A stretch of DNA of 63,140 nt from assembly GCA_041906885.1 (NCBI GenBank), contig JAYRII010000006.1:1-63140 (forward strand). Reading direction: 5' to 3'. A program made the position numbers and the translations under genes. Under the pieces are notes generated by a model. That model was not told where the DNA came from, ran no database searches, and saw only the letters and a program-made list of their open reading frames with translations. Below, piece after piece: positions 1 through 63,140 of this stretch (within the stretch, counting starts at the first letter, position 1; the number at the start of each line of letters is the position of its first letter). The stretch is from Candidatus Saccharimonadia bacterium (GTDB taxonomy: Bacteria > Patescibacteriota > Saccharimonadia > CAILAD01 > CAZGYV01).

Positions 1-58
1 CATTGCGTCTTTTCGCTGGAGGTAGCTTAAAAAAGCTGGCGTGCTACAATAAAGTTTC

Positions 59-613
59 ATGCAGGGTTTGCGAGTAATTATCGTTCATGGCTGGGGAGAT
101 GATCCAAAACGAGGTTGGATAAATTGGCTTACGGGTCAGCTGGAGAGTCGAGGAATTGAGGTGATCGCACCTGCTATGCCCAATCCTAAACGGCCGGATT
201 TTAAGACTTGGCTGCGGGTGGTCTCAGAGGTAGTCGGCCAAGTCGACGAGCAGACGGTGCTAATTGGCCACAGCTTAGGCTGCTTTATACTGCTGCGTTT
301 TTTAGAACAGTATCGTGGGGCTGGCCGGCTTGGCAAGCTAATACTCATCGCTGGCTTCATCTTGCCAGCAGATCCGAAACACCAGTCAAGATTTGAACCA
401 ACACCAGATTTTTCTCACATTCGTGCGGTAACTAAGAGAATTTATTGCGTATACTCAGATGATGATCATGTTGTACTACCGAGTCGGTCGAAAACCTTGC
501 ACGATAAGCTGGGTGGCGAGTTGGTGCTGGATGTTGGTAAGTGTCATTTTGCCGGCTTGCGTGGAGTCAATCAACTGCCAAGTGTGCTTGATATTGTCCT
601 TGATTATACTTAA
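59..613 (+). CDS. alpha/beta-fold serine hydrolase (YdeN/RBBP9-like)
   Basis: 184-aa ORF. It has a 'VIIVHGWGDD' N-terminal strand, a 'GHSLGC' G-x-S-x-G nucleophile elbow, and late Asp/His candidates ('SDDDHVV', 'GKCHF'). Confidence 0.6.
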   Translation: MQGLRVIIVHGWGDDPKRGWINWLTGQLESRGIEVIAPAMPNPKRPDFKTWLRVVSEVVGQVDEQTVLIGHSLGCFILLRFLEQYRGAGRLGKLILIAGFILPADPKHQSRFEPTPDFSHIRAVTKRIYCVYSDDDHVVLPSRSKTLHDKLGGELVLDVGKCHFAGLRGVNQLPSVLDIVLDYT

Positions 614-670
614 GACTTTATATATAATTTTGCCGGTCCGGACTTTAATTCGGTAACGGCTGGAGGTCAC

Positions 671-979
671 GTGGCAGATAAGAGCGACTCAAGACTTCTC
701 GTGGAGGAACAAATTGACCAGGTCTTACGCTGCCGTCGAGGTGAACAGTATCGAGAGAAACTGGGTGATAATGTCGTAAGTCATCTCTATGGCGTGATTT
801 TTGATGAGGTTAAGGGGCATTTTCCCAACTGCAAAGGCATGCCTAAGAGTACTAAGCAGCAATACTTTTTCAAACAGGTTGAAAAGACTCTGACGACGAG
901 GCGGATCGATCGAGCTGTCAGGGACGTCGCCCGACAGAACTCTGTCACAGTCGTTTTGCAGCCGTATGCCAGGCTGTAG
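671..979 (+). CDS. hypothetical protein (GTG start)
   Basis: 102-aa ORF in a GC-richer segment. No motif recognised. Confidence 0.4.
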   Translation: MADKSDSRLLVEEQIDQVLRCRRGEQYREKLGDNVVSHLYGVIFDEVKGHFPNCKGMPKSTKQQYFFKQVEKTLTTRRIDRAVRDVARQNSVTVVLQPYARL

Positions 980-1074
980 CCCCGAATGTAAGTAGCGAGA
1001 TTTAGGGTGGGGAGAGTGGTGAATTGCCATTTTCCCCGCCCCACGAGCATTTATACGGCTTTTGTTCTGTGCTG

Positions 1075-1103
1075 TTGATTAAATAAGGTATACATGTTAA
1101 TAT
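1075..1103 (+). promoter_or_regulatory. sigma70-like promoter TTGATT-17-TAATAT for the 1208 ORF
   Basis: TTGATT at 1075-1080, 17-nt spacer, TAATAT at 1098-1103. The predicted 5' UTR contains a perfect 9-bp hairpin, CTCTCTAGA-n8-TCTAGAGAG. Confidence 0.45.
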
Positions 1104-1207
1104 AGTAAATTCGCTTACAACCGTAGGCGGACTCTCTAGAACCACCCGTCTAGAGAGACGTTCAACGCACCACTACAACACAATAAACCCAAAGCCGGAG
1201 GCGGCAA

Positions 1208-1981
1208 ATGGGCAGTAGCTGCAACAAGAGGGTCTTCAAGGAATGCGTCGCCAGACGCATTCACGAAATCCTCGAGGAGCAGGGAGAGGATCAGCTTGAG
1301 CCGAAGTACCTGGCTCATCTGCAAGATGAGCTGTGGAAGGAGTATCAGGGCGAGGTAGACGAGGCTCTAACAGACGGCTACAAGCGAGATCGGATCGATG
1401 GCGTCGTCAAACGGCACCGGGCCGATCTCATCGAGCTACTCGGTCGCGAGAAGGCAACCTTTTATGAGGTTGTCGAGGTTTGCATCAAAAAGCTTATCGA
1501 GGGTATGAAGGTCGAGTCCGACTCGGTGCTCATATCTCGTCTAGCTGACGAGATGTGGGAGATGGTCGGTTATCGGATCGAACGAGGCATGAAGCCGCGA
1601 ACGATCCGTCACAAGGCTTACCGGTCATGCGAGAAGCTACTCAACGCTGATCTCGTCTATCAGCACCGGGACGCGCTCACCGAGGAGCGTAAGGCTGGTG
1701 GTGACAACGTCATCGAACTGCCAGAGCCGGAGGTCATTGATGACGCAGTAGTAGACATGATCGAGGGGGCTATGGCTGACTTCCCCGAGGTCGACTGCGA
1801 TGTCATTATCATTCGGTCCGTGGCGCCCTGCCGATGTGGCGCCGGCGTCTTGGCGGACTTCGAGCGAGCCGAGGGTGGTGAAGAGGTTGCGTTAGCTCGC
1901 AAGAGTCGGCCGCAGTCGCTCAGCTACACTCGGCTCAGCGAGGGGGATTATCTCGGCATCAACGCCCAGATCGTCTCCTAG
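1208..1981 (+). CDS. hypothetical protein, acidic, about 57% GC
   Basis: 257-aa ORF preceded by GGAGG and followed by terminator hairpins. No family motif recognised. Confidence 0.55.
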   Translation: MGSSCNKRVFKECVARRIHEILEEQGEDQLEPKYLAHLQDELWKEYQGEVDEALTDGYKRDRIDGVVKRHRADLIELLGREKATFYEVVEVCIKKLIEGMKVESDSVLISRLADEMWEMVGYRIERGMKPRTIRHKAYRSCEKLLNADLVYQHRDALTEERKAGGDNVIELPEPEVIDDAVVDMIEGAMADFPEVDCDVIIIRSVAPCRCGAGVLADFERAEGGEEVALARKSRPQSLSYTRLSEGDYLGINAQIVS

Positions 1982-2050
1982 CTAGAGCAAGTGCGGTAAT
2001 TCCCCGGGGGAGCGGTGTCTTTTTAGGCACTGCTCCCCGATGGAGGTTTT

Positions 2051-2080
2051 GACAGCCAATAGATGGCTGTCTTTTTTATT
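2051..2080 (+). terminator. rho-independent terminator
   Basis: GACAGCC-aatagat-GGCTGTC followed by TTTTTTATTTT. Confidence 0.7.
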
Positions 2081-2173
2081 TTGGGACATTATCTCTTGCG
2101 CTATGGGGGTCTAATCTGGTAAAACTAAATTAGTTCGACTGGAAAAGCCGGTCGACCGTACCAGGGAAATACC

Positions 2174-2500
2174 TTGGGTAAATCCACCCGCAAAAAGTCC
2201 AAGCCCCACATCTACCGAGGACAAAGCTACGATGAGCTGATGGCAAGCTTGAGTTGGCTGTTCAAGCAAGCCGGGCTGTCTCGAGAGCGAAGCACACAGT
2301 TGTTTCGGTTGGCAAGGAAGTGGCGGCACGAGCATCTCGATAGCACAGGACGTGGTGGCTTGGCAAATCAAAGGACATACAAGGCGGTACAGGAAGCGTT
2401 GACGGAGTCCGAACTTCAGAAATTCAAGTCAAGTCGCGCCCGCGATCGGCGCAACTCTGGCACCTATCCGAAGGGCCGACGAATTCCTGCTGCTGGCTAA
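2174..2500 (+). CDS. hypothetical basic protein (TTG start)
   Basis: 108-aa Arg/Lys-rich ORF. No motif recognised. Confidence 0.4.
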   Translation: MGKSTRKKSKPHIYRGQSYDELMASLSWLFKQAGLSRERSTQLFRLARKWRHEHLDSTGRGGLANQRTYKAVQEALTESELQKFKSSRARDRRNSGTYPKGRRIPAAG

Positions 2501-2520
2501 ATCAGCAGTTCATGACTAGC

Positions 2521-2570
2521 GTGGCCGCGCCTAATTCTAAGGAGATATCCTTGGTCGAAGGCGCGGCCAC
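2521..2570 (+). terminator. long-loop GC hairpin, possible terminator
   Basis: GTGGCCGCGCC ... GGCGCGGCCAC forms a perfect 11-bp stem with a 28-nt loop. Only a weak T-run follows. Confidence 0.35.
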
Positions 2571-2685
2571 CACCATTTTCTGTATCCGCTTATCCTAGCT
2601 TTTTTCGCTAATTGTTTGTATAATCACCGCAATAGAACGACAGATCGTGCTAAAGCTCATCGACAACCAGTAAGGGGAGTACAAA

Positions 2686-3129
2686 ATGAACTTGCGTGAT
2701 TTCACCAGTAGGCCGCATGCCGTAGACTCACGAGACCGGTTTTACCGAGCTTTTGTTGGCTGGTTCAAGCGAGCCAATCTGATCGGCTCATGGGTTAATT
2801 ACGAGCAAGACATTGAGCTACTGATCAAGAACTTCTCGGTAGACCTGGAACGATTCGAGTCTCTCACTCGAAAGGCAGCACCGCCTGGCAGTCAATCCGA
2901 GTTGCAAGAATTCTTAAGCTGGCAGCTTTTGCAATACAGCTGTTTCGATGATGAGGACACTAGGTCGCATCAATATCTTGATGAGGTGCTTGGTCGAATT
3001 GTCCAGCTCGAAGTTGAAGACGCCCTGGCGGTGCTAAGGCCTATGGGTAAAAGTGACTTCGAACGACTTTGTCGTGATTGCAAAAAGTATCCTCACTCCC
3101 TCGGTGGCCGACGTTCAATTAGCAGATGA
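2686..3129 (+). CDS. hypothetical protein
   Basis: 147-aa ORF preceded by AAGGGGAG. No motif recognised. Confidence 0.5.
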   Translation: MNLRDFTSRPHAVDSRDRFYRAFVGWFKRANLIGSWVNYEQDIELLIKNFSVDLERFESLTRKAAPPGSQSELQEFLSWQLLQYSCFDDEDTRSHQYLDEVLGRIVQLEVEDALAVLRPMGKSDFERLCRDCKKYPHSLGGRRSISR

Positions 3130-3165
3130 TAGGCGGTATCGAATCAATATATCCTTGCTTTATAT

Positions 3166-3198
3166 AAGAAGGGGCGGTGTTCGATGCCGCTTCTTCTT
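3166..3198 (+). terminator. possible terminator hairpin
   Basis: AAGAAGGGGCGG-n9-CCGCTTCTTCTT forms a 12-bp stem that includes two G-U pairs. Confidence 0.4.
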
Positions 3199-3244
3199 GC
3201 ATAAGATAGTTGTTTTTTGCCCTATAATAACTAATAGGTGGAAT

Positions 3245-4999
3245 ATGGACGAAGTTGACGAAATCAAGCAACGCTTAGATGTAGTGGAGGTGGTTGGAAG
3301 CTATCTGCAGCTTAAGCCAGCCGGCCGGAACTTTAAGGGTCTTTCACCATTTAAGCAAGAAAAAACACCAAGTTTTATGGTTAGCCCAGAGAAGGGGATC
3401 TGGCATGATTTTTCGAGTGGCCAGGGTGGTGATATTTTTACTTTTGTGCAAATTATGGAGGGAGTAGAGTTTCGTGAAGCGCTGGAGATACTAGCCAAAC
3501 GTGCCGGTGTCGAGCTAAAAAGTCGGCGTGGCCAGGTAAGTAAAGACAACAAAAGCCGGCTTTATGAATCGGCCCGTTTGGCGGTTAGCTATTACCATAC
3601 AACGCTTGCCAAGAACGCCCGTGTACTCGAATATTTAAAGAGCGATCGAGGTCTCTCACGGGATACTATCAAGGTGTTTCAGCTGGGATATGCACCCGAT
3701 AGTTGGGAGGCGCTGACGAAATTTTTGACCAAAAGGGGCTTTAAGCCGGAGGAGTTATTGGCAGCCGGCTTGGTTGGTCGCAAGCAGGCGTCCAAGTCGG
3801 TCTATGACCTATTTCGCGGCCGAGTACTTTTTCCAATTTTTGATGTCCAGGGTCGAGCAATTGGCTTTTCAGGCCGGATTTTAGGTGAAGCTACTAATGT
3901 GGCCAAATACATCAATACTCCACAGACTGCGATTTATAATAAATCAACCGCCATTTTTGGTCTCGCTCAAGCCAAAGAAACGATTCGCCGGCTTGATGAG
4001 GTGATAGTGGTTGAGGGCAACATGGACGTAGTGGGCTTATATAATGCTAGGGTAGAGAATGTGGTGGCAGCCTCTGGTACCGCCCTGACAGCAGCTCAAC
4101 TCAAGATTATTTCCCGACTGACAAAAAATATCAAGCTGGCCTTTGATAATGATGAGGCCGGCATTGCTGCTACAGGCCGCGCCATTGAAGTAGCCGCTAG
4201 CCTTGATGTACGTTTGAGCGTTATTACTTATGACTCGGGTGATGTCAAAGACCCAGATGAATTGGTGCGCAAGGATAAAAAGGCTTGGGCGAAGGCTGTC
4301 AAAGAGGCCAAATACGCTGTTGATTATTTGTTTGATGAGGCCGAATCGCGCTTTGATCTGACTTCGGCTTTGGGTAAAAAACAGGCCAGTGATCTCTTGC
4401 TGCCGCTCATTAAAATACTGCGCGATGATGTCGAGCGCGACCACTATATTAAGAGACTCGCGCGAAGACTTATCGTCAGTGAAGAATCAATTCATGCCAA
4501 ACTCACTAAAACTACCGGCCTGGCAATCCATTCATCTACGCTCACGCCCACTCAAAAACCCAAGATGATCGCTCAGCCGGTACTTTCTAAGCAGATCGTG
4601 ATCGAGAATCAGTTGCTTGAGATTTTCCTGGCCTTCGCTTTTGCGCGTGAAGCCCTGGCTGATATTGATTTAAAAGATATCTCGACTGCCAATCAGCCTA
4701 TTTTTAAAATGTTACAAAAAAATCCACAAGCTTCATTAGAAAAGATTGCTAATGCCTTGAAGAAATCAGGAAATGATGTTAAAATACATGCGTTACGGGG
4801 CGAAGAAGAATACTCGCGTGAAAGCGAGCACGATATTAGGCTCGAAGCCTACACCCAAGTTCATCGTTTACAAAAATACAACCGAGAGTTAAATAAGCGG
4901 CGATTAGCTAGGCAAATTGCTGAGGCTGAAGCGGCTGGTAATAAGACAGAAGTGACCAAACTTCTGACTAAGTATCAAGTATTAATACAAGAGGAGTAA
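3245..4999 (+). CDS. dnaG: DNA primase DnaG
   Basis: '[13 protein letters not shown]...GQGGDIFTF' primase N-terminal region and a TOPRIM 'VVEGNMDVV...FDNDEAG' segment. Start moved to the ATG at 3245 (M65 of the tracked ORF). The upstream 64 codons overlap the previous gene and look non-coding. Confidence 0.9.
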
Positions 5000-5007
5000 G
5001 CTTTTTT

Positions 5008-6123
5008 ATGCCTAAAAAAAGCAAAGCAGAACCAAAGGACGTCGAAGAGCGAACTGAGTTTTCGCCCGAGGTCGAGCGACTAATAGCCAAAGGCCGCGAA
5101 CAGGGGTTTGTGACACAACAAGAAATTTTTTCGGCCGTGCCTGAGGCTGAAGAAAATGTCGAAACACTCGACGATTTGTACACCGCTCTAATGGATCAAG
5201 GAGTCGAGATCACCGATCAGAAGGACAAGCTGATCTGGGCGACCGAGCCCGAAGAAGATATTGAGAATGCCGTCTCGGAAGACTACATTAAGGATATTGC
5301 CGATGATTCTGTGCGGTTGTATCTCCGTGAGATCGGCCGTATTCCGCTAATTAACGCTCAAGAGGAAGTCGCTCTCGCTAAAAGAATTGAGCAGGGTGAT
5401 AAAGCCGCTAAAGACGCCTTAGCCGAAGCTAATATGCGTTTGGTTGTTAGTATTGCCAAGAAATATATTGGCCGCGGGCTTGACTTACTCGATCTGATCC
5501 AGGAGGGTAATACTGGTTTATTACGCGCGGTCGAGAAATTTGATTACACTAAAGGGTTCAAATTCTCGACCTATGCGACTTGGTGGATTCGACAAGCTAT
5601 CACTCGAGCTATCGCCGACCAAGCCAGAGTAATTCGGATTCCGGTCCACATGGTTGAAACGATCAATAAGCTAATTCGTACCCAACGTCGTTTGACCCAA
5701 GAGCTTGGCCGCGAGCCAGCACCTGAGGAGATTGCTACCGAGATGGAAATTGATGTTGAAAAGGTCAACCATATTATTAAGATCAGTCAGGATACTACAT
5801 CGCTCGATGCCACAGTCGGTGAAGATGATGAGTCACGTTTAGCTGATTTTATTCAGGATGAGGACGGCATTAGTCCGGAGGAAGCTGCCACTTATGAGCT
5901 TTTGAAGGAGCACATCGATGAGACGCTGGCGCTACTGACGCCGCGTGAGCAGAAGATTTTACGTATGCGCTTTGGTTTAGAAGACGGTCGCGGTCACACG
6001 CTCGAGGAAGTGGGGCAGGAGTTTGGTGTCACGCGTGAACGGATTCGCCAGATTGAGGCTAAGGCGCTGGCTAAACTTCGTAAGCACAAGGACTCTAAGC
6101 GCTTGCGTGATTATCTGGCTTAA
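5008..6123 (+). CDS. rpoD: RNA polymerase primary sigma factor (sigma-70 family)
   Basis: Region 2 '[19 protein letters not shown]' and region 4 '[24 protein letters not shown]'. Forms the classic dnaG-rpoD pair. Confidence 0.95.
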
Positions 6124-6140
6124 AATATCGTTTAAAAACT

Positions 6141-6178
6141 AAAAAACACCGGCTACTAAGTTTTAGGCTGGTGTTTTT
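6141..6178. terminator. bidirectional terminator between rpoD and the 6177-6506 ORF
   Basis: AAAAAACACCGGC-n13-GCTGGTGTTTTT is an imperfect stem flanked by an A-run and a T-run. Confidence 0.5.
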
Positions 6179-6506
6179 AATGGCCAGATTGATTATCGGG
6201 CGTTTCTTCTTCGTTTTGATTTGCACGATTTGCTTTGTCAGCTTTTATTTTTTCAATATACTCTAGTGCCCTTTGTCGGTTGACTGGCTCATAGCCGACG
6301 GCGGCGGAAGTTTCATTCTCACGAGCTGCACTAATGCCACGACGGGCGTCAGCTCCTCCTAGTCGCCTGCCTGGATGTCCCTCATCTGCAGGCTGAGGCG
6401 CTTTATCTTGGGTAAGTGGCTCTACTTCATTCGCCTTTAAATTAAAAGTATTTTGGTGGGGTGAGTCACCCTCGGGCGGGTTTGGGTCTGGTGCTTCTGG
6501 GCTCAT
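6177..6506 (-). CDS. hypothetical low-complexity/disordered protein
   Basis: 109-aa ORF downstream of the M23 peptidase gene on the same strand. Rich in Pro, Glu and Asn. Confidence 0.45.
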   Translation of the reverse strand: MSPEAPDPNPPEGDSPHQNTFNLKANEVEPLTQDKAPQPADEGHPGRRLGGADARRGISAARENETSAAVGYEPVNRQRALEYIEKIKADKANRANQNEEETPDNQSGH

Positions 6507-6647
6507 GGCCTTAGTCTAGCACAACCAGTTTGCTCGAGCCAAATACTTTAAGAAGTGCCTTTAAATACTTGGGTCGGGACCCGACCTCCAAGCTTGAGCA
6601 AGGAGGTCAGGTCGGAGCGGTACCCGTACTTGACGCCAGCGGCCTTT

Positions 6648-7550
6648 TTATGGCATTGGCGGCAGTTGCGGGTAAATGGGTGGTGGTGGCGGAATTGGCG
6701 GCGGATTGGTCGCCACGGGTGCCACCACGGGCGGGGCCGTTGTTGCCGGTACCGTACTCGCTGCTGAACCCATGTCGGCTGGTGCCGGCTCGAGCGATGG
6801 CTGCGGTTGTGGCGGCAGCTGCGAGTAAACCGGCGGAGCTGGTGGCAACGGCGGCGGGGTCGTTGTTGTCGTCGTGGTCGTAGTCTGCCTCGGTAGCAAA
6901 CTATCCCTGGTGGGGAGCTGCTCAAAGACCTCATACAACCAAGCCTGCACGTCGTTTCTGCCTCCTCCAGAACAACTTTTGTCCTCGATGTGGAGGTGGG
7001 GGATGGTGCCCCTGCCAGATGCCTTATTGACGGCGTCATCGGCTGTACCGACTCGACCGATCAACTGGCCTTGAGCGACTTCCTCACCCACACCGACTGC
7101 CAGGCTATCTGGCAGCATATGCATGAAGAGGAAGCACCTATCTGGTCCAACCTGCAGCTTGACAAGCAAGTTGTGGCTGCCATTGTTGGGGCCAGCCTTT
7201 ATAACAGTACCCCCTAATGGCGCCACGACCGGCGTGCCTGTCGGGATCAAAATGTCGGCTGCGTTGTAGTCGTGATGACAATTGGTCTCGGACCAGTAGC
7301 ACCAGCGACTATCCGCATCAGTCCCACCTAGACCAGCGACGATATCCTCGTAGCTCACCTGGAGTGGAAACACCAGTCCATTCGATCCAACCGTGACAGG
7401 CACCGCATCGTCGAATTCTGGCTTAATTGCCAGATCCGGGATCGGTGGTGATGCCAAGCTGATGAGTGGCCAGCCGATGCCGGCCCCTACCAAAAACGCG
7501 ACGATTAGAGCAAAGGTTCTAGGGTGAACTTGCTTCCTCGCATCTTTCAC
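6648..7550 (-). CDS. secreted M23/LytM-family metallopeptidase with a Pro/Thr-rich C-terminal tail
   Basis: N-terminal TM/signal segment, 'HHDYNAADI' (HxxxD) and 'PHLHIE' (HxH) motifs, and a tail 'TTTTTTTTTPPPLPPAPP...'. GTG start preceded by AGGAGGAG. Confidence 0.8.
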   Translation of the reverse strand: MKDARKQVHPRTFALIVAFLVGAGIGWPLISLASPPIPDLAIKPEFDDAVPVTVGSNGLVFPLQVSYEDIVAGLGGTDADSRWCYWSETNCHHDYNAADILIPTGTPVVAPLGGTVIKAGPNNGSHNLLVKLQVGPDRCFLFMHMLPDSLAVGVGEEVAQGQLIGRVGTADDAVNKASGRGTIPHLHIEDKSCSGGGRNDVQAWLYEVFEQLPTRDSLLPRQTTTTTTTTTPPPLPPAPPVYSQLPPQPQPSLEPAPADMGSAASTVPATTAPPVVAPVATNPPPIPPPPPIYPQLPPMP

Positions 7551-7660
7551 GTCTCCTCCTTATAATTTTGAAATAATCTCTAGGACAAAAAAGATTTATC
7601 ATCGTACAACTAAAATACTATAAAGTCAATAATTTATTTTCTTATAGGTAGACCACCTTT

Positions 7661-10582
7661 ATGGGATATAATAGTAGGATGAAATCACTAAGTCGCAGGC
7701 GATTTGTAATCTTTGATGGACATGCCTTGTTGCATCGCGGTTATCATGCGATCCCATATCTGTCGGCCAGAGATGGTACACCGACCAATGGTGTTTATGG
7801 ATTCACCATGATGATGCTCAATGCTCTGCGTGAACTTAAGCCAGAGTATGCTGTCGTCGCCTGGGATATGTCCGGGCCGACATTTCGTCACGAAATGTAC
7901 CGGGAGTATAAGGGTACTCGCAAACAGATTGACGATAATCTCGCAGCCCAAATACCCGTTACCCAAGACCTGGTGGAAACTTTTGCCATTCCTCTTATTG
8001 GCGTCAAAGGCTATGAGGCAGATGATGTGATTGGTACGTTGGCGCATCGCTACAAAAATGAGTTTGAGATTGTGATTGTGACAGGCGACATGGATGAGCT
8101 GCAGCTGGTTGATGATCATGTCAAAATATATACTTTGCGCAAAGGTTTTTCGGACACTGTTATTTACGATCGGGCGGCAGTTCAAGCAAAATACGGCCTC
8201 TCGCCGGAAGAATTTATTACTTTTAAGGCACTCAAAGGGGATGCTAGTGATAATATTCCAGGTGTCAGTGGTATTGGCGATAAGACAGCAACTGACCTGG
8301 TATCGAAGTACAAAACGCTCGAAACCATTTATGATCAGCTGGAAGAAATTAAGCCGTCTGTAAAAGTGAAGCTCGAAGCTGGTCAAGAGCAAGCCAAGAT
8401 GAGCCTCGAATTATCTCGAATCGTAGTCGATGTGCCGATGAAATTCGACATTAAGGATGCTGTCTTGCACGAATATGATCGTGCTAAAGTGGTCGATTTG
8501 TTTCAAAAGCTCGGCTTTAAAAGTTTGCTCAATAAATTGCCGATTCAAAATAAGAGTACAAGTATTATCCAAAAATCTCTTTTTGATGATGGTGTGGCCA
8601 AAAATCCTTCAGTTTCACAACATGCTCATCTGGAGTCGGTTAATTATGTTTGTGTTGATAGTGAGCAAAAACTCGATCAACTTGCTCGCAGTCTGGCCAT
8701 GCAAAAGGTATTTGCGTTCGACACTGAGACGGATGGTATTGATGTGATCAATGCAAATCTTGTGGGAATGAGTTTTTCGTGGAGGGAAGGAGAGGCTTAT
8801 TATTTGCCGCTTGATCACAAAGATACCACCGGCTCTCGATCACAGGCTATTTCATCGTCAGATCCTCTAGTTCACACTCAACGTAGTAGCACTACGGCTC
8901 GTTTGCAAGCTTTAGACCTTCCTCGAACTAGCTCTGAGCTTGAGAGCCTCACTTCTGATGTAGAATCTCTTGCTTCAGGACAATTGCCACTTCAAACAGT
9001 CCTCGACAAACTAAAACCGATTCTAGAAAATCCAAAAATTGGCAAAGTTGGGCATAATATTAAGTTTGATTATCAAATTCTTCGTCGCTATAACATCAAG
9101 CTAGGTCCAATCGCATTTGATACCATGGTGGCGGCCTTTTTGATTAACCCTATCGTTAGAGCGCAAACTTTATCAAGCCTGGCTTTTTCTGAGCTTGGTA
9201 TTGAGATGATTGATATTGAGGAGTTAATCGGCCCAAAAGGTAAGAATCAGCGAACTTTTGATTCTGTGTCAATTGATCTGGCAACCAAATATGCAGCTGA
9301 GGACGCTGACATGGCTTGGCGTTTATATCAGTCGCTCGGAGCACAACTTAAACAAATTCCAGGAGTAAATGAAGTTGCAAAGCTAATGGAATGGCCACTC
9401 ATCCCGGTCCTAGCTGAAGTTGAAATCACCGGCGTCAAGCTTGATACTGACTTTTTGAAGACTTTTTCGCGTAAGATTAATTTGATGACAGCAAAGCTGG
9501 AAGAATCGATTTGGCAAGAGGCTGGTGAGCACTTCAATATCAACTCGACTGCGCAACTCAAAGTCATTCTGTTTGATAAATTAAAAATAGATGGCACAGC
9601 TCTAAAGAAAAATAAGACTGGTCTCTCGACTGCTGCTAAGGAGCTTGAAAAATTGCGTGGCACTCACCCAATAATTGATCATTTGTTTGAATATCGTGAA
9701 GTCACCAAGCTCAAGAGTACTTATGTCGACACTCTGCCACTACTTGTCAATCAGTCAACCGGCCGTATTCATACCAGCTACAATCAGACGATTGCTCAAA
9801 CCGGACGACTGTCGAGCACTAATCCAAACTTACAGAATATTCCAATACGCACAGCGCTCGGACGGGAGATTCGGCGGGCTTTTGTAGCTGATAAAGGAAA
9901 AGTTTTCATTAGTGCCGATTATTCGCAAATAGAATTACGACTTGCAGCTGCATTAGCTGGTGACAAGCCGATGATCGAAGCATTTATAGACGGCGCTGAT
10001 ATCCATGCCCTAACAGCTTCAGAAATGTATGGCGTTGATATAGGTGATGTCACAAAAGAGCAACGTTATGCTGCTAAAACGATCAATTTTGGCATTCTTT
10101 ATGGTATGAATCCTCATGGTCTTTCGGTTGCAACTGGTATGACGTTCGAGGAGGCCAAAGCATTTATTGATCGATATTTTGAGATTAGGCGAGGTATCGC
10201 TGAGTATATCGAGAAAATTAAGAAGTTAGCTCATAAGCTGGGCTATACTGAGACGATATTTGGTCGCAGGCGGCCGTGTCCGGAAGTTCACTCAAGTAAT
10301 TTTGTGGTCCGATCGGCGGCTGAACGGGCAGCTGTCAATATGCCCCTGCAGGGTACGGCAGCCGATATGATGAAGCTGGCGATGATCAATCTGTCGGGCA
10401 AATTACCACCAAATGCCAAGATGATATTGCAAATTCATGATGAACTGATTGTTGAGTGTTGCAAAAAAGACTCTAGCCAGGTTTCAAAAATATTAAAGAG
10501 CGTAATGGAAGGGGTTCACAAATTTGATGTACCGATTGAGGTTGGCGTGTCGATTGGAACTAATTGGGGAGATTTAGGCTAA
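7661..10582 (+). CDS. polA: DNA polymerase I (5'-3' exo, 3'-5' exo and polymerase domains)
   Basis: ExoI 'FAFDTETDG', ExoII 'GHNIKFDYQIL', ExoIII 'YAAEDADMAWRLY', and polymerase motifs 'DYSQIELR' and 'QIHDELIVE'. An alternative start is the ATG at 7679, 6 nt after a TATAAT at 7667-7672, which could mean a leaderless mRNA. Confidence 0.95.
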   Translation: MGYNSRMKSLSRRRFVIFDGHALLHRGYHAIPYLSARDGTPTNGVYGFTMMMLNALRELKPEYAVVAWDMSGPTFRHEMYREYKGTRKQIDDNLAAQIPVTQDLVETFAIPLIGVKGYEADDVIGTLAHRYKNEFEIVIVTGDMDELQLVDDHVKIYTLRKGFSDTVIYDRAAVQAKYGLSPEEFITFKALKGDASDNIPGVSGIGDKTATDLVSKYKTLETIYDQLEEIKPSVKVKLEAGQEQAKMSLELSRIVVDVPMKFDIKDAVLHEYDRAKVVDLFQKLGFKSLLNKLPIQNKSTSIIQKSLFDDGVAKNPSVSQHAHLESVNYVCVDSEQKLDQLARSLAMQKVFAFDTETDGIDVINANLVGMSFSWREGEAYYLPLDHKDTTGSRSQAISSSDPLVHTQRSSTTARLQALDLPRTSSELESLTSDVESLASGQLPLQTVLDKLKPILENPKIGKVGHNIKFDYQILRRYNIKLGPIAFDTMVAAFLINPIVRAQTLSSLAFSELGIEMIDIEELIGPKGKNQRTFDSVSIDLATKYAAEDADMAWRLYQSLGAQLKQIPGVNEVAKLMEWPLIPVLAEVEITGVKLDTDFLKTFSRKINLMTAKLEESIWQEAGEHFNINSTAQLKVILFDKLKIDGTALKKNKTGLSTAAKELEKLRGTHPIIDHLFEYREVTKLKSTYVDTLPLLVNQSTGRIHTSYNQTIAQTGRLSSTNPNLQNIPIRTALGREIRRAFVADKGKVFISADYSQIELRLAAALAGDKPMIEAFIDGADIHALTASEMYGVDIGDVTKEQRYAAKTINFGILYGMNPHGLSVATGMTFEEAKAFIDRYFEIRRGIAEYIEKIKKLAHKLGYTETIFGRRRPCPEVHSSNFVVRSAAERAAVNMPLQGTAADMMKLAMINLSGKLPPNAKMILQIHDELIVECCKKDSSQVSKILKSVMEGVHKFDVPIEVGVSIGTNWGDLG

Positions 10583-10765
10583 AAATACAAAACGGGCAGA
10601 TAGATGAGCCGCAAAAGGGGGAGTGCGACACATCTAACTGCCCGTCTGTCTAAAGTAAAGGTGCGTTCTAGAATGAACCGTACTATATAATACTATAAAT
10701 ATTGATTTAAGTCAATAGCCTTATCGTGCTAAAATATAGTAGCTTCGACCTGATATAATGAAACC

Positions 10766-11659
10766 ATGCCAGAATTACCAGAAGTGGAGACAGTGCGGGC
10801 TGGACTCGCCAGATATTTGATTGGACAGAAAGTCGTAGGTCTTGTGGTAGATAATCCAAAGTCTTTTCAAGATGACAGTGGTTTGGCCGAGACCAAGCTT
10901 TTTGGCGCGACTATCACTAGTGTGGATCGTCGGGCTAAAGTCCTGATAATCCGCCTCTCGACCGGCTATACGCTCTTGATTCATCTAAAGATGACCGGGC
11001 AGTTGATTTACCGGCCGACTCATGGCCGCGGCTTTGGCGGTGGCCACCCGACTGACTCGTTGATCGGTAGCTTGCCCGACCGCAGCACTCGCGTTACGCT
11101 CAAGCTCGAAAATGGTAAATTATTTTTCAACGACCAACGCAAATTTGGTTGGATAAAATTATTGTTCGATAGTGACATTGCCAATCTGGAATTTTTCCAG
11201 AAAGTCGGCCCGGAGCCGCTCGAGGCGGGATTTACTTTTGAGCAGTTTCATCGCCGTCTGAGAAGACGATCCCGCACCACTATCAAAGCAGCTATTCTCG
11301 ATCAATCGATCGTGGCTGGTATTGGTAATATCTACGCCGATGAGAGCTTGCACGCCGCTCGAATTCATCCGGCCGCTCTAGTGGGCGAGGTCAGTGCAAT
11401 CAAGCTCAAGCGTCTCCATCAAGCCATCAAAGACAGTCTGCAGATCAGTCTCGACCACGGCGGCAGCTCCGATCGCAATTATGTCGATGCCGATGGCAAT
11501 AAAGGCAGTTATCTGAAGTTTGCTCGTGTTTTCCGCCGTGAAGGCCAGCCATGTCCAGACTGCGGCACTATTATCGAGAAAACTCGGGTGGCTGGCCGCG
11601 GCACGCACTTCTGCCCCAAGTGCCAGAAGCTCCCAAAGAAAACACCCCGTAATCGTTAG
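10766..11659 (+). CDS. mutM: formamidopyrimidine-DNA glycosylase
   Basis: N-terminal 'MPELPEVETV' and C-terminal zinc finger 'CPDCG...HFCPKCQ'. Confidence 0.9.
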   Translation: MPELPEVETVRAGLARYLIGQKVVGLVVDNPKSFQDDSGLAETKLFGATITSVDRRAKVLIIRLSTGYTLLIHLKMTGQLIYRPTHGRGFGGGHPTDSLIGSLPDRSTRVTLKLENGKLFFNDQRKFGWIKLLFDSDIANLEFFQKVGPEPLEAGFTFEQFHRRLRRRSRTTIKAAILDQSIVAGIGNIYADESLHAARIHPAALVGEVSAIKLKRLHQAIKDSLQISLDHGGSSDRNYVDADGNKGSYLKFARVFRREGQPCPDCGTIIEKTRVAGRGTHFCPKCQKLPKKTPRNR

Positions 11660-11670
11660 ACCACGGGGTG
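11643..11670. terminator. hairpin between convergent genes
   Basis: CACCCCGT-n12-ACGGGGTG overlaps the mutM stop codon. Confidence 0.4.
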
Positions 11671-11695
11671 TTGGAATTGCATCGTAGAGCCTGAG

Positions 11696-11998
11696 CTATG
11701 ACTCCACCCTGACTTCTCCTGTTTCTAGGTCGATCTCGGCTTCCAAGAGCTTGTCAACGAGGTCGAGTAGAGAGGCGAGATTATTCACCTTTATGTATTT
11801 GTTACCTAGACCAACCTTTTCCAAGGCCTTTTCGCCAGGGTAGACACGTATTTCAGTAAACCACCATAGTTCGATATCTTCGTCTTCCTTAAATATACAG
11901 GGGTAGGGAAGTATTTTTTGGGTGTCCGAGTCGACCAAGTGGAATTTATAGCACCGACGATCTTTGTCAATGAAGTGGATGCCGGCCTTAGACCCCAA
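11696..11998 (-). CDS. hypothetical protein (TTG start), last gene of a four-gene small-ORF operon
   Basis: 100-aa ORF. No motif recognised. Confidence 0.45.
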   Translation of the reverse strand: MGSKAGIHFIDKDRRCYKFHLVDSDTQKILPYPCIFKEDEDIELWWFTEIRVYPGEKALEKVGLGNKYIKVNNLASLLDLVDKLLEAEIDLETGEVRVES

Positions 11999-12001
11999 AA
12001 G

Positions 12002-12172
12002 CTACTTCACTTGCCTGCGAATGCGCCGACATTTTCTGCGGTACCGTCTTTGGGCCTTGGTGTCACGCTTTTGTCGCTGTTTTGCAGCAACTTTTTGCAG
12101 CTTGGCATCTCTCTTCTGCTGCTGTTTTGCAGCGACGTCTCGAAGTCTAGTAAGGGATTCTGACTCAGCCAT
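12002..12172 (-). CDS. small, very basic Lys/Arg/Gln-rich protein (56 aa, below the ORF-track cutoff)
   Basis: ATG at 12172 overlaps the upstream stop (TGATG) and is preceded by GGAGAAGTG. Reads MAESESLTRLRDVAAKQQQKRDAKLQKVAAKQRQKRD... Confidence 0.4.
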   Translation of the reverse strand: MAESESLTRLRDVAAKQQQKRDAKLQKVAAKQRQKRDTKAQRRYRRKCRRIRRQVK

Positions 12173-12384
12173 CACTTCTCCTCAATTGCTTGAGCCTGGG
12201 TGAATTCATCATATAGCTGCACCACATCTGCCGGTCTCTGTAGAATGATCCCAATATCATTCCTTACATTCATCGGATTGCGAATCACAATACTATAGTA
12301 ATTCGGGTCTCCGTATCCAGAGATTGGCCAATACATCGGTTCTAATGGAAAAGGAAGGATTCTTTCACCTTGATGATCAACCAA
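12172..12384 (-). CDS. hypothetical protein
   Basis: 70-aa ORF with a TTG start, in an operon with its neighbours. Confidence 0.4.
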   Translation of the reverse strand: MVDHQGERILPFPLEPMYWPISGYGDPNYYSIVIRNPMNVRNDIGIILQRPADVVQLYDEFTQAQAIEEK

Positions 12385-12393
12385 GTAAAAGTT

Positions 12394-12594
12394 TTAGCCC
12401 TTGTCCCCGCAAAACTCTGCTTTGGCTTGGAGGAGTGAGTTTACCCAAAAACCGATTCCACTTCTGTACGTTTTTCTTTCCTCTCGCTGCATCGCATCAA
12501 GCTCTGTCTCTCTATTTATCTTTGCCTGCGCAAGTTCCTCCTGGCGTCTTTTCTCTAGCTCACGCTGCTTGGAAATGTACTTCGGCTCTGGCAT
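12394..12594 (-). CDS. hypothetical charged coiled-coil-like protein
   Basis: 66-aa ORF. ATG preceded by AGGAGAAGTC. Confidence 0.45.
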   Translation of the reverse strand: MPEPKYISKQRELEKRRQEELAQAKINRETELDAMQREERKTYRSGIGFWVNSLLQAKAEFCGDKG

Positions 12595-12702
12595 GACTTC
12601 TCCTAGTGCCGTCAGTCACGATAGAGAAAATTGTACAGTAAAATACACCTCTGTCAATCTGGAATTGGTGGTAAGAGAAGTAATTTTATATACTGGAACC
12701 CT

Positions 12703-13626
12703 ATGATATTCTTTTTTTACGGAGAAAATAGCTTTGCCATGCGGCGTGAAGTCGAGCGCATAAGGCGACATTATACTAAAAAATCAGGTGGTGATACAGG
12801 CCTAGAAATATTTGATTTGAGTGAAAAAAGTTATGATGAGCTCACTAGTTCGATTTCGATACAACCCCTTTTTTCCAGTAGCCGGCTAATAATTGTTCGA
12901 AATTTGGCAAAAAACAAATTGGCCCTGGAGAAAATTGATCAGCTGATGGCCGCTGTGCCAGAATCCACTATTTTGATTATTGAAGAGCGTGATATTGACA
13001 GGCGTAGTAAGGCATTTAAGTTGCTATCTAAATTGCCGACTGGTAATACTAAGGACTTCAAATTGCTTTCCTCGTCTCAGCTTGCGAGATGGGTGCAGTC
13101 TGAGGTTGAGCAGCTTGGTGGCAGGATTGATTCGGCGACCACGAATTTACTAGTAGATCGAGTCGGTCATGACCAATGGCAGCTTGAACAGGAGATTAAA
13201 AAGTTAGTTAGCTATGCCACTACAATCAGTCCCGAATCAATTAATAAGTTGGTTGTGGCCAATTCAGACCAGACAATTTTTATGCTAATCGAGGCGCTTG
13301 CCAATCGAGATATTAGGCAGGCTTTTGATTTATATCATAAGCTAGCGCGCGATGGCGTGGCTGATCAGCAGATTATCGCTATGATCAACTGGCACTATCG
13401 GAACTTGGCCCTGGCTTGTGCTAATCGCGGTGGGATCGGATGGGCTAAGGATTTTGGTATTTCACCATATGCCGCCCAAAAAGCTAGCAGACTAGCTCGC
13501 AACTTTGATATCGAGGAAGTCGCCTTAGCCTATAAGCACATAATTGAGGCTGATTTCGCGATTAAGTCGGGCATAAAGTCAAGTCAAACAGCGATAGAAG
13601 ATTTAATCTACCAGTTAACAAACTAA
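12703..13626 (+). CDS. holA: DNA polymerase III delta subunit
   Basis: Starts 'MIFFFYGENSFAMRRE', the typical HolA N-terminus, and carries a C-terminal delta-domain helix pattern. The tracked 12631 start adds 24 implausible residues. Confidence 0.75.
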   Translation: MIFFFYGENSFAMRREVERIRRHYTKKSGGDTGLEIFDLSEKSYDELTSSISIQPLFSSSRLIIVRNLAKNKLALEKIDQLMAAVPESTILIIEERDIDRRSKAFKLLSKLPTGNTKDFKLLSSSQLARWVQSEVEQLGGRIDSATTNLLVDRVGHDQWQLEQEIKKLVSYATTISPESINKLVVANSDQTIFMLIEALANRDIRQAFDLYHKLARDGVADQQIIAMINWHYRNLALACANRGGIGWAKDFGISPYAAQKASRLARNFDIEEVALAYKHIIEADFAIKSGIKSSQTAIEDLIYQLTN

Positions 13627-13679
13627 AATCCCCTAAATTAGGTCCCTTCATTCTGAGTAGTGTCCACAAGCTCACTCCT

Positions 13680-13747
13680 GTCATTCTGAACTAGTTTCAG
13701 AATCTACTCTTTACGTAAAAAAGACCCTGAAACTAGTTCAGGGTGAC
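13680..13747. repeat. full-length 68-bp double-hairpin palindromic element (GTCAT...GTGAC)
   Basis: GTCATTCTGAACTAGTTTCAGAATCTAC-n15-GACCCTGAAACTAGTTCAGGGTGAC. A half-site lies upstream at 13645-13656. Confidence 0.8.
13717..13747 (-). terminator. rpsT terminator formed by the right arm of the repeat element
   Basis: On the minus strand, CCCTGAACTAGTTTCAGGG is followed by TCTTTTTT. Confidence 0.65.
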
Positions 13748-13773
13748 TCTAAGTTCGAGGCTTTGAAATGTTA

Positions 13774-14169
13774 CTATTTACTTTTTGAACTAGGCTTCTT
13801 CGCTGCTGGCTTGGCGGTAGACTTCTTGGCCGAGCTTTTTGGCGCGGCTTTGCTGGATTTAGCAGGCTTTTTACCAGGAGTGCCTGGCTTATCGGTACCA
13901 AATGGCTGCTTGGCGGCGGCATTGTAAGTTTTGGTCAGACGACTCTTTTTGCGCGCAGCGGTGTTCTTGTGTAGAGCGCCTTTCTTGACAGCTCGATCTA
14001 TCTCAGAGATTGCGGCAACGAGGGCAGCCTGAGCCTTGGCCGGATCACTGGCAATGGTGTTGCGAGCTTCCTTAGTCTTAATTCTGACGCCGGTTTTCAC
14101 CATGACATTCCTGGTGCGGCGTTTTTCTTGCTGACGAGCCCTTTTGATGGCGGATTTAATTATTGGCAT
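13774..14169 (-). CDS. rpsT: 30S ribosomal protein S20 with a Lys/Ala-rich C-terminal extension
   Basis: 'MPIIKSAIKRARQQEKRRTRN' S20 N-terminus and a tail 'KKPAKSSKAAPKSSAKKSTAKPAAKKPSSKSK'. Confidence 0.9.
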   Translation of the reverse strand: MPIIKSAIKRARQQEKRRTRNVMVKTGVRIKTKEARNTIASDPAKAQAALVAAISEIDRAVKKGALHKNTAARKKSRLTKTYNAAAKQPFGTDKPGTPGKKPAKSSKAAPKSSAKKSTAKPAAKKPSSKSK

Positions 14170-14290
14170 AAATAATCTTCTTACCTGTTTTTAGCTAAAG
14201 GCTATCTTAACTTAAAATATGGCTTTTGTAAATACTTAAAAAACTGATAGCTCCATTGAAGTTAATTTTTGTGATGGAATTATACGAGTA

Positions 14291-14319
14291 TTGACTAAAT
14301 AGCAGATATTAGATAAAGT
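14291..14319 (+). promoter_or_regulatory. sigma70-like promoter TTGACT-17-TAAAGT
   Basis: TTGACT at 14291-14296, 17-nt spacer, TAAAGT at 14314-14319. No ORF follows it. Confidence 0.5.
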
Positions 14320-14325
14320 AATGCC

Positions 14326-14820
14326 ATTCTCCAGTCTCCTTTAAGTAGACTGGAGACCACCAGACGCTTGTAAGCTCGCTTGCAGTATCTGGGGCGGGAT
14401 CCCGCCAAGGTCTCTCCTTGTGATAATGTGTCACCGGGGTACATCATTGCAAGGAGAATCGACTCTCGAGAGGGTGGATCTGCACTTTAGGTGCAGAGCT
14501 TTCGGGAGTCAAGCAAGAGGGGTGTCGCCACGCCATAGTGGCGACAGGTTGCTGGAGCACGGGCGAGGCTTTAGGCCATAGGTACTGCTCCAGCAACCAC
14601 CCCCCTCGTTATTCTTAAAGATCTCGCTCGTGGTAGTCGGCACTTGCCTGCTAGCTATCTCAGAGCGAGACAGGGAAGGCGGCAATTTAAGAGTAGTGTT
14701 ATGCTAACTCCCAGTCGCATAACACTACTCCACCCCGCCGCCTTCCCTAAGATCTATTATTTAAGGGCTTATGCCCTTAAATATGCCCCCAGGTTTTAAT
14801 ACCTGGGGATTTTCTATTTA
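14326..14820 (+). ncRNA. candidate structured RNA of unknown class, about 490 nt (alternatively a palindromic-repeat graveyard)
   Basis: A 700-bp ORF-free gap bounded by the promoter above and a terminator. It holds at least 8 strong helices, including a three-way junction at 14517-14608 and a 12+14-bp extended hairpin at 14672-14748. Confidence 0.35.
14787..14820 (+). terminator. rho-independent terminator
   Basis: CCCCAGGT-tttaat-ACCTGGGG followed by ATTTTCTATTT. Confidence 0.6.
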
Positions 14821-14857
14821 CCCCAAACATATATGATACTAATGCTTAAATCAGCTA

Positions 14858-14886
14858 TTGACAAAATGCTTATCTTTTGATAAAAT
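14858..14886 (+). promoter_or_regulatory. consensus promoter TTGACA-17-TAAAAT with an extended -10 TG
   Basis: TTGACA at 14858-14863 and TGaTAAAAT at 14878-14886. This shows the tracked TTG start at 14877 is spurious. Confidence 0.7.
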
Positions 14887-14918
14887 ATCCCATTGTCAAT
14901 TTTGCAAAAGACTATACT

Positions 14919-15899
14919 ATGGAGCTAACCCCTAAGCAACAAGCATCAGAACTCATTAGACAGGCTAATACAATCCTGCTCGTGACGGCTCGCGAACCTA
15001 ATAACGACCAGCTAGCCAGTCTTGTTGCTATGCAAGCAATTCTAGCCAAGCTGGGTAAGAACGTGCATGCCATCGTAACAGACGACCTGCCTAAAATAAG
15101 TGCTGCACTTGATACTTCTAAAATCAATCGCAACCTAGAAGGAATTCGGGACTTTGTGATTAGCTTGGATATGAGTCGAGTTGAAGTTGATAAGCTCAAA
15201 TACACGATCGAAAATGGCAAATTGAATATTATTGCGACGCCGCATCAGGGTAATTTCACCGCTGCTGACGCCAGCTACAGCTATGGTGCTTATCAGCTTG
15301 ATCTGGTAATTGCGATTGGCGTGCCAAGTTTATCTAAGATCGATCGCCTGCACGAGGCTAATCCGACCATCTTTGACGGCATACACTTAATCAATATGGA
15401 TTATCACCGTATCAATGACAGCTACGGTTCAGTTAATTTGATCGATCAGTCATCCTCGAGCGTAGCCGAGATATTGGTGTCTGTCACTGAGTCACTCGGC
15501 CAAGGCCTAATTGATGCCCATATCGCAACGGCGATGCTAGCTGGTATCATGGCCAGTACCAACCGTTTTAGTGCTCCCAATACTACTCCAAAGGCTATGA
15601 CAGTGGCAGCTCAGCTGATGGCGGCTGGTGCGAAGCAGCAAGAGATCGTTAAGGTGCTGTATGGTAATGAAGCTGGCCAGGCCGCTTCCAAGTCAAAAAA
15701 AAAGCCCGTGAACCAAAACCAATTTCAGCGACAAACTCAGAAAAATCAACTCACTCACTCGGACAAGATAAATCAATCGGACCTTATTCCGGCCGCATCG
15801 ATAGCGCAAGTGGTCAAATCGAGCGAGTTGTCCGCCGCTAGTGCTGGCCAGCAGTCACCAATCGCACCGCAAACTCCACTAGCTAGCGCTCATTCTTAA
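14919..15899 (+). CDS. DHH-family phosphoesterase (NrnA-like) with apparently degenerate motifs and a Gln-rich tail
   Basis: DHH/DHHA1-like layout and the usual position upstream of truB. The expected 'DHH' motif reads 'DYH' and the N-terminal His/Asp motif reads 'REPNNDQLAS'. C-terminal tail is low complexity. Confidence 0.6.
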   Translation: MELTPKQQASELIRQANTILLVTAREPNNDQLASLVAMQAILAKLGKNVHAIVTDDLPKISAALDTSKINRNLEGIRDFVISLDMSRVEVDKLKYTIENGKLNIIATPHQGNFTAADASYSYGAYQLDLVIAIGVPSLSKIDRLHEANPTIFDGIHLINMDYHRINDSYGSVNLIDQSSSSVAEILVSVTESLGQGLIDAHIATAMLAGIMASTNRFSAPNTTPKAMTVAAQLMAAGAKQQEIVKVLYGNEAGQAASKSKKKPVNQNQFQRQTQKNQLTHSDKINQSDLIPAASIAQVVKSSELSAASAGQQSPIAPQTPLASAHS

Positions 15900-15908
15900 A
15901 AGTAAACA

Positions 15909-16556
15909 ATGACAGAAAATTTAGAAAAAAAAGAGGGACTTTGGCTGATTGATAAACCAGTTGGTATAAGTTCTTTTGGGCTGGTGGCAAGATTACGCCG
16001 CCAAACTGGCTTACGTAAAATTGGTCATGCCGGTACACTCGATCCACAAGCTAGCGGACTAATGATATTGCTGGCCGGCAAGGAGTGGACAAAGCAGGCC
16101 GGTCAATTCATCAAGCTCGATAAAACCTATGAAGTTGAGCTAAAGCTGGGCCAAGAGAGCTCAACAGGTGACAGCGAAGGGGAGTTGGTACAAATATCTG
16201 ATAAAGTGCCAAGTTTAGCTGAAGTCAAACGAGTAATCCGAAGTTTTGTCGGCCAGTCAGCCCAAACGCCACCAGCTCACTCAGCTATTAAAATAGATGG
16301 CATGCGAGCATACAAACTGGCCCGTCAGGGCAAATCGCCTCAGCTAAAGCCTCGAGATATCAATATATATTCAATCTCTGAGTTGTCCTATAACTATCCT
16401 TATATTCAATTTACCGCTTCGGTTTCAAGCGGGACCTATATTCGCAGCTTGGCTAGTGATATCGGTAAATTACTCAAAGTGGGTGCTTACTTGTCGGCTT
16501 TAAGACGTATCCAAATTGGACAATACAGGATTGATCAAGCAACTAGCCTTGATTAA
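15909..16556 (+). CDS. truB: tRNA pseudouridine(55) synthase
   Basis: 'GHAGTLDPQASGLMILLAG' catalytic Asp motif, in truB-rpsO-pnp synteny. Confidence 0.9.
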   Translation: MTENLEKKEGLWLIDKPVGISSFGLVARLRRQTGLRKIGHAGTLDPQASGLMILLAGKEWTKQAGQFIKLDKTYEVELKLGQESSTGDSEGELVQISDKVPSLAEVKRVIRSFVGQSAQTPPAHSAIKIDGMRAYKLARQGKSPQLKPRDINIYSISELSYNYPYIQFTASVSSGTYIRSLASDIGKLLKVGAYLSALRRIQIGQYRIDQATSLD

Positions 16557-16589
16557 TTAGCCCAAATCTGCTAGAATAGGTAGTGCTAT

Positions 16590-16856
16590 ATGATACAGAA
16601 AGCCACAAAATCTAAGATAATCAAGGGTCACAGCCAGCATACTAAAGATACTGGCTCACCGGAGGTTCAGATTGCTATTTTTACTGAGAAAATTAAGCAA
16701 TTGACCGATCATCTCAAAATCCACAAGGGTGATAATCACAGTCGCCGCGGGTTACTGGCGATGGTCAGCAAGCGACGTCGGCTTCTAGATTATCTACAAA
16801 AGAAGAGTGATGATCGCTATCAAGCCATCATCAAAAAACTTTCGCTCAGACGTTAG
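16590..16856 (+). CDS. rpsO: 30S ribosomal protein S15
   Basis: 88 aa with '[35 protein letters not shown]'. Confidence 0.95.
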
Positions 16857-17065
16857 TTTGGCTTTATATACATACCTTATATAGTTGACGGGCATTAAGC
16901 CTGGTAGCTTGAGACAGTAATATTAATTGTACAAAAGATGTACTCAGTAGTGCGGTGGTAGAGACAAGTGATTAAATTATTTGATCAATTATCTCTGGCA
17001 CTTCGCATAATTATTGAAAGAGTACTTTTAAAACTATTTTGTGCAGAAAGACAAGTAGGAAATCT

Positions 17066-19213
17066 ATGGAAATCATCCATCCGTTTGGTGGAAAAACAGA
17101 AATATTTGAAACACAGTTTGCGGGCCGTAAGCTTACTATCGAAACCGGCCGAGTCGCTTTTTTGACAGATGGTGCGGTCTTGGTGCGTTATGGTGATACG
17201 GTGGTGCTCGGCACAGCCGTGATCGCTCCTGAGCCCAAGGAAGGAACTGATTTTTTCCCGCTCTTGGTTGATTATGAAGAGCGAATGTACGCTTCTGGTA
17301 AAATTTCTGGTAGTCGATTTATAAAGCGTGAGGGTCGACCGAGCGAGCAAGCAATTCTGACTAGTCGCTTAATCGATCGTCCGATCAGACCGTTATTTCC
17401 TAAAGGGTATCGTAATGATGTCCAGGTGGTAGTAACCGTTTTGTCGGCTGATCTTGAGCACGAGCCTGACATTATTGGAATCATTGCTGCTTCGAGTGCG
17501 TTGATGCTTACAGGTGCGCCATTTGATGGACCGGTGGCGGCATCTCGGATTGGTCTGATTGATGATAAGCTGGTAGCTTATCCAGCAGTCAGTGAGCAAG
17601 AAAAAAGCCGGCTTAATCTGACAGTTGCCGGCACCAAAGACGCTATTATGATGGTTGAGGCAGGTGCTAATGAAGTTGATGAAAAGACTATGACCGAAGC
17701 GATCGCTAAAGCCAAAGAGAGCTGGCAGCCAGTCATTGAATTGCAGGAAAAGATGGTCAAGGCCCACTCAGTCAAGCCAAAAGAGTATGAACTATTCACA
17801 CCCAATGATGAAGTTTACAACAAAGTCACAAAGTTTTTAGCTGATAAATTGGGTGATCATGTCATCTCGCCAGATACGCAGAAGCGTCATGATTCGCTCG
17901 GTAAGCTAAAAGAAGAGGTCATGGCCGAATTTGGGCCATTACCAGCCGAAGTTGATGAAGATCACGAGCGTTATAGTTACGCCGAAGTATCAGCTGCCTT
18001 TACTAAGGTAGTTGATGGTGAGATTCGACGGGCGATTATCGAAGATGGTAAGCGTCCGGATGGTCGTAAAACAACCGAGATTCGTCCAATTTCCGGACAA
18101 GTTGGGGTTTTACCGCGGACTCATGGTTCGGGTATTTTTACTCGTGGCACCACTCAGGCTTTGTCGATTACCACACTGGGACCAACTAGTGACGCACAGC
18201 TAATTGATACGATGGAAGAAGATACATCTAAGCGCTACATGCATCATTATAATTTTCCACCATATTCGACCGGTGAGGCGCGACCGATGCGGTCGACAGG
18301 CCGTCGTGAGATTGGCCACGGCGCTCTAGCCGAACGGGCTCTATTACCAGTTATTCCAGATGTTGAGGAATTTCCTTATGCCATCCGTGTGGTTTCAGAG
18401 ATCCTAACCTCAAATGGCAGTACCTCGATGGCAAGTGTTTGTGGCTCGACTTTGTCGCTGATGGACGCTGGTGTGCCACTGCGCAAACCAGTAGCTGGCA
18501 TAGCCATGGGGCTTATCATTAATCACGACAAGCCAGATGAGTATACGATCCTTTCTGATATTCAAGGAGCTGAGGATTTTGCCGGCGATATGGACTTTAA
18601 GGTTGCTGGTACCGATGACGGAATCACAGCTCTCCAGATGGACATCAAGGTTAAAGGCATCACGGTTGAGATTATGAAAACTGCTTTAGCGCAGGCTAAA
18701 GAAGGTCGAGCTCATATTATGAGTAAAGTCTTGGAGGTAATCGACAAGCCTCGAGCCGAAGTCAGTCAGTACGCACCACGCATTCACAAGATGATGATTG
18801 ATCCAGAGAAGATTCGTGAAGTTATTGGTAAGGGTGGCGAAACGATTCAGAAGATTATTGCCGAGACTGGTGTTGAGATTGATATCGATGATTCGGGCTT
18901 AGTCATGATTGCTTCGACTGATGAGGCTAAGGCTAAGGCAGCTTCTGAGTGGATTGAATCAATTGTGGCTGAGCCAGAGGTTGGGCAGATTTATGATGGT
19001 CGGGTGGTACGGGTGATGGATTTTGGCGCTTTTGTCGAGATTTTACCTGGCAAGGAAGGCCTGGTGCATATTAGCCAAATTGCTGATTATCACGTCGATG
19101 ATATTAATAAAGAGTTGAAAGTTGGTGATGAGTTTCCAGTGAAGCTCGTGGAGATTGATGCACAAGGCCGCCTCAATCTTTCTAAAAAAGCCGCGGAGCG
19201 CAATGCAAATTAA
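17066..19213 (+). CDS. pnp: polyribonucleotide nucleotidyltransferase (PNPase)
   Basis: Two RNase PH domains, a KH domain ('IREVIGKGGETIQKI') and an S1 domain ('GRVVRVMDFGAFVEI'). Start set to the ATG at 17066, preceded by AGGA. Confidence 0.95.
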   Translation: MEIIHPFGGKTEIFETQFAGRKLTIETGRVAFLTDGAVLVRYGDTVVLGTAVIAPEPKEGTDFFPLLVDYEERMYASGKISGSRFIKREGRPSEQAILTSRLIDRPIRPLFPKGYRNDVQVVVTVLSADLEHEPDIIGIIAASSALMLTGAPFDGPVAASRIGLIDDKLVAYPAVSEQEKSRLNLTVAGTKDAIMMVEAGANEVDEKTMTEAIAKAKESWQPVIELQEKMVKAHSVKPKEYELFTPNDEVYNKVTKFLADKLGDHVISPDTQKRHDSLGKLKEEVMAEFGPLPAEVDEDHERYSYAEVSAAFTKVVDGEIRRAIIEDGKRPDGRKTTEIRPISGQVGVLPRTHGSGIFTRGTTQALSITTLGPTSDAQLIDTMEEDTSKRYMHHYNFPPYSTGEARPMRSTGRREIGHGALAERALLPVIPDVEEFPYAIRVVSEILTSNGSTSMASVCGSTLSLMDAGVPLRKPVAGIAMGLIINHDKPDEYTILSDIQGAEDFAGDMDFKVAGTDDGITALQMDIKVKGITVEIMKTALAQAKEGRAHIMSKVLEVIDKPRAEVSQYAPRIHKMMIDPEKIREVIGKGGETIQKIIAETGVEIDIDDSGLVMIASTDEAKAKAASEWIESIVAEPEVGQIYDGRVVRVMDFGAFVEILPGKEGLVHISQIADYHVDDINKELKVGDEFPVKLVEIDAQGRLNLSKKAAERNAN

Positions 19214-19454
19214 ATCTTCGGAGCATTTCGTCGTTAAAAACACCGGTGCTCGCTTTGTGTACCGACCAGTACACCTCGAGGCGCGGTTAAGTCGGCTCAT
19301 GACTTTGGCGCACTTCTTCGTCGAAATATCCGCTCAGCCGTCGTCGTATTACCATATACGACTCCGACAGATGCTCAATTTTTCCTCGAATTGCATCCAG
19401 ATTCAAGCGCCTCAACCCCGGAACAATTTTAAAAATTAAACTATTTTCAATGAA

Positions 19455-20027
19455 ATGACCAGAGAAGAGAAAACTAAACGTTTAAGTGAGATTGCTTATA
19501 AAATTGCCAGCTGTGAAGCGTGTCCGGAGCTTTGCCAGACAGCCAAGAATCCCGTGCCCGGCGAGGGCGACCCAGAAGCAGACATTATGTTTGTGGGTGA
19601 AGCCCCCGGGGCACGTGAAGATGAGACTGGCCGGCCATTTGTCGGCGCAGCTGGTAAATTTCTCGAAGAGATGCTCGAGAGCATCGATTTGAAGCGCCAG
19701 GACGTTTTTATCACTAATATTGTGAAATATCGTCCGCCTGACAATCGTGACCCATACCCTGATGAGATCAAGGCTTGCTTGCCATATCTTTTGGCGCAAA
19801 TCAAGGCGATTGAACCGAAGCTGGTGGTATTTCTCGGCCGTCATTCGATGAATGTATTTTTCCCGGAGCTCAAGATTAGCGCCTGCCACGGAAATCCGAT
19901 TAGGCGTAATGGCCAGGTATTTTTACCACTCTATCATCCGGCCGCGGCCCTCTATAACGGCGATATGCGCCAAAGCCTACTTGATGATTTCGCCAAGATC
20001 CCGCAGATTTTAGCAACTATTAATTAG
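19455..20027 (+). CDS. uracil-DNA glycosylase, family 4
   Basis: 'CEACPELC', 'GEAPGAREDETGRPFVGAAG' and 'YHPAAALY' motifs. Confidence 0.85.
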   Translation: MTREEKTKRLSEIAYKIASCEACPELCQTAKNPVPGEGDPEADIMFVGEAPGAREDETGRPFVGAAGKFLEEMLESIDLKRQDVFITNIVKYRPPDNRDPYPDEIKACLPYLLAQIKAIEPKLVVFLGRHSMNVFFPELKISACHGNPIRRNGQVFLPLYHPAAALYNGDMRQSLLDDFAKIPQILATIN

Positions 20028-20079
20028 ATCAATTATCAATCAGTCTCGTCATCGTGAATTTAATAATTAAAACAATTCT

Positions 20080-20149
20080 GTCATCCTGAACTTGATTCAG
20101 GATCTCTCGTGAAAAAGAGATCAGGGATTCTGAAAAATTTCAGAATGAC
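20080..20149. repeat. full-length 70-bp double-hairpin palindromic element
   Basis: GTCATCCTGAACTTGATTCAGGATCTC-(GATCTCT..AGAGATC hairpin)-GGGATTCTGAAAAATTTCAGAATGAC. Confidence 0.8.
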
Positions 20150-20207
20150 AGGCTAGTAAATTAACGAAAACTAATAAAACTTTTATAAAGAAAGGAATAT
20201 AACAATA

Positions 20208-22235
20208 ATGGCAGATTCATTATCATCTAGACCGCTTAATGAAAAGGATTTAGGTCTTGATGCAAATAAGGCCAATAAACAATCTCGTACCAGTCGACCA
20301 GCTGGTCGCACTGGGGTGCCAGCCAATGCCGATAAGAAAAGTAATTCGCGGCCAAATCGCCAGAATTACGCTGGCAGCAAGCCATCAGGCAAGCCGGTCG
20401 CAAGCAGCAAGCCGAATGGGCGATCAAATGGCAGTCGAGGTATGTACATTAACCGTTTTAGTAAGCCTAACTATATGGATGGAAATTTTAATTCAAATAG
20501 CAAGCCGGATCAGAAGAAGTCAGCCCGACCAGTCGGCCTATCTAAAATTGATGCCGGTAAGCTCAAGATAATTCCTCTGGGTGGACTTGATCGGATCGGC
20601 AAAAACATGATGGCGATCGAGTATGAGAACGATATTATCGTTGTCGATATGGGTTTTCAATTCCCGGATGATGATATGCCCGGCATTGACTACATTATTC
20701 CTGATACTACTTATTTGGAGGAGCGCAAGCACAAGATTAGAGCTCATCTGATCACCCACGCTCACGAAGATCATGTTGGTGGTATTCCATTTGTTTTGCC
20801 CAAATTGCCAGCACCAATTTACGGGGCCCAGTTTACCATCAAATATATCGAGAAAAAGCTCGAGGAACACCGCTTGCCGTTTAAGCCGGACTTTCGGATT
20901 GTTGACCAAGATAGGGAAGAGATTATCCAGCTTGGAGTATTTAAGGTTGAGTTTATTCGCATCACTCACTCGATTCCCGATGCCTGTGCGCTAGCCATTC
21001 ACACTCCAGTTGGAACGTTGATTCATACTGGTGACTGGCGCTTTGACGAGCAGCCACTTGATGGCAAGCCGAGTAATGTCGAAAAATTACGCCAGCTGGG
21101 TGACGCCGGTGTTCTGATGCTGATGTGTGATAGTACCAGCTGTGAGAAGATTGGTAAGTCGCCGACTGAGCAGGATATTATCCCGACGCTCGAGGATATC
21201 TTTATCCGCAATTACAACAAGCGCATTATCATTAGTTCGTTTGCATCTCAGGTGAACCGAATTCAGGTGTTTATCGATGCGGTTGCCAAATCCAAGCGCA
21301 AGCTAGCAATCGTCGGCCGCAGTTTGCTGTCAAATTTGGAGCTGGCTATTAAGCTAGGCTATATCAAAGTACCAGCTGGCCTCATCATTAAGGCCAAAGA
21401 CATCTCTAGCTATCAGGATGGTGAGATTGTGATTCTGACTACTGGTCACCAGGGTGAAGATAACTCGGCTCTGGTACGTATGAGTACTGGTGAGCACAAA
21501 GACGTCAAGCTTAAATCCGGCGATGTAGTGGTCTTGAGCTCATCGATCATTCCTGGCAATGAGAAGTCAGTCTTCACGATGGTTGATGGCTTGTTTCGTC
21601 ATGGGGCTTACGTCTACCAGGAGTTCACTCGCGGGTTTGATGACCTTGGTATCATGCACACCTCAGGACACGCTTATGTCGATGAGGTCAAGGAGATGAT
21701 TGCTATCACTCGGCCGAAATATTACCTACCGATTCATGGCGAGATGCATCATATGTTTCATAATGGCATCATTGCTGCTCAGGCTGGTATTCCAGATGGT
21801 AACATCTTTGTGATTGAAAATGGTCAGTCCCTTGTGGCTGATAATAATGGTTTTAAGAAAGGCCCGATTGTCCAGAATGGCTCGATCTTGATCGACGGTA
21901 ACGGTATTGGTGATGTCCAGGCGGTGGTCTTAAAAGACCGCTTGGCAATGGCTTCAGAGGGCGTCTTTACGGTTATCGCTACGGTTGAGAAGAAGACCGG
22001 TAAACTCAAGACCAGCCCAGACATCATTAGTCGGGGGTTTATTTATATGAAGGATAATGAGGAGCTCTTGAATAAATCACGCCAGATTGTGCGCAATATA
22101 TTCGAGAAGCGCGATATGTCGGTGCCGGCTAATTCGTTAGTGGTGAAGACTCGGATGCGGGAGGAGCTGTCGAACTATCTCTATAAGGTTACCAAGCGCA
22201 ACCCAATTGTGCTGCCAGTTGTGATTGAGGTGTAG
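20208..22235 (+). CDS. rnj: ribonuclease J with an N-terminal disordered extension of about 110 aa
   Basis: Metallo-beta-lactamase 'HAHEDHVGG', beta-CASP layout, and a Ser/Lys/Asn/Pro-rich N-terminus. Confidence 0.9.
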   Translation: MADSLSSRPLNEKDLGLDANKANKQSRTSRPAGRTGVPANADKKSNSRPNRQNYAGSKPSGKPVASSKPNGRSNGSRGMYINRFSKPNYMDGNFNSNSKPDQKKSARPVGLSKIDAGKLKIIPLGGLDRIGKNMMAIEYENDIIVVDMGFQFPDDDMPGIDYIIPDTTYLEERKHKIRAHLITHAHEDHVGGIPFVLPKLPAPIYGAQFTIKYIEKKLEEHRLPFKPDFRIVDQDREEIIQLGVFKVEFIRITHSIPDACALAIHTPVGTLIHTGDWRFDEQPLDGKPSNVEKLRQLGDAGVLMLMCDSTSCEKIGKSPTEQDIIPTLEDIFIRNYNKRIIISSFASQVNRIQVFIDAVAKSKRKLAIVGRSLLSNLELAIKLGYIKVPAGLIIKAKDISSYQDGEIVILTTGHQGEDNSALVRMSTGEHKDVKLKSGDVVVLSSSIIPGNEKSVFTMVDGLFRHGAYVYQEFTRGFDDLGIMHTSGHAYVDEVKEMIAITRPKYYLPIHGEMHHMFHNGIIAAQAGIPDGNIFVIENGQSLVADNNGFKKGPIVQNGSILIDGNGIGDVQAVVLKDRLAMASEGVFTVIATVEKKTGKLKTSPDIISRGFIYMKDNEELLNKSRQIVRNIFEKRDMSVPANSLVVKTRMREELSNYLYKVTKRNPIVLPVVIEV

Positions 22236-22238
22236 GTG

Positions 22239-23999
22239 CTAAAGTTTTGTTTTGCCGCTGGCTGACTGCAGGCGGAAGAGCTTGGCGTAGAGGCCGTTTT
22301 GACGAATAAGGTCTCGGTGATCGCCACGCTCGGTAATTCGTCCACCTTTGAGGACGATAATTTCATCAGCGTGCATGACGGTACTGAGGCGGTGGGCGAT
22401 GACAAGGGCAGATCGGCCAGCCATAAGTTTCTTCAGCCCATCTTGGACTAAGCGCTCAGACTCAGAATCAAGCGCGCTGGTGGCTTCGTCGAGGATGATT
22501 AGCTGTGGATCCTTGAGAATTGCTCGAGCAATGGCGATGCGTTGCTTTTGCCCGCCCGAGAGCTTGATACCGCGCTCGCCGACCAAGGTTTTGTATTTTT
22601 TGGGCAGTTCCTCGATAAATTCGGCGGCATGTGCTTGGTGAGCAGCTTTAGCAACCAGCGACTTGGTCGATTTTTCTTTGGCAATCGCAATATTTTCTTC
22701 AACTGTAGTGTTAAATAGGACGACATCTTGCATCACCATGCCAATGTGAGTTCTAAGTGAGTCTTGAGTGAAACTGGCAATGTCCTCACCATTGATCAGG
22801 ATTTGTCCCGAATCGGGCGCGTAAAAGCGCAGCAGCAGCTTAGTAATGGTGCTTTTGCCAACTCCCGACGGTCCGACTAGGGCGATAGTTTTACCGCCAT
22901 CAAGCTTAAAGCTGATATTTACAATAGCTCCTTTTTTACTCTTGGGGTAGGTGAATGAGACATTTCTAAATTCAATGGTGTAGAGTCTGAGCAGCTCTTC
23001 AGCATCAGGCGCGTCCGATAGTGACGGCTTGGTGGCGAAAACTTTAACCAATCGGCCGACATGGACATTAGCTCGGCTGGATTGGTTGATGAAGCGACCG
23101 ATAACATTAACTCTGGTTAATACACCTTGGATGAGAAATAGGTAGAAAGCAAAATCACCTGTCGTAATTTGGTGCGCGAAGGCTTGCATAGATAAAATTA
23201 TAATTACGACGACAATAAAAATTTGCGTCATAGCGTCACGGCTCATGATAGACCAGAACCAGACCTTGGTTGACTTGCGGAAGTGACGTTGATTGTCTGT
23301 CAGGGCTTTAGCGTGTTGTTTACGCGCGTTTTTGAGCGATCCAATCGAGCGCATGGTCGTAATATTGGAGAAACTCTCGGTGAAAATACCGGCTGCCTTT
23401 TCATATGTCTTTGATTCTTGAATGTGAATCGGACGATTTTTCTTATTCGTATAAACCATCACTAGGTTGTAGAGGAAAATAAAAACAATAAAAATCAGAC
23501 CAATGGCTGGTAGTTTGATCATGAATATTGCTGTAATAACGATGGTGTAAATAGCTGGATCGAGTAGCTGCATGGTTACAGTATTGATCCAGTTGATGTA
23601 GGCGTCGATGCCACGATTGATTTTTTGGATTGTTTCGCCGATTCGTTTGCTCTCGAAAAAGTCGAGCGACAGCCCGGCAAGTTTATCAAAAACTTTCTCA
23701 AGTAATTGGACAGTGACATAATTGCTGGTCAAGTCAGTTAGTCGAAAGCCAAAGCCGTCAATGATTGTAAAAGCTAGGCTAACCAGTAAAAATAGAGTGG
23801 CTAAACCAAATATTGACGTCTTGAACTGATCGGGTGTGATCGTAGCAGAAGCCAGCGATGACGTTTGATCAATGGCGAGTTTGAAAATATATGGCCGCAC
23901 GACATTAACTCCGGCGGCGATCAAACTAAAAATGGCGATACCAATTAATCGTGGCCAGGTGTGTTTTATAAGACTAGTCAGCTTGAGTAAGTTTTTCAT
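22239..23999 (-). CDS. ABC transporter, fused permease/ATPase (MsbA-type exporter)
   Basis: Six TM segments, Walker A 'GPSGVGKST', signature 'LSGGQKQRIAIARA' and Walker B 'LILDEATSALD'. Confidence 0.9.
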   Translation of the reverse strand: MKNLLKLTSLIKHTWPRLIGIAIFSLIAAGVNVVRPYIFKLAIDQTSSLASATITPDQFKTSIFGLATLFLLVSLAFTIIDGFGFRLTDLTSNYVTVQLLEKVFDKLAGLSLDFFESKRIGETIQKINRGIDAYINWINTVTMQLLDPAIYTIVITAIFMIKLPAIGLIFIVFIFLYNLVMVYTNKKNRPIHIQESKTYEKAAGIFTESFSNITTMRSIGSLKNARKQHAKALTDNQRHFRKSTKVWFWSIMSRDAMTQIFIVVVIIILSMQAFAHQITTGDFAFYLFLIQGVLTRVNVIGRFINQSSRANVHVGRLVKVFATKPSLSDAPDAEELLRLYTIEFRNVSFTYPKSKKGAIVNISFKLDGGKTIALVGPSGVGKSTITKLLLRFYAPDSGQILINGEDIASFTQDSLRTHIGMVMQDVVLFNTTVEENIAIAKEKSTKSLVAKAAHQAHAAEFIEELPKKYKTLVGERGIKLSGGQKQRIAIARAILKDPQLIILDEATSALDSESERLVQDGLKKLMAGRSALVIAHRLSTVMHADEIIVLKGGRITERGDHRDLIRQNGLYAKLFRLQSASGKTKL

Positions 24000-24043
24000 T
24001 AGCAGATCTTATTATCCTATGAACAGCTTATGTTTGACAAGGC

Positions 24044-24072
24044 TAGCAATTATGGTCTGATTGTGATATAAT
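24044..24072 (+). promoter_or_regulatory. extended -10 promoter (TGaTATAAT)
   Basis: TATAAT at 24067-24072 with TG at 24064-24065. The -35 is weak, and a TTGACA at 24034-24039 is 27 nt away, which is too far. Confidence 0.4.
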
Positions 24073-24102
24073 GGTCACATCACTTTATTAAGGAGGGTGA
24101 TT

Positions 24103-24180
24103 ATGAAGACAATTAATTGGTATGTCGGCTGCTTTTTTACGATTAAAACCGCTGGTGTGCTATCATGGCGCAGGCTATAA
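24103..24180 (+). CDS. possible 25-aa hydrophobic small ORF upstream of ftsK
   Basis: Strong AAGGAGGGTGA Shine-Dalgarno 5 nt before the ATG. Peptide is MKTINWYVGCFFTIKTAGVLSWRRL. Confidence 0.3.
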   Translation: MKTINWYVGCFFTIKTAGVLSWRRL

Positions 24181-24189
24181 TGTAATTCT

Positions 24190-26313
24190 ATGGCAAAGCG
24201 CAAGAAACCAGCCAAAAATCACAAAAAAGATCTCAAAGATAAAGATAAAGAGATCAAACCGCTCCTAGAACGCAGCGCGGTGCGTGAGATTATTGCGATC
24301 TTGCTCGTCTTGCTGGCGGTTTTTCTGATATTAGCGATTATTAATGTGGCAGGTATAGCTGGTGTTTGGACGCTAGCTGGATTTAAATTTTTGGTCGGTA
24401 CGGCGACTTATTTGTTGCCCTTAGCTCTACTATTGGTGGCCTGGATGCTATTTCGTCAAGATCATTATGAGTTTAAAATCAACAATCTATTAGGGTTGGT
24501 GGCGCTTTTTATCTGTCTGGCTGGTATCTTCCACTTCATTTTAGCACCAGCTAATTTCGAAGTCATGGCGGTGGGCAACTTTGGTGGTGTGATTGGTTTG
24601 GGGTTGGCAACTATCATGGGGCCGATCCTGACTCGACCGGTGGCGATTTTTATTCTGGCGATGCTGCTACTCATTAGTCTGATTGTTGCTGGCAATGCCA
24701 GGCTAAAAGATTTATTTGCAAAGTTTATGTCATTATTTAAGCGTCACAGAGAAGAAGCTGAGCTTGAAATAAATGAGCCCGCTCTTGAGATCAATAATAA
24801 GCTACCAATCAAGGGTACGATCGGTGGCAATAAGGAAGTAAAGTCAGCTAAAGCCGAACCAATCATGGAAGCAATCGATAAAGACTGGGAATATCCGCCG
24901 CTTGATTTGCTCGAAGCCACCTCGACTAGTGCTGACCCGGGTAATCCCAAGCAAAATGCTGCCACCATTCAAAAAACATTGGAAGATTTTGCAATCGACG
25001 TCCAGATGAGCGGCGTCGAGGTCGGACCGACTGTCTCGCAGTACACTCTCAAACCACCGTCTGGCGTGAACTTAAATAAAATCACCGCCCTAGATCGCAA
25101 TCTGGCACTGGCTCTAGAAGCTCATCAGATTCGCATCGAAGCACCAATTCCTGGAAAAAGCTTGGTTGGTATAGAGGTGCCAAATAAAAAAGCTGCTACT
25201 GTTCGGCTCAAAGATATTATTGCTTCTAAAGAAGTTATTAAAAATAAGTCTAAATTGACTTATGTGCTAGGTCGCGACGTAGTAGGCGATGTCGTTACTT
25301 CCGATCTGGCTGAAATGCCACATATACTAGTCGCTGGTGCTACAGGATCGGGTAAAAGCGTACTAATTAATACCATGCTAGTAAGTTGGCTGTATCGTAA
25401 TTCACCATCTGATCTTAAGTTAATCTTAATAGATCCAAAGCGTGTCGAAATGCCCCTGTATCATGATATACCTCACTTATTAACTCCCGTAATTCTAGAT
25501 ACTGGCCCTGCTGTTTCAGCTTTGCGCTGGGCAGTAGCAGAGATGGAGCGACGACTCGTACTATTACAAAATCATGGTAAACGAAATATTATCGAATACA
25601 ACAGCCAAAAGGATATTGATGGAATGCCTTATATCGTGATTGTAATTGATGAAATGAGCCAATTGATGGTGGCTTCAGGTAAGGAGGTCGAAGGCTTAGT
25701 AGTACAAATTGCACAGATGGCTCGCGCTGTTGGAATTCACTTAGTGTTAGCTACTCAAAGACCGAGTGTAAATGTCATTACAGGACTCATTAAAGCCAAT
25801 GTACCGGCTCGAGTGGCTTTGACGACCACCAGCCAGACCGACTCACGTACAATTATTGACTCGGGTGGCGCAGAGAAACTATTAAAACGTGGAGATATGC
25901 TCTACCTTGATCCAGAGATGAGCAAGCCTAAGCGTATTCAGGGTGTTTTCTTGAGTACCGAAGAAGTTAAAGCCGTAACTAATTACTTGCGCGAAAAACG
26001 TCAGCCACAATACAACGATGAAGTCTTGGCTCAAGAGACGAAAGCTGCCGGTCGAGGTGGCGCTGGTAGTTTTGATGGTGGCGGTGGAGATGATGAGCTA
26101 TTTAGTGAAGCGGTCAATATTGTGATCCAACGCGGTAAAGCATCATCATCGGATTTGATGCGACGATTGCGCGTTGGTTATGCTCGTTCGGCTAGACTAA
26201 TGGACATGCTCGAAGATCGTGGTGTGATCGGCGCCCAAGATGGCAGTCGTCCGCGCGAGGTCTTGGTATCGAGCGTGACAGAACTTGAGGGAGAAGCTAA
26301 TGAGTCCGAGTGA
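24190..26313 (+). CDS. ftsK: DNA translocase FtsK/SpoIIIE
   Basis: N-terminal TM segments, 'VAGATGSGKS' Walker A, 'VIVIDEMSQLM', and a winged-helix gamma domain 'ASSSDLMRRLRVGYARSARLMDMLEDRGVIG'. Confidence 0.9.
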   Translation: MAKRKKPAKNHKKDLKDKDKEIKPLLERSAVREIIAILLVLLAVFLILAIINVAGIAGVWTLAGFKFLVGTATYLLPLALLLVAWMLFRQDHYEFKINNLLGLVALFICLAGIFHFILAPANFEVMAVGNFGGVIGLGLATIMGPILTRPVAIFILAMLLLISLIVAGNARLKDLFAKFMSLFKRHREEAELEINEPALEINNKLPIKGTIGGNKEVKSAKAEPIMEAIDKDWEYPPLDLLEATSTSADPGNPKQNAATIQKTLEDFAIDVQMSGVEVGPTVSQYTLKPPSGVNLNKITALDRNLALALEAHQIRIEAPIPGKSLVGIEVPNKKAATVRLKDIIASKEVIKNKSKLTYVLGRDVVGDVVTSDLAEMPHILVAGATGSGKSVLINTMLVSWLYRNSPSDLKLILIDPKRVEMPLYHDIPHLLTPVILDTGPAVSALRWAVAEMERRLVLLQNHGKRNIIEYNSQKDIDGMPYIVIVIDEMSQLMVASGKEVEGLVVQIAQMARAVGIHLVLATQRPSVNVITGLIKANVPARVALTTTSQTDSRTIIDSGGAEKLLKRGDMLYLDPEMSKPKRIQGVFLSTEEVKAVTNYLREKRQPQYNDEVLAQETKAAGRGGAGSFDGGGGDDELFSEAVNIVIQRGKASSSDLMRRLRVGYARSARLMDMLEDRGVIGAQDGSRPREVLVSSVTELEGEANESE

Positions 26314-27343
26314 ACGCGAGAAAAAGCCAGAATTTGCCAAGCGTTCACTTTCCAAAAAACCAACCTCAGATCTAACTCTAGCCGAGGTTTTTAAAAAGCG
26401 TCGACATGATTTGAAGATGAGTCTAGGCGATGTCGAGCGCGGCATTAAAGTGCAACATGCTTATTTGCAAATGATCGAGAATGGCGACTACGAAAACTTG
26501 CCTAATGATATTTATTCTAAAGGCTTTGTCAAAAATTATGCTGAGTTTCTTGGCTTTGAAGCAACCCCGATTTTAGAACTTTACGATAAAGAGCGAAAAG
26601 GCAGCGGTGCTAAGCTGAAAGAGCCATCTGGCGGTTCAAAAAATATCAAGATGGGCTTACGTCCGATCGATTCCAAGCGAGTCGTCGTCACCCCAAAAAC
26701 GCTATTAATTTCCCTCGGTATTTGCTTAGTTCTGCTGGTGGTAGGCTATCTTGGTTGGCAATTTTCAGCCTTGTCGGCTCCGCCAAAACTGACGCTTGAG
26801 AATCCGGCTGAGCAGATTGTCGACACCAATTCGATCTATATCGCTGGCCGAGTCGATGGTGGCTCAGATTTATATATCAATGATTCACCGATTTTAAGCA
26901 GCCCGGATGGTAGTTTTAAAGAGAAGGTTTCGCTGGTCAATGGTGCCAATCAAATTAAAATTACCGCCAAGAATAAATTAGGTAAGACAGCTACTATTAA
27001 TAAAACTGTGGTGGCGCGTCTGCCGCAAATTGCTTCGGCCAGTCCGACGCCTACTCCGGGCACCCCGCTTGATGGCGTTGAGCTGACGGTCAAAGTAAAC
27101 GGACAAGCGGCCTGGATAATCGTTGAGACTGATGGACACGAAGCTTTTCGACAGACCATGCTTCCCGGTACGCAGCAGGTCTTTAAAGCCAAGAACCAAG
27201 TTAAGCTGACGACCGGCAACGCTGGCGCGACGGCGCTGATTTTATCTAATGGTGTGGTGGCCAGTAAGGATATTGGTAGCCTTGGTCGGCCAGGCGAGGT
27301 GAAGGCAGGGCTGGTATTTAACAAAGATACACAGGTGCAGTAG
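26300..27343 (+). CDS. RodZ-like HTH membrane protein (XRE HTH, TM segment, DUF4115-like C-terminus)
   Basis: 'IKVQHAYLQMIENGDYENLPNDIYSKGFVKNYAEFLG' and one TM segment. Start at the ATG at 26300, preceded by GAGGGAGAAG and overlapping the end of ftsK. Confidence 0.7.
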   Translation: MSPSEREKKPEFAKRSLSKKPTSDLTLAEVFKKRRHDLKMSLGDVERGIKVQHAYLQMIENGDYENLPNDIYSKGFVKNYAEFLGFEATPILELYDKERKGSGAKLKEPSGGSKNIKMGLRPIDSKRVVVTPKTLLISLGICLVLLVVGYLGWQFSALSAPPKLTLENPAEQIVDTNSIYIAGRVDGGSDLYINDSPILSSPDGSFKEKVSLVNGANQIKITAKNKLGKTATINKTVVARLPQIASASPTPTPGTPLDGVELTVKVNGQAAWIIVETDGHEAFRQTMLPGTQQVFKAKNQVKLTTGNAGATALILSNGVVASKDIGSLGRPGEVKAGLVFNKDTQVQ

Positions 27344-27554
27344 TCAGCAGTCATATTCACGCACTCTACTTCGTTACAACCTGCGATACTCATTCGACGT
27401 ACTAAAAAAGTACGCCTCATTCCGTTTCTCAGTTGTGCCTCGTATAGCACTCAAATATGGCTGCCTCTGCAATGTTCTTCCATATCCCGCTTTTGCTTGC
27501 AATTCGGTGAGTTTGCATCAATAATTAGCCCTACCTTGGAAGATAGGAGACATC

Positions 27555-27889
27555 GTGGCCCAGACCAAGAAAGCCGTATCAGATAAGCTCATTGAGAAGC
27601 TGGCCAAGCAGCTAGGTGATGACTTCGCTCATGGCTACTCAATTGAGTTGTTCAGTGAAGCGATCCTCAGGCTGTTAAGCGAGAATTTGAGAAATCGCAG
27701 TACGACCGAATCTCGCGCTTCGAGGAGAAGCTAACGCGTGCTGTAGGAAGTCAAGTCGATAGGGTCATCAACACTTTGATTCGCGAGAATCGAGAACGCA
27801 TCAGGGAAGCAACAACCAAGGCTTTCGAAGACCATCTGGACGAGCACGTCAGTGACTTGGTTGTGCGTCACTTGAAGTACGGCCGCTAA
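27555..27889 (+). pseudogene. frameshifted small ORF (two protein-like frames joined by a -1/+2 shift near 27660-27730)
   Basis: AGGAGA then GTG at 27555 opens frame A, which stops at 27732. Frame B is open from 27659 to the TAA at 27887 and has no start codon of its own. Confidence 0.45.
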
Positions 27890-27974
27890 CCGTAGCAAAA
27901 TTTTCCAGGTTGTTTACCCCGCTAGAAATAGTGGGACAACTTACTTTTGTTATAATGATAAAAAGGGGAGTAAA

Positions 27975-28472
27975 ATGGCCAAAGATTTTTCGTTTGATGT
28001 TGTCAGTGATTATGATTTGTCGGAAATGATTAATGCAATCGACCAGGCCGGCCGCGAGCTGATGACGCGCTATGATTTTCAAGGCACCGGCAGCAAAGCT
28101 ACTTTTGTGCGTGACAAAAACTTAATCGATATTGAGTCTAATTCTGAGCTTAAGCTCGAGACAATCACAGATGTGATCGAGAGCAAACTCCTCAAGCGCG
28201 GCATTAGCTTAAAGGTACTCGACAAAAGCGGTGAGGTGCAAAGTGCGAACATGATTTACCGCAAGACTTTGCCGCTCATCAAGGGACTTGACCAGGAAAA
28301 GGCAAAAAAAATTAGCAAGCTGGTGCGCGAAGCGTATCCAAAGGTTAAGACGCAGATTCAGGGTGAAGAAGTCAGGATCAGTGCTGCGAGCAAAGATGAT
28401 TTGCAGGGAGTGATGGCGTCTTTAAAGCAAGCCGATCTGGATTTTCCAATAAGTTTTACTAATTATAGATAA
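27975..28472 (+). CDS. yajQ: YajQ-family nucleotide-binding protein (UPF0234)
   Basis: 'FSFDVVSDYDLSEMINAIDQAGRELMTRYDFQGT', 165 aa. Confidence 0.85.
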   Translation: MAKDFSFDVVSDYDLSEMINAIDQAGRELMTRYDFQGTGSKATFVRDKNLIDIESNSELKLETITDVIESKLLKRGISLKVLDKSGEVQSANMIYRKTLPLIKGLDQEKAKKISKLVREAYPKVKTQIQGEEVRISAASKDDLQGVMASLKQADLDFPISFTNYR

Positions 28473-28485
28473 TTATTAAAAACTG

Positions 28486-28515
28486 TTGACATGTACGGTA
28501 ATTGTTCGTTATCAT
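28486..28515 (+). promoter_or_regulatory. recA promoter TTGACA-18-TATCAT
   Basis: TTGACA at 28486-28491 and TATCAT at 28510-28515. Confidence 0.55.
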
Positions 28516-28539
28516 AAAACAAGAACAAATAACGAACAA
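28503..28539. promoter_or_regulatory. perfect 11-bp inverted repeat overlapping the recA -10/5' UTR (candidate operator or UTR hairpin)
   Basis: TTGTTCGTTAT-n15-ATAACGAACAA, containing GTTC/GAAC cores. Confidence 0.4.
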
Positions 28540-28549
28540 GGAGTATGGC

Positions 28550-29623
28550 ATGGCAGCAGCAAGTGCTACAATAGTGAAGTCAGAAAAAGTAAAGCAGAGT
28601 GAGGAAGTTTTGACTCCTAAAGATCAGAGCGGCAGTGATAAAGGTGCCCGCGTCAAAGCGGTCGAGCTAGCTGTCGAGCAAATTGAACGGCAATTTGGCA
28701 AGGGTGCGATTATGAAATTGGGTGAGAGCTCAAAGGTGCAGGTTGAGACTATACCGACCGGTAGCTTGAGCTTGGACTTGGCTCTTGGTGGTGGTATACC
28801 AAGGGGTCGGATCGTTGAGATCTACGGACCCGAGTCCAGCGGTAAGACCACTCTAGCACTTCATGCTGTGGCTGAAGTCCAAAAGAAAGGTGGGTTGGCG
28901 GCATTCATTGATGCTGAGCATGCACTTGACCCGGAGTATGCTGCTAAGATTGGCGTTAAACTTGATGATTTACTTATTTCCCAGCCAGATACTGGTGAGC
29001 AGGCCTTAGAGATTTGTGAGACGTTGGTACGCTCTAGTGCCGTTGATATCGTGATTGTTGACTCGGTGGCCGCCCTGGTGCCACGAGCAGAGATCGAGGG
29101 CGAGATGGGCGACTCACACATGGGCTTGCAAGCTCGCCTGATGAGTCAAGCTCTACGTAAGTTGACCGGTGTAATCAGTAAATCCAAAACTACTGTTATA
29201 TTCATCAATCAGTTGCGCATGAAGATCGGTGTGATGTTTGGTAGCCCAGAAGTAACCTCTGGAGGTAACGCACTCAAATACTATTCAAGTGTCCGGATGG
29301 ACATTCGCCGCAGTGAGCAGCTTAAGGATGGTGATAAGAGTGTTGGTAATCATGTCAAAGTAAAGGTTGTGAAGAATAAGATTGCCGCACCATTTAAGAT
29401 TGCAGAATTTGACATCATGTTCAACGAGGGAATTTCTCGAGCTGGGGACTTAATTGACCTGGCCGTCAAATACGATCTGGTGAATAAGGCAGGAGCTTGG
29501 TACGCCTACAAGGACGAAAAAATTGGCCAGGGTAGGGAAGCCGCCAAGCAATTTCTAAAAGAACATCCAAAAGTCATGGATGAGCTAGATGCTGCTATTC
29601 GCAAGCAAGAAGCCGCGAGCTAG
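28550..29623 (+). CDS. recA: recombinase RecA
   Basis: '[20 protein letters not shown]' Walker A and '[28 protein letters not shown]'. Start at the ATG at 28550, 6 nt after AAGGAG. Confidence 0.97.
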
Positions 29624-29661
29624 CCAAACCGTAATTGTCTAATAATAAGCTGGTGGTACTT

Positions 29662-30303
29662 ATGCCTATAATTACCGACATTAGTCCACAAAAAAAGCGA
29701 ACTGGCTACTACAATGTATTTGTAGATGGCGAGTTTGCTTTTAGTTTGAGTGACTTGCAACTATCAAATTCTCATTTATCAATTGGCCAGGCGTATTCAG
29801 AAGCTGATATCATTCAAATCAAAAATGATGCAAATGCTACCAAAGTTTATTCCCGTTGCCTCGACTATATAAGTCGACGTCAGAGATCTGAGTGGGAGCT
29901 GCGTGATTATCTAAAGCGCAAAGAGACCAGTCAAGAAGTAATTGATCAAGTGATAGAAAAATTAATTATCGAAAATCATCTGGATGACTATCGATTTGCC
30001 CAGGCTTGGGTGCATGATCGAGATATGTTGAAGCCGCGATCAAAAAAGCAACTGCAGGCAGAGCTGATTAAAAAGCACATCGCCAAGGACATAATTGTTC
30101 AAGTACTTAGGGCGCAAGATGAGTCACAAGAATTGACTAATTTAAAACAAATAGCCATAAAAAAATTGCCACGTTACAGTGACAGAATAAAATTAACTGT
30201 ATATTTGGTCGGCCAGGGATATAACTATTCCCTGGTTAAAACCACCCTCGATAATTTAATGGCTGAAAATAACGAACTTGGCGGCGACGCCGATAACCAG
30301 TAG
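29662..30303 (+). CDS. recX: recombination regulator RecX
   Basis: Immediately downstream of recA with the typical three-repeat helical pattern ('YNVFVDGEFAFSL...', 'RSEWELRDYLKRK'). Start at the ATG at 29662. Confidence 0.75.
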   Translation: MPIITDISPQKKRTGYYNVFVDGEFAFSLSDLQLSNSHLSIGQAYSEADIIQIKNDANATKVYSRCLDYISRRQRSEWELRDYLKRKETSQEVIDQVIEKLIIENHLDDYRFAQAWVHDRDMLKPRSKKQLQAELIKKHIAKDIIVQVLRAQDESQELTNLKQIAIKKLPRYSDRIKLTVYLVGQGYNYSLVKTTLDNLMAENNELGGDADNQ

Positions 30304-30364
30304 CCAGACAATTACTGCGATCAAATCTTTCACCCTCTATAACTTGCTTTTACTTAATAGTAAG

Positions 30365-30895
30365 CTAAGTGTTTTTAACTGGCAAGGCATTTGTGATCAT
30401 TTGCTTGTTATTTATGGTTGCCTCACGCACGATTATTTTGTTTGGTTTGATATCAACAATATCCGACCGATCAATTATGAGATCAGATTGTATGATATTT
30501 TTAAATAGGTTGGTATGGACATACAGCTTGCTAATGATGTAGACGGTATTATCAATAATATAATCTTCAACCTTGCCGAGTTTTTTGCCGCCGATCGTGA
30601 TCACTGGAAGGTTTAAGATTGTTAGATCTCGTTTGATTATCTCGCGGTCTCTTATTAGATCATCTTCATCTGCAATCTTATCTTCCGAGTCCACAATAAT
30701 TGACTTCTGCTCAGATAGCCTGACGTCTAGTGGGCTCAAGAAACCAATTCTTTTTTCTCCGCTGACAGATACGACAAATAAACTTACTTTTAGGTCGGCC
30801 TCACTGAGCAGTATTTTCTTGACCGTACCAATCGGACCACCGAGTCTGAGGCTTAGTATTTTTGAGTTTATTAAGTCGCTTGCCAGTAGTTTCAT
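30365..30895 (-). CDS. PRC-barrel-like domain protein (two repeats)
   Basis: Two similar halves ('...GGPIGTVKKILL...' and '...GGKKLGKVEDYIID...') resemble YlmC/YmxH PRC barrels. Confidence 0.45.
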   Translation of the reverse strand: MKLLASDLINSKILSLRLGGPIGTVKKILLSEADLKVSLFVVSVSGEKRIGFLSPLDVRLSEQKSIIVDSEDKIADEDDLIRDREIIKRDLTILNLPVITIGGKKLGKVEDYIIDNTVYIISKLYVHTNLFKNIIQSDLIIDRSDIVDIKPNKIIVREATINNKQMITNALPVKNT

Positions 30896-31049
30896 GGGCC
30901 TATTATACCTTGACCAAAAGCTAATTATAAGATAAAATAGGTGAGTTATATTATTTAGTATCCTTTTTGTTGTAGCAGATATTTATATTAACCAGCGACT
31001 ACAGCAAATCCGTATTATAGCGGAGATCCAAAGGAAGGAGCTTACAAAA

Positions 31050-31475
31050 ATGCGACTTTATGAAGTGGCAGTGGTCTTGCATCCCGATCTAGAGATCGAT
31101 CTAGAAAATGCTAGCACCAAGATAGAGAAAATAATTGAGGGTGCCAAAGGTACGATTGTCAAGCGTGACAATTGGGGCAAACGTAAATTAGCCTATAAAA
31201 TCAATAAGCAAGATTGGGGCATTTATATATTCTACCAGGTGGAGCTAGATCCGCAGGCGGTAGCTAAGATCGAAAATACACTTCGGATTACTGAGGAAGT
31301 GATGCGTTATTTGGTCGTATCTTTGGACCACATTCGCTATATTCGGAAAACCCAAGATTCTAAAAAACCTAACCAAAAGCCTATTGCGAGTACAAAAGCC
31401 AAAGATGACATAAAGACTGAAGCTATCCAAGACAAAGAGGTAACCAAGCAAGAGACTAAGAAAGAGGAGAAGTAA
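31050..31475 (+). CDS. rpsF: 30S ribosomal protein S6 with a charged C-terminal tail
   Basis: 'MRLYEVAVVLHPDLE...NWGKRKLAYKI', in rpsF-ssb-rpsR synteny. Confidence 0.9.
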   Translation: MRLYEVAVVLHPDLEIDLENASTKIEKIIEGAKGTIVKRDNWGKRKLAYKINKQDWGIYIFYQVELDPQAVAKIENTLRITEEVMRYLVVSLDHIRYIRKTQDSKKPNQKPIASTKAKDDIKTEAIQDKEVTKQETKKEEK

Positions 31476-31477
31476 TA

Positions 31478-31945
31478 ATGGCAAAGGACTTTAATCAAGC
31501 AATTGTAATGGGAAATCTAACGCGCGATCCGGAACTACGCACCACACCATCCGGACAGTCGGTCGCTAGCTTTAGTGTTGCTACCAATCGCAGCTGGCAG
31601 GATCCGTCAGGTGAGCGCCGTGACTCGGTCGAGTATCACGATGTTGTTGCTTGGGGCAAATTGGGTGAGCTAGTTAGTAATTATCTGGCTAAAGGCCGCA
31701 AGGTTTTGGTGGTTGGTCGCTTGCAAACCCGCAGCTGGGAAGCACAAGATGGCAGCAAGCGTCAAAAAACTGAGATTGTTGCAACTGATATCAATTTTGT
31801 TGACCGAGTCGGTGAGGGTGGAGATTTTAACTCGTCGAGTGCAGCTAGTGCGCCTACCAAAGACAACACCAAGAAGAAGAGTGATGATGTGGTGATCGAG
31901 GATATGGGTGATGGGGAGATTAATTTGGACGATATCCCTTTCTAA
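31478..31945 (+). CDS. ssb: single-stranded DNA-binding protein
   Basis: OB fold 'NQAIVMGNLTRDPELRTTPSGQSVASFSVATNRSW' and an acidic tip '...DDIPF'. Confidence 0.95.
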   Translation: MAKDFNQAIVMGNLTRDPELRTTPSGQSVASFSVATNRSWQDPSGERRDSVEYHDVVAWGKLGELVSNYLAKGRKVLVVGRLQTRSWEAQDGSKRQKTEIVATDINFVDRVGEGGDFNSSSAASAPTKDNTKKKSDDVVIEDMGDGEINLDDIPF

Positions 31946-32122
31946 ATCTCGGTTTTTCCTCTTCGCGCTTTTTGCACTTTCTAAGCAGCATCTGCTTGTT
32001 CAACGTAGGTATACTACGCCTCGCTTCACAGAGTATACTTATCAAGCATAAGCCCATCGAAGCATTAAAAACCTCTTCCGTGAGTCAACTAGAAAAATAT
32101 TTAACTTAAGAGAAAGTAAACA

Positions 32123-32341
32123 ATGGCAGAATTTTACAATCGCAAACAGAATAGATTTTATTCAGAAAAAATCGATTATATCGATTATAAAGATATTAAG
32201 TTTTTGCAGCGTTATCTCACTAGTGTCGGCAAGATTGAGCCGCGTAAACGAACTGGCGCCTCGATGAAACACCAGCGCATGTTAGCTAAGGCATTGAAGC
32301 GAGCGCGTCATCTGGCTTTATTGCCATTTGTTGTTCGCTAA
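32123..32341 (+). CDS. rpsR: 30S ribosomal protein S18
   Basis: '[26 protein letters not shown]...[21 protein letters not shown]'. Confidence 0.9.
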
Positions 32342-32559
32342 TTGGGCGCACGCATGCCACGCCAAGTGGCGTTATGAGCTACGATGCACATGTCATTACA
32401 CCTTTTATGTAAACTGCATTCGAGCTCATCGTTCATACTTTACTTGGTATAGACATTCATTGCACCTCATTTTTATAGTTTTTATCCTGAACTTTCCTCA
32501 GGCTAAAAAAGTTTAGTCTTGATAGAAAACTTACTACCTTTTTAAAAAGAAAGGAAAAT

Positions 32560-33120
32560 ATGTACGGCATTACAGATCTGCGTAAAGATACTCTAATAGA
32601 TATTGATGGTGTGCCTTATCGCGTGACCGATTATTCACATACCCAGATGGGACGCGGCGGGGCGACCGTTCGAGTTAAGGTCAAAAATCTACTCAATGGT
32701 TCGATGCTAGAAAAAGTCTATAAAAATGATGAAAAAATCGAGCCAGCTTCGATCGAAAAAGTAACTTTACAGTATCTTTACCAAAACGGTAATAAAGCCG
32801 TATTTATGGATATGACAACTTTTGACCAGCAAGAAATTAACCGAGAAATGGCCACAGATGTAATAAAATTTATTCCTGAGGGTGGTGAAGTATCGGCTAT
32901 GCTCTACAAAGACCAAGTGATCGGCTTTGATCTGCCCAAAAATACACCGATCAAAGTCTCCAGCGCACCCGGTGGAGCGAAAGGTGACACGGCCACTGGT
33001 GCTACTAAAGCCGTCGAGCTAGAGACCGGCATCGAGATCCAAGTGCCGCTCTTTATCAAAACTGGTGATATGGTAAAAGTCGACACTCGCACCGGCCAGT
33101 ACCTTGAGCGGATGAAGTAG
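32560..33120 (+). CDS. efp: elongation factor P
   Basis: 186 aa with 'DGVPYRVTDYSHTQMGRGGATVRVKVKNLLNG'. Confidence 0.95.
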   Translation: MYGITDLRKDTLIDIDGVPYRVTDYSHTQMGRGGATVRVKVKNLLNGSMLEKVYKNDEKIEPASIEKVTLQYLYQNGNKAVFMDMTTFDQQEINREMATDVIKFIPEGGEVSAMLYKDQVIGFDLPKNTPIKVSSAPGGAKGDTATGATKAVELETGIEIQVPLFIKTGDMVKVDTRTGQYLERMK

Positions 33121-33135
33121 TTTATACTTAAACCC

Positions 33136-33990
33136 ATGGAATCAGTCTTGGCGGCAATCGGTGCTAATATTGGCTATGCGGTGGGGGATATTTTTGGGAC
33201 GAAGTCGTCACGAAAAATCCAACCTTTGCTGACCACCTTTTGGGTAGTGGTTTTTAATGTATTAATTTTTTCGCCCCTTGCGTTTGTCTTTCGAGACAAC
33301 ATAAGTCATTTTACTGTTTGGCATATATTTTTAACACTCACCTTAGCTATCCTGCTCAATTATTCTTACTTAAACTTTAATCGCGCTCTAGCTATCGGTA
33401 ATGCACCATTGGTCGGTGCGATTACAGGGTCTTTTCCTGCGCTGGTGGTGATCTTTTCGCTTATTATATTCAAAGAGTCAATCACGTTTCTACAGGGAAT
33501 AATGATTAGTCTAGTCATAATCGGTATTATTCTATCAAGCATAGATTTTCGTCAAAAAATTACAAAAGTACACGTTTCAATTCGCTACGCCCTGTTAACT
33601 CTTGCTGGCTGGGGACTGTACTTTACTCTTATCAAGGTTCCAATTGTCCAGATTGGCTGGTTTTGGGTTCATTATTTAACAAACATTCTTGGTGTATTCT
33701 TCTTTGGAGCGATTCTACTATCTAAACGTCAAACAGTATTTAAAAAACCTACAAAGGTACTTTATTTACCAGCCATAACAGCATTACTCACTGGTGGTGC
33801 TACTTTGTTATTTAACTTTGCGCTTAATTTTGGTAAAAGCTCTGTTGTGGCACCGATTGCTGGTAGCTATCCAGCTTTGTTTGCTATCTTGGCGTTCTTT
33901 ATTTTTAAAGAGAAATTGACTAGACAACAAATAATCGGCGTAGTTATTACTCTGGCATCGGTTATTGCATTGTCTTTTATAAGTGTTTAG
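33136..33990 (+). CDS. EamA/DMT-family transporter
   Basis: About 10 TM segments arranged as two EamA-like halves. Confidence 0.7.
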   Translation: MESVLAAIGANIGYAVGDIFGTKSSRKIQPLLTTFWVVVFNVLIFSPLAFVFRDNISHFTVWHIFLTLTLAILLNYSYLNFNRALAIGNAPLVGAITGSFPALVVIFSLIIFKESITFLQGIMISLVIIGIILSSIDFRQKITKVHVSIRYALLTLAGWGLYFTLIKVPIVQIGWFWVHYLTNILGVFFFGAILLSKRQTVFKKPTKVLYLPAITALLTGGATLLFNFALNFGKSSVVAPIAGSYPALFAILAFFIFKEKLTRQQIIGVVITLASVIALSFISV

Positions 33991-34018
33991 ATTAATCGGT
34001 AAGTAGAGGAATTTAATT

Positions 34019-34411
34019 ATGCCCGACAGAATTTCAGCCTTAATAATAAAGGATAAAAAACTGCTCATAGTCACAGGCTATGATGAAGATATCTGGTGGA
34101 CGCCAGGTGGTAAGGTGGATAAGGGCGAAGATCGCGAAATTGCTTTGAAACGTGAGATCAAAGAGGAACTAGGTGTTGACGTAAAATCCGCCAAAAAATA
34201 TCATGAGAAACTCGTAATAAATTCAATTACAAAAAAGCCGCAACAAGTCTACTTTTATCTTGTAAACACAACTGGCGAAATTAAGCCGCATTCTGAAATT
34301 ACAAAATTTCACTGGCTAAGTGCCGACGAAGCCAAGTCTAATAAACTTAAACTAAGCAATGTGATGACAGAAGTGCTGCTGCCCATGCTCATCCAAGACA
34401 ATATACTATGA
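34019..34411 (+). CDS. NUDIX hydrolase
   Basis: Nudix box 'GGKVDKGEDREIALKREIKEELGV'. Confidence 0.8.
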   Translation: MPDRISALIIKDKKLLIVTGYDEDIWWTPGGKVDKGEDREIALKREIKEELGVDVKSAKKYHEKLVINSITKKPQQVYFYLVNTTGEIKPHSEITKFHWLSADEAKSNKLKLSNVMTEVLLPMLIQDNIL

Positions 34412-34423
34412 TAAATTATAATT

Positions 34424-34987
34424 ATGGAAGCCAAATTCGAAAAAATATATCACGACATACAGGCTACAGCTGACAAGACCAAGAGGCGTCAATTAATTGG
34501 CAAGCTGACCTTGACACTGATTGACGCGTCGATTGCAAAAGAGATTGATTGGCGTTTAGTTAATCAATATGCACGCAAGCTAAAGCCTTTGAAAGGTAAA
34601 AAAGATCTGATGATGCGGGATCTAATCTGCGATCTAGAGCATTGGGATGATTACACTAGAGACCATGGCGAATTTGAACGGATTAGGCAATTCGCCCTCG
34701 ATATTTCGAAGGGAATATTTTATGAAGAGCTGACGACGGTGATGGTTTATTACGTCAAGCGCCAGGCTGACCGCACGCTTGGCGGTGTGAGTTATGTGGC
34801 GTGGGACGATCAGGGTAAATTATGCACGCGCACTACTAATTCATTGACGCAGACATTAGATCCAATATTGCATAAGTCCAAAAATATCGATGATTTCATT
34901 AGTCGCTTGCCAGCTAAAATTGGTGAGCTGGAGCTTTTTGATAAGACTGAGGTCTTGCAAAAATTTAGATTTGATATTGATGTCTAG
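34424..34987 (+). CDS. hypothetical protein
   Basis: 187-aa ORF. No motif recognised. Confidence 0.5.
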   Translation: MEAKFEKIYHDIQATADKTKRRQLIGKLTLTLIDASIAKEIDWRLVNQYARKLKPLKGKKDLMMRDLICDLEHWDDYTRDHGEFERIRQFALDISKGIFYEELTTVMVYYVKRQADRTLGGVSYVAWDDQGKLCTRTTNSLTQTLDPILHKSKNIDDFISRLPAKIGELELFDKTEVLQKFRFDIDV

Positions 34988-35198
34988 AGGTTGTCAAATC
35001 TTAGAATAATAAGCAATAAGGATACCTACTTTCTGCTATAAAGAGTACTTATATTGTTTAAAAATATAAGCAAATATTATTATTTGCTGGCTTGATTCTT
35101 TTTGATATTTGCTTCGAGTAGTTTGATTCACTTTTTTAGATTAAATACTTCCTCGGCCAGCACATCAGCGTCTTCAATGGTGCGCTTTTCTAAAAAGA

Positions 35199-35456
35199 TC
35201 AGTCTTCTTTTATATTATTTAGCTCGGTGTGGACTTTAGAAAACTCATCACGCGTCTCTGAGCGCAACTCAGTTCGTAACTCGGTGATATCTTGATTAAG
35301 TCCTGTTCGAACATCAGATATTTCTACTTTAACATTAGCAAATTCTTGCGAAGTCATCGTTGCCAGCTCGTCAATAGTGATACTTAGCTCACCGACAGCG
35401 TGATCAACAATTTCTTTAACATCTTTTTTGGTAGCGTAGCTTATTTTATTCTCCAA
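35199..35456 (-). CDS. short coiled-coil protein, truncated paralog of the 54240-54899 gene
   Basis: 'ATKKDVKEIVDH...' resembles 'LTKEDISQIKNLID...'. A C-terminal homologous piece continues out of frame at 35128-35193. Confidence 0.45.
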   Translation of the reverse strand: MENKISYATKKDVKEIVDHAVGELSITIDELATMTSQEFANVKVEISDVRTGLNQDITELRTELRSETRDEFSKVHTELNNIKED

Positions 35457-35574
35457 TATTTATTCTAAAGACAGACTAACTTTAATAGTAGCGAGCAAAA
35501 TACGAATACACAACAATTGAATTTGCAAAAAAAAAACACTTTAGTAGAATAGAATTAATTATTAGGAGATAAGA

Positions 35575-36249
35575 ATGAGTGAAATAATTGAAATGAATCC
35601 CGAGCGTGACCAACAAAAACCAAATCCAGTTAGTGAGTCTCGATTAGAGGCGGCTAAAGCATTGGGGTTAGAAATAGCTGATCAACCCACGTCATTAGAT
35701 GACAAAATCAAGGCTGGGTTGTCTGAACGATTTAGTGGACCAAATCCTGATGAGGCTCATAAAGAGTTAACTGCGAAATGGAAGAGCAATGCAGAGTTTA
35801 AAAATAATCAAATATTGAATTTTATCAATGAACATCAAAATCCTGATTTTACACCTAATAATATTGATCTTGCCAGGTCTCAAGGGGATGTAATCAAAGT
35901 TACTGGTGATGATGTCACGTCTTCCGAAATAGCTAGCCTGGAATCTAATGGTAAAATTACCGGTAGAGCATTAGCTCTCGAAGCACTCAGTGCTTCGGCT
36001 GTAAATACTGCTGGACAAGTTGCAGAAATATCCCCTCTAGAAATGGCAGGAGCAATTGAATCTGCCAGCTATGATGTTTTTGGAAATTCACAAAATGGCG
36101 CACCAGCCGTTATTGAAAGAAAGATAGTCACATCAAAAGGCACAATTTATGAGCGTCATTTATTGCAAGCCGGTGATGAGACTACCGCAGGCGTGCAAGT
36201 TGTTTTTGATCCATCTGAAGTGTTACCTAGCAGTACTAAATTAGCTTAG
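35575..36249 (+). CDS. hypothetical protein
   Basis: 224-aa ORF preceded by AGGAG. No motif recognised. Confidence 0.5.
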   Translation: MSEIIEMNPERDQQKPNPVSESRLEAAKALGLEIADQPTSLDDKIKAGLSERFSGPNPDEAHKELTAKWKSNAEFKNNQILNFINEHQNPDFTPNNIDLARSQGDVIKVTGDDVTSSEIASLESNGKITGRALALEALSASAVNTAGQVAEISPLEMAGAIESASYDVFGNSQNGAPAVIERKIVTSKGTIYERHLLQAGDETTAGVQVVFDPSEVLPSSTKLA

Positions 36250-36252
36250 ATA

Positions 36253-37443
36253 TTACTTAACATTAAACCTAAAAACAATCACATCACCGTCACGCACGAT
36301 GTAGTCGCGGCCTTCGAGGCGAACTTTGCCGGCCTCTTTGGCGCCAACCCAGCCGTTACTGCTTACAAAATCGTCATACGATACTACTTCAGCTTTAATA
36401 AAGCCCTTCTCAAAATCTCCATGAATGACGCCGGCCGCTTCGGGTGCGGTAGCGCCGATTGGCACGGTCCAGGCGCGAGATTCCTTTTCGCCGCTGGTGA
36501 AATAAGTCTGCAAGCCGAGCGTTTGATAGCCTAGGCGGATCAGGCTCTGCAGGCCCGATTCTTCTTGCCCGAGCTCGGCCAAAAGCTCGCGTCTGTCCGC
36601 CTCGCTCAAATCCATCAGTTGCTCTTCTGTCTTGGCAGATAAAAATATGGTTGGCAATCCTGGTACGAGTTCGGCTAATTGCTTCTTGTAAGCTTCGTCT
36701 GAGAGCTTAGCTTCGGCGATATTGAAAACATAGATAAATGGTTTGGCAGTGAGGAGCTGGAGAACTTTTATACTGTCTGAAATTTCTGGTATGTCATGCC
36801 GAACTTGTTTCGGTATCTCGATTTTTAAGTTTGTAGATCCTGAAACGAGTTCAGGATGACCATTTTTGTTGGGATGACCGTTATTTCTATTGGGCTGGCT
36901 GTAATGTTGGCTGACCAGTTCGCCTCGGTCTAAAAATTCTTTTATTTTTGCTAGCTCGGCAACTGTGGCGCTAGCTTTAGGGTTCGCCTTGCGTTCTTTT
37001 TCAAGCTTGTTTAAGCGATTTTCAACCGTAGCTAGATCTGCTAAACAGAGCTCAGTACGAATCGTCTCGATATCGCGCGCTGGGTCGATCGCATCATCGA
37101 CATGGACGACGTTATCATCCTCAAAGGCCCGTACGACTTGCACGATTGCAGCGCACTCACGGATGTGAGCGAGAAATTTATTGCCCAAGCCAGCTCCCTC
37201 AGACGCACCACGCACAATGCCGGCGATGTCAGTAAAGCTAACCGCTGCTGGGATAACTTTGGCACTTTTTGAAATATCAGCTAGTCTGGCGAGTCGCGCG
37301 TCTGGTACTTCAACCACGCCGACATTTGGCTCGATCGTGGCAAAAGGGTAGTTAGCGGCTAAAACTTTATTGCGGGTGAGGGCATTAAAAAGCGTCGACT
37401 TGCCGACATTAGGCAAGCCAACGATGCCGATAGATAAACTCAT
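36253..37443 (-). CDS. ychF: ribosome-binding ATPase YchF carrying an in-frame repeat-element insertion
   Basis: 'GIVGLPNVGKSTLFNAL' G1 motif and a C-terminal TGS-like 'RAWTVPIGATAPEAAGVIHGDFEKGFIKAEV'. It is 396 aa, against roughly 363 for typical YchF. Confidence 0.93.
   Translation of the reverse strand: MSLSIGIVGLPNVGKSTLFNALTRNKVLAANYPFATIEPNVGVVEVPDARLARLADISKSAKVIPAAVSFTDIAGIVRGASEGAGLGNKFLAHIRECAAIVQVVRAFEDDNVVHVDDAIDPARDIETIRTELCLADLATVENRLNKLEKERKANPKASATVAELAKIKEFLDRGELVSQHYSQPNRNNGHPNKNGHPELVSGSTNLKIEIPKQVRHDIPEISDSIKVLQLLTAKPFIYVFNIAEAKLSDEAYKKQLAELVPGLPTIFLSAKTEEQLMDLSEADRRELLAELGQEESGLQSLIRLGYQTLGLQTYFTSGEKESRAWTVPIGATAPEAAGVIHGDFEKGFIKAEVVSYDDFVSSNGWVGAKEAGKVRLEGRDYIVRDGDVIVFRFNVK
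36793..36860. repeat. full-length 68-bp double-hairpin element inside the ychF coding sequence
   Basis: Plus strand reads GTCATGCCGAACTTGTTTCGGTATC-n18-GATCCTGAAACGAGTTCAGGATGAC. An extra half-site lies at 36872-36880. Confidence 0.8.
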
Positions 37444-37479
37444 GCAAGTTATTATATCAGATTAAGCCATAAATTCGTA

Positions 37480-37508
37480 TTGACATATCCATACAAAAAG
37501 CATACAAT
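37480..37508 (+). promoter_or_regulatory. promoter TTGACA-17-TACAAT, 6 nt before the ATG (leaderless or near-leaderless antitoxin mRNA)
   Basis: TTGACA at 37480-37485, TACAAT at 37503-37508, ATG at 37515. Confidence 0.65.
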
Positions 37509-37514
37509 ACTTGT

Positions 37515-37766
37515 ATGAGTAAAACTATCAATATATCATTACCGGAGGAGCTAGTTAAGAAAATTGACCAGCTGGCCAAGAGCGAGTATGCCAGTCGGAG
37601 CGATTTTATTCGTGAGACGCTAGTGCGCCGCATCAAAGGCCAGCGAATTGTTGATGAATGGGGTGACGTGCTTGGTGAGTGGAACGAAGGCGTTGATTTG
37701 CGTGATGAACATGGCCGAGGCATGCCAGCTAAGCAACTGCTTAAAGCCATAGAAGAAATAAATTAA
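37515..37766 (+). CDS. ribbon-helix-helix (CopG/Arc/MetJ-type) antitoxin
   Basis: 'INISLPEELVKKIDQLAKSEYASRSDFIRETL' RHH signature. Confidence 0.8.
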   Translation: MSKTINISLPEELVKKIDQLAKSEYASRSDFIRETLVRRIKGQRIVDEWGDVLGEWNEGVDLRDEHGRGMPAKQLLKAIEEIN

Positions 37767-37772
37767 AGCCAG

Positions 37773-38018
37773 ATGAGTGACAAGGCAAAGAAGTTTCTAG
37801 CTAAGCTTAGTACTAAGGAGTTGGCCAGAGTTCGCGCGATCCTGAGCAAGATTGCTAACGATGATCGAGCAGGTCTTGACGTAAAGTCACTTAAAGGGAG
37901 GCCGGGCTATATCCGAATTCGAGTTGATCGGGTGAGAATAATATGCCTAAAAGTCGGTGGTGAGTACGAAGTGTTGCACATCACCAATCGAAACGAGAAG
38001 ACCTATAGGGACATGTAA
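37773..38018 (+). CDS. RelE/ParE-family toxin
   Basis: 81 aa with 'LKGRPGYIRIRVDRVRIICLKVGGEYEVLHITNRNEKTY', matching the ParE/RelE core pattern. Lies 6 nt after the antitoxin gene. Confidence 0.7.
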   Translation: MSDKAKKFLAKLSTKELARVRAILSKIANDDRAGLDVKSLKGRPGYIRIRVDRVRIICLKVGGEYEVLHITNRNEKTYRDM

Positions 38019-38138
38019 TCTAGTAACAATTATTAAAGCTATTTTTTAAGGTGCGATTAACGGGTTGATTGTATTTTTGGTTTGCATGTCAGGCGGGTAT
38101 TGTCGTAATATAAGACAAAGTAAACATAACCTATTTAA

Positions 38139-41120
38139 ATGGCCCAAAAAGATAAGTCTAAAATCGAACCATCAGCAGCCACTAATACGCTCAGTGATTC
38201 TGAACGTGAAGGACTTGATGTAAAAAACAACGAGAGTAAGATCCGCCTGCAAGCCAAAGGTGTTTATTTTGGTATAGTTGTACTTATAGTGGTTTTTTTA
38301 GCAATTGGCATAACATGGCTAATTCGTGGTCCACTATTAGGGCTTTTTGAGTCATCTTCCGGTATTGTTGCTAGAGTCGGTAACAAGGTCGTTACTAAAG
38401 ACGACTATAATGCATTCGCACCTGCTTACACGAAGTTTGTTCAGTACGGTGACGGTAGCAAAATATCAGATGTGGAGGCCAAAAGGCAGGCATTGAACTT
38501 TTTAATCGATGAAAAAGCACTTGAAATTGAATCTGAAAAAACAGGGATTAAGGTTGATGAGGATGATGTTAATAAAGTATATCAAGGTACCGTGACGCAA
38601 CTTGGTGGTGAGGCTATCTATGCAGCCGGGGTGAAGAGTATGTATGGATGGACTCCGGAGCTAACCAAACGGACGATTCGTAAAAATTTACTTGAAAAAA
38701 AATTAGCTAGCAAGCTCATTGCCGGTCGCTATGTCTATGGCTCTTTTGTCCGTTGGGACTACGATGGAGATGGCATCCCTGCCGAGCAATTAGCTCAAGC
38801 TAAGGAGGGGGCTCGTAAGGCACTTGAGACCATTCAACCGCTCTATAATCGAGGTGCTAGCCAGGAAGAAATCAGTAAGGCAATGGTTAAATTACGTAAT
38901 GATAATCTACAATGGCGAGATAATGTAGTTGGAGTTAACAGTATCAATATTAGCATCAATGATGAAACTGCAAAAGAAATCTTTCATGAGCCACAAGATT
39001 GGCAATCGATTTCTAAGTTAAATAAAATAGGTCAGGATACCGGTGTGGTAGAATCGGCGGCAGGTTACTTTTTCATCTATCGCTTGACGCGTATAGACAA
39101 AGGTCGATACAACAGTTGGTCTGATTTTTATGAGCAGGCAGAGAAAAAGGCTAAAATCTACTCTTACGGTCAAACTGCAAAGTCGGTGGCTTTTGGACTG
39201 CTCAAGTCAACCATTGGTGAAGCGCGTGCCCAGTCGTTGATCTGTCGTGATTCTAAAAAGGGCAAATTATCTATAATACAGCGATTTCTGGGTGTTGGCA
39301 TAGCTGGAGCTGAAGGACCCATTAATTGTGGCAATCATTGGAGCCAGGTTTGGGGTACAGTATTGAGCGGTGCCACCTGGCTGCCTATTCCAAGTGCTAG
39401 GGTAGATTTTGCAGCCTCTGATCGCACACCAACATGTCGCCCGGTGCCATCGGAGGGTGAGACCGATTGGGAAGCGTTTGACTTCACAGTCTATACGAAC
39501 AGTGGAGGTACGTTTGTTGCTGGTCCAGAGCCGACTGGATCAAGTAGAAAGATAAGTTGCTGGACACGTTGGAATACAACCATTTCAGCAGCGGGGTATA
39601 AGTCAGCCAGTTGGAATGATTATTCTGTAGGACCAAATGGCAGTTCTCTTTGTCTGGATCGTAGCGATCCTGCTTGGACACCACCAAAATTCTTTGGTTC
39701 TTATCCAAATTTGAATACTGATGGCAATTGTCAGTTATTCTTGGAGCCAAACTTGCCACCACCACCTCCCGCTTATGGTAACGTGCAGTTTATATCAAAA
39801 CTAACAGATCCATACTATTCTAGTTCATCTTATTATGGGGATGAGTGTTTGATTGGTGGTTGGGCAGTTGATGGTTCTGCTCCTAAATCTTCTATACCAA
39901 TAGATATTTATTTTGATAGCGATAAAACTGCTGGAGCATCTGCAACAGTTAAGGTACCAGCTGCCGATAAACCATGGAAAGGAGTCCAAGGGGATCTTAG
40001 TAAGTATGGTATCGATCCGGGGCCGGATAATGGACCAGGTCATGGGTTCTTTATCAAAGTGCCTGATCATCTCAGAGACGGTAAATCGCACTTTGTTTAC
40101 GCCGGTGGCATTAGGCCGCTTGGTAATTGGTGGCTAAGTGGCTCACCGTTATCGTTTACTTGCATGCCGGAACCAAAATATTACCCTTGGCTGCAGTCTC
40201 TCAACGGTGATGTAGTAGCTGGTGGCAATATTACCGGCCAGAAAATTGGCGTGGCTGGTAGTCGGAGTGCGTCTGCGATAGACAAAGAAGCATCATATTT
40301 AGTGATTATTAGCGCAATCAGCAAGTCCGGTAATGATTTTTGCAGTACTAATGCCTACTCAATTGGTGATCTCGGCATTAATTGCAAAGCGAGCACCTAT
40401 GCTGTTAATAGCAAGTACATGGACTATGGCTCGGTCGCTAGTGGTGTCGAGCAGCTGTGGAATAAAAATGGTGCCGGTGCGGGCGGCATTTGTACGACTG
40501 GTATGAGCAAGTATTTGACGGGTAATTTGAGCTCATCCGGCGTTAATCTTAATCACCCCGGAGGCAATGATCTGTCCGGCGGCTGTGCCAATGGCAAGAT
40601 TTGGAAGGCAACCGGAGACTATCAGTTGGGTGACAAGACCTTTGATACTGGCCGAGCAACCTATTGGGTTGATGGTAATCTGGCCTTGACGGGCAATATT
40701 CTAGCTAGTCTTAAATCGAATTATGGCAATCCCAAAGACGTGCCAAGTCTCGGCATCATAGTCGATGGTGACATAACGATCGATCCGAATGTCACTGAGA
40801 TCGATGCGAGTTTATTTGCTACTGGCAAGATTTACACTTGTCACCCAGCTGGACTTACAACTAGCGGTACAGCCTATTACAGGACCAATGGCCCAATTTG
40901 CAAGAAAAGCCTCAGTGTCAATGGCTTGATGAGTGCAATTGGCGGGTTTACACTTGGCCGGACATACATCACTAATTTCTCGGGTGGTTCTGGTAGTCCA
41001 GCTGAGAAGTTGGTGGCAAGTGCTCAGGCAATGGCCTTCCCGCCACCAGGCTTTGGTGATGACTCCAGTGTCACAATTCAAAACTTTAAATACCTAGGTG
41101 AAGCTGCTCCTCGGTTCTAA
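38139..41120 (+). CDS. large membrane-anchored protein: N-terminal TM, SurA_N/PpiD-like chaperone region, and a C-terminal module of about 445 aa shared with the 42190 gene
   Basis: 993 aa with TM 'GIVVLIVVFLAIGITWLI' and 'ARVGNKVVTKDDYNAF...ALNFLIDEKALEIESEK'. The C-terminal module (39783-41120) is paralogous to 42818-44472. Confidence 0.7.
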   Translation: MAQKDKSKIEPSAATNTLSDSEREGLDVKNNESKIRLQAKGVYFGIVVLIVVFLAIGITWLIRGPLLGLFESSSGIVARVGNKVVTKDDYNAFAPAYTKFVQYGDGSKISDVEAKRQALNFLIDEKALEIESEKTGIKVDEDDVNKVYQGTVTQLGGEAIYAAGVKSMYGWTPELTKRTIRKNLLEKKLASKLIAGRYVYGSFVRWDYDGDGIPAEQLAQAKEGARKALETIQPLYNRGASQEEISKAMVKLRNDNLQWRDNVVGVNSINISINDETAKEIFHEPQDWQSISKLNKIGQDTGVVESAAGYFFIYRLTRIDKGRYNSWSDFYEQAEKKAKIYSYGQTAKSVAFGLLKSTIGEARAQSLICRDSKKGKLSIIQRFLGVGIAGAEGPINCGNHWSQVWGTVLSGATWLPIPSARVDFAASDRTPTCRPVPSEGETDWEAFDFTVYTNSGGTFVAGPEPTGSSRKISCWTRWNTTISAAGYKSASWNDYSVGPNGSSLCLDRSDPAWTPPKFFGSYPNLNTDGNCQLFLEPNLPPPPPAYGNVQFISKLTDPYYSSSSYYGDECLIGGWAVDGSAPKSSIPIDIYFDSDKTAGASATVKVPAADKPWKGVQGDLSKYGIDPGPDNGPGHGFFIKVPDHLRDGKSHFVYAGGIRPLGNWWLSGSPLSFTCMPEPKYYPWLQSLNGDVVAGGNITGQKIGVAGSRSASAIDKEASYLVIISAISKSGNDFCSTNAYSIGDLGINCKASTYAVNSKYMDYGSVASGVEQLWNKNGAGAGGICTTGMSKYLTGNLSSSGVNLNHPGGNDLSGGCANGKIWKATGDYQLGDKTFDTGRATYWVDGNLALTGNILASLKSNYGNPKDVPSLGIIVDGDITIDPNVTEIDASLFATGKIYTCHPAGLTTSGTAYYRTNGPICKKSLSVNGLMSAIGGFTLGRTYITNFSGGSGSPAEKLVASAQAMAFPPPGFGDDSSVTIQNFKYLGEAAPRF

Positions 41121-41195
41121 AATTCGATATCCTAGAGTTGTTCTGCACTCATTGCATTTGCTCTCGTGCTCTATTATCATAAGAACTAAGTAATT

Positions 41196-42197
41196 ATGGT
41201 AAATCTACCAGACAAGAGAGAGCAGAGGAAACTAGGCCTACATAAATCGCATGTCTTGGCTTGGGGGCTTGGTATTGTAGTGGTGTTGTTGACTGTTCTA
41301 GGTAGCTACTATTATCTACAAAATCAGAAGAGGCAAGAGAACGCCAAGTACGCCTTCGCGATCAATGAAAAAAAATATTCCAAATCAGAGCGCCAAAGTG
41401 TTTATATAAATTCAATCAGGAACAACCTGAGTACTGATGACTTTAATCGCAAATACTTAGAGCTAAAAAAACTGCAGTATGTCGCTGAAAAGAACAATAT
41501 TGTGATAAATAAAGATTTGCTAAATAAAAAAATGGCAGAAATTTACCCAGATAAGAAAGATAAAACTTTTGATCAACTAGATATTGTTCAGCAAAAATCA
41601 ATCTATGATAATGTTTTTATTTATGCAGCCTTTGCTAATACCAAAGGCCAATACGAAGGAACTATTTTTGTTTTCCCATTCGCTCGGCATATTACAGATT
41701 ATGAGGGTCATCTCAGTGCTAAAGTGGCAGACTCGAATAAGTTTGGGATTATTTCGGCTTATGATCCAGCCCAAGTTGAGGTTGATAAACGCTATGCCCA
41801 AGAAAGAGCAAAATATTATCATGATGGTCTCACTAATGGATCAATCAACGAGTCAGAGGCTTTAAAGGAGATAATGGCTGATAAAAAGCTTGCAAACGTA
41901 AACTCAACCAATGAAAGTACAGCATTTAAAAATGACGGTACTGTAAATTGGCAAGACATGATTAGGATCGAAGGCGCAATTGATTATATAAAGTCATTAA
42001 AAAGTCCAACTTTAAGTAGCATTCAAACCAGCAAGACAGATGTTGTTAACAACAGTCAGAAAAGCAATGTTGAAGCTCAATTCTATTTTGTCAAACTAAA
42101 TAAGGCACAACCCGCTAAAAATGGAGTAGATTTTACAACTCTGAAGAAACAAATTGACGAACAAATCAAACAACTCAAGGTGACTATCTATGAGTAA
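41196..42197 (+). CDS. membrane-anchored hypothetical protein, AT-rich (about 35% GC), SurA_N-like start
   Basis: 333 aa with one N-terminal TM segment. Its stop overlaps the start of the next gene. Confidence 0.6.
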   Translation: MVNLPDKREQRKLGLHKSHVLAWGLGIVVVLLTVLGSYYYLQNQKRQENAKYAFAINEKKYSKSERQSVYINSIRNNLSTDDFNRKYLELKKLQYVAEKNNIVINKDLLNKKMAEIYPDKKDKTFDQLDIVQQKSIYDNVFIYAAFANTKGQYEGTIFVFPFARHITDYEGHLSAKVADSNKFGIISAYDPAQVEVDKRYAQERAKYYHDGLTNGSINESEALKEIMADKKLANVNSTNESTAFKNDGTVNWQDMIRIEGAIDYIKSLKSPTLSSIQTSKTDVVNNSQKSNVEAQFYFVKLNKAQPAKNGVDFTTLKKQIDEQIKQLKVTIYE

Positions 42198-44472
42198 ACT
42201 TAGTATCGTGAAAAATATAATTACGAGACTAGGGTTAATTATAATTATAGTTGTCGCTTATCAAGCAGTGTTAATTTTCGTCGGTGCTCCTAAAGCTCAA
42301 GCAAGCCATGTTTGTGGTATTGAACCTGGTGGTGGTGATTCAAATGCAAAGATGGCTTATGGAGGGCTAGTTATTAACTTAGTGGTTCAGAGGTCTGATG
42401 GCTCTACATTTGAGGCCCTTGGCAATATAGGGATGCAATTTACTAGTGAGAATAATATGCCACCTGGGTTATGGGGGGCGGAGCTTGCACAGTATAAAAA
42501 ATTAGGGTTTGATCCTCATATGTCTGCTGGCACTATACCACAAACTGGAGGACATGATTTAAGTATGAAAAATTGCTGGTTTACTGGTGATGGCGCTGGT
42601 GTGGTATTAGGAAACGGGCATGATGATGAAGATTGGGTGATCGATTGTAATGCTAGCGTGCGTGGTGGAGATCCAGGGGGAGCTTGGTATACCGGTTATG
42701 GTATTCCTGATGGTGCTAAGGGCGGTGGTTGGTGGGATAATAAGATGATAAACGCTGCTAATGGCACAACAACTGTTTTTCAGCTTCGATATCATGAGCC
42801 GATACCCCCTAAAAACGGCTGGGCAGTATTTGTACCGAAGTTGACGGATTCATTTTTTAACAGCACACCTTACTATAATCAAGATTGTCTAATCGCTGGC
42901 TGGGCGGCCGATACCTATAGTGATCCATACAGAAGCATATTTCCGACCAGATCAGTCGCAATACGTATTTATTGGGACGGTGCGGGGTTGCCGGCAGCTT
43001 ATGTAGATATACCAGCCGCTAATCAGCCCTGGCCTGGCGTCCAACAAGTCATGTTGGATCCCCCTTATGGTGTGAATGTAGGAGGAGATAAAAGCCCTGG
43101 ACATGGCTTTATGGTGCAACCACCTGCTTATTTACAGGATGGTAATACACATATGGCTTATGTCTATGGTATCAGTCCGTATACTGGCGATTGGCAGCTA
43201 CAGGCCTCACCGGTATCATTTCGCTGTTCGGCTGCTCCAACCGAATACGATCCTTGGCTGCAGACTGGTAATGGTAGCGTCAATGCCTGGGGTAAGATAG
43301 TTGGGCAAAACTTTGGCGCTCCAAGCTTTGGCCAGCGACCCAATCAGTCCAATCCTACTGATCCAGTCGAATCAACCTATCTAGTAATGGCAGCCTTGCA
43401 GCGTGGAGATAAATCTAACACTAGTGCTCAAACTGGCAAGTTCTGCAGTAATAATCAATACATTCTTGGTGCTAATTCATCGGGCTGTAATATGTTTAAT
43501 CGCTACAAGTTTGACCTGACCGAGAGCTATGTGGCTGGTAATACATTTGGCTCGCCGCTAGGATATGTGATGCAAAATCCCGGCTCGACAGTTTCTAATC
43601 TACTCAATGGCACAAACGGCGAGATTGTTGATATGATGCACACCAAGCTAGGAGTTTGGCAAGCAGATGTCAGAAATTGTAGCCCTGGCTGGATTAGAGA
43701 GCTTAGGATGGATTCCGCTGGACTAAATGGTAATAATTTTGGTGGCAGTGGAACCGATACGCAGCTGTTTCGTCCTTCAACAATTACTGTACCTTCCATC
43801 TCAGATTATTATCCGACCTCTGGGGTTTATGGAGCTAATTTAAATTTATCAGGTGGACCTTACTGTTACTCATCAGTATTAGTTACTACGCCATCATCTA
43901 GTACGAATCGATTCGATATTGATCTGGGTACACGGACATTTGTGTCGGGCGGACGAGTGACATATTGGGTAAGACCTCAGGGTAGTGCCCCTGGTTCTTA
44001 CAATGGTAGAGATACTTATATCAAGTCAAATATAAATGTGAACTCCACTTCTAGCTACACGCATCCTAATCAAATTCCTCAGATCGCAATTGTTTCAAGT
44101 GGGGATATATATATTGACCCAGATGTCACTAATCTCGATGCCAGCTTATATTCGACAGGCAAGATCTTTACTTGCTACCGTCCAGAACCAACCACGCATA
44201 GTTCTGCGGCTGCCACTATATACTATAAAAACAATGGCCCAGCTTGCAAAAGACAACTCACCATTCGTGGTAGTGTGATGGCGCGCAGTGGCTTTGAATT
44301 TGGCCGGACATACTTTGCAAATCCCGGTACATTTTATAGTTCTGCCGAACAAATCTACATGACAGGTCAAGCCTTAGCCTTCCCACCACTTGGTTGGAAT
44401 AAGGATAATCTGACCAATAAGGAAAGCATGAACGTGCGTTACCTTGATAGTAATGAAGGACCTAGGTTCTAG
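42190..44472 (+). CDS. large secreted protein, paralog of the C-terminal module of the 38139 gene
   Basis: 760 aa with a signal peptide ending 'APKAQA|S'. Shared blocks include 'KLTD..F/Y', 'GWA.D', 'SPGHGF', 'DPWLQ', 'IDPDVTNLDASLYSTGKIFTC', 'NGPACK' and 'ALAFPP', and it ends in 'PRF'. Confidence 0.7.
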   Translation: MSKLSIVKNIITRLGLIIIIVVAYQAVLIFVGAPKAQASHVCGIEPGGGDSNAKMAYGGLVINLVVQRSDGSTFEALGNIGMQFTSENNMPPGLWGAELAQYKKLGFDPHMSAGTIPQTGGHDLSMKNCWFTGDGAGVVLGNGHDDEDWVIDCNASVRGGDPGGAWYTGYGIPDGAKGGGWWDNKMINAANGTTTVFQLRYHEPIPPKNGWAVFVPKLTDSFFNSTPYYNQDCLIAGWAADTYSDPYRSIFPTRSVAIRIYWDGAGLPAAYVDIPAANQPWPGVQQVMLDPPYGVNVGGDKSPGHGFMVQPPAYLQDGNTHMAYVYGISPYTGDWQLQASPVSFRCSAAPTEYDPWLQTGNGSVNAWGKIVGQNFGAPSFGQRPNQSNPTDPVESTYLVMAALQRGDKSNTSAQTGKFCSNNQYILGANSSGCNMFNRYKFDLTESYVAGNTFGSPLGYVMQNPGSTVSNLLNGTNGEIVDMMHTKLGVWQADVRNCSPGWIRELRMDSAGLNGNNFGGSGTDTQLFRPSTITVPSISDYYPTSGVYGANLNLSGGPYCYSSVLVTTPSSSTNRFDIDLGTRTFVSGGRVTYWVRPQGSAPGSYNGRDTYIKSNINVNSTSSYTHPNQIPQIAIVSSGDIYIDPDVTNLDASLYSTGKIFTCYRPEPTTHSSAAATIYYKNNGPACKRQLTIRGSVMARSGFEFGRTYFANPGTFYSSAEQIYMTGQALAFPPLGWNKDNLTNKESMNVRYLDSNEGPRF

Positions 44473-44570
44473 GAATATTTAATGAGTATCGATGGGAGAC
44501 GTGAGAAACTTGTGAAAAGCTCTAAAAATAACTTGTTCATTAGTATAATTGTTATGTATAATAAGCGGTA

Positions 44571-45611
44571 ATGGCATTATTTCAAGAAGATGATAATTTT
44601 TTTGGACTTGATCTGGGGGCCAGTAGTGTCAAGCTTGTCCAGCTTAAAGATATTCATGGCAAACCCAGCTTACTTACCTATGGCGACATTGAGGTACCGT
44701 TTGGTTTGCTGTCGAGTGACTCCCCAGTCGATCTAGACAAGCTTTCGGATATCATCCGGAAGTTATATAGTGATGCTAAGGTTTCTACCAAAAACGTCGT
44801 TGCAGCTTTGCCGGCTTCGTATGGTTATGCAGCTGTCATTACGACACCAAAACTATCGCACGACGAGCTTGCTAGCTCGATTAGATTCCAAGCTGATAAA
44901 TATATTCCGATGCCAATCGATCAGGTCAAGCTTGATTATAAAGTACTAGGGCCAAAAGGATCGGGCGAGACTAACGAGCAGGAAGTGCTTTTAGTCGCAG
45001 CGCCGACTTCACTAGCTAATAAATATCTCGGGATCATCCAAAAAGCTGGTCTCGAGCTGATGGCTCTTGAGGTGAATGCTATCTCTGAAGCGCGCGCACT
45101 GATGACAGCGCAGCCCACTACAGCAATCATTGTTGATATCGGCTCGATCGCGACTGATCTGGCGGTGGTCAATAACCAGGTACCGCGACTGATTCGCTCA
45201 CTCAATATCGGCTCGCGGTCGATTACTCGGGTGGTCGGGCAAAACCTTGGTTTGGCTCAGGATCAAGCTGAGCAGTTTGTCAAGAAATTTGGCATGTCGC
45301 AGGCTAAGCTAGAAGCCCAAGTCTATAAAGCGATTAAACCGATTGTTGATAACCTAGCTGATGAAATCAAAAAGTCAATTCAGTTTTTCCAGGAGCACAA
45401 CGCCATGAAAGTCGAAAAGATCATCCTGACTGGTGGTACGTCGGCATTGCTAGATTTACCACCGTACCTGGCTAATGCCACTGGTGTGACAGTTGAGATT
45501 GGCAACCCTTGGATCAATGTCAGCTATCCGCACGAGCTGGAGCCTAAACTAAGTTCGATATCATTGAATTACTCCGGCGCAGTTGGACTGGCCATGAGGG
45601 GGATGGGTTAA
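44571..45611 (+). CDS. pilM: type IV pilus assembly protein PilM (actin-like ATPase fold)
   Basis: 'FGLDLGASSVKLVQL' N-terminus and '...ILTGGTSALLDLPPYL', followed by pilN- and pilO-like genes. Confidence 0.85.
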   Translation: MALFQEDDNFFGLDLGASSVKLVQLKDIHGKPSLLTYGDIEVPFGLLSSDSPVDLDKLSDIIRKLYSDAKVSTKNVVAALPASYGYAAVITTPKLSHDELASSIRFQADKYIPMPIDQVKLDYKVLGPKGSGETNEQEVLLVAAPTSLANKYLGIIQKAGLELMALEVNAISEARALMTAQPTTAIIVDIGSIATDLAVVNNQVPRLIRSLNIGSRSITRVVGQNLGLAQDQAEQFVKKFGMSQAKLEAQVYKAIKPIVDNLADEIKKSIQFFQEHNAMKVEKIILTGGTSALLDLPPYLANATGVTVEIGNPWINVSYPHELEPKLSSISLNYSGAVGLAMRGMG

Positions 45612-45612
45612 G

Positions 45613-46251
45613 ATGCAAGTACTTATTAATTTAGTACCAGAAGCAAGGCTGGTTAAGCTCAAGCAAAAGCGTAACAAACGCTTACTGACTACGCTGACTA
45701 TTCTGACTGCTATCGTGATGGCAACTATTGTTGGTACTTTGATAGTGCTTATTATCGCCAATACGGCACTTTATGCCGCCAACGAGGGCGCTATTAAGGA
45801 TAAAAAGTCCGAGATTGCCGAGATCAATAAAAGTAATATGGAGCAGAATGCCGCTACCCTGCAAGAACACTTAGCCTCGTTTAAGACCTTAAATGATAGT
45901 CGCTTGTATGCCAGTAAGGTTTTTGCTGAATTTAGTGAAACGATTCAGCCTAATGTGACCGTCAAGACTTTTGATATTGCCGATGGATACGTCGTCTCAG
46001 TCACTGGCACAGCTAAATCCAACCAAGACGTCAGTAAGTTTGTCAACGCCATTGAAGAGTATGGCACGACTTACAAGAAAAAGCCGGATGCCGACCCGAC
46101 CGATTATTTTACTGGAGTTGATATTGCTTCAGTGGGCAAAGGTGGCGATAGTGGTGGCGATGGCGTGTCATTTTCCTTGACCTTTAAAGCTAACGAAAGC
46201 GTATTTAGTAAAACTAATCCAACCAAGAGTGGGCAAAATAATGGGCATTAA
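45613..46251 (+). CDS. pilN: PilN-like pilus assembly protein
   Basis: 'INLVPE' start, a single TM segment, and its position after pilM. Confidence 0.65.
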   Translation: MQVLINLVPEARLVKLKQKRNKRLLTTLTILTAIVMATIVGTLIVLIIANTALYAANEGAIKDKKSEIAEINKSNMEQNAATLQEHLASFKTLNDSRLYASKVFAEFSETIQPNVTVKTFDIADGYVVSVTGTAKSNQDVSKFVNAIEEYGTTYKKKPDADPTDYFTGVDIASVGKGGDSGGDGVSFSLTFKANESVFSKTNPTKSGQNNGH

Positions 46252-46987
46252 AACTGATGAAAAACAATTGAAGCAAGCTAAAAAGGTGCAGACACCCAAG
46301 ACGGAGGTGTCGTTGGCCCAAGCTCAGACAGCTAAGCATTTCTATCTGATTGCTAGCTTGATCTTGGTTGTCATCATAATTGGTGGTGGCTACGCGTCGT
46401 ATCGGCTTTTTACCAACTATATCCATAAGCTTAATGAGATAAAGGCCCAAAATAAGTTGGTCAGTAGTCTTGATCAAAAAATAAAAGACCTTGATGCCTT
46501 GAAGGTCACCTACGCCCAGATTACTGATTCTAAGGGCGGTACAGGCAGTGATGCTGATGCCATTTTGCGCGCCTTGCCTGTCACAGAAGATTATAAATCA
46601 CTCATCGCTATGCTAGAGAATATGGTCAATGTCAGCGGGGTGTCACTTGATTCGGTGTCCAAGACCAGTGCTTCAGGTGCAACCGCAGCACCGGCCGGAA
46701 GTAGTGGTAGTACTGCTACAACGCCGGGCGCGTCTGGTAGTGGCACGACTGGCGCCCAATCGCCCCAGCCAGTAGTATTTTCGGTTAGTATCAGCGGTCC
46801 TTACGATAAAATTATTCGATTTCTTGATAATACCGAGAAATCTGCTCGAGTGATTAACTTTAAAAGTATGCAGATTTCTAATGATGGTGGCAGTGGTGGT
46901 ACTAATTCAGTCAAGGCCAGTCTGACTATGGAAACCTATTATCAAGATAAAGCCAACATCGAGTCAACTCAGGAGGACTTGAAGTAA
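46241..46987 (+). CDS. PilO-like pilus assembly protein
   Basis: Single TM segment, a coiled-coil, and a Ser/Gly/Thr/Ala-rich linker. An alternative GTG start is at 46229. Confidence 0.5.
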   Translation: MGIKTDEKQLKQAKKVQTPKTEVSLAQAQTAKHFYLIASLILVVIIIGGGYASYRLFTNYIHKLNEIKAQNKLVSSLDQKIKDLDALKVTYAQITDSKGGTGSDADAILRALPVTEDYKSLIAMLENMVNVSGVSLDSVSKTSASGATAAPAGSSGSTATTPGASGSGTTGAQSPQPVVFSVSISGPYDKIIRFLDNTEKSARVINFKSMQISNDGGSGGTNSVKASLTMETYYQDKANIESTQEDLK

Positions 46988-47238
46988 TGAAGCGAAAAGA
47001 TATCGTATCTCTAGTGATCGCAATCGTCATCTTCATGGTAGCAGCGGGTGTGATCTATCTCTATGTCGTACCACCACCAAAAGATACTGGTATTAAGGTA
47101 GAAGTACCACGCAAAGTTGTATCTGAGTTTGATATGTCAACCATCAATGGTGTCTTACTCAACAAAGACAAGGTACAAGACTTTACGCCTGATATCAATC
47201 CAGATCCTAATGCCAAGCCGAAGCCAATTGTTCAGTAG
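46987..47238 (+). CDS. small single-TM protein in the pil operon
   Basis: 83 aa. Start overlaps the upstream stop (TAATG). Confidence 0.5.
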   Translation: MKRKDIVSLVIAIVIFMVAAGVIYLYVVPPPKDTGIKVEVPRKVVSEFDMSTINGVLLNKDKVQDFTPDINPDPNAKPKPIVQ

Positions 47239-47247
47239 GAGGCTGCC

Positions 47248-49047
47248 ATGTTGACGAGCGATATGGAAAACAAAATCGAGGAATTTATCCTCAAGTACGA
47301 CCTTGTTGGCAAACAAGATCTAAATAAGCTGCGTGATGAAGCTAAGAAGCAGAATAAGCCCCTCGTCCAATATCTGATCGAAAAGGGTGCCATCTCCGAA
47401 GAAGATAGTGTCAAAATTAATGCTCTTATCTCGCATATTCCATATGTTGATCTGAAGAATAAGACCATTGAGGCTGATATTCTAAATCTAATCCCCAAAG
47501 ATCTCGCACAAACCTATATGGCGGTGCCGTTTGGTCTTGTCGATGGCCAGCTCAATGTCGCCATGGTAGATCCAACCAATCTGCAGGCGGTTGACTTCTT
47601 GACTCGCAAAACCGGTCACTTTGTCAGTGCTTTTATGACAACCAAACAAAACGTTATGCGCATTATCGACACCTATCAGACGACGCTTGACGTTGACGTA
47701 GTACAGGCGCTTGGGCGAGCTGCCACCGAAGATAAGACTGATGTGGGAGTCGAGGGCATGGCCAAACAAAAAGCTTCCAGTCAGGTAACTGAGGTGCAAA
47801 ATTTTATCCAAGACGCACCGATTACCAGGGCTTTAAATACCATCTTGGAGTATGCTATCGAGTCAAAAGCCTCAGATATTCACATTGAGCCGCGCGCTAA
47901 AGATCTCAAGATTCGTTTTCGGATTGATGGCCTTTTGCAGGACACCATGACCCTGCCGAAGACAATCGAGCCAGCCTTGATCTCACGCATTAAGATTCTG
48001 TCTAATCTTAAGATTGATGAGCACCGCATCCCTCAAGATGGGCAGGCCAGCTACGTAATTAGTCATCGCGAGGTCGACTTACGTATCGCGATCGCACCGA
48101 TTACCTATGGTGAGCAGGTGGTGATTCGTGTTCTAGACAAATCCGATTCATTGATCAACTTAGACTCCTTGGGCTTTAAAGGTCGATCGTATCGGCTGAT
48201 TCAAGAGGGTATGAAAAAGCCACACGGTATGATTCTCTCAACTGGCCCGACCGGCTCGGGTAAAAGTACCACGCTCTATGCTGTCATCCAGGAGATCAAG
48301 AATGTCAGCCTGAATATCGTCACTCTCGAAGATCCGGTGGAGTACAAAATGGACGGTATCAATCAAATCCAAGTCAATACAGCGGTTGGTCTGACTTTTG
48401 CGTCGGGCCTGCGCTCGATTTTGCGTCAGGACCCGAATGTCGTGATGGTTGGTGAGATCCGTGACCAAGAGACAGCCGATCTGGCCGTCCAAGCGGCTCT
48501 GACAGGCCACATCGTGCTCTCGACATTACACACCAATTCGGCTTCTGGGGTTTTGCCGCGTTTACTCGATATGAAGGTTGAGCCGTTTTTAATCGCCAGC
48601 ACAGTCAATACTGTGATTGGTCAGCGGTTAGTCCGAAAAGTTTGTGATTCATGTAAGAAGGCTTTTTCATCGACTCAAGCTGCTACCGATATGATCAATA
48701 AGGCTTTGAGTCTAGTTTTACCCAAGAATGAGGCTGAGGTAAAGGCAAAAATGGAGGAACTTGGTTATGATAATTTGCCAATTTACAATCAAAAAGCTTA
48801 TACTTTATACAAGGGTGAGGGCTGCAAGGTGTGTCTCAATGGCTACAAAGGCCGCACCGGTATTTATGAAGTTTTTGCGATGAATGATGCCATGGAGAAA
48901 CTGCTTGTGTCGCACGCCACCACGACCGATATACAAAGACAAGCTCAAAAAGACGGTATGCTGACCATGCAACAAGATGGCTTACTCAAGGTTTTGGCTG
49001 GTATCACAACGATTGAGGAAGTGGCTCGCGTCGCCAGTGATTATTAG
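47248..49047 (+). CDS. pilB: type IV pilus assembly ATPase PilB (GspE family)
   Basis: 'GMILSTGPTGSGKSTTLY' Walker A, 'MVGEIRDQETA', 'LTGHIVLSTLHTN', and a C-terminal CxxC...CxxC cluster. Confidence 0.92.
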   Translation: MLTSDMENKIEEFILKYDLVGKQDLNKLRDEAKKQNKPLVQYLIEKGAISEEDSVKINALISHIPYVDLKNKTIEADILNLIPKDLAQTYMAVPFGLVDGQLNVAMVDPTNLQAVDFLTRKTGHFVSAFMTTKQNVMRIIDTYQTTLDVDVVQALGRAATEDKTDVGVEGMAKQKASSQVTEVQNFIQDAPITRALNTILEYAIESKASDIHIEPRAKDLKIRFRIDGLLQDTMTLPKTIEPALISRIKILSNLKIDEHRIPQDGQASYVISHREVDLRIAIAPITYGEQVVIRVLDKSDSLINLDSLGFKGRSYRLIQEGMKKPHGMILSTGPTGSGKSTTLYAVIQEIKNVSLNIVTLEDPVEYKMDGINQIQVNTAVGLTFASGLRSILRQDPNVVMVGEIRDQETADLAVQAALTGHIVLSTLHTNSASGVLPRLLDMKVEPFLIASTVNTVIGQRLVRKVCDSCKKAFSSTQAATDMINKALSLVLPKNEAEVKAKMEELGYDNLPIYNQKAYTLYKGEGCKVCLNGYKGRTGIYEVFAMNDAMEKLLVSHATTTDIQRQAQKDGMLTMQQDGLLKVLAGITTIEEVARVASDY

Positions 49048-49076
49048 AAATTATTTAATAGTACAAGAGGGTAAAA

Positions 49077-50147
49077 GTGGAAAGTAAAAGTCTAAGAATC
49101 GAACCGTATCTAGACCAAGTCATTAAACGAGATGCGTCCGACTTGCACTTGCAGGTTGGCTTACCGCCAATGCTCAGAATTGATGGCGCGCTCAAACCAG
49201 CCGAAGACTCAAAAGAACTGACCGAGAAAGATATTGAGACTTTGATTTATGCTCTCCTCGACGAGGAGCAGAAGCAGGTTCTGATTCGCGACAAAGAGAT
49301 TGATTTCTCGTTTGCTTATGGCGATCTGGGTCGCTTTCGTGTCAACTCATTCCACGAAAAGGGCACGATCGCTACGGCCATGCGCCTCATTCCGACTAAA
49401 ATTCGCACCCTTGATGAGCTTGGTATGCCCAAGGTGGTCAGTACTATGACTGATTACCCGCGCGGTCTGGTACTTGTGACTGGCCCGACTGGTTCGGGTA
49501 AGAGCACCACCTTAGCTGCTATGATTGACCTGATCAATACCAATAAAGCGATGCATATCATTACGATCGAGGATCCGATCGAATACCAACATCATCACAA
49601 GAAGTCAATCGTTGTCCAGCGTGAGGTGCACTTCGATACAGTTAGCTTCGGTGCGGCCCTGCGCAGCGCTCTGCGTGAAGATCCCGATGTGGTCCTGATT
49701 GGTGAGATGCGTGATCTCGAGACGATCGCCACAGCTATCACTATCGCTGAGACCGGCCACTTAGTACTAGCAACTTTACACACCAATTCAGCCGCTCAAT
49801 CAGTCGATCGTATGATCGATGTCTTTCCACCACACCAACAGCAGCAGATTCGTATTCAGCTCTCGGGCGTGCTGCAAGGTATTGTCTCGCAGCGCCTCAT
49901 CCCGATGGTTGGGGGTGGTCGAATCGCCGCTGCCGAAGTCATGATCGCCACACCAGCGGTGCGCAATATCGTGCGTGAGAGCAAAACTCACCAACTTGAG
50001 GCTGTCATTCAGACCGGTGCTGAGCACGGTATGCAGTCGATGGACAAGACTTTAGTTGGTCTGATTCACGAAGGTAAGATCAGTTACGAAGAAGCCAAGA
50101 ACTACGCCATTGACCTCGAAGAGCTTGACCGCATGATGAGGAAATAA
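49077..50147 (+). CDS. pilT: twitching-motility retraction ATPase PilT (GTG start)
   Basis: 'LVLVTGPTGSGKSTTLAAMI', 'LIGEMRDLETI' and 'ETGHLVLATLHTNSAAQSVDR'. Confidence 0.93.
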   Translation: MESKSLRIEPYLDQVIKRDASDLHLQVGLPPMLRIDGALKPAEDSKELTEKDIETLIYALLDEEQKQVLIRDKEIDFSFAYGDLGRFRVNSFHEKGTIATAMRLIPTKIRTLDELGMPKVVSTMTDYPRGLVLVTGPTGSGKSTTLAAMIDLINTNKAMHIITIEDPIEYQHHHKKSIVVQREVHFDTVSFGAALRSALREDPDVVLIGEMRDLETIATAITIAETGHLVLATLHTNSAAQSVDRMIDVFPPHQQQQIRIQLSGVLQGIVSQRLIPMVGGGRIAAAEVMIATPAVRNIVRESKTHQLEAVIQTGAEHGMQSMDKTLVGLIHEGKISYEEAKNYAIDLEELDRMMRK

Positions 50148-50161
50148 AACTTCTAAGATTT

Positions 50162-51439
50162 ATGATCGATTTTATTTATACAGCAAGGGAGAAGGACACC
50201 GGCAAGCTTGTCAAAGGCACGATCGCGGCCGATAGTGAGACAGCGGCTGGTCGGCTTTTGATTGAGAAAAATCTCTTTCCGGTTAAGTTTACGCTCAAGA
50301 GTCAGCAAACTATTGCTGGTATCAATGTATCGGGGCTGAGCCGGGTTAGTGGCAAAGACCGGGTCATATTTACGCGGCAATTGGCCACTCTGATCAAAGC
50401 CGGTCTGCCGATCGTCCAAGCACTCTCGACTGCCTCAGAGCAAGTCCAAAGCCAGAAGTTCAAGGATATTTTAGAACGCATCAAGGGCTCGGTCGAGGGG
50501 GGAGCCAGCTTATCCGACTCATTTGCCCAATTCCCGGAGGTCTTTAACCAGACATACATCAGCCTGGTCGCGGCTGGTGAAGCTTCTGGCACGCTCGATA
50601 AGACGCTCGAACGCTTGGCTAGCCAGCAGGAGAAGGAAATGGCTATCATCTCCAAGGTGCGCGGCGCTCTAATCTATCCACTGCTGGTGCTAGCGACCAT
50701 CATCGGTGTCTTGGCTTTTATGCTGGTCAGTGTCTTGCCCCAGATTGCGCAGCTCTATAAGGAGCTCGGTAAGCAATTGCCGCCACTGACATCTGCCTTG
50801 ATCGCTGTGCAGCAGTTCACGACTAAGTTCTGGTGGCTGACACTAGCTATGATCGTCGCGGCCGTGCTGGGCATCAGGGCCTATACCAAGACGCCCCATG
50901 GACGGCGCAACATGGACCGCTTCAAGCTTAATATGCCGGCCTTTAAGACGCTCTTTCGCAAGGTCTATATGGCTCGCTTTACGCGCACGCTCGGCTCGCT
51001 GGTAGCCTCTGGTGTGCCGCTCTTGGAGGCTCTGGCGATTTGCTCTGAGGCTGTTAATAACTTGATCATCAAAGAAATTATTGATCACGCTGCCCAGCAG
51101 GTGAAAGGTGGTAAAGCGCTGTCGCTCACGCTATCGAATAATCAGTATTTCTTGCACCTGGTGCCACAGATGATCAAGATCGGTGAGGACTCTGGTACAC
51201 TCTCGGATATGCTCGATAAGGTGGCTAGCTTCTACGAGGACGAGGTCGACCAGACGGTCAAGAATATCTCGACTATCATTGAGCCAGTCTTGATGATTGT
51301 GCTTGGCTTCATGGTATTTTTCATAATTATCGCTATTCTATACCCAGTCTACTCGCTGGTGGGTGGGGGAATAGGTAGCGGCCAGAGTATAGGTGGCTCG
51401 TCTACTAATACTAGTGGCAGTACTGGGACAGCAAAATAG
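50162..51439 (+). CDS. pilC: type IV pilus platform protein PilC (GspF family)
   Basis: Two GspF repeats ('FTRQLATLIKAGLPI...', 'FTRTLGSLVASGVPLLEAL') and 3 TM segments. Confidence 0.9.
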   Translation: MIDFIYTAREKDTGKLVKGTIAADSETAAGRLLIEKNLFPVKFTLKSQQTIAGINVSGLSRVSGKDRVIFTRQLATLIKAGLPIVQALSTASEQVQSQKFKDILERIKGSVEGGASLSDSFAQFPEVFNQTYISLVAAGEASGTLDKTLERLASQQEKEMAIISKVRGALIYPLLVLATIIGVLAFMLVSVLPQIAQLYKELGKQLPPLTSALIAVQQFTTKFWWLTLAMIVAAVLGIRAYTKTPHGRRNMDRFKLNMPAFKTLFRKVYMARFTRTLGSLVASGVPLLEALAICSEAVNNLIIKEIIDHAAQQVKGGKALSLTLSNNQYFLHLVPQMIKIGEDSGTLSDMLDKVASFYEDEVDQTVKNISTIIEPVLMIVLGFMVFFIIIAILYPVYSLVGGGIGSGQSIGGSSTNTSGSTGTAK

Positions 51440-51518
51440 CTATTTGTAAGAAGTAATATATTTCTTACAAAAAACTGTTTGACTTCACGGGAGTCTTGTA
51501 ATAAAGTAAGCACAAGCG

Positions 51519-51654
51519 CTTTTATATACGCTTCTATACTCTCGTATAAATAACAAAACTCAAGGAGGAGGTAAGAAATATCATGCAATTAACTAAGAAA
51601 AAAGGTTTCACCCTGATTGAAATCGTTATCGTGCTGGCGATTGCGGCACTGATA
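51519..51654. repeat. left arm of a perfect 136-bp inverted repeat (pilin 5' UTR plus the first 24 codons)
   Basis: Reverse complement of 52445-52580 with no mismatch by eye. Confidence 0.85.
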
Positions 51655-51984
51655 CTTATCATTGTGTTCTTGGCGGTGTCAGGTGCGCAAAGGGAGAGAA
51701 GAAACGACGGACGTAAAAATATCGCTGGGCAAGTGGTTGCAGCTGTTCAAACATTTCAGGGAAATAATGGTGGCGCTTTACCAACAAATGCCTCACCATC
51801 TACCCAGTTGCAAAGTATTGTTATAAATAGAGATGTACCGGGAGTGGGTACTATGACAATTAACGTGTCCGCCCTACCGTCTTGTACGAATACAGGAAGT
51901 GCCATAGTAACATTTAATGGATCTACTACTGTTCGCGCATGTCTAGAAGGTAACGGAACCACTGGATACGACCTTACATTGTAG
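51583..51984 (+). CDS. type IV pilin (prepilin with a G|FTLIE cleavage/methylation site)
   Basis: 'MQLTKKKGFTLIEIVIVLAIAALIL'. Confidence 0.85.
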   Translation: MQLTKKKGFTLIEIVIVLAIAALILIIVFLAVSGAQRERRNDGRKNIAGQVVAAVQTFQGNNGGALPTNASPSTQLQSIVINRDVPGVGTMTINVSALPSCTNTGSAIVTFNGSTTVRACLEGNGTTGYDLTL

Positions 51985-52005
51985 GTTAGTGTGACAGTGA
52001 CTTCA

Positions 52006-52036
52006 TTAAAAAAGACCCTCAAAGGGTCTTTTTTAA
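52006..52036. terminator. bidirectional terminator between the convergent pilin genes
   Basis: AAAAAAGACCCT-caa-AGGGTCTTTTTT. Confidence 0.8.
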
Positions 52037-52051
52037 TGAAACTACCTTACT

Positions 52052-52516
52052 CTACGAAGCGTTATCGATACAAACTACCGTATTACCACTTTCCACCCAG
52101 TAGGTAATAGCTAGAGTGTTTCTACTTGGTGTGTGAGTTACTCCATTAAAGGTTTGTGCTGTGTTAGCTATGCCTCCAGCAGCAGTACATACGTAGGCGT
52201 CTCTATACCTAAATCTTTGGCCGGCGGTAGATGTGGCAGCTGCGTTATTGTAGTTCGGATCTTCACCTTGTCCATTTTGAATGCCTTGGGTGTAGTTACC
52301 TGGTAGATTAGCACCTAAAGGCAAGGTGCCTCCATTATTCGCGAAGTTTTCAAACTGCGCAGAAAGACGAGCTGCGGCATTTTTAGTCACATCGTCACGT
52401 CTAGAACGCTGTGCACCCCCGACAGCTAGGAATACTATCACTAATATCAGTGCCGCAATCGCCAGCACGATAACGATTTCAATCAGGGTGAAACCTTTTT
52501 TCTTAGTTAATTGCAT
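52052..52516 (-). CDS. type IV pilin, second variant, convergent with 51583
   Basis: The first 24 residues are encoded by DNA identical to the 51583 gene. The C-terminal domain is divergent. Confidence 0.85.
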   Translation of the reverse strand: MQLTKKKGFTLIEIVIVLAIAALILVIVFLAVGGAQRSRRDDVTKNAAARLSAQFENFANNGGTLPLGANLPGNYTQGIQNGQGEDPNYNNAAATSTAGQRFRYRDAYVCTAAGGIANTAQTFNGVTHTPSRNTLAITYWVESGNTVVCIDNAS

Positions 52517-52580
52517 GATATTTCTTACCTCCTCCTTGAGTTTTGTTATTTATACGAGAGTATAGAAGCGTATATAAAAG
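52445..52580. repeat. right arm of the perfect 136-bp inverted repeat
   Basis: See the left arm. A strong hairpin, GCGCCGC-n8-GCGGCGC (52584-52605), lies just outside it. Confidence 0.85.
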
Positions 52581-52669
52581 AAGTGCGCCGCTTTCAAAAG
52601 CGGCGCAGGGTACTCTAGGCAGTTTTGGCATACAAAAATGTGCTACAATTATAAGCGTAAGAATTTATT

Positions 52670-53290
52670 ATGATCAAAGCTACAAAACAAACCCGTCATT
52701 CTGGGTCACAAACCTGTCGTCCTGAACAGCGCTCGCTGACTCATCCCCGTCATTCTGGCTTGCGTGGCCGTCATTCTGAATTTATTTCAGAATCTACATT
52801 GAGTGCTAACAAGATCCTGAAACGAGTTCAGGATGACATTAGAAGTCAGGGTGATAACAAAGGCCGGGGTGGCGTTCAAATCCAAGGTAGCACTACCCAA
52901 AGGGGCTTCACGATCGTCGAGACGCTCTTTGTGCTCGCAATCGGCGGACTGATCTTGATAATGACATTCCTAGCGCTCGGCCAGACCAATCGCTCTAAGC
53001 GCGACGCCCAGCGCAAGACGGACTTTGCTAAGATCAATCAGAATATCGCCTCCTGGACAAATGAGCACCATGGTATATTGCCGACTGGTACTGCTGCAGT
53101 ACAGACTGCATCGGCACCAATACCCGATTCGCCAGATGGGAGTGGAAATCCATATGATGTGACCGCTACTTCCATCACTACTGCTTGCGGCGCTGGGTCA
53201 ACGAACAATATCTACTACGAGCGGACAAACGATAGATCATACAAAATAAAAATCTGTTTAGAATCAGGAGAATTCATTGAAAACCACTAA
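52670..53290 (+). CDS. pilin-like protein (G|FTIVE site); true start uncertain
   Basis: 'QRGFTIVETLFVLAIGGLILIMTF'. The only in-frame ATG lies about 75 codons upstream, and the ORF there reads through repeat elements. In-frame TTG codons also exist. Confidence 0.6.
   Translation: MIKATKQTRHSGSQTCRPEQRSLTHPRHSGLRGRHSEFISESTLSANKILKRVQDDIRSQGDNKGRGGVQIQGSTTQRGFTIVETLFVLAIGGLILIMTFLALGQTNRSKRDAQRKTDFAKINQNIASWTNEHHGILPTGTAAVQTASAPIPDSPDGSGNPYDVTATSITTACGAGSTNNIYYERTNDRSYKIKICLESGEFIENH
52693..52837. repeat. cluster of three half-sites plus one full 68-bp element (52770-52837)
   Basis: GTCATTCTGAATTTATTTCAGAATCTAC-ATTGAGTGCTAACAA-GATCCTGAAACGAGTTCAGGATGAC. Confidence 0.8.
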
Positions 53291-53927
53291 CAAAAATGGC
53301 TTTACTTTAATTGAAATAATAATAGTTTTGGCGATTGGTGCTTTGATAGTTCTGATTGCATTTATTGGTGTACCAATGGCCAAGCGTATGATACGTGACA
53401 ATCAGCGCAAGAGTGATCTAGAGAACACGGCAATTGCCTTTAAAGCTTTCCAAAGTGCTCACAATGGCTGCTTACCGACCTGGCTTGATAATGGAACTAT
53501 AGGGCCGCCCATGTATCCTCCGAGGCGTCCTGAATTGCCGCCTTTTCCTGCTGATTGTGAAAATAGTTATCTATTTGGTGCTGCCATGGCCGGCATAAGT
53601 CCAATGCTTGACGCAAGTAAGCTTATTGCTGGTGGATATTATCATCCAAATACGTATGGCATTGATCCGCTAGCACGTCAGAGATACCAATGGCACGAAA
53701 TTGGCCCAGATTATGGTATGGGTATGAAACCAGCAACCATGCACCCTAATTGTACGGATGCAGATTCTAAACCCACGGAGAGTACGCCTGCACGAATAAA
53801 ATATTACCGTGAAGTCGATTATAGAACAGTAACTCTTGGTATTGATCGATCGCAGATTCCTCACAGATTTGCACTCGGTATTTGCCTTGAGGCAGGGGAA
53901 GAGTTTATCCAGGAGTTTGACTTCTAG
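53277..53927 (+). CDS. type IV pilin-like protein (TTG start)
   Basis: 'KNGFTLIEIIIVLAIGALIVLIAF'. AGGAG lies 7 nt upstream of the TTG. Confidence 0.8.
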   Translation: MKTTNKNGFTLIEIIIVLAIGALIVLIAFIGVPMAKRMIRDNQRKSDLENTAIAFKAFQSAHNGCLPTWLDNGTIGPPMYPPRRPELPPFPADCENSYLFGAAMAGISPMLDASKLIAGGYYHPNTYGIDPLARQRYQWHEIGPDYGMGMKPATMHPNCTDADSKPTESTPARIKYYREVDYRTVTLGIDRSQIPHRFALGICLEAGEEFIQEFDF

Positions 53928-53975
53928 AGCTCGCTGGTACTAGTCCTTCAGCTTGGCATTTTGAACAGCAATCCC

Positions 53976-54160
53976 GTCATCCTGAACTTGATTCAGAATC
54001 TACGTTGAGTGCCAACAGATCCTTCGACTTCGCTCAGGATGACAATTGTCCTGACCCGCTGACCACTTCTGTCATTCTGATCCGGCGGTTGCCGGAGAAG
54101 AATCTACTCCCGCTACGAAGCAGATCCTGAATAGTGAGCCAGCGAGCACTGCTTAAGGAC
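53976..54160. repeat. one full 68-bp element (53976-54043) plus a second variant element
   Basis: GTCATCCTGAACTTGATTCAGAATCTAC-GTTGAGTGCCAACA-GATCCTTCGACTTCGCTCAGGATGAC, followed by GTCATTCTGATCCGGCGGTTGCCGGAGAAGAATCTAC... Confidence 0.75.
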
Positions 54161-54167
54161 GATTATC

Positions 54168-54196
54168 TTGTATGTTCGTAAATAGTTCGGTATAAT
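54168..54196 (+). promoter_or_regulatory. promoter TTGTAT-17-TATAAT for the coiled-coil gene
   Basis: TTGTAT at 54168-54173 and TATAAT at 54191-54196. Confidence 0.55.
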
Positions 54197-54239
54197 TGAA
54201 TTACTGCAACGGTTATAATGGATGAAAGGGAAGAAGCTT

Positions 54240-54899
54240 ATGGCTCTAACAAAAGAAGACATTTCACAGATCAAAAACCTGATCGACACCATGGATATAT
54301 CACGTATACGCATGGCTATGCGCACAGATATCGAGGAGGTGATGGAGGAGAAGGTTGGTAAATTTGAGATCAAGATTGATCAAAAATTCGCTGATGCTGA
54401 AGTCAAGATCGACCAAAAGTTAGCCGATTTCGAGACGAAGATGTACGAAAAGTTCGCTATCGCTGAGGCTAGTGTAGATGAAAAGTTCGCTATCGCTGAG
54501 GCTAGTGTAGATGAAAAGTTCGCTATCGCTGAGGCTAGTGTAGATGAAAAGTTTGATAATTTCGCTGCCATGGTGCAGAGGCAGTTTGTGCACATCGATA
54601 CTAGGTTTGATAAGCTTGAAGCTAGGTTTGATAAGCTTGAGGCCAGAATGGACAGGCTTGAGGATAGGATGGATAAAATTGAGATCAAGGTTGGTCATCT
54701 AGAAGGGAGAATAGCAAGCATGGAATCAAAGATTTTGGCCATAGAAGCTGAGCTTGAGGAGATTAAAGAAGAGCTCAAGCAGATTAGTACTAGGTCTAAA
54801 GAAGACGCCGATTATCAAGGCTATGAAATCATCAAGCTGGGCCGCCGGGTGACGCAGCTAGAAGATGAGGTGGGTGAGCTTAAGAAAGCTATTAAGTAA
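54240..54899 (+). CDS. coiled-coil repeat protein of unknown function
   Basis: Heptad-like 'D.KF...' repeats, 3x 'EKFAIAEASVD', and 'TRFDKLEARFDKLEARMDRLEDRMDKIE'. Start taken at M7 of the tracked ORF. Confidence 0.6.
   Translation: MALTKEDISQIKNLIDTMDISRIRMAMRTDIEEVMEEKVGKFEIKIDQKFADAEVKIDQKLADFETKMYEKFAIAEASVDEKFAIAEASVDEKFAIAEASVDEKFDNFAAMVQRQFVHIDTRFDKLEARFDKLEARMDRLEDRMDKIEIKVGHLEGRIASMESKILAIEAELEEIKEELKQISTRSKEDADYQGYEIIKLGRRVTQLEDEVGELKKAIK
54447..54545 (+). repeat. perfect 33-bp x3 in-frame tandem repeat, plus a partial fourth unit
   Basis: GAAAAGTTCGCTATCGCTGAGGCTAGTGTAGAT repeated three times. Confidence 0.9.
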
Positions 54900-54923
54900 T
54901 CATAGGTCTCCCCGGCACATAGA

Positions 54924-55231
54924 GATTCTTCTCCGGCAGCTGGCGGAGAAGAATGACAGAGGTGGGCAGCAGTTCAGATTGACAGCGCGGAGCTGGCCTG
55001 CTTGTTACCTTGGGTGTAAAAGCTGTCATCTTGAGCGTAGTCGAAAGATCTCTCGCCACGGTCATCCTGAACAGCGAGCTTGTGAGCGCGTTTCAGGATC
55101 TCGCCGGCACGGTTGTCATCCTAAAGCGTAGTCGAAAGATCTGCTGGCACAAGATATAGATCCTGAATCAAGTTCAGGATGACAGGAGCAGAGTTAGATG
55201 CGGAATGACAGAGTAAGTGGTTCAGGACGAC
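54924..55231. repeat. dense cluster of at least 7 hairpin arms of the GTCATYCT.../...RGATGAC family
   Basis: Examples are GTCATCTTGAGCGTAGTCGAAAGATCTC (55025), GTCATCCTGAACAGCGAGCTTGTGAGCGCGTTTCAGGATCTC (55061), GTCATCCTAAAGCGTAGTCGAAAGATCTGC (55115) and GATCCTGAATCAAGTTCAGGATGAC (55159). Confidence 0.8.
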
Positions 55232-55359
55232 AACGCGGAGCCGCCTTTTACGAGAAAGCACTGCTAGGCCGAGCTAAAATCGCCAAATGGTTGCCTAAAA
55301 CACCGTTTGCCGGGATAATATTAAGCATAAGAGTATTATTTGGTAGTTATTAAAGCAAC

Positions 55360-56160
55360 ATGGATAGAGCGCAGCTAGCATTTATACTAGAAATCATCTT
55401 TGGCGGTTTCGGTTTGCTCTTTGGCAGCTTCATCAACGCTTGGGTCTGGCGCGTCAAGAACGGCAAGAAGGTTAGTCGAGGCCGCTCAATGTGCCCACAT
55501 TGTAAATGTCAGCTAAAGTCTCGTGATTTAGTGCCAGTATTAAGTTTCATCTGGCTAAGAGGTCGTTGCCGATGTTGCAATAAGCCAATCTCTTGGCAAT
55601 ATCCGATCGTCGAGCTCATCACGGCATTTACTTTCATTTGCCTGGCAGCTTATTTCTTACCCTTGGCAAACCTGCAACTCTTCTCGCTCGCGATCTGGCT
55701 GGTGGTGGCGGTATTGGTGATCGCCGCAGCTGTCTACGACTACAAATGGATGATCTTACCAGATCGCTTCATGCTGCCCGCGATTGGCTTAGGCCTGGTC
55801 TACGTCGTCGGCTTGGCGCTCATGACTGGCCAAGTTACAGTTATCTGGCGGCTGGTAGCGGCTCTGATATTTGCTGGCTTTTTCTTCTCACTGTGGTATT
55901 TCTCGGGCGGTAAATGGATGGGCGACGGCGACATTCGGATCGGCTTCTTGATGGGATTGATGCTCTCACCAAGCCAGCTGATAGTGGCTATCTTCTTGGC
56001 CTTCAATATCGCCGCAGTCGTGTCGCTGGTGCTGATTGCAACCAAGCTGCGCACGCGCAAAGACCTCATCCCATTTGGCCCCTTCCTGATCCTGGGTATG
56101 TTTCTAGGCCTATTCTTGGGCGAACGACTGGTGGCTTGGTACACGAATTTCTTGGTATAG
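55360..56160 (+). CDS. pilD: prepilin peptidase (A24 family, PilD)
   Basis: 'CPHCKCQL...LRGRCRCCNKPISWQYPIVE' zinc motif, multiple TM segments, and 'GGKWMGDGDIRIG'. Confidence 0.9.
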   Translation: MDRAQLAFILEIIFGGFGLLFGSFINAWVWRVKNGKKVSRGRSMCPHCKCQLKSRDLVPVLSFIWLRGRCRCCNKPISWQYPIVELITAFTFICLAAYFLPLANLQLFSLAIWLVVAVLVIAAAVYDYKWMILPDRFMLPAIGLGLVYVVGLALMTGQVTVIWRLVAALIFAGFFFSLWYFSGGKWMGDGDIRIGFLMGLMLSPSQLIVAIFLAFNIAAVVSLVLIATKLRTRKDLIPFGPFLILGMFLGLFLGERLVAWYTNFLV

Positions 56161-56221
56161 ACTTGATTAAAAATAGTTAAAATGCGTGCTATAATGAAGC
56201 GTAAGGATTATATAGGTATTT

Positions 56222-56989
56222 ATGCCGATAATTAAAAACAAAAAGAGATTCATCAATCCTAGAGCTAGCGGCGTCACCTTGATCGAAGTGATGATTGTGC
56301 TGGCTATTTCGGGCGTGCTGATTTTAGCCGCCATCGGAACCTTTGGTGCCCGTAGTGGGGTGGTATTTAATGCCTCGATTGATACTGTGGCCAGTGATCT
56401 GCGCACCGTTGCTAGTGAGACGCGTAATGGCCTGGGGGCATCTGGAAGCAGTGATACGACCTGCGTAGCGACGTCCGAAACCTGCCAGCTAGGTGATAAA
56501 TATGGACCTAATACCCCAATACCATCCGGTAGTGCCATCTACGGTGAGGCAGTTGAGTTCAATAATAACCACTGTCCTGGCGCTGGTGGTAGCACCACCT
56601 CCTGCATGATCGTTTATAAGTTGAGCAAGCCAAACGGTACTGGTGCCGGATCGAATGTTGTGACGCCTTACGAGCGCTATGTCATATTCTTGCCTTCTAA
56701 CCTGAAGTTTGAATTTACGGGCAATAATCCCTTGGTGGTCTACACCAATGCTGGCGAAGCCTTCAGCTTTACTATCAATAATACTGCACCAGCAGGGGGT
56801 GGGGGATCACCGATTACGACGGTCGCGACCAAGTTTTCATCCACTTTGGCAAGTGATTCAACTAAATATACATCTAAAACCGCTCCGAATATCAGAATCG
56901 TAGACAAGTCCAACTCAAGTATGCAAGCTAAGCTCAATATCGATATGAATACACCGATCAATATCACAGTTGAGAGGGACGCACCATGA
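56222..56989 (+). CDS. minor pilin-like protein (prepilin-type N-terminal domain)
   Basis: 'RASGVTLIEVMIVLAISGVLILA'. Confidence 0.75.
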   Translation: MPIIKNKKRFINPRASGVTLIEVMIVLAISGVLILAAIGTFGARSGVVFNASIDTVASDLRTVASETRNGLGASGSSDTTCVATSETCQLGDKYGPNTPIPSGSAIYGEAVEFNNNHCPGAGGSTTSCMIVYKLSKPNGTGAGSNVVTPYERYVIFLPSNLKFEFTGNNPLVVYTNAGEAFSFTINNTAPAGGGGSPITTVATKFSSTLASDSTKYTSKTAPNIRIVDKSNSSMQAKLNIDMNTPINITVERDAP

Positions 56990-57585
56990 TCACCCTAAAA
57001 AACCTCAAACAAAAATTCAAGCACCGGAGCAAACGCGGCGACACCTTGATCGAAGTAATTTTTGCCCTTGTCATCATCGGCTTTATCATTATGGTGGCGA
57101 TTCAAGGCGCGCTTAATGCCAATCGGGCAGCCCGCGATGCCCAGCTCCGCACGCAAGGCCAGCTCTGGGCGACTGCACAGATAGAGGTGATCAGAGTAAT
57201 TCGCAATGCGCGGTTTTGGTCGGATGTGGAGGGTGATCCAGGGAACTTTGTTCAAAACCAGCTAGTGACAAATTTTCACATACCTGTTGGTACTCTCGTC
57301 GGTTCAGATTTTGTTTGTCCGCCTGGACCACCTCCAGCTGACGCGCTAGATTCTTGGCCGTTTCACGCTAGAATTGATGATGGTACCGGCAGTCCCGATC
57401 TTGTGTCCGGCTCGGAAGTGTTCGAATCCTACACCATAAAAAATACTGCTAGGCTCACTAACTGTCCTAAATACCACAATGACTCAGTCGAAGTAACGAC
57501 GGAAGTGACTTGGCTCAACAGTGCCGGTGGCACTGAAACCGTTAGATTAATTAATTATCTCACCCGAGAGTCGAAGGATAGCTAG
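56986..57585 (+). CDS. minor pilin-like protein
   Basis: 'KRGDTLIEVIFALVIIGFIIMV'. Start overlaps the upstream stop (ATGA). Confidence 0.7.
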   Translation: MITLKNLKQKFKHRSKRGDTLIEVIFALVIIGFIIMVAIQGALNANRAARDAQLRTQGQLWATAQIEVIRVIRNARFWSDVEGDPGNFVQNQLVTNFHIPVGTLVGSDFVCPPGPPPADALDSWPFHARIDDGTGSPDLVSGSEVFESYTIKNTARLTNCPKYHNDSVEVTTEVTWLNSAGGTETVRLINYLTRESKDS

Positions 57586-57586
57586 G

Positions 57587-58210
57587 ATGAGACGTCTCCG
57601 AATAAATAATCTAATTAAGAAACCAGGTGGTGGCGGCTACACCATCATCGAGTTGATGTTTGCAGTGGTAAATTTTTCATTTGTCATGATAATCGCACTA
57701 TCAGCCTTTGTGGTGGTGATGAGGGTTTACAATAAATCAGCCTTCACGCGCCAGACTCAGCAGGTGGGTCGAGCAGCGATTGATAAGATGATTAGTGATA
57801 TTAGGTTGGCTACTCTGGTGAATACTGGTTATCCGCCTACGTATATATCTCCAAGTGATACAATGTGCCTCCAAATTAGCAGCGCCTCGGGCAGCTCAGT
57901 GCGCTATGCCAAGGTGATAGTGCCAAGTACGACGAGGAATAAGATTACGCGTACGACCTTTTCGGATACAAATTGTGGAACATCACTGGTCAGTGAGAAT
58001 TTGACGCCGGATGATTTTGATGTGACAGGTCTCCAATTTATACAAGTGATTGAAGATGCGCATGTCATCGAGGGTGGAGTTACGAAGAAAGGCACCGGTA
58101 TTTCTATCGATCTAACACTTGCCAAAGGAACTGCCTCACCTGATCCGAGCGACCCTTTCTATAATGCGACTAACTTGAGGACATTTGTTAATGCTCGAGG
58201 TGGTAGCTAA
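57587..58210 (+). CDS. minor pilin-like protein
   Basis: 'GGGGYTIIELMFAVVNFSFVMII'. Confidence 0.7.
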   Translation: MRRLRINNLIKKPGGGGYTIIELMFAVVNFSFVMIIALSAFVVVMRVYNKSAFTRQTQQVGRAAIDKMISDIRLATLVNTGYPPTYISPSDTMCLQISSASGSSVRYAKVIVPSTTRNKITRTTFSDTNCGTSLVSENLTPDDFDVTGLQFIQVIEDAHVIEGGVTKKGTGISIDLTLAKGTASPDPSDPFYNATNLRTFVNARGGS

Positions 58211-58268
58211 GGGATTGTATTTGTCGGACAAAACGTTATAATTAAGCAAAGAAAAGCATAACCAAGAT

Positions 58269-59441
58269 ATGAAAGTAAGTAGATATAAAGATATAAAAGA
58301 GTTAAGGCGAGGTGTCGCTTCTTTAATGGTGACAGTGGCCTTTGCCATACTTTTTGTGGTGGTGGTGGTGGGTCTGACAGCTCTGTCGATTCGTGAGCAG
58401 CGTCAGGCCGGTGACACCGACCAGAGTAACCGCGCCTTTGCGGCAGCTGAGGCGGGCATCAAGGACGCTCTATCGATGCTAGATGTGGATGCTAACAAAA
58501 CCATTGGTAGCTGTTCAGATGCTGAGGCTCACAAAAATCTCGACGGGCCGGACTATGGCTATACTTGTCTAACCATCACGCAGCAACCAGGTGATATCGA
58601 CAGTCGGGGTGACAAAGACGAGAGTAAGTCAGCTTATGTCTTCATGGCCGGCCAACCCTTACCAAATGGTGGTGGTGGTGATGACAAAGCTTGGGCTGAT
58701 CACCTCAATCTGTACTGGAGCCGCAAGGCTTCGGGCGATAAGCCACCCCTTAGTTCATTGTCTGGCCCGCTTTATCCTGCTTACGATGGATCGACCCCTT
58801 GGAATCAGCCAGCCGGCGTCGAGCTGACATTTATTTACTGGAAAGTATCTAATCCAATCAATGAAACTTCAATTGATGTGGCTAGTGGTAGCTTTGATGG
58901 TAATAAAAGTCTCATGACCAAGACCTTCTTAATTATGCCGGGCCAGGCGGGCTCAAACAAGGATGATGGCTCACCGGTGCACGGAATTCCCCCAACTCCC
59001 AAGATTCAATCGAGTTGTAACATTCCTCTATCTGGGCCAACCACACCTACATTGAAGAAAGAGTATTACTGCAAGCTTATGCAGAGTGGCAAAGCTAGTG
59101 ATGGCATCGATCTAAGAAATATCGTCTTTGATGGTGGCGACCCAAAAGATTATCGCTTTGTTTTCAAGCTCAAGCCACGCTACAGTGCGACTAGTTACTA
59201 CGCTGGTTTTACAGCTGGTACAGGACCAGATAAACAGACTTTGGTACCAGCTACCTCGGCTCTGATTGATGTGACAGCCAAATCAGGTAATCTCTACAAG
59301 CGATTACGGGCAGAACGCTCACTTGAGACCAGGGCACGGGGAACAGTCTTTGACTCAGCTGTCTTCTCCGGTACTGATATTTGTAAGAACCTCAGTGTCG
59401 ATAGCTCTAACAACACCAAGAGCTATAACACCTGCGACTAA
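58269..59441 (+). CDS. PilX-like pilus assembly protein
   Basis: N-terminal TM segment followed by 'QSNRAFAAAEAGIKDAL', the PilX_N-type motif. Confidence 0.55.
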   Translation: MKVSRYKDIKELRRGVASLMVTVAFAILFVVVVVGLTALSIREQRQAGDTDQSNRAFAAAEAGIKDALSMLDVDANKTIGSCSDAEAHKNLDGPDYGYTCLTITQQPGDIDSRGDKDESKSAYVFMAGQPLPNGGGGDDKAWADHLNLYWSRKASGDKPPLSSLSGPLYPAYDGSTPWNQPAGVELTFIYWKVSNPINETSIDVASGSFDGNKSLMTKTFLIMPGQAGSNKDDGSPVHGIPPTPKIQSSCNIPLSGPTTPTLKKEYYCKLMQSGKASDGIDLRNIVFDGGDPKDYRFVFKLKPRYSATSYYAGFTAGTGPDKQTLVPATSALIDVTAKSGNLYKRLRAERSLETRARGTVFDSAVFSGTDICKNLSVDSSNNTKSYNTCD

Positions 59442-59498
59442 TCCGCGCCAAGCAATGCAGCGCGCAGCGTAAGCACCTACTTAAAAAGCTAGTTGTTT

Positions 59499-60413
59499 TT
59501 ATTTATTACCGGAGTGAAACTTCTTGTGGACTTCCTTGAGCTGGGGGTCGGTCAGGTGAGTGTAGACTTGAGTGGTCGAGATATTACTGTGGCCGAGCAT
59601 CGACTGGACGCTTCTGAGATCGGCCCCGTTGACCAGTAAGTCGGTCGCAAAGGAGTGGCGCAGAGTATGCGGCGTGACCCGCTTGGTGATACCAGCCAGC
59701 TTACCATAACGCTCGACTGAGCGCTGGATCGAGCGAGTCGTCAGCCGGGTGTAATTGCCATAATCTATCTCTGTCTTAGAGCCACTATAGTGTATAAAAA
59801 GCGGCTCAAAATTGTCAGTTCGGTCTTTGAGGTAATTTTCGAGTGCTATGACGGCATCCCTCGACAGATAAACGGGACGATCTTTTTGGCCTTTGCCGCG
59901 GATAGTAAATTCACCTCGTGCTAGGTTGATACTATTGCGGTTGAGACTGGTAAGCTCAGAGACGCGCAGGCCGCTGGAGAAGAGTAACTCCAAAATTGCC
60001 AAATCACGTAAGCCGATCACGGTTGACTTGTCAACTGCCTTAAATAATCTATCTACTTCGTCGCGCGCCAGGAAGCTGACCTGAGGGCGCTTGACAGTAG
60101 CTAGCTCGATTTTATCAGCTGGCAAAGTCTTGACGTTGCGTCTGGCCAAATACTTTAGGAAACTGCGCAAAGCGATCAGGTGGTAATTCTGGGTGGTCCG
60201 ACTAATAGTCCGGCCGTCTTCGGATCGAAAGCGATTTAGCCACTGGCGCCATTTGGTGATCATATCAAGGTCAATCTCGCTGACTTTAACCTCATCGCCG
60301 GCAAAGTCAAGGAAGCGATTGAGGTAATGAGAGTAATTTTCGATCGTTTTGAGGCTGCGACCCTTCTCGACTTCAAGGTAGTCGAGAAAATCGCCCATGT
60401 ATTCGGCAAACAT
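59499..60413 (-). CDS. tyrosine recombinase, XerC/XerD family
   Basis: Core-binding N-domain and a catalytic 'R...HTLRHSFAT...LGHSNISTTQVYTH' (R-H-R-H-Y pattern). Start at the ATG at 60413 rather than the tracked TTG at 60449. Confidence 0.85.
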   Translation of the reverse strand: MFAEYMGDFLDYLEVEKGRSLKTIENYSHYLNRFLDFAGDEVKVSEIDLDMITKWRQWLNRFRSEDGRTISRTTQNYHLIALRSFLKYLARRNVKTLPADKIELATVKRPQVSFLARDEVDRLFKAVDKSTVIGLRDLAILELLFSSGLRVSELTSLNRNSINLARGEFTIRGKGQKDRPVYLSRDAVIALENYLKDRTDNFEPLFIHYSGSKTEIDYGNYTRLTTRSIQRSVERYGKLAGITKRVTPHTLRHSFATDLLVNGADLRSVQSMLGHSNISTTQVYTHLTDPQLKEVHKKFHSGNK

Positions 60414-60492
60414 ACCTTTTAGGATAAGCGTTTTATTTGCAGGGTGCAAGCTCCTCTTTACTTTTGAACAGTTCCTCCTTCATCCTTAGCTA

Positions 60493-60610
60493 GATTCTTC
60501 ACTCCGTTTGAGAATGACAACATACCAACCGTCATCCTCAAGCAACAGTCGAAGGATCTATTCCCCCCAAACACCCATCATGTCATCCTGAACTCGTTTC
60601 AGGATCTGTC
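60493..60610. repeat. three hairpin arms of the same repeat family
   Basis: GATTCTTCACTCCGTTTGAGAATGAC, GTCATCCTCAAGCAACAGTCGAAGGATCT and GTCATCCTGAACTCGTTTCAGGATCT. Confidence 0.75.
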
Positions 60611-60643
60611 TATAATTAGAAAATAATTTTTTTATCTTTCTCT

Positions 60644-60790
60644 TTTACTACCTTTTAGCGTAAAAGGTAGTACCAAAAGCATGAGCCTCTAGTTCGCAAA
60701 CAAGTGGTTGCTAAATAAGTCATTCTAATTACTAAGCGAGAACTCACTCGCCTTTGGCTCGCTCAAACAGCTCGCTTAGGTTCTGGCTTT
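60644..60790 (+). repeat. copy 1 of a direct repeat of about 145 bp flanking mnmG
   Basis: TTTACTACCTTTTAGCGTAAAAGGTAGTACCAAAAGCATGAGCC...GCGAGAACTCACTCGCC...CTCAAACAGCTCGC. Highly similar to 62999-63140. Confidence 0.75.
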
Positions 60791-61082
60791 AAAAAAGCCA
60801 GACCACTCGAATGACTTATCAGCAGTGGCTTGTTGCTCCAGGCTCGAGGAGGAGTTATTCCCACTGTGCCATCGAAAAAACAGAAAGACGAACTAGGATT
60901 TTAGCTGAAATAGAAATACAGCTTAGAGCTGTAAGCGAGTCTGTATTTCCAGGCAAAATCATACTTTGGTACTTCTAGCTTTTGAGCCCTAGGCGCGAGA
61001 AATCTTTTGCTACTTTTGGATTATTCAAAAGTAGAGGGAGAGATGACTTTTGAGCTCAATTGGTCTATAATTCATAAGATTT

Positions 61083-62927
61083 ATGGCGAAGTTAAGTCAA
61101 TATGACGTTGTGGTAGTTGGGGCTGGTCACGCCGGCTGTGAAGCTGCTGTAGCAGCTGCCAAACTAGGTGCGAAAATTGCTCTAATCACCACCAATTTAG
61201 CAAAAGTGGCAGCTTTGCCATGCAACCCGTCGGTTGGCGGGCCAGGCAAGGGCCACATTGTGCGTGAAATTGACGCTTTGGGCGGCATTATGGCTCGCGT
61301 GGTGGATAAAAGCGCTATTCAGATCAAAGAGCTCAATACCTCTAAAGGCCCAGCAGTCAGGGCCTATCGAGCTCAGCTCGATCGTAGCTGCTACAATCAG
61401 AATATGGTTGAGATTTTGCAGTCCACAGACGGACTGGAATTGATCGAGGATGGGGTCAGCGGTGTGGAGGCAAAGGACGGCCAGATAGTTGGAGTGGTGA
61501 CGGTGGCTAGAGGGCTAATTAGAGCTAAAACGGTTATAGTCTGCTCAGGGACATTTTTGAATGGTGAGATTATTGTTGGGCCAAAAATCATCAAAAAGGG
61601 TGGCCGAATTGACGAGGCTAGTGTAGCCGGTCTAACCGAATCGCTGCGAAAGCTGGGGTTAAAGTCAGGTCGTCTCAAGACTGGCACGCCACCACGCATC
61701 AGGCGGAGTAGTATTGACTATTCTAGGCTGGAGGAGGCTCCAGGCATGGGCGGCAAGATTAGTTTTTCGCACCCAGACAGAGAATTAATGCCGCTTGGCG
61801 AGCAGGTATTGTGCTGGCTAACCTATACCAATCACACAACCCATCAGTTGATCTTAGATAATTATCATCTATCGGGTAATATCTCAGGCATGATTACTGA
61901 GTCTGGACCGAGAAGCTGTCCGAGTATTGATCTGAAAGTAAAGAATTTTCCAGATCGTGAGCGGCACCCCATATTTATTGAGCCAGTCGGTACCGAAGAC
62001 GGTCCTGATGGTGAGTTAATGTACCTGCAAGGCTGCTCGACAGCTTTTGCACCGGACATGCAAGAGAAAATTTTTCGATCGATTGAGGGCTTAGAAAAAG
62101 CCGAATTTATCGAGTATGGCTACGCCGTTCGTTATGACTTTTTCCCGCCCCATCAACTGACTCGGAGCTTGAGTACAAAAGTTGTACAAGGTCTTTATCT
62201 TGCAGGTCAAATGAATGGCACAACTGGCTACGAAGAGGCGGCCGCGCAGGGCCTAATGGCTGGTATTAACGCTGCTAGATTTGTCAAAAAGTTAGAGCCT
62301 TTTGTGCTTGATAGGACAGAGAGCTATATTGGTGTTTTGATCGAAGATCTAGTGACTAAAACTCACGCTGAACCATATCGGATGTTTACCTCGAGAGCTG
62401 AATACAGGCTCTTACTCAGAAATGACAATGCCAGTAGCCGCTTGGCGCGAAAGGGATATGAGATTGGTTTGGTAGACGGGGCAACATTAGATAGAGTAGA
62501 AGCAAGACAACAGTCAATAAGGCGCGAGATTAGTGAGCTTAAGCGATACAAGATTATACATGACGGTAAAAGCACGACAGCCTATCAATTCTTGAAGCGC
62601 CCGGAGGTGAATCACCAGATACTAAAAGCCAAATACGGCATTGCTCTGCCTGAAGATGTCGCTAGCAGCGTAGAAATAGAGGTTAAGTACGAGGGTTATT
62701 TTGAGCGCCAGAAACATGATGCGGAGAAGCTACACCAATGGCGCACCTTTGTTCTCTCTGATGAGATTGATTATGATGCGATCACCGGGATACGCAATGA
62801 GGCTCGAGCCAGACTGAAGGAAACCAAGCCAGAATCTATTGCCCAGGCCATGCAGATCCAAGGCATCACTCCGGCTGATCTGAACATACTGATGGTCTCG
62901 GCTCACGCGCAGGACAAGGCCTCTTAA
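61083..62927 (+). CDS. mnmG: tRNA uridine 5-carboxymethylaminomethyl modification enzyme MnmG (GidA)
   Basis: 'YDVVVVGAGHAGCEAA' FAD motif and 'YAVRYDFFPPHQL...GLYLAGQMNGTTGYEEAAAQG'. Confidence 0.95.
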   Translation: MAKLSQYDVVVVGAGHAGCEAAVAAAKLGAKIALITTNLAKVAALPCNPSVGGPGKGHIVREIDALGGIMARVVDKSAIQIKELNTSKGPAVRAYRAQLDRSCYNQNMVEILQSTDGLELIEDGVSGVEAKDGQIVGVVTVARGLIRAKTVIVCSGTFLNGEIIVGPKIIKKGGRIDEASVAGLTESLRKLGLKSGRLKTGTPPRIRRSSIDYSRLEEAPGMGGKISFSHPDRELMPLGEQVLCWLTYTNHTTHQLILDNYHLSGNISGMITESGPRSCPSIDLKVKNFPDRERHPIFIEPVGTEDGPDGELMYLQGCSTAFAPDMQEKIFRSIEGLEKAEFIEYGYAVRYDFFPPHQLTRSLSTKVVQGLYLAGQMNGTTGYEEAAAQGLMAGINAARFVKKLEPFVLDRTESYIGVLIEDLVTKTHAEPYRMFTSRAEYRLLLRNDNASSRLARKGYEIGLVDGATLDRVEARQQSIRREISELKRYKIIHDGKSTTAYQFLKRPEVNHQILKAKYGIALPEDVASSVEIEVKYEGYFERQKHDAEKLHQWRTFVLSDEIDYDAITGIRNEARARLKETKPESIAQAMQIQGITPADLNILMVSAHAQDKAS

Positions 62928-62998
62928 ATAGGACTTCTACTTTACTTAAAAGTAAGCAAAAACTCCCCCTACTTTTGGGTTACGGCCAAAAATCCTTC

Positions 62999-63140
62999 TT
63001 TCACTACCTTTTAACGTAAAAGGTAGTACCAAAAGCATGAGCCTTTATGTCGCAAGCAAGTGGGTCTTATGAACTGTTATATCACTACCAGGCGAGAACT
63101 CACTCGCCTAAAAGCTCACTCAAACAGCTCGCCTGGTTTA
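62999..63140 (+). repeat. copy 2 of the direct repeat of about 145 bp (runs to the window edge)
   Basis: TTCACTACCTTTTAACGTAAAAGGTAGTACCAAAAGCATGAGCC...GCGAGAACTCACTCGCC...CTCAAACAGCTCGCC. Confidence 0.75.

Follow-up and report, generated by a model that had tools for sequence, protein, structure and literature searches.

A palindromic hairpin element in frame in the proofreading domain of DNA polymerase I of a Saccharimonadia bacterium, probably constrained as a nucleic-acid structure

The polA gene in the 63,140-nt stretch of Saccharimonadia DNA analysed here (contig JAYRII010000006.1, hereafter the window) raises the question of how a core enzyme came to carry some fifty extra codons in its 3'-5' exonuclease domain, and of what has acted on them since. 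A preliminary description had taken the extra segment for an insertion, in frame, of the repeat family that also supplied an intergenic element near position 54000. The repeat origin holds: a palindromic hairpin element of ~105-150 nt, with intergenic copies in the window, inserted here in frame long ago. The element family, however, is not the one at 54000. We call it family B, and consider it probable that the insert is a family-B insertion with constraint at the level of structure.

The insertion of about 50 residues is borne out by an alignment of 120 PolA homologs and by comparison with E. coli Klenow, in which the gap between the aligned ExoI and ExoII blocks is 5 residues versus 52 in the window PolA; the 'about 14' residues previously given for E. 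coli Pol I came from counting that loop less strictly. The protein has 5'-nuclease, 3'-5' exonuclease and polymerase domains (by Pfam domains of homologs), the ExoI, ExoII and ExoIII residues are kept (D354/E356, N466/D470 and Y544/D548, all invariant), and the insert peptide, KDTTGSRSQAISSSDPLVHTQRSSTTARLQALDLPRTSSELESLTSDVESLASGQ, is flanked by AYYLPLDH and LPLQTVLDKLKPILENPKIGKVGHNIKFD. In most PolA proteins of Saccharibacteria (907-927 aa) this site holds just 'GH-x-E-G-x-QL', and the insert is missing altogether in some lineages. The segment is free of stops and a multiple of three in length in 15/15 orthologs. An intein would have to be much longer, and an intein or intron was considered and set aside as improbable. 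In the AF2 model of the protein (mean pLDDT 83) residues 391-434, between a strand (378-383) and a helix (444-455), have pLDDT below 50 while the other regions are confident, so that the inserted peptide is predicted to form a disordered surface loop. The loop at this site varies in length in other phyla too. No target-site duplication was recognisable at the insertion junctions when filled and empty alleles were compared. The extra 21 nt 3' of the hairpin core, missing from the closest insert-bearing orthologs, encode a segment weakly like the following 7 codons (ESLASGQ; 10/21 nt).

The palindromes noticed at the outset (CTAGTTC at 8867-8873, GAACTAG at 8925-8931 and CGTAGT-agc-ACTACG at 8882-8896) are all present, and they lie in a hairpin core of four stacked helices (Table 1). 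As read from the sequence, outer arms GGCTCTC (8831-8837) and GAGAGCC (8942-8948) extend this core to a hairpin of ~118 nt (8831-8948), past which the 3' remainder of the window insertion is not part of the hairpin; in two other loci, L001 and L014, the entire ~145-150-nt insertion folds, with outer arms CCCGGT/ACCGGG and TCATACTCAG/CTGAGTATGA, respectively. Since 27/30 consensus pairs are intact in the window copy, the insertion, described before as older and partly degraded, is indeed old but only mildly degraded. Across 15 PolA orthologs, 90.2% of paired cells hold a pair, versus 32-41% when partners are slid; 14/30 pairs show double changes versus 3-5; and the covariation score is 0.348 versus <=0.08, the observed value being reached by 0/500 shuffles. 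Single-sequence folding z-scores go down to -5.8, and the window's own copy folds no better than its shuffles (z=-0.69). Judged from these alignments, then, the insert is not merely a decaying relic: compensatory changes have maintained its pairing across the 15 orthologs. It is nonetheless dispensable, as there are lineages without the insert and others (L021, L210 and the P0058 type) in which pairing is lost and part of the peptide retained. Between the two PolA clades the core is 64% identical and the flanks 59-64%, which fits co-divergence of the insert with polA.

Table 1. Features of polA, its insertion and the family-B copies in the window (E-values of covariance models, CM, are approximate, as calibration was shortened)
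Feature	Position	Strand	Basis
polA (DNA polymerase I), 973 aa	7661..10582	+	ORF and translation
Whole in-frame PolA insertion relative to empty alleles, ~52-55 codons	8819..8983	+	120-homolog PolA protein alignment, filled/empty sister-allele DNA, Klenow alignment
Family-B hairpin core, 105 nt, four stacked helices	8839..8943	+	RNAalifold consensus, CM, HMM, covariation
Core helix P1	8841-8853/8925-8938	+	
Core helix P2	8860-8864/8915-8919	+	
Core helix P3	8869-8877/8901-8911	+	
Core apical helix P4	8882-8886/8892-8896	+	
Window-specific extra 21 nt (7 aa, ESLTSDV), 3' of hairpin core	8942..8962	+	Alignments
Intergenic family-B copy, 3' of pnp (17039..19213)	19302..19406	+	R1 52.8 bits, E=4e-11; R2 80.4 bits
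Intergenic family-B copy, beginning 12 nt past the stop of a RodZ-like gene (26285..27343)	27355..27454	+	R1 33.2 bits; R2 73.4 bits
Intergenic family-B copy, ssb-rpsR spacer	31959..32067	+	R1 24.4 bits; R2 57.9 bits; cross-phylum HMM E=2e-7
Weak candidate degenerate family-B copy, just past rpsR	32353..32460	+	R2 with filters off: 16.3 bits, E=0.07; not significant alone

That this hairpin belongs to a family is seen most directly from the covariance model R1, which was built from 7 PolA copies only and finds intergenic copies. The PolA core itself scores 104.3 bits with R1 and 97.4 bits with R2, and outside PolA R1 matches the three intergenic copies of Table 1 as well as copies in L001 (22154 and 22286), L040 and L015, all on the + strand; those in L001 are syntenic, following its own pnp. 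In the other direction, an HMM of non-PolA copies matches the PolA insert at 8847-8931 (E=8e-11), as does one made only from other phyla (E=5e-7), and a negative control of 775 kb of other PolA loci gave one match, at E=0.07. HMMs of the 5' or 3' arm alone are not significant for the PolA copy; the arms are conserved as structure and not as sequence. The family is marked by an apex, (T)CAACGTAG-N5-CTACG.CTC, and by the internal loops CGT(C/T) (5') and CCT.GAA (3'), and the window PolA copy matches these with its apex CTCAACGTAGtagcaCTACGGCTC and loops ATCGTC (5') and TCCTCGAAC (3'); the apex TCAACGTAG-N5-CTACGCCTC is common to it and the copy in the ssb-rpsR spacer. The neighbouring pnp, RodZ-like and ssb/rpsR genes were assigned by Pfam. 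The intergenic copies of the window genome begin ~10-15 nt past stop codons, and all Saccharibacteria copies are on the coding strand, those outside PolA just after or between genes; the PolA copy, co-oriented with its gene, is intragenic and in a translated ORF rather than intergenic or intercistronic, and is the one intragenic case among ~9 distinct loci. A count of co-orientation with stop-to-stop ORFs (26 versus 13 of 54) was noisy and not decisive. The window also holds palindromic elements of the kind found at 54000, here family A: 26-nt 'GATCC-armed' modules, GTCATCCTGAAC...TTCAGGATCT, paired into ~68-nt elements at 13680, 20080, 36793, 52770, 53976, 55115 and 60582, with the arm pattern GTCATYCTGA-loop-TCRGRATCT in inverted pairs and a spacer subfamily, CTACGTTGAGTGCCAACAG.

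Family B extends well beyond Saccharibacteria. It occurs in Clostridia, Rokubacteria, Nitrospira, Planctomycetota, Pseudobdellovibrionaceae and Geobacter, and cross-phylum copies score 23-58 bits. The conservation of the apex among the cross-phylum loci is built in, since they were retrieved by the apex pattern. The internal-loop sequences as well as the apex are common to the PolA and other-phylum copies. Overall, 88.9% of cells are paired and 28/30 pairs covary. Searches of Rfam (at the gathering threshold for the window and 12 loci, and at E<=10 for two copies) found no corresponding family, and a tRNA scan found none. Family B, known here from seven or more phyla and without an Rfam entry, is a candidate new class of structured element. 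Copies in the Clostridiales RUG10700 and in Pseudobdellovibrionaceae have clear terminal inverted repeats and target-site duplications (TWA; 6-bp TANNTA). Among the few copies examined, no transposase or other recurrent gene lies beside them, and the genes lying between paired copies (L151 and L086) are a histidine kinase and nifH/nifD, with no transposase. When metagenomes were scanned with a strict pattern of the PolA type, 1 locus was returned; viral contigs gave 0 matches to the apex; and BLAST gave no match in a plasmid collection, queried with a Rokubacteria copy of family B, and three weak, unannotated matches in phages. Two kinds of known site were tried and set aside: attC sites have R'/R'' boxes and occur in arrays, neither of which is seen here, and a resemblance to ssoA/CS-6 and the pMV158 nick site is not conserved across family B.

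What has acted on the insert can be read from how it varies. In the core, variability at the three codon positions is flat (0.23/0.19/0.20), versus 0.16/0.11/0.43 in flanking polA, and this profile together with the compensatory pair changes points to constraint on nucleic-acid structure and not on the peptide. What selection or a repair bias has preserved from the time of insertion onwards is thus the nucleic acid and not the encoded peptide. Which nucleic acid is a separate matter: among mismatches in the PolA copies, G.U/U.G and A.C/C.A number 20 and 23 (39 and 57 in non-PolA copies), and as G.U is no commoner than A.C there is no strand signal for RNA over DNA.

Could the insert nevertheless be a degraded in-frame copy of family A, as first proposed? 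In its favour are an exact 12-mer, CACTCAACGTAG, common to 8875-8886 (+) and to the family-A spacer of 54000-54011 (-) and recurring with 11/12 identity at 52794-52805; AGATCC at 8860; and family A itself, which like family B in polA is palindromic, multi-copy and in frame in a core gene, YchF (36793-36860). The 12-mer is shared just as reported but is not statistically remarkable, as matches of >=12 nt to family-A regions occur in 9/384 control segments of 159 nt (2.3%), and its His codon CAC is window-specific, the other 14 PolA copies having CG there (13 CGC, one CGT). The supposed 'GATCC-type arm remnants' turn out to be AGATC/GATCT of helix P2, which covaries and has other sequences in orthologs. 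Family-A HMMs, of the module and of the full element, find no match in 8815-8990 at E<=1000 with --max, nor does the arm pattern match 8800-9000 with <=3 mismatches; conversely, family-B models give family-A elements just 11-16 bits (E 0.1-3), so that the two families have no significant similarity. Family A is, moreover, restricted to the window lineage among the loci compared, and the insert is kept in distant relatives that lack it (0 modules in clade D loci versus ~17 in the window). With alignment to the repeat model and distribution among relatives both speaking against it, we reject a family-A origin as very improbable. Scarcely credible is an ordinary low-complexity loop expansion, its likeness to repeats being a chance effect of Ser/Thr/Leu/Arg-rich coding: Ignavibacteria PolA do have inserts of 30-40 aa at the same site, of unrelated sequence and not family B, and loop length does vary by phylum, but independent intergenic copies are matched at E-values of 1e-10 to 1e-11 (approximate for the CM), 14 pairs covary and the codon-position profile is flat.

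More serious is the proposal that the insert is a functionless family-B copy in which pairing persists by a mutational mechanism, such as template-switch 'correction' of a quasi-palindrome or intra-element conversion, alongside slow decay and a tolerated peptide. The equal frequency of G.U and A.C mismatches is what DNA-level complementarity would give, the insert has been lost or has decayed in many lineages without apparent harm, and its closest precedent, the Rickettsia palindromic elements, is generally viewed as selfish DNA. Conversion between arms does not, however, slow divergence between lineages, yet third positions vary at 0.20 in the core versus 0.43 in the flanks; loop positions that do not pair are conserved to the same degree as those that do (0.215 versus 0.203); and the loops CGT(C/T) and CCT.GAA and the apex are common to other phyla. 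We therefore regard a functionless copy as possible, if rather doubtful. The same absence of strand asymmetry among mismatches would also suit a constraint on DNA itself, with a cruciform or ssDNA hairpin serving as the site of a DNA-acting protein (transposase-like, a recombinase, or a nucleoid or replication factor), and the inverted repeats and target duplications of the RUG10700 and Pseudobdellovibrionaceae copies are like those of DNA transposons; but the copies examined have no transposase or recurrent gene beside them, Saccharibacteria copies all lie on the coding strand and the CM matches a single strand, and the family is absent from the viral contigs and from plasmids as queried with the one Rokubacteria copy. 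This makes a DNA-level site unlikely.

Returning to a family-B insertion under structural constraint, the site that the element entered is the loop of the exonuclease domain joining the last strand on the ExoI side to the next helix, and its reading frame stayed open; its presence and absence among close alleles would reflect homologous recombination and occasional internal deletion. It is tempting to speculate that the hairpin is a cis-acting element of the polA mRNA, a role presumably shared by the intergenic and intercistronic copies, and that its long imperfect duplex governs how the message is processed or how stable it is, perhaps through cleavage by an RNase specific for double strands (RNase III, for instance). 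Copies of family B adjoin genes of RNA metabolism (rpsO-pnp, pnp and rnc), a hint at a role in RNA processing or stability, and we offer the cis action as a tentative suggestion that could well prove wrong. The wider reading, of a functional cross-phylum family with one member inside the frame of an essential polymerase, where one 105-nt segment would serve at once as a tolerated peptide loop and as a selected cis hairpin (for example a processing or stability site of the RNase III type that tunes polA expression) and would be exchanged between alleles by recombination, we put forward as a doubtful possibility. The insertion is traceable through two deep clades and its constraint points to nucleic-acid structure rather than protein, so that the function of an intragenic palindrome becomes a testable question. 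There is also a practical side, as in-frame inserts of this kind inflate protein length, mimic low-complexity loops and can mislead the annotation and alignment of CPR marker genes.

Several known systems resemble family B in part. Bacterial MITEs such as ERIC, BOX, Coxiella QMITE1 and those of Anabaena include intragenic in-frame copies (PMC10969869), and family B is likewise palindromic and non-autonomous, with terminal inverted repeats and duplications in the RUG10700 and Pseudobdellovibrionaceae copies; the paired outer arms of the PolA insertion in the window, L001 and L014 are terminal inverted repeats as well. A typical MITE, however, has conserved ends and a free middle, whereas family B has a middle conserved across phyla and ends and target duplications that differ, and its copies in Saccharibacteria have diverged in sequence, are conserved in position and show no recognisable duplication. 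REP, BIME and REPIN sequences and the GTAG/CGTC-tagged palindromes are extragenic hairpins found after or between genes and proposed as mRNA stabilisers or processing sites (PMC3733652), but REPs are 20-40 bp, with GTAG at the palindrome end, whereas the GTAG/CTAC of family B is the apical stem of a 105-nt hairpin; nor are REP sequences, which are species-specific, comparable with a core found across phyla.

A relative by sequence comes from Geobacter metallireducens, whose 'predicted short RNA elements' (Gmet_R1001-1024 / GSU0160.1) occur in multiple copies at intergenic or intercistronic positions (Aklujkar et al. 2009, PMC2700814, Additional file 4), and it was this report alone that a literature text search for the apex strings returned. 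Family B is the hairpin family of these elements: the central palindrome, GRCGTAGCGCTGCTACGCC, is common to both, and the flank motifs are alike (CTTTTCCGCAATCTC..GCGT ... GCCTTGA.CTTGCGAAAAATCC). The Gmet_R10xx copies are all intergenic and were reported only in Geobacteraceae and Desulfotalea (PMC2700814), where neither the intragenic, translated and covarying PolA copy nor the spread to Saccharibacteria, Clostridia, Rokubacteria, Nitrospira, Planctomycetota and Pseudobdellovibrionaceae appears. An overlooked Geobacter 'short RNA element' is thereby linked to a hairpin family of at least seven phyla absent from Rfam.

In behaviour, the nearest parallel is with the Rickettsia palindromic elements (RPEs; Ogata et al. 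2000, 2002), summarised in PMC10969869 as palindromic repeats of ~100-150 bp, both intergenic and intragenic, whose intragenic copies lie in frame in unrelated housekeeping genes, are translated and occupy sites that the fold tolerates. The PolA insert is likewise an in-frame palindromic repeat in a housekeeping ORF with other copies in the genome, although it is from Saccharibacteria and not Rickettsia, and we liken it to RPEs by behaviour without filing it as a member. Family B differs in having one intragenic copy in ~9 loci, a core common across phyla, and pairing that compensatory changes have preserved between deeply diverged lineages, alongside a codon-position profile that is flat. Inserts of the RPE type have been known mainly from Rickettsia, as selfish DNA; here one is found in the Pol I proofreading domain of a CPR bacterium.

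Here a family-B hairpin, a repeat that also occurs in intergenic copies, has been inserted in frame into a surface loop of PolA in a contig of Saccharibacteria (Patescibacteria). At the insert position, most PolA proteins (907-927 aa) in an alignment of 120 homologs have GH-x-E-G-x-QL alone, and the spacing between the two aligned blocks is 52 residues in the window versus 5 in E. coli Klenow. The reading frame is open in 15 of 15 insert-bearing orthologs. The preliminary description was correct on the Ser/Thr/Leu-rich peptide, on the small palindromes and on the 12-mer CACTCAACGTAG, which spans 8875-8886 and has its reverse complement at 54000-54011. Its expectation that the exonuclease fold tolerates the loop is also borne out: AF2 models the protein as a whole with confidence (mean pLDDT 83) except at residues 391-434 (pLDDT 26-36), between strand 378-383 (AYYLPL) and helix 444-455, and the catalytic ExoI/II/III residues are invariant. 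In another phylum, Kapaibacterium and Ignavibacteria PolA (loci L050, L056, L062) carry unrelated inserts of 30-40 aa, not family B, in the same ExoI-ExoII loop, which is therefore a general hotspot of length variation. One insert-bearing subclade (L013 11260-11340, L020, L029, L207) has a further ~54 nt (18 aa) 3' of the hairpin core (..LKLLSQSQQILIRDDSENYDDLELASGQL).

The insert DNA is strikingly alike among orthologs with only ~60% protein identity, and the PolA hairpin is conserved at the level of structure. RNAalifold folds seven PolA copies into a single long consensus hairpin of 30 pairs, and compensatory double changes are seen at 14 of these. In single-sequence folding, z-scores lie between -0.7 (window) and -5.8 (L029). 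When 15 orthologous copies were aligned gaplessly and by MAFFT, an alignment not fitted to structure, standard pairs filled 90.2% of pair cells versus 32-41% with partners slid by 1-3 columns, double changes fell at 14 pairs versus 3-5 with slid partners, the covariation score was 0.348 versus at most 0.08, and none of 500 shuffles reached the observed pairing or covariation values. Of the 30 consensus pairs, 27 still form in the window copy. Because the outer flanks pair too, the whole insertion of ~145-150 nt is one hairpin in L001 and L014; in the window, the pairing seen takes it only as far as 8831-8948. The three codon positions vary about equally in the core (0.23/0.19/0.20, versus 0.16/0.11/0.43 in adjacent polA) and conservation is alike at paired (0.203) and unpaired (0.215) positions, which argues that the peptide is a passenger and that nucleotide sequence and pairing are what is conserved. 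In X25, a low-depth sequencing run of unknown type, the contigs break between 8910 (end of one) and 8915 (start of the next), inside the hairpin's 3' arm; DNA runs span this region unchanged.

A covariance model trained on the seven PolA copies only finds further copies, all intergenic and all on the + strand, as collected here.

Location of polA and of family-B copies found with the PolA-only covariance model
Feature	Location	Strand	Score	Context
polA	window 7661..10582	+		ORF, 973 aa
family-B copy	window 19302-19406	+	52.8 bits, E=4e-11	follows pnp
family-B copy	window 27355-27454	+	33.2 bits, E=1.4e-5	follows RodZ-like gene
family-B copy	window 31959-32067	+	24.4 bits, E=0.0042	follows ssb
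family-B copy	L001 22154-22258	+	52.6 bits, E=5e-11	follows pnp
family-B copy	L001 22286-22390	+	33.5 bits, E=1.1e-5	follows pnp
family-B copy	L040 17097-17201	+	36.6 bits, E=1.6e-6	rpsO-pnp spacer
family-B copy	L015 17042-17145	+	19.8 bits, E=0.08	rpsO-pnp spacer

An HMM from which PolA sequences were left out matches window 8847-8931 (E=8e-11), one from other phyla only matches the PolA insert (E=5e-7), and 775 kb of unrelated PolA loci, searched as a negative control, gave one match only (E=0.07). Two weak matches may be degenerate copies: 32353-32460 (E=0.07), just after rpsR, and 19219-19254 (E=1.6), just upstream of the 19302 copy, with which it would form a tandem like that in L001. GC skew is positive throughout the window (1-63140) and the + strand holds most genes; neither a tRNA gene nor an Rfam family at gathering threshold was found in the 63 kb. 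A 207-nt inverted repeat (86%; 51519-51725 and 52374-52580) corresponds to the N-terminal parts of convergent pilin-like ORFs (51583..51984, +; 52052..52516, -), and the stretch coding FTLIEIVIVLAIA is identical in both.

When the insert is masked, a neighbour-joining PolA tree places the hairpin-bearing sequences in two clades far apart, W (window, P0003, P0004, P0007, P0008) and D (P0029, P0031, P0032, P0036, P0041, P0044, P0050, P0061). Clade D also includes decayed inserts (P0058-60, L021, L210) that have lost the pairing and retain the C-terminal '..SEYENLxLxxGQL', and P0002 (L205) bears the remnant of an internal, imprecise deletion. Since the clades are as alike in the core (64% identity) as in the polA flanks (59-64%), the insert seems to date back to their split, with no recent transfer. 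Even so, close sisters differ: L001 and L211 share 91.7% identity in polA outside a clean 126-nt indel, and this falls to 0.82-0.85 in the adjoining 150-nt windows; the empty allele has an ancestral-looking GH-DEG-GQL that simple excision from the filled allele could not restore. We infer from these sequences that close sisters may have exchanged alleles by homologous recombination.

The preliminary description had derived the insert from family A, a modular repeat (GTCATYCTGA-loop-TCRGRATCT) found mostly as inverted pairs of ~68 nt, and this origin is now effectively excluded. HMMs of the module and of the full element recover all known copies and none in 8815-8990 (E<=1000, filters off), and the family-B model gives family-A elements just 11-16 bits with filters off. 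The 12-mer taken as a sign of kinship loses its force, as 2.3% of control 159-nt segments match family-A regions over 12 nt or more; its CAC is a window-specific change, the other 14 PolA copies having CGC (13) or CGT (1). What had been taken for 'GATCC arms' is a covarying helix, P2. Family A hardly occurs outside the lineage of the window (~17 modules in 63 kb, one in L001, none in ~700 kb of other Saccharibacteria loci), and the relatives in clade D retain the hairpin though they have no family-A modules. A complete 68-nt family-A element (36793-36860; GTCATGCCGAAC...GTTCAGGATGAC) does lie within the intact YchF GTPase ORF (36253..37443, -; 396 aa versus ~365 usually), presumably what that description counted as the first core enzyme holding a repeat in frame. 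Family-A modules cluster at 52680-52860, 53950-54140, 54900-55240 and 60460-60615, and inverted arrays (53972-54105 and 54923-55187) flank an ORF (54222..54899) that holds six 33-nt tandem repeats (54348-54558).

A scan of species-representative genomes with the apex pattern TCAACGTAG-N5-CTACG.CTC matched at least 120 stretches; ~70 would be expected by chance on our own estimate, but many genomes had several copies. Among the matches listed, the full hairpin fits the model at 52 places (23-58 bits), in Pseudobdellovibrionaceae, Methylomirabilota/Rokubacteria, Geobacteraceae/Desulfuromonadales, Nitrospira, Clostridia and others. In the family as a whole, pairing fills 88.9% of cells and covariation is seen at 28 of 30 pairs, figures biased towards structure because the alignment was fitted to the model. 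Conservation of the apex is built in by the retrieval; the internal loops, CGT(C/T) on the one hand and CCT.GAA or GCA on the other, and the architecture are common to the cross-phylum loci and were not so imposed. Near-identical multi-copy elements with terminal inverted repeats occur in Clostridiales RUG10700 (L082-L156; ~175 bp, TWA duplication) and Pseudobdellovibrionaceae CAZYOE (L112-L153; lying between 6-bp TANNTA direct repeats), and outside RUG10700 and Pseudobdellovibrionaceae the outer stems are copy-specific. Several RUG10700 copies have internal deletions beside the apex, at short microhomologies. No transposase was found near the copies examined, and family B had no match in Rfam 15 or in viral contigs. 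Besides the Saccharibacteria loci L040 and L015, with their copies in the rpsO-pnp spacer, single copies lie upstream of an RNase III gene in Methylomirabilota (L092 6146-6234, -) and between nifH and nifD in Pelotalea (L086 1936-2041, -).

Of the possible roles, we tentatively consider likeliest a cis-acting one on the polA transcript, such as the intercistronic copies would have, with the long imperfect duplex of the hairpin perhaps affecting processing or stability. Regulated mRNA processing is known in model bacteria at rnc-upstream, rpsO-pnp and nifH-nifD positions, and the leaders of the E. coli rpsO-pnp, pnp and rnc operons are cleaved by RNase III; the copies beside these genes may recall such leaders. 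It is somewhat less probable that the hairpin is a functionless relic whose complementarity is upheld by quasi-palindrome template switching. A protein site at the DNA level is unlikely, although G.U/U.G mismatches (20) are about as common as A.C/C.A (23), a balance that does not tell RNA-level from DNA-level structure. A chance low-complexity loop is effectively excluded.

Family B equals a set of uncharacterised Geobacter elements. Aklujkar et al., 2009 (PMC2700814) listed 24 'predicted short RNA elements' (Gmet_R1001-1024) and GSU0160.1, of unknown function, carrying the palindrome GRCGTAGCGCTGCTACGCC at their centre; the sequences printed there can be aligned to the Geobacteraceae copies, and we found no description of family B in the literature beyond theirs. 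The PolA insert behaves like the Rickettsia palindromic elements (PMC10969869) but is not a member by any criterion tested. What is new is the CPR host and the proofreading domain as target of an in-frame palindromic insert, covariation demonstrable inside an ORF, and a hairpin core common to several phyla.

Follow-up and report, generated by a model that had tools for sequence, protein, structure and literature searches.

What kind of element the paired hairpins at positions 13680-13747 of a Saccharibacterial contig represent, and by which process copies of it have become dispersed along the same DNA, is the question considered in this study. The whole stretch of DNA analysed, 63,140 nucleotides long and belonging to a member of the CPR, is referred to below as the window. 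A preliminary description of the window had reported five full-length copies of the element, each consisting of two hairpin arms separated by a spacer, and had proposed that the arms vary by paired substitutions, that the family may depend on a REP-associated transposase and that the copy between holA and rpsT serves as a bidirectional terminator.

Hairpin units and pairs in the window

Six full double-hairpin elements, each of 68-70 bp, were found in the 63-kb window, together with approximately eight solo units and several half-sites (Table 1). The five copies reported previously are all present with the architecture ascribed to them, but the count has to be extended by a sixth pair and by a decayed further pair. 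The solo arms and half-sites listed at that time are also present, although the one at 13645 is a weak half-site only, and the spacers between units, previously given as 13-18 nt, are in fact 17-21 nt in length.

Each unit comprises a (C/T)GTC head, an 8-bp stem starting with AT, a loop of 4-5 nt and then a C. The usual palindrome is ATYCTGAA, a 4-5 nt loop and TTCAGRAT, with a C-T-N tail, and a full element is formed by two inverted units with their GTC heads outside (HH). The GTCAT...ATGAC termini described earlier are therefore better understood as an unpaired (C/T)GTC head together with the first two stem pairs (A-T and T-A).

Table 1. Positions of hairpin units, pairs and associated features in the window, with matches to covariance model R1
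Feature	Position (strand)	Composition	Setting	Support
HH pair 1	13680-13747	left unit 13680-13704 (+), 18-nt spacer, right unit 13723-13747 (-)	between convergent holA (12631-13626, +) and rpsT (13774-14169, -)	R1 E 5e-10 and 4e-9; ssDNA fold z = -6.3
Terminator-like use of right unit of pair 1	13724-13744 (-)	8-bp stem then CTTTTTT	30 nt past rpsT stop codon	consensus match only
HH pair 2	20080-20149	left unit 20080-20104 (+), right unit 20126-20149 (-, 4-nt loop)	between UDG-family gene and RNase J, both +	R1
Decayed hairpin	32482-32504 (+)	TTATCCTGAACTTTCCTCAGGCT	rpsR-efp spacer	aligns column for column with left cassette hairpin of relatives (alignment A4)
ychF in-frame insert	36787-36897 (-)	111 nt = 37 aa; pair 3 plus extra truncated head GTCATCCC at 36871-36878	ychF	
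HH pair 3	36793-36860		within ychF frame (ychF 36253-37443, -)	R1
Three truncated heads	52695-52759 (+)	GTCATTCTGG, GTCGTCCTGAAC..., GTCATTCTGG	stacked upstream of pair 4	
HH pair 4	52770-52837		5' part of pilin-like ORF (52670-53290, +)	R1
HH pair 5, heterodimer	53976-54043	right unit 54018-54043 (-) with GAGCGAAGTCGA inner part		R1 E 1.4e-8 and 0.016
Decayed HH pair	54071-54160	left unit 54071-54105 (+), inner CCGGC/GCCGG stem; right unit degenerate		R1 E 0.019
Solo unit, 11-bp stem	54924-54958 (-)	GTC ATTCTTCTCCG...CGGAGAAGAAT C		R1 E 0.014
Two tandem solo units	55025-55051 and 55061-55101 (+)	second CTGAA-type, long inner extension		R1 E 0.5 and 0.006
Sixth HH pair	55115-55183	left unit 55115-55141 (+), right unit 55159-55183 (-)		R1 E 2 and 2.7e-10
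Truncated heads	55198-55231 (-)	...GGAATGAC and ...CAGGACGAC	after pair 6	
Cluster of three solo units	60493-60519 (-), 60531-60559 (+), 60582-60606 (+)		between divergent XerC/D-like recombinase gene and mnmG	R1
R1 spans of six non-seed units	55060-55102 (+), 54920-54958 (-), 54014-54044 (-), 60530-60562 (+), 54070-54108 (+), 60489-60519 (-)			R1 E 0.006-0.03
Two weaker R1 matches	55024 (+) and 55114 (+)			

An alignment of the 11 canonical 25-nt units of the window (alignment A2) shows no variation in the GTC of the head, in the A that opens the stem or in the C directly 3' of the palindrome. The heads are TGTC in seven units, CGTC in two, GGTC in one and AGTC in one, while the loop has 5 nt in ten units and 4 nt in one. 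The tail is not CCA: its first base, C, is invariant, the second is T in 10 of the 11 units and the third is variable. The first of the eight stem pairs is A-U in 11/11 units and the second is U-A in 10/11, and 98.9% of all stem cells are paired, with one G-T (G-U) pair in a stem; the unpaired flanks and the loops of the units are identical. The paired substitutions reported between arms are borne out by this alignment, in which both sides have changed in three of the eight stem pairs (6 cells compared with 1.4 in shuffles, none of 500 shuffles reaching 6) and in which pairing is lost when the partner column is shifted.

In variant units the outer frame GTCATYCT...AGRATC is kept and the inner stems differ, being CCGGC/GCCGG, an GAGCGAAGTCGA core or a long inner extension; the GTC and the 3' C are also present in the eight variant units. 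As single-stranded DNA (ssDNA), a full element can adopt two alternative folds, a pair of small hairpins or a single long one, with z values from -2.7 to -6.3.

A covariance model (R1) built exclusively from the 11 canonical units recovered these seed units in the window with E-values of about 1e-7 to 1e-10 and added six non-seed units and two weaker matches (Table 1), with no other scoring site in the window beyond the clusters named there. No strand bias is apparent in the window, the tally being approximately 14 plus and 13 minus units. Around three quarters of all units are found within 52.7-55.2 kb, among pilin genes, the window encoding type IV pilins and a prepilin peptidase. Two clusters of units, one on each side of a gene for a coiled-coil protein, lie upstream of the peptidase gene, and in the pilin-like gene that contains pair 4 the prepilin motif starts only at residue 77.

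CGTC-tagged REPs and the copy within ychF

CGTC-tagged REPs have been defined by an unpaired CGTC or TGTC head (the variant CCTC being allowed), a stem of 8-9 bp beginning with AT, a loop of 4-5 nt and a short tail with the consensus CCA (Di Nocera, De Gregorio & Rocco 2013, BMC Genomics 14:522; PMC3733652). They occur mostly as HH dimers and include intragenic in-frame copies, among them Neisseria dRS3 and the Rickettsia elements RPE-4 and RPE-6, which correspond to CGTC-4 and CGTC-1, respectively; the same survey searched for transposase genes, of the RAYT type or any other, with CGTC repeats on their flanks and found none (PMC3733652). On the basis of their sequence and pairing, the elements of the window belong to this superfamily, more precisely to its subtype CGTC-2, which has a CTGAA stem, and the family is therefore one that is already known. 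They share with CGTC-2 REPs the CGTC/TGTC head, the 8-bp stem starting with AT, the 4-5 nt loop, the short tail, the HH dimers, the in-frame copies and the lack of a transposase nearby. They differ in host, since the window belongs to a Saccharibacterium whereas none of the five phyla represented in PMC3733652 is a CPR phylum, and in having a C-T-N tail instead of the CCA consensus and spacers that lie at the short end of the published range of 20-100 nt. The intragenic CGTC-2 peptide of Sulfurovum SUN_0512, RHSELVSGS (supplement of PMC3733652), and the peptide GHPELVSGS in the YchF protein of the window are translations of the same hairpin.

When one genome per species was scanned for the exact unit, at least 120 loci were obtained. 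The hosts among the loci listed include Saccharibacteria, other CPR, Bacteroidota, Sphingomonadaceae, Treponema, Elusimicrobiota, Dehalococcoidia, Rickettsiales and others, and many of the loci have an inverted partner unit with a different stem 10-60 nt away. Exact units are also present in phage contigs. No Rfam family was detected at gathering thresholds in the whole window, a full-text literature search with the exact hairpin strings and their peptide translations returned nothing relevant, and a literature search for work linking palindromic elements with Saccharibacteria or CPR found none.

Pair 3 is translated on the gene strand as GHPELVSGS...PKQVRHD within YchF. This protein has 396 aa in the window, compared with 356-360 aa in most Saccharibacterial YchF, its 37 extra residues are all located at one site, and most Saccharibacterial orthologues are without the insert (alignment A1); its closest named homologues are from Candidatus Saccharibacteria. 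As the exact 396-aa protein is present in 33 data blocks, the insert is not an assembly error. Insertion polymorphism between lineages, which the preliminary description had raised, is indeed seen at this site, which is filled in the window and in the relative L288, where the insert is homologous and longer with a decayed distal arm, and empty in L289, in L292 and in the proteins P0004 and P0005. Other insertions at this site are present in the more distant orthologues P0030, P0082 and P0089; in the clearest case, P0089, the insert reads VILSGSEESL...DPSLRPQDD, which is the translation of another hairpin type.

In the AlphaFold model of YchF, residues 183-216 have a pLDDT below 50 and no secondary structure, and are situated in the stretch that joins the helical domain to the following G-domain strand. 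The insert is accordingly a predicted case of an RPE-like in-frame palindrome tolerated in a disordered surface loop. The likeness to the Rickettsia palindromic elements consists in palindromic repeats that lie in frame in genes for conserved proteins and place their peptide where the fold is spared, which in YchF is a predicted disordered region; the stem family and the host phylum, in contrast, are different. Scanning of the insert peptide and of hairpin-derived ORFs against NCBIfam (E <= 10), a library that includes RPE domain models, gave no RPE family, and the insert peptide matched no model of any kind.

Small GIY-YIG nuclease genes between inverted units

A nuclease acting on hairpins of comparable design is known from Neisseria, in which Ssn, a 94-aa single-domain GIY-YIG enzyme, binds and cuts the NTS (CGTCATTCCCGCG...CGCGGGAATC) as ssDNA only (Chenal et al. 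2025, Nat Commun 16:2388; PMC11893778). Cleavage takes place a few nt 5' of GTC, and for the N. meningitidis enzyme binding depends above all on the C that follows the palindrome and cleavage on the 3 nt that precede it, while the RNA form of the motif is not bound; ssn genes are typically flanked by motifs, in the arrangement NTS-ssnA-NTS (PMC11893778). The units of the window keep both of these determinants exactly, with the GTC that governs cleavage and the 3' C that governs binding, and thus have the GTC-palindrome-C frame of NTS and other Ssn-related motifs, although their stem is AT(Y)CTGAA and not ATTCCCGCG.

The published SRM string HGTCWYN(0-2)YYVSBRHN(0-5)WNVSBRGN(0-2)RNCYNB has no matches on either strand of the window, because the CTGAA stem violates its YYVSBRH block, and by that operational definition the units of the window are therefore not SRMs. 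Since the string is blind to these units, the link with a nuclease was tested directly. Among 195 hairpin-anchored loci checked for neighbouring genes, a small GIY-YIG ORF was present in only three, which is about what dispersal predicts; in one of the three, from Lutibacter (L070), the GIY-YIG gene is bracketed by CTGAA-type units. Given this low number the test was reversed and anchored on the gene instead, using 80 metagenome loci that encode relatives of the small Lutibacter protein. A GTC-hairpin-C unit was found at a distance of <=300 nt from the gene in 66 of these 80 loci, with units on both sides in 43 and of the CTGAA type in 47, and the density of units was 4.17 per kb near the gene compared with 0.23 per kb further away (18-fold). 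A plus-oriented unit usually lies approximately 40 nt upstream and a minus-oriented unit approximately 20 nt downstream, so that the gene occupies the position of the spacer in a pair. The associated proteins have 94-104 aa and contain the Pfam GIY-YIG domain (PF01541) only, their class being known here by Pfam, single domain and size (the family that defines Ssn is CDD cd10448), and the PDB sequences nearest to them are UPF0213 proteins (E 1e-4).

A corresponding arrangement is found in Saccharibacterial relatives. On the contig of the closest insert-bearing YchF relative (L288), a 98-aa GIY-YIG gene lies between rpsR and efp and between two identical head-out units, GTCATCCTGAATTCATTTCAGGATC; the right hairpin includes the last codons (ILK) and the stop codon of the gene and is followed by several ...GGATGAC half-sites in a row. 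The same 98-aa, PF01541-only gene occurs in the same rpsR-efp slot with the same bracketing in L290, L291 and L292, and all eight bracketing units of these four relatives are matched with E <= 1e-7 by R1, which was trained on units of the window only; the counts of bracketing units in relatives rest on this covariance model and on alignments. In L289, rpsR and efp are one base apart, with no GIY-YIG gene and no R1 matches in 21 kb, and L290 and this empty contig are too diverged for exact cassette boundaries to be drawn. Homologues of the Saccharibacterial protein are named from Curtissbacteria, Buchananbacteria and 'Patescibacteria group', and neither NCBIfam nor PADLOC gives the protein a specific name. 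The contigs L292 and L053 come from the same NCBI assembly, L053 carrying a unit elsewhere.

In the window, rpsF, ssb, rpsR and efp are located at 31050-33120, and the 218-nt spacer between rpsR and efp contains the decayed hairpin listed in Table 1 and no nuclease gene. No GIY-YIG ORF or fragment and no transposase was found in the window by regular expressions, by phmmer with flavobacterial and Saccharibacterial GIY-YIG queries or by Pfam on small ORFs. From a decayed cassette hairpin in a slot without its gene we infer that the ancestral nuclease gene has been deleted in the lineage of the window, which in turn means that the copies in the 63 kb of genome read may be orphans, persisting where they are harmless or useful. 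The good preservation of the units, judged by their paired stem cells, fits poorly with long-orphaned relics. The arrangement resembles that of NTS and Ssn in that a single-domain GIY-YIG gene of about 95 aa is bracketed by two inverted hairpins, and differs from it in that the window itself is without the nuclease gene, the ancestral slot being empty.

Explanations for the spread of the elements

The elements are quite probably HH pairs and solo copies of CGTC-2 REP hairpins, constituting a nuclease-linked variant of the Ssn-related motifs whose recognition by a nuclease in this organism is putative. Several other explanations have to be weighed against this one.

The first holds that the element is primarily RNA, its hairpins having been selected as terminators or as mRNA-stabilising 3' structures, so that the likeness of the copies reflects function. 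The single G-T (G-U) stem pair would agree with this, as would the published statement that REPs in general are mainly found 3' of genes and are believed to function as RNA (PMC3733652), and a terminator-like match on the minus strand lies right behind rpsT. This match, formed by the right arm of pair 1 and CTTTTTT, fits the pattern of an intrinsic terminator at the level of a consensus for which 1.1 hits are expected in shuffled sequence, and the arm is a plausible rpsT terminator; the bidirectional function that had been ascribed to it finds no support, as neither hairpin is followed by a T-run on the holA strand. However, a T-run is found at only 1 of about 20 units, and the units are oriented either with or against transcription and are found 5' of genes, within reading frames and in tandem clusters. 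Conservation falls on the unpaired GTC and C, positions that are dispensable for a terminator, the RNA form is not bound by Ssn (PMC11893778), and Rfam gave no match. A primary role as RNA is therefore unlikely, and use as a terminator at rpsT is likely a secondary one.

Less probable still is the explanation that the pairs are REP doublets (REPINs) mobilised by a single-copy IS200/IS605-like Y1 transposase (RAYT) encoded elsewhere in the genome. The architecture is the same, in that two inverted hairpins lie a short spacer apart and can fold into one long hairpin, the copies cluster, and no target duplication is seen. In both systems, moreover, the enzyme gene is present once, is inherited vertically and lies between repeats of its own (here in the rpsR-efp slot of four relatives), and orphan repeats are left after gene loss. 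The systems differ, however, in head and in enzyme, REPIN-RAYT having a GTAG head and an HUH/Y1 transposase, whereas the units described here have a (C/T)GTC head and bracket a hydrolytic GIY-YIG nuclease, a single-domain protein of about 98 aa, in 66/80 metagenome loci and in 4/4 Saccharibacterial relatives. There is no Y1 transposase among the window ORFs scanned, and the published search for RAYT or other transposase genes beside CGTC repeats was likewise negative (PMC3733652), so that the RAYT or IS200/IS605-type partner suggested previously finds no support.

A classical MITE, i.e., a deletion derivative of an insertion sequence with a DDE transposase and short terminal inverted repeats (TIRs) GTCAT/ATGAC, would account for the inverted-repeat ends, the small size and the dispersed copies, but is even more improbable. 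Target-site duplications, which had been proposed as a feature to look for, were seen neither at any of the six pairs nor at the nuclease cassette, arms are found singly and in tandem arrays, neither of which a TIR transposon generates, every arm forms a hairpin of its own with a co-varying stem, and the full-length relative carries a GIY-YIG gene and not a DDE transposase. Finally, a set of unrelated ordinary hairpins or terminators, alike by chance or base composition, has nothing in its favour beyond a single terminator-like context and is hardly conceivable in view of 24 matches to GTCATYCTGAA with <=1 mismatch (2.5 +/- 1.7 in shuffled sequence, 0/100 shuffles reaching 24), R1 E-values down to 1e-10, identical unpaired flanks and loops, and the presence of the same 25-mer across phyla together with partner units; the earlier view of one dispersed, copied family of structure-preserving hairpins is upheld, and the family has many copies in other genomes.

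On the reading favoured here, the 68-70 bp pairs would be the gene-less, non-autonomous form of a hairpin-nuclease-hairpin cassette of approximately 350 bp. Spread would take place by a nuclease-dependent process on ssDNA, either at replication forks or on incoming transforming DNA, which would leave no target duplication and would let copies and half-copies pile up locally as a by-product of repeated cutting and repair. Surviving copies would be those tolerated or reused, such as the one in the disordered loop of YchF, the one located in the leader or the 5' part of a pilin gene and the hairpin with a T-run behind rpsT. We know of no CGTC/SRM repeat for which a copying mechanism has been demonstrated and, to our knowledge, a hydrolytic GIY-YIG nuclease cannot carry out strand transfer alone. 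That the pairs are internally deleted copies of the cassette, and that the cassette constitutes a distinct, still unformalised class of elements, mobile or domesticated, in which an ssDNA nuclease is the driving enzyme, may be suggested only tentatively. If this were true, the cassette system could shape which incoming DNA recombines in naturally competent Saccharibacteria, which would fit the accumulation of units among pilin genes, it could write peptides into essential genes such as ychF, and the lineage of the window would represent a natural orphan-repeat state in which decay is measurable.

For CGTC-type repeats (Neisseria dRS3/NTS, Rickettsia RPE-4 and RPE-6), the 2013 survey found no enzyme and the 2025 work on Ssn a nuclease but no copying mechanism. 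What the window adds is a CTGAA subtype which escapes the SRM string and yet shows a tight link with one clade of small GIY-YIG genes, including in CPR with genomes of about 1 Mb; a comparison set consisting of lineages with cassette and repeats, one with neither (L289) and the window with repeats and a deleted cassette; a ychF insertion common to the window and L288 and absent in most orthologues, with other inserts at the same site; and clusters of repeats located at the pilin genes of a phylum for which natural transformation and genetic tractability are now known. These findings make the copying mechanism and the idea of transformation control testable, while the kind of element remains unchanged.

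In Neisseria, Ssn and its motifs modulate transformation and the motifs cluster near genes for surface proteins (PMC11893778), and Saccharibacteria are naturally competent (PMC10633639). The hairpins of the window are alike in clustering near surface or pilus genes in a naturally competent organism, and their accumulation at the pilin genes is regarded here as a parallel to the clustering of the Neisseria motifs and not as evidence. All short-read contigs of the same organism break off within the hairpin cluster, at a distance of 338 nt upstream from the peptidase gene, as is expected of a repeat present in multiple copies.

Nuclease gene ends and arrays of truncated heads

In the Saccharibacterial relatives of the window (L288, L290 and L292), as well as at two further loci (L237 and L223), the right-hand hairpin contains the end of the small GIY-YIG ORF, the hairpin stem and loop, or else the terminal ATGAC, giving the last codons of the ORF and its stop (TGA or TAA). 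Since these codons and the stop are supplied by the hairpin, gene and repeat are physically fused. Full units and the nuclease cassette (hairpin, GIY-YIG gene, hairpin) are also adjoined by arrays in which truncated heads, i.e., partial units reading ...GGATGAC or GTCATYC..., recur every ~20–30 nt, and these arrays resemble traces left by recurrent local events.

Coordinates of arrays, variant units, genes and ORF ends
Feature	Location	Strand	Remark
GIY-YIG ORF end within hairpin	L288:12374-12390		
GIY-YIG ORF end within hairpin	L290:2421-2450		
GIY-YIG ORF end within hairpin	L292:6281-6310		
Truncated-head array	L288:12170-12372	(-)	
Truncated-head array	L292:6310-6460		
Truncated-head arrays	window 52695-52759 and 55198-55231		
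Variant unit	window 54018-54043	(-)	GAGCG(A/T)AGTCGA core
Variant unit	window 55025-55051	(+)	GAGCG(A/T)AGTCGA core
Variant unit	window 55115-55141	(+)	GAGCG(A/T)AGTCGA core
Pilin-like ORF	window 52670-53290	(+)	
225-aa all-coiled-coil protein gene	window 54222-54899	(+)	
Small RHH/HicB-like antitoxin gene and weakly ParE-like 81-aa gene	window 37515-38018	(+)	beside ychF
XerC/D-like tyrosine recombinase gene	window 59499-60449	(-)	

Units on phage contigs

Three phage contigs from IMG/VR, namely 3300028845_000195 (L157, which encodes a large terminase), 3300010223_000008 (L154) and 3300009868_001351 (L175), carry 5–9 CTGAA-type units each, interspersed with further hairpins that have a GTC head, GTCATTTCGAGC...GAAATC and GTCATTGCGAGG...CAATC among them. 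On all three the CTGAA-type units are confined to one strand, antisense to the genes; a bias this strict would be consistent with one single strand being the target of insertion or of selection.

Hairpin clusters of the pilin region and variant units

Nearly all of residues 1–76 of the pilin-like ORF are encoded by hairpin units, the prepilin cleavage motif beginning only at residue 77; canonical in-frame candidates for the start codon are limited to the ATG at 52670 plus, as read from the sequence, two TTGs among the repeats. Hairpin clusters also lie on either side of the gene for the coiled-coil protein, which has an internal triple repeat (DEKFAIAEASV) and for which Pfam gives weak coiled-coil matches only. 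Seven of the eight short-read (Logan) contigs listed for the prepilin peptidase gene start 338 nt upstream of it, and position 1 of contigs L293–L299 corresponds to window position 55022, within the hairpin cluster; here the repeats caused the assembly to break.

The core shared by the three variant units is presumably similar to the GTCATCCTGAGCGAAGCGAAGGATC hairpin. The latter is very common, and its peptides VILSEAKDL and SFASLRMT occur in hypothetical proteins across many phyla. As DNA, the GCGAAGC mini-hairpin is known for its unusual stability.

Other genes and regions of the window

The RHH/HicB-like and ParE-like genes, a pair conserved in relatives, likely constitute a toxin-antitoxin pair. 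The lowest GC content of the window (0.389 vs ~0.45) is found at 32001–36000, a stretch in which EamA, NUDIX and unannotated genes lie between efp and ychF and the gene order is unlike that of relatives L288 and L292. The region upstream of the XerC/D-like recombinase gene is filled by three hairpin units (60493–60606).

Follow-up and report, generated by a model that had tools for sequence, protein, structure and literature searches.

Between the ribosomal protein S20 gene (rpsT) and an nrnA-like DHH phosphoesterase gene on a contig of a Candidatus Saccharimonadia bacterium, a candidate RNA unit was found at positions 14291-14819 (+) of the window, by which we mean the whole stretch of 63,140 nucleotides that was analysed. 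It comprises a promoter, some 490 nt in which no ORF is conserved, and an intrinsic terminator. The unit is probably a stand-alone non-coding RNA gene of a previously undescribed family, a loop-displaying, trans-acting scaffold that would descend from an ancestor bearing a tRNA-like module. Only one sub-clade of the Saccharimonadia (CPR/Patescibacteria) carries the family, which always lies between rpsT and the DHH gene. Selection acts on its shape: covariation is seen at paired positions as the primary sequence drifts, and the signal is specific to the + strand. An earlier, sequence-only reading had proposed an independent unit for a large, structured RNA whose class is unknown, and this proposal was supported by the null result against Rfam, synteny, covariation, recovery by a covariance model and the presence of a single copy.

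The rpsT-DHH gap and its transcription signals

The element lies in a chromosomal housekeeping cluster (fpg, holA, rpsT, the DHH gene, truB, rpsO and pnp). A DHH protein identical to the one encoded here is present in the Logan assemblies of SRR31861103, SRR31861110, SRR11914004, SRR27448552 and SRR11913999. The gap between rpsT and the DHH gene had been described as 707 bp without a credible ORF. The second part of this description stood: only short, non-ATG-dominated ORFs were found on either strand, and none of them was conserved in relatives. Among nine members no conserved ORF was detected, the sole cross-matches being those on both strands of one nucleotide-similar pair. The length was corrected to 749 bp, since 707 bp presumes a start at TTG 14877, whereas the DHH protein starts at ATG 14919 (MELTPKQQ) in homologues and in public gene calls. 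The higher GC content noticed earlier was also measured, with values of 0.50-0.565 within the element and 0.335-0.38 in the flanks. ARAGORN returned no tRNA genes in the 63 kb window, and blastn against 50,697 phage records gave no match.

A consensus scan located the proposed promoter of the RNA (TTGACT-17-TAAAGT). A promoter was present at the equivalent place in 10/10 family members, with a -35 box TTGAC(T/A), a spacer of 17-18 nt and a -10 box TAnnnT, and the sequence following the -10 box was conserved in the window and in the related loci L167, L166 and L170. Transcription would start at about 14323-14327; that the unit is transcribed, where its transcript ends and that the product is stable are likewise predictions from sequence signals. 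The terminator scan agreed with the intrinsic terminator proposed before (CCCCAGGT/ACCTGGGG at 14787-14808, followed by a T-run), and a GC-rich hairpin with a U-run formed the 3' end of all members (10/10). Promoter and terminator persist though the sequence between them cannot be aligned by blastn across members.

The DHH gene was found to possess its own promoter, as had been claimed (TTGACA-17-TAAAAT with a TG extension, 11/12 positions matched). This block is 84-92% identical to that of the window in the nearer element-bearing relatives, and in element-lacking relatives, too, a similar TTGACA promoter precedes the DHH gene. Both observations bear on the idea that the element is a cis-acting leader or attenuator controlling read-through into DHH-truB-rpsO-pnp. 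Its place on the same strand, immediately upstream of these genes, would suit such a role, as would the fact that they all serve RNA metabolism, and the terminator could be conditional. Nevertheless, the near-consensus promoter separates the terminator from the DHH gene, a similar promoter precedes that gene where the element is lacking, no anti-terminator alternative structure was evident, about 490 nt would make a very long leader and no riboswitch or T-box model was matched. We therefore consider this explanation very unlikely.

Table 1. Features of the candidate RNA unit, in window coordinates
Feature	Position	Strand	Basis or remark
Promoter, sigma-70-type: -35 TTGACT (14291-14296), 17-nt spacer, -10 TAAAGT (14314-14319)	14291-14319	+	Consensus scan
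Predicted 5' end region AAUGCCAU, family consensus ACGCCAUU	14320-14327	+	Conserved sequence directly after the -10 box
H1, hairpin UCUCCAGUCU / AGACUGGAGA	14328-14356	+	MFE fold
Junction CCACC	14357-14361	+	Possible pseudoknot partner of GGUGG 14473-14477
H2, hairpin	14360-14392	+	MFE fold; length varies among members
H3, stem GGCGG/CCGCC	14393-14406	+	Minimal hairpin with GAUC loop in the window
H4, hairpin	14409-14460 (fold stem 14413-14457)	+	Conserved AAGGUYUC base; GGU pairs with AUC
H5, hairpin	14461-14510	+	Conserved internal loop GGUGGA 14473-14478; apical hairpin 14479-14497
H6, three-way junction	14517-14607	+	Closing stem GAGGGG/CCCCUC; arm a 14523-14546; arm b 14547-14598
Single-stranded junction ending in AAAGA(UCU)	14608-14621	+	Sequence conservation
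H7, hairpin	14622-14670	+	Fold; equivalent site is a tRNA-like cloverleaf in L002, L172, L175 and L184
H8, long hairpin (12 bp plus 14 bp)	14672-14748	+	Apical loop motif ACUCCCAGUC at 14707-14716
H9, AU-rich hairpin before the terminator	14758-14783	+	MFE fold; not conserved in all members; weak alignment
Intrinsic terminator: 8-bp GC-rich stem (14787-14808) and U-rich tail	14787-14819	+	Terminator scan
Separate DHH-truB-rpsO promoter	14858-14886	+	Outside the RNA; marks its 3' boundary

Fold, conservation and covariation

The helices listed in the sequence-only reading were exactly those of the minimum-free-energy (MFE) fold, and their by-eye coordinates matched (Table 1). The MFE was -258.7 kcal/mol, compared with -164 +/- 6 kcal/mol for dinucleotide-preserving shuffles (z = -14.9). 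When nine members were folded, z ranged from -8 to -15. The + strand was more stable than the - strand by 13-53 kcal/mol in 9/9 members, and it contained more G-U pairs in 8/9. The RNA would thus fold into a fixed series of helices, H1-H5, the three-way junction H6, H7 and H8. The fold also held a long-range helix between AGGUC (14408-14412) and GAUCU (14751-14755), which is probably not real because the GGU of the first segment pairs locally with AUC in a conserved extension of H4. Palindromic single-stranded AGAUCU elements occur at 14619-14624 and 14750-14755; they are not conserved across members.

Beyond this genome the element is conserved in synteny, in the rpsT-DHH gap of nine other Saccharimonadia lineages. 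The helix order is shared by 9/10 members, the exception being L174, a short form of 253 nt. Homologues that were folded independently gave the same domain order, with conserved junction sequences between the domains, while the helix sequences had diverged and the interiors could not be aligned by blastn. A covariance model built from the window copy, L167 and L166 (R1) retrieved two members that lie beyond blastn alignment, L170 (E = 3e-9) and L001 (E = 1e-4). The more distant members L002, L172, L175 and L184 were weak by model (E about 0.01-1.3), and they were assigned to the family mainly because they share its synteny, junction motifs and architecture.

MAFFT alignments of all members (A1, A2, A3 and A6) were mostly misaligned, and RNAalifold derived almost no consensus structure from them. 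Therefore, two other routes were used: a sequence-only MAFFT alignment of the three closest members, scored against the fold of the window copy (A4), and a covariance-model-based alignment of five distinct sequences (A7). Compensatory changes were found to keep base pairs far above shuffled and slid controls, in line with the covariation that had been called for as a check. In A4, 79% of cells were paired, compared with 40-47% when the partners were slid, and 31 pairs were changed on both sides, compared with 4-16 in the slid controls. For A7 the proportion of paired cells was 87% (slid controls, 37-54%), with 22/43 pairs changed on both sides (slid, 4-8), pairing counts that are inflated as the alignment is itself fitted to the structure. 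In either alignment, 0/500 shuffles reached the observed value. The covariation includes G-U pairs.

The signal was distributed over most of the helices. A hairpin stands at the H1 position in seven members, with differing sequences; in A4, 85% of its cells were paired and two pairs were changed on both sides. H2 aligned poorly (67% of cells paired in A4). The core five members, L175 and L184 all keep the GGCGG/CCGCC pairs of H3, and in A7 all cells of this stem were paired (100%), with 3/5 pairs changed on both sides. For H4 (helices 2 and 3 of A7), 92% and 82% of cells were paired and 3 and 6 pairs were changed on both sides; for H5 (helices 4-6) the values were 80-84% of cells and 6, 3 and 1 pairs. 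The three-way junction H6 was independently predicted in seven members, and in A4 its helices 9-12 had 86-93% of their cells paired, with both sides changed in 6 pairs. In H8, 96% of cells of helix 16 were paired in A4, and for helix 17 the figure was 72%, with changes on both sides in 4 of its pairs. The single-stranded sequence AAAG(A/U)U that follows H6 is conserved in the window, L167, L166 and L001. After H1, the core members keep CCACC, CCACU or CCGCC, and all of them retain GGUGG within the H5 internal loop. These two segments (14357-14361 and 14473-14477) may form a pseudoknot, although the variation in them is limited to wobble-compatible changes.

Most Saccharimonadia lack the element in the rpsT-DHH gap, which then measures about 140 nt or holds other inserts, among them an IS element (L060) and small ORFs (L004, L058, L006 and L012). 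The narrow distribution, about ten lineages, implies that the element is dispensable. Wider searches added no members. A pattern scan of genome contigs (CCACCNCC..AAGATCTCNCTNGTG) returned the contig of L001 and chance matches in GC-rich genomes, and a scan with the D-arm and acceptor string of the tRNA-like module of L175 and L184 returned nothing. The 8 matches to CCTCCCAGTC..CGCCAAGGT in viral contigs were close to the chance estimate from the size of the collection, and the model confirmed none of them. A metagenome scan with the DHH protein gave nothing nearer than 63% identity, and the element was present at none of those loci. In L175 and L184 a small ORF, coding for a protein of 87-89 aa, adjoins the RNA on its upstream side. 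It matched no Pfam or PADLOC family, had no relatives in GTDB species representatives or IMG/VR, and its sole NCBIfam match, to a FliA/WhiG sigma-factor model, was noise (14.9 bits against a cut-off of 339).

Most functional RNAs have less perfect stems, and a component of DNA-level or recent origin may be present in the element. A rival reading makes the element a pile-up of palindromic DNA repeats of the REP type, or debris of hairpins at a hot spot for insertion, devoid of RNA function. Apart from the unusually perfect stems, such an origin would account for the good folding of the - strand of the window copy (z = -13.2) and for the other cargo carried by the gap in other lineages, and a dispersed palindromic family (GTCATCCTGAAC..TTCAGGATCT) does occur in the window. 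That family, however, is absent from the element. The pile-up of dispersed repeats that had been offered as an alternative reading was not borne out, as the interior matched only itself in the window and nothing in about 0.9 Mb of related loci. The likeness to the string at 55045 came down to a match of 9-11 nt and is no repeat-family relationship; AAAGATCTC occurs 5 times in the window. The covariance model found one copy in the 63 kb window, and about 0.9 Mb of other CPR loci yielded no further copy. Moreover, helix order, junctions, promoter and terminator are conserved, the helices differ by compensatory changes, and the + strand is consistently the more stable, which DNA cruciforms would not show. 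A repeat pile-up is thus highly improbable. The element is read as an RNA because promoter and terminator occur in every member, the + strand folds better in all nine that were folded and the covariation extends to G-U pairs. Genomes of Saccharibacteria and other CPR bacteria are about 1 Mb in size and contain very little non-coding DNA. That 0.5-0.6 kb has been kept there, with its fold maintained by compensatory change, therefore implies a real function.

Loop motif and tRNA-like module

Each RNA has 1-4 copies of a C-rich loop motif, CCUCCCAGUC (YCCCAGYC), on the + strand, and most of them lie in apical loops; for YCCCAGYC the background in the window amounts to 0.095 per kb on each strand. 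In relatives, H3 is a long hairpin with this motif in its loop. The window copy has one loop motif only, and its H3 is without it. The motif resembles both the anti-Shine-Dalgarno sequence and an anticodon loop. Sites complementary to it (GACUGGGAGG) numbered 2 in the 63-kb window, where 2.3 were expected.

The deeper-branching members L002, L172, L175 and L184 contain an embedded tRNA-like module, which is degenerate in the window copy. The modules of L184 and L175 scored 40.1 and 37.2 bits against RF00005 (tRNA), whose gathering score is 29, and a cloverleaf was folded at the same position in L002 and L172. All four have a canonical T-loop (UUCGAUU or UUCGACU), a D-arm and an aberrant anticodon arm; in L175 and L184 the acceptor, D and T arms are intact and the anticodon arm is expanded to 28-32 nt. 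The modules are internal, lying between the 5' structured domain and the motif-bearing 3' hairpins, and the two strands of their acceptor stems (ACUUCUG/CAGAAGU) stand close to each other, with no G3-U70 pair and no tag frame. ARAGORN rejected all of them. In the window element neither an ARAGORN hit nor an RF00005 match at E <= 10 was obtained, and the cloverleaf is lost in the window copy, L167, L166, L170 and L001.

The position of the module, together with scores above the tRNA gathering threshold and intact acceptor, D and T arms in L175 and L184, would allow the transcript to be a precursor from which cleavage at the module by RNase P and RNase Z releases the 5' domain, a tRNA-like RNA and the motif-bearing hairpins. 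Since five members, the window copy included, have lost the cloverleaf, this account would at best fit the deeper-branching ones, and the rejection of every module by ARAGORN also tells against it. Its probability is accordingly judged to be low.

In the preferred reading, the RNA would most likely act as a stable trans-acting scaffold. Its working parts would be the single-stranded apical loops with the conserved C-rich motif (C)CUCCCAGUC, which may bind either G-rich RNA (a GGGAGG-type sequence) or a loop-recognising protein. A composite transcript with a tRNA-like module would have come first, and the module would have decayed to the plain hairpin H7 in the window copy. A bolder proposal, which we hold to be rather unlikely, makes it a CPR-specific ornate RNA derived from a tRNA-containing transcript and working as a multivalent mimic of anticodon loops or of the anti-Shine-Dalgarno sequence, its CCUCCCAGUC loops being decoys or docking sites that sequester a component of translation or RNA decay. 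Candidate partners would be an anticodon-loop-binding enzyme or toxin, ribosomes, or a KH or S1 RNA-binding protein. If true, it would introduce a mode of regulation that has yet to be described for the Patescibacteria, which are ultra-small and host-dependent.

Under the scaffold reading, the family would show the passage from a composite, tRNA-like-bearing transcript to a pure multi-helix RNA, which bears on the origins of large RNAs. The 10-nt loop motif offers a concrete experimental handle for pull-down, mutagenesis and structure determination, and the near-perfect helices and moderate size make the RNA a practical target for cryo-EM or SHAPE.

Relation to known RNAs

The assignment to an unknown class was supported by cmscan of the whole window against Rfam 15 (4227 models), which gave no match (0) when a score at or above the gathering threshold of the family was taken as criterion. 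At E <= 10 only terminator-like and hairpin-like noise appeared (8-24 bits, against gathering scores of 37-84), and L001 and L002 likewise matched no family. No description of this RNA was found in the literature searched, nor of any structured RNA specific to Saccharibacteria or CPR beyond the universal ones.

Individual candidates were rejected in turn. The sequence-only reading had seen no signature of RNase P RNA, tmRNA or SRP RNA, and Rfam and ARAGORN agreed with it. For RNase P RNA the sole match was an 8.2-bit fragment of RNaseP_arch (gathering 84), the bacterial type A and B models gave none, and the element is poorly conserved and missing from most syntenic gaps of the Saccharimonadia, the scan having covered this locus rather than whole genomes. 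Neither in the window nor in 14 related loci did ARAGORN detect a tmRNA, and Rfam gave no hit to one; the tRNA-like modules are not those of a tmRNA because the acceptor stem is without the alanine identity pair and a tag frame is missing. SRP RNA and 6S RNA were ruled out by the covariance-model results. Nothing above noise was seen for T-box elements and riboswitches (nhaA-I, 21 bits against a gathering score of 37), and the DHH gene has its own promoter. GOLLD, ROOL, OLE, HEARO and raiA had no match at gathering or at E <= 10. Y RNA (YrlA) gave no Rfam hit, and the window copy is without a tRNA-like module; among the Y RNA and tRNA-like families of Rfam none was matched at gathering, the module of L002 reaching 13.9 bits to mascRNA-menRNA (gathering 42.5) at E <= 10.

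A highly divergent housekeeping RNA (RNase P RNA, tmRNA, SRP RNA or 6S RNA) might be missed by current models. The size falls within the range of RNase P RNA and tmRNA, CPR organisms have unusual RNAs and the module of the relatives recalls the tRNA-like domain of tmRNA. Yet nothing but the 8-bit archaeal RNase P fragment was seen in Rfam at E <= 10, ARAGORN reported no tmRNA, the modules lack both G3-U70 and a tag frame, and the element is absent at this locus from most Saccharimonadia, with conservation far below that of universal RNAs. We consider this exceedingly improbable.

GOLLD, ROOL and OLE are 'ornate' large bacterial RNAs with families in Rfam (PMC12286853). The present element resembles them as a stand-alone RNA of several hundred nt with many helices, a conserved core with variable regions, and a covariation-supported structure. 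A tRNA is sometimes found in the linker of GOLLD, as a tRNA-like module is in some members here. By analogy, the element could be a self-assembling RNA of this kind, with a multimeric and possibly tRNA-associated architecture instead of loop-mediated regulation; its size, helices and variable parts would fit, and the palindromic AGAUCU elements could mediate intermolecular contacts. On the other hand, these elements vary across members, and the Rfam models for GOLLD, ROOL and OLE gave no match. The setting differs as well: GOLLD and ROOL belong to phages and prophages and lie near tRNA islands, whereas this RNA sits in a chromosomal housekeeping cluster with no phage or prophage. The CPR host, the much narrower phylogenetic range and the near-perfect helices set it further apart from all three. 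On balance, we regard an ornate RNA of this type as unlikely.

RNAIII of Staphylococcus aureus is a transcript of about 0.5 kb with many hairpins, its own promoter and terminator, C-rich loops and an embedded hld peptide ORF. The present RNA shares the size, the many hairpins and the transcription signals, and with RNAIII and RNAs of the RsaE/RoxS type it shares a conserved apical loop that is rich in C, contains UCCC and could base-pair with ribosome-binding sites rich in G. It differs in having no peptide ORF, no match to the Rfam RNAIII model, a single motif loop in the window copy, target sites at chance level within the window and an unrelated host.

The cloverleaf of L175, L184, L002 and L172 brings to mind YrlA, the tRNA-like domain of tmRNA and mascRNA. 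Compared with Y RNA, however, the element is 3-5 times longer, and no rsr neighbour was present among the loci examined. With REP and BIME sequences it has in common the dense, near-perfect hairpins and the intergenic location. Unlike them, it is single-copy, keeps its helix order across species through compensatory substitutions, and carries its own promoter and terminator.

Locus and relatives

The element lies in the gap between rpsT and a DHH-family phosphoesterase gene, the latter followed by truB and rpsO. The sequence-only reading had correctly recognised this gap. In agreement with every homologue and with public gene calls, however, the DHH start codon is ATG 14919 (MELTPKQQ), so that the gap measures 749 bp and not 707 bp. 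The promoter proposed for the RNA (TTGACT-17-TAAAGT) and the separate, near-consensus DHH promoter were both recovered by a consensus scan, and the proposed terminator, an 8-bp GC-rich stem with a T-run, was also found by scan. The GC enrichment claimed for the element was borne out (0.50-0.565 vs 0.335-0.38 in the flanks). As had been claimed, there was no credible ORF, only short ones without good starts. A role of the unit as cis-leader of the DHH gene is very unlikely, because a promoter of its own serves this gene and one resembling it precedes DHH in relatives without the element.

The loci found with the DHH protein as query place the source organism in Saccharimonadia (CPR/Patescibacteria). 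Among 137 loci from GTDB species representatives and JGI metagenomes, the usual rpsT-DHH distance was about 120-170 nt, and a gap of 750-840 nt was present only in the closest relatives, L001 (DHH 77% identical) and L002 (73%), where both ends were conserved and the interior was unalignable by blastn. Protein look-ups in a large assembly collection yielded L166 (82%), L167/L169 (80%), L170/L171 (75%) and L172 (71%). L184 (64%) and L175 (63%) are deeper-branching, and L174 (69%) carries a short form of 253 nt. The same gap holds the element in L001, L002, L166, L167, L170, L172, L174, L175 and L184. Several further assemblies, which belong to the species of the window itself, carry an identical element.

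The unit is single-copy and syntenic, with conserved promoter and terminator signals. A -35 box TTGAC(T/A), a 17-18-nt spacer and a -10 box TAnnnT were common to all ten distinct members, whatever the intervening sequence, and all ten ended in a GC-rich hairpin plus U-run. Directly 3' of the -10 box, the crown group (window, L167, L166, L170) shared similar sequence, with consensus ACGCCAUU. Apart from L174, the predicted RNAs span 450-640 nt; GC content among members was 0.48-0.59 vs 0.456 for the whole window.

The rpsT-DHH gap is also an insertion hot spot across Saccharimonadia, and its other inserts are included in the table. In L175 and L184, the two deepest-branching members, a conserved small ORF encoding 87-89 aa (the two copies 46% identical) lies directly upstream of the RNA promoter; the window and the crown-group loci lack it. 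No Pfam or PADLOC family was matched, the sole NCBIfam match (14.9 bits) was far below cut-off, and relatives were not found in GTDB species representatives or IMG/VR. The protein could be a partner of the RNA.

Coordinates of features in the window and in rpsT-DHH gaps of related loci
Feature	Location	Strand	Remark
rpsT	13774-14169	minus	borders the element's gap
RNA promoter	14291-14319
Terminator stem	14787-14808
DHH promoter	14858-14886
Palindromic family copies	13680-13747, 20078-20105, 36793-36860, 52770-52837, 53976-54043, 55158-55187, 60570-60607
207-nt inverted repeat	51519-51725 / 52374-52580
Pilin-like genes	51583-51984; 52052-52516	+; -	opposite orientation
33-nt tandem repeats	54348-54558		within ORF 54222-54899
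67-nt direct repeat	60641-60707 / 62997-63063
Gap insert	L060:1930-2910		IS element, rve-type transposase
Gap insert	L004:3524-4000, L058:1068-1587, also L059	minus	conserved small ORF
Gap insert	L173:2261-2929, L183:1527-2117		unannotated ORFs, 196-222 aa
Gap insert	L006, L011, L012		other ORFs
Small ORF	L175:2181-2444, L184:1490-1759	+	87-89 aa

Known RNAs, repeats and coding sequence

When the whole 63-kb window was scanned with cmscan against Rfam 15, no match was obtained at gathering thresholds, and the element gave only hairpin- or terminator-like noise at E <= 10. No tRNA or tmRNA was found by ARAGORN in the window, a stretch of 63 kb without a tRNA gene.

A composition of dispersed repeats was rejected. 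The palindromic family GTCATCCTGAAC..TTCAGGATCT is absent from the element, a blastn comparison of element and window returned only the element's own inverted repeats, and the covariance model R2 (described below) found a single copy in the window and no other in further CPR loci totalling about 0.9 Mb; the interior is not dispersed repeat. The likeness to a repeat-family string at 55045, suggested earlier, proved to be a coincidence of 9-11 nt, and AAAGATCTC is present five times in the window. No conserved ORF was detected, as translated ORFs cross-matched only in one nucleotide-similar pair, on both strands. A 178-aa gene call across the element in L170 was discarded as spurious, having no Pfam match and not being kept in other members.

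The window contains further repeats. Members of the palindromic family (about 26-28 nt) are dispersed, often as inverted pairs, and the pair between convergent holA and rpsT looks like a bidirectional terminator. The 207-nt inverted repeat (86% complementary) forms the 5' ends of two pilin-like genes with near-identical N-termini (MQLTKKKGFTLIEIVIVLAIAALIL), adjoined by pilC-like and further pilin-like genes; inversion or variation of the pilins might draw on this repeat. Six tandem 33-nt repeats correspond to 11-residue repeats (DEKFAIAEASV) in a 225-aa coiled-coil-like ORF, and the two copies of the 67-nt direct repeat, 91% identical and 2.36 kb apart, each contain the palindrome CTACCTTTTAGCGTAAAAGGTAG.

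Conserved and covarying secondary structure

The secondary structure is conserved, covarying and strand-specific. Every helix listed in the sequence-only reading appeared in the minimum-free-energy fold of 14320-14820, which reached -258.7 kcal/mol vs -164 +/- 6 for dinucleotide-preserving shuffles (z = -14.9); z-scores ranged from -8 to -15 in nine members. Homologues folded one by one gave the same series of domains: helix H1, a CCACC junction, the variable H2, H3 with base GGCGG/CCGCC, AAGGUUUC leading into H4, H5 with a conserved internal loop GGUGG(G/A)U, the three-way junction H6, an AAAG(A/U)U junction, H7, the long H8 and the terminator. The + strand fold was more stable than its reverse complement by 13-53 kcal/mol in all nine folded members and richer in G-U pairs in eight of them, a bias that transcription of the + strand into an RNA predicts and a palindrome cluster at the DNA level does not.

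Pairing was kept far above both slid and shuffled controls in two covariation tests. In the first, a sequence-only MAFFT alignment of window, L167 and L166 (70% mean column identity) was scored against the window fold. Standard pairs occupied 79.3% of cells vs 40-47% with 3' partners slid by 1-3 columns, 31 pairs had changed on both sides vs 4-16 in the slid controls, and the observed value was equalled in none of 500 shuffles. From the same three sequences a covariance model covering H3-H5 (R1) was built, and it recovered two members outside its seed, L170 with 45.7 bits (E = 3e-9) and L001 with 26.4 bits (E = 1e-4). The second test used the R1-derived alignment of five distinct sequences, which, unlike the first, is fitted to the model and favours structure: 87.3% of cells were paired vs 37-54% in slid controls, both sides had changed in 22 of 43 pairs vs 4-8, and again 0/500 shuffles reached the observed value. 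The rebuilt model R2 put its best match where expected in L002 and L172, with E only about 0.2-0.3, and was weak on L175 and L184. What links these four to the family is synteny, together with common junctions (GGCGG..CCGCC then AAG), the loop motif and the architecture.

Loop motif, tRNA-like module and proposed function

A single-stranded loop motif, YCCCAGYC (most often CCUCCCAGUC), is conserved. It occurred 1-4 times per RNA, nearly always on the + strand only, the background in the window being 0.095 per kb per strand. It lies in large apical loops, of H3 in most members and of H8 in the window (14707-14716), and includes the anti-Shine-Dalgarno core CCUCC.

At the H7 position, L002 and L172 showed a cloverleaf fold with canonical T-loop, and window, L167, L166, L170 and L001 only a plain or irregular hairpin. 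The modules of L184 and L175 (L175:2741-2824) scored 40.1 and 37.2 bits on the Rfam tRNA model (gathering 29). Acceptor, D and T arms were intact and the anticodon arm was replaced by 28-32 nt; in L175 the motif forms the 7-nt 'anticodon' loop and 3' stem. ARAGORN rejected every such module. The L175 module was missed by the default gathering scan because of its speed filters and appeared in a permissive E-value scan; the same filters may also have hidden weak or atypical RNAs in other parts of the window. The most parsimonious account starts from a composite transcript (5' structured domain, tRNA-like module, hairpins bearing the motif); its tRNA-like part would then have decayed in the crown group. 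A precursor processed at this module is an unlikely reading.

The element is a real, conserved and very probably functional structured RNA gene, of a seemingly undescribed family with a narrow phylogenetic range. As a tentative mechanism, the unit would be transcribed into a stable RNA of about 490 nt acting in trans, with the helices as scaffold and the C-rich loops as contact surface for a G-rich RNA or protein. Gene and loop display, taken together, are considered rather probable. Sites complementary to the motif did not exceed chance in the 63-kb window, which argues neither way because this is only part of the genome. That the RNA is of the self-assembling ornate type seems improbable.

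The literature searched, of incomplete coverage, held no description of a comparable RNA in Saccharibacteria/Patescibacteria. Staphylococcus aureus RNAIII is a multi-hairpin regulator with C-rich loops, and regulators of this type are near in kind to the element. Model tests and genomic context speak against membership in ornate or RNAIII-like families. In type, the element most resembles the large ornate bacterial RNAs such as GOLLD and ROOL, which comprise several hundred nt and are often located near tRNA islands, the GOLLD linker region sometimes holding tRNAs (PMC12286853).

Follow-up and report, generated by a model that had tools for sequence, protein, structure and literature searches.

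The ychF gene of a Candidatus Saccharimonadia bacterium carries a 68-nt repeat element within its reading frame. Its assignment as an inverted dimer of CGTC-tagged REP hairpins, of the same kind as the SRM/NTS repeats, is well supported. The element lies in a 63,140-nt stretch of DNA, here called the window, which was analysed as a whole. Our overall explanation, which we consider probable, is that this CGTC-REP/SRM dimer represents the gene-less counterpart of a GIY-YIG nuclease cassette and has been tolerated in the YchF linker as a near-neutral loop. Earlier publications cover the repeat super-family with its dimers, intragenic copies and Rickettsia members, as well as the nuclease. New are the Saccharibacteria/CPR host, an AT-rich variant missed by the SRM pattern, the match between the ends of the dimer and those of a CPR cassette, and a single YchF loop that has taken up copies repeatedly.

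The repeat element in ychF and its product

The minus-strand ORF at 36253-37443 was identified as YchF in an NCBIfam scan, where TIGR00092 matched with 424.6 bits against a cutoff of 279.2, in two stretches that break at residue 180. Its product, P0001, has 396 aa, compared with 356–360 aa in relatives, and it keeps an open frame and all YchF motifs; the original prediction had stated this for the frame and for the G-domain and TGS motifs. The label "essential" given there to ychF was not established. In E. coli, the gene is dispensable.

Assemblies of many sequencing runs, all representing one strain, contained the insert-bearing gene on at least 24 contigs, and ten compared copies were nucleotide-identical. 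Because the identical gene occurs on so many contigs, a chimeric assembly, one of the possibilities that could have overturned the original prediction, is excluded for practical purposes. That the insert is an assembly artefact, or that the gene is a decaying pseudogene, is therefore scarcely credible. Repeats can give rise to chimeric joins in metagenome assemblies, and every recovered copy comes from one strain; against this stand the repeated recovery, the unbroken frame with conserved motifs and a score well over the cutoff, and homologous or analogous inserts in four other independently assembled genomes.

Read in gene sense, ychF runs through GGTCATCCTGAACTCGTTTCAGGATCTAC-AAACTTAAAAATCGA-GATACCGAAACAAGTTCGGCATGAC, which corresponds to the dimer listed in Table 1. 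As single-stranded DNA, this dimer folds better than shuffled sequences (z -3.2 and -4.5). Hairpin 1 (25 nt) is identical to 52813-52837(-) and 60582-60606(+), and with the next T, 26 nt of this arm are identical to 60582-60607. Hairpin 2 has a diverged stem with paired changes (T:A to C:G). The full double hairpin in frame, the 26-nt identity and an adjoining half-site had all been reported in the original prediction, and each was recovered here. The prediction had also given about 30 additional residues; the insert is real, and its measured length is 38 aa.

Table 1. Features of ychF and of the repeat family in the window, and genes of other genomes with in-frame hairpins
Feature	Position or genome	Strand	Details
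ychF	36253..37443	-	396 aa, intact, insert-bearing; basis: TIGR00092 match, alignment to 1JAL
Extra segment SQPNRNNGHPNKNGHPELVSGSTNLKIEIPKQVRHDIP relative to insert-free orthologues	36790..36903	-	114 nt = 38 aa; basis: alignments, AlphaFold
Inverted dimer of two CGTC-REP/SRM hairpins with 18-nt spacer	36793..36860		68 nt
Hairpin 1 GTCATCCTGAACTCGTTTCAGGATC	36836..36860	-	forward on coding strand; consensus-perfect; encodes (G)HPELVSGS
Hairpin 2 GTCATGCCGAACTTGTTTCGGTATC	36793..36817	+	forward on template strand; encodes IPKQVRHD
Extra tag half-site GGTCATCCC	36871..36879	-	encodes GHP; 18 nt upstream of hairpin 1
68-nt dimer	13680..13747		intergenic, between convergent ORFs; ssDNA fold z -5.7
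70-nt dimer	20080..20149		intergenic
68-nt dimer	52770..52837		5' (leader-peptide) part of pilin-like ORF 52670-53290, in its open frame
68-nt dimer	53976..54043		intergenic
Cluster of at least six SRM variants	54924..55183		includes long-loop hairpin 55061-55100
Solo hairpin	60582..60606	+	identical to ychF hairpin 1
ligA	Nomurabacterium		in-frame hairpin; HHH_2/BRCT
gltB	Treponema		in-frame hairpin; GXGXG
hsdM	Lacinutrix		in-frame hairpin; N6_Mtase

The 120 closest YchF proteins, all Saccharibacteria-like, were compared across the loop between the LDRGEL and LLTAKPF anchors. This loop has 21–24 residues in 114 proteins, 29 in one and 38–72 in five; in P0001 it has 59, i.e., 38 extra. The extra segment is thus absent from about 115 of the 120, in agreement with its reading as an insertion in the original prediction, and a homologous segment of the same length was not seen in the insert-free close relatives. 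Furthermore, among 150 diverse YchF proteins from an exhaustive search of 1.8 billion representatives, none carried a repeat-type insert at this loop, and nearly all aligned to P0001 in two pieces with a break at residues 175–180.

Residues 2–172 and 223–395 of P0001 align to residues 2–173 and 189–363 of 1JAL, the solved H. influenzae structure. Since this alignment breaks between 173 and 189, the insert lies on the stretch that leads the chain back from the helical domain into the G domain. In the AlphaFold2 model, residues 185–215 have pLDDT values below 50 and no secondary structure, while the flanks (helices 157–180 and strand 236–241) are modelled confidently. The insert is therefore predicted to form a disordered surface loop in the linker between two well-modelled domains. 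In the NCBIfam scan (E <= 1), YchF matched only GTPase-type families and the insert peptide matched none; no RPE-domain model was hit.

The way in which the element can be read through follows from its sequence. When the dimer consensus is translated, TGA codons in the TCCTGA stems interrupt two frames out of three, whichever the orientation, and the remaining frame reads xHPELVSGS...ILKxVQDD. The ychF copy uses this stop-free frame (GHPELVSGS...IPKQVRHD). About one third of insertions would consequently leave a frame open, and selection would keep those located in tolerant loops. Across the loci examined, 13 of 157 strict hairpins fall within long open frames, and Pfam scans around three of them identified real genes, namely ligA, gltB and hsdM (Table 1). 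The hairpin lengthens the Pfam match by about 10–12 residues in both ligA and hsdM. Additional tags occur with a 20-nt period in intergenic DNA of a related genome (L081) and at spacings of 18, 21 and 33 nt inside ORFs; the in-ORF values are all multiples of three, which fits a frame filter. Trains of GTCATYC half-sites outside the element ends are striking in Saccharibacteria loci. Across phyla they show no enrichment (22% against a background of 17%), and they were dropped as a general feature.

Copies of the repeat and the GIY-YIG cassette

A 25-nt hairpin pattern gave nine matches in the window, where none were expected (none in 100 shuffles), and a repeat finder grouped 36793-36860, 13680-13747, 52770-52837 and 53976-54043 into one 68-nt family. 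In total, the window holds five dimers of 68–70 nt together with single hairpins at 55159-55183 and 60582-60606. The original prediction had described a family of intergenic copies. The family is real, as the nine matches indicate; the 52770 copy, however, is situated within the 5' part of a pilin-like ORF. Its spacer is near-identical to that of the 53976 dimer. No family match was obtained in an Rfam gathering scan of the window, and a tRNA scan of the window returned none.

Each hairpin consists of an unpaired (C/T/G)GTC tag, a stem starting with AT (ATCCTGAA), a loop and a short tail, typically C-T-A. The tag before AT is CGTC, TGTC or GGTC in all copies, with GTC invariant, and a C follows the stem in every copy. 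The stems comprise 8–9 bp with at most one mismatch and an AT start in every case. Loops measure 3–5 nt by the stem definition used in this analysis, and variants with loops of 12–18 nt coexist with them. Inverted dimers number five in the window and 58 in the loci examined.

In four related Saccharibacteria (L081, L086, L217 and L218), the same two hairpins enclose an ORF of 98 aa encoding a single-domain GIY-YIG protein (PF01541, E 7e-20). The layout of this cassette, 353–356 nt long, comprises a forward hairpin, about 22 nt, the ORF from its ATG to ILK-stop, and, at the 3' end, an inverted hairpin whose loop contains the stop codon. In all four genomes the cassette is located between rpsR and efp, and a cassette at one fixed locus looks vertically inherited rather than mobile. 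In L082 and L084, the site is empty, with rpsR and efp abutting within a few bases. L082, whose ychF is insert-free, also lacks hairpins/SRM throughout 21 kb. The window has a spacer of 218 nt without the cassette, homologous to the part of the L081 spacer that adjoins rpsR, and tblastn detected no GIY-YIG gene in its 63 kb.

The residues Y9/Y20/E67 of the cassette protein are spaced like the catalytic Y6/Y17/E64 of N. meningitidis SsnA (PMC11893778). The cassette resembles the Ssn systems in its repeat-gene-repeat layout around a single-domain GIY-YIG protein of about 94–98 aa. By PF01541 membership, length and residue spacing, which are indirect indications, the protein is a candidate member of CDD family cd10448, the family of the Ssn nucleases. 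With more than 5,000 clusters, its protein family is large, and Patescibacteria often carry it. In hairpin loci from other phyla, a GIY-YIG ORF was within reach in only 4 of 120 cases, a figure that says little either way.

Judged by its two ends and its outward-tag arrangement, which are the same as in the cassette, the dimer appears to be the gene-less counterpart of the cassette. A direct origin of the dimer by deletion from the cassette is not claimed, the dimer spacers being without similarity to the cassette interior.

History of the YchF loop and competing explanations

P0002 (L081), the nearest orthologue that bears an insert, has one homologous to that of the window and in the same frame. 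The two share a non-repeat lead-in (SQPNRNNGH against GQSNSNDGH) and, in hairpin 2, the derived core CCGAAACAAGTTC. Between them, hairpin 1 has stems that are 100% conserved, while the YchF proteins differ by about 20% and the insert peptides are poorly conserved outside the hairpin stems. Hairpin 1 of P0002 belongs to a subtype with a longer loop, which also occurs at 55061-55100 of the window and at 12867-12906 of L086, and two further tags lie upstream with 21-nt spacing. In a bootstrapped YchF tree built without the loop, P0001 grouped with the insert-free P0004, P0005 and P0006 at 90%, with P0002 outside that group. This placement requires at least one loss of the insert or its transfer by recombination. 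An excision scar in the loop of P0004/5/6 (GHLPPRD...) is unsupported, since the length of this loop is exactly canonical.

Other Saccharibacteria carry different copies in this loop. The insert of P0082 (L085) is a dimer, GTCATCCTGAACTTGATTCAGGATC...GGGATGAC, placed directly after LLS, and its first hairpin is identical to the window copy at 20080. The insert of P0089 (L083), GTCATTCTGAGCGGGAGCGAAGAATC...CTCAGGATGAC, is a variant with a GAGCG stem located after HYNS, a few codons further along the loop, and P0030 (L084) contains a decayed insert that resembles it. By our count, this YchF loop has acquired copies on at least three separate occasions, namely window/P0002, P0082 and P0089/P0030. 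With these gains and at least one loss or exchange, the loop provides naturally occurring filled and empty sites in which repeat movement can be studied. As a conceivable cause of a hotspot, we considered microhomology of the hairpin stem with the native "IPE" codons (ATTCCTGAA); the junctions fall elsewhere.

According to the explanation that we consider probable, a copy of the dimer would have entered YchF in the linker that joins its helical domain to its G domain. To leave ychF intact, an insertion would have to be in the xHPELVSGS...ILKxVQDD frame, and to survive selection it would have to lie in a loop that tolerates extra residues. The outcome would be a 38-aa disordered surface loop without function, carried as neutral or nearly neutral baggage. 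The insert would date back far enough for the P0002 lineage to possess it as well, in a diverged form, with at least one later loss or recombinational move, and other Saccharibacteria would have gained different copies in the same loop. An Ssn-type GIY-YIG ssDNA nuclease may spread or maintain the repeats.

The evidence on Ssn concerns the cutting of ssDNA and not transposition (PMC11893778), and the window has neither a GIY-YIG gene nor a cassette at the site occupied in the relatives. These points favour the alternative that a RAYT/IS200-type Y1 transposase, or recombination and gene conversion between copies, accounts for the spread or maintenance of the repeats, and that the nuclease gene is flanked by them by chance or targets them. 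The confinement of the cassette to one locus in four genomes, the few hairpin loci of other phyla with a nearby GIY-YIG ORF and a survey from 2013, which found no dedicated transposase for CGTC REPs (PMC3733652), are also in its favour. We nevertheless regard this alternative as unlikely, although it is the strongest competitor. The tag is of the CGTC type, whereas RAYTs use the GTAG type, and the hairpins bracket the GIY-YIG ORF exactly, encoding its last residues and stop codon. Moreover, 71% of ssn homologues are SRM-flanked and 81% of SRM-rich genomes have ssn (PMC11893778), and L082, which has no cassette, is also devoid of SRM in the region covered.

A function for the insert appears improbable. 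It could serve as a nuclease recognition site that affects recombination or the uptake of foreign ychF, as a hairpin in mRNA or DNA through which expression is tuned, or as a new protein loop. Its presence in two lineages with YchF about one fifth different, the recurrent insertion in the same loop, and the richness of the Saccharibacteria loci examined in type IV pilus genes would agree with such a role, as would the modulation of transformation by NTS repeats in Neisseria (PMC11893778). However, sister lineages manage without the insert, the peptide is predicted to be disordered and varies between P0001 and P0002 outside the stems, the inserts of other lineages differ in sequence and length, and Ssn does not act on RNA or dsDNA (PMC11893778). 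The perfect stems of hairpin 1 and the paired changes of hairpin 2, which would also suit a function, could reflect either constraint or gene conversion with other copies. A bolder reading, which we find rather doubtful, would make the YchF linker loop a true hotspot where an Ssn-type GIY-YIG ssDNA nuclease inserts dimers and cuts them out again. If true, the repeated gains, losses and subtype replacements in this one loop across Saccharibacteria would be the first natural evidence of SRM-ssn-SRM units as an active, gene-poor mobile system, and RPE-type protein-coding palindromes in many phyla would be by-products of the SRM-ssn system.

Relation to known repeat systems

CGTC REPs have been defined by the tag CGTC (TGTC or CCTC in many units), an 8–9-bp stem whose first two positions are complementary A-T, a 4–5-nt loop and a 3-nt tail with the consensus CCA (Di Nocera, De Gregorio & Rocco 2013, PMC3733652). 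They occur mostly as inverted dimers with short spacers, and intragenic units or dimers in frame encode 20–30 aa, sometimes at the same site in orthologous genes; in Xanthomonas recB, different REPs lie at about one site (PMC3733652). The window hairpins share the unpaired tag, the AT-start stem of 8–9 bp, the inverted dimers and the in-frame intragenic units, and they agree in part in loop and tail. They differ in an AT-richer CCTGAA stem, a CTA tail, long-loop variants and the Saccharibacteria/CPR host, the earlier survey having covered five phyla, mostly Alphaproteobacteria (PMC3733652). The tail of our copies is C-T-A or C-T-C, of which only the first C agrees with the consensus.

The Neisseria NTS has the layout CGTCAT-TCCCGCG-MAV-GCGGGAATC-YRG (Chenal et al. 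2025, PMC11893778). Small GIY-YIG Ssn nucleases bind SRM/NTS as ssDNA and cut a few nucleotides upstream, and the NTS-ssnA-NTS layout has been likened to an insertion sequence (PMC11893778). The window hairpins have the GTCAT tag, the palindrome and the following C, and they likewise cluster near pilin and surface-protein genes. The bases directly before the palindrome and the C directly behind it, positions critical for Ssn cleavage and binding (PMC11893778), are invariant in them. NTS are rarely intragenic (2%), and in-frame copies, gene-less dimers, RPEs and CPR genomes are not discussed in that study (PMC11893778). The published SRM pattern HGTCWYN(0-2)YYVSBRHN(0-5)WNVSBRGN(0-2)RNCYNB gave no match in the window, with NTS controls positive, because the stems of the window hairpins are too AT-rich. 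The hairpins with CCTGAA stems are thus a variant outside the published working definition of SRM. Among the matches listed in an exact-pattern scan of reference genomes, this variant was present in CPR lineages, Bacteroidota, Sphingomonadaceae, Melainabacteria, Treponema, Elusimicrobiota, Rickettsiales and others. As a widespread AT-rich variant is missed, current counts of the Ssn/SRM system are likely underestimates. The finding also accounts for odd peptides in database proteins (GHPELVSGS, ILKQVQDD and VILSGSEES), and it flags as spurious those small ORFs that consist only of such repeats.

The arrangement recalls REPIN-RAYT systems in that hairpin doublets are dispersed, a single-copy enzyme gene flanked by hairpins occupies a fixed locus, and target-site duplications are missing. 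It differs from them in its CGTC-type rather than GTAG-type tag and in the flanked gene, which encodes a GIY-YIG nuclease and not a Y1 (HUH) transposase. No target-site duplication accompanied any of the ten dimers and cassettes, around which the longest direct repeats measured 0–2 nt; classical MITEs, derived from an IS with a DDE transposase, have terminal inverted repeats plus a target-site duplication.

The original prediction had read the insert as a phenomenon of the Rickettsia palindromic element (RPE) type and as undescribed for CPR genomes. The first reading is supported by an in-frame member of a repeat family that is absent from nearly all close orthologues and falls in a predicted disordered loop. 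As to the second, within an incomplete coverage of the literature, we found no paper on such elements in Saccharibacteria or other CPR, on in-frame repeats in Saccharibacteria, or on RPEs together with GIY-YIG. Like Rickettsia RPEs, the element is a palindromic repeat placed in frame in a conserved gene and tolerated as an extra surface peptide; it differs in host phylum and stem sequence. RPE-1 is a different, longer element of about 150 bp. At the level of the super-family the link is closer than analogy, for in tag, stem and dimer arrangement the window hairpins fall under the CGTC-REP definition, and this super-family takes in Neisseria dRS3 as well as RPE-6 of Rickettsia conorii and RPE-4, which are themselves CGTC REPs (PMC3733652). 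The range of protein-coding palindromes, best known in Rickettsia, is thereby widened to the reduced genomes of Saccharibacteria (CPR), and these palindromes are tied to the recently described Ssn system of nuclease and repeat.

Repeats in frame in a type IV pilin-like gene

Besides ychF, whose 396-aa product carries a hairpin dimer in one loop, the window contains a second in-frame repeat case, a type IV pilin-like ORF (see table). Three tags of the CGTC-tagged REP (SRM-like) hairpin (RHSG, CRPE and RHSG) and a full 68-nt dimer, the inverted hairpin pair, share a single frame in this ORF and all lie 5' of the G|FTIVE cleavage motif. Since the only in-frame starts ahead of this motif are at 52670, 52760 and 52799, the cleavable leader must contain repeat-derived residues.

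Trains of the GTCATCC tag were also observed outside the element ends, at window 52695-52780 and, in the related Saccharibacteria locus L081, at 12218-12400 and in ychF at 10560-10600. The trains have a period of 20 nt in intergenic DNA and spacings of 18, 21 and 33 nt inside ORFs. No enrichment of these trains was found across other phyla.

Location and repeat content of the pilin-like ORF and the rpsR-efp spacer
Feature	Locus	Coordinates	Content
Type IV pilin-like ORF	window	52670-53290	in-frame hairpin tags and dimer in 5' part
rpsR-efp spacer	window	32342-32559	no cassette
rpsR-efp spacer	L081	12162-12952	cassette
rpsR-efp spacer	L086	12808-13374	cassette
rpsR-efp spacer	L217		cassette
rpsR-efp spacer	L218		cassette

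The rpsR-efp spacer and other YchF proteins

In four relatives, the rpsR-efp spacer is occupied by a cassette in which two hairpins bracket a 98-aa GIY-YIG nuclease gene. The homologous window spacer (218 nt) includes a decayed hairpin-like sequence, TTATCCTGAACTTTCCTCAGGCT, and in L082 and L084 the spacer is essentially missing, with a gap of a few nucleotides.

In another YchF protein, the 372-aa representative P0265, a repeat-like peptide (ILRFTSFAQDDK) occupies a different loop, one that follows the G4 region; this points to hairpin insertion at a second YchF site in another lineage. The insert-free sister clade (P0004, P0005 from L086 10511-10600, and P0006) has a heavily remodelled loop (LNEGHLPPRDTVEKLDPEIRAP) of exactly canonical length. 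In the YchF database entries P0033, P0243 and P0258, long stretches of the protein's own sequence are duplicated internally, probably through faulty assembly and not as a biological feature.

Next to ychF, an RHH-domain gene and an 81-aa partner (window 37515-38018) form a toxin-antitoxin-like pair that the window shares with L081 and L086 and that L082 lacks.

Hairpins around the pilin-like genes

Four pilin-like genes with MQLTKKKGFTLIE-type N-termini form a focus of hairpins (window 51500-55300 and 60440-60610). At least six variants, including short-loop, long-loop and other stem types, are packed into 54900-55260, between ORFs 54222-54899 and 55360-56160. The 88-aa ORF 54865-55131, which contains GHPEQRACERVSGS, appears to be spurious, with these repeats read as protein.

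Other repeats were also observed. In the coiled-coil-like ORF 54222-54899, a 33-nt unit occurs six times in tandem (54348-54558; 11-aa repeats, EKFAIAEASVD), and ORF 61083-62927 is flanked by a 67-nt direct repeat (60641-60707 and 62997-63063, 91% identical) with an internal palindrome, CTACCTTTT..AAAAGGTAG.

The distribution of hairpins around the pilin-like genes is reminiscent of Neisseria, in which NTS repeats have been reported to cluster close to genes for surface proteins.
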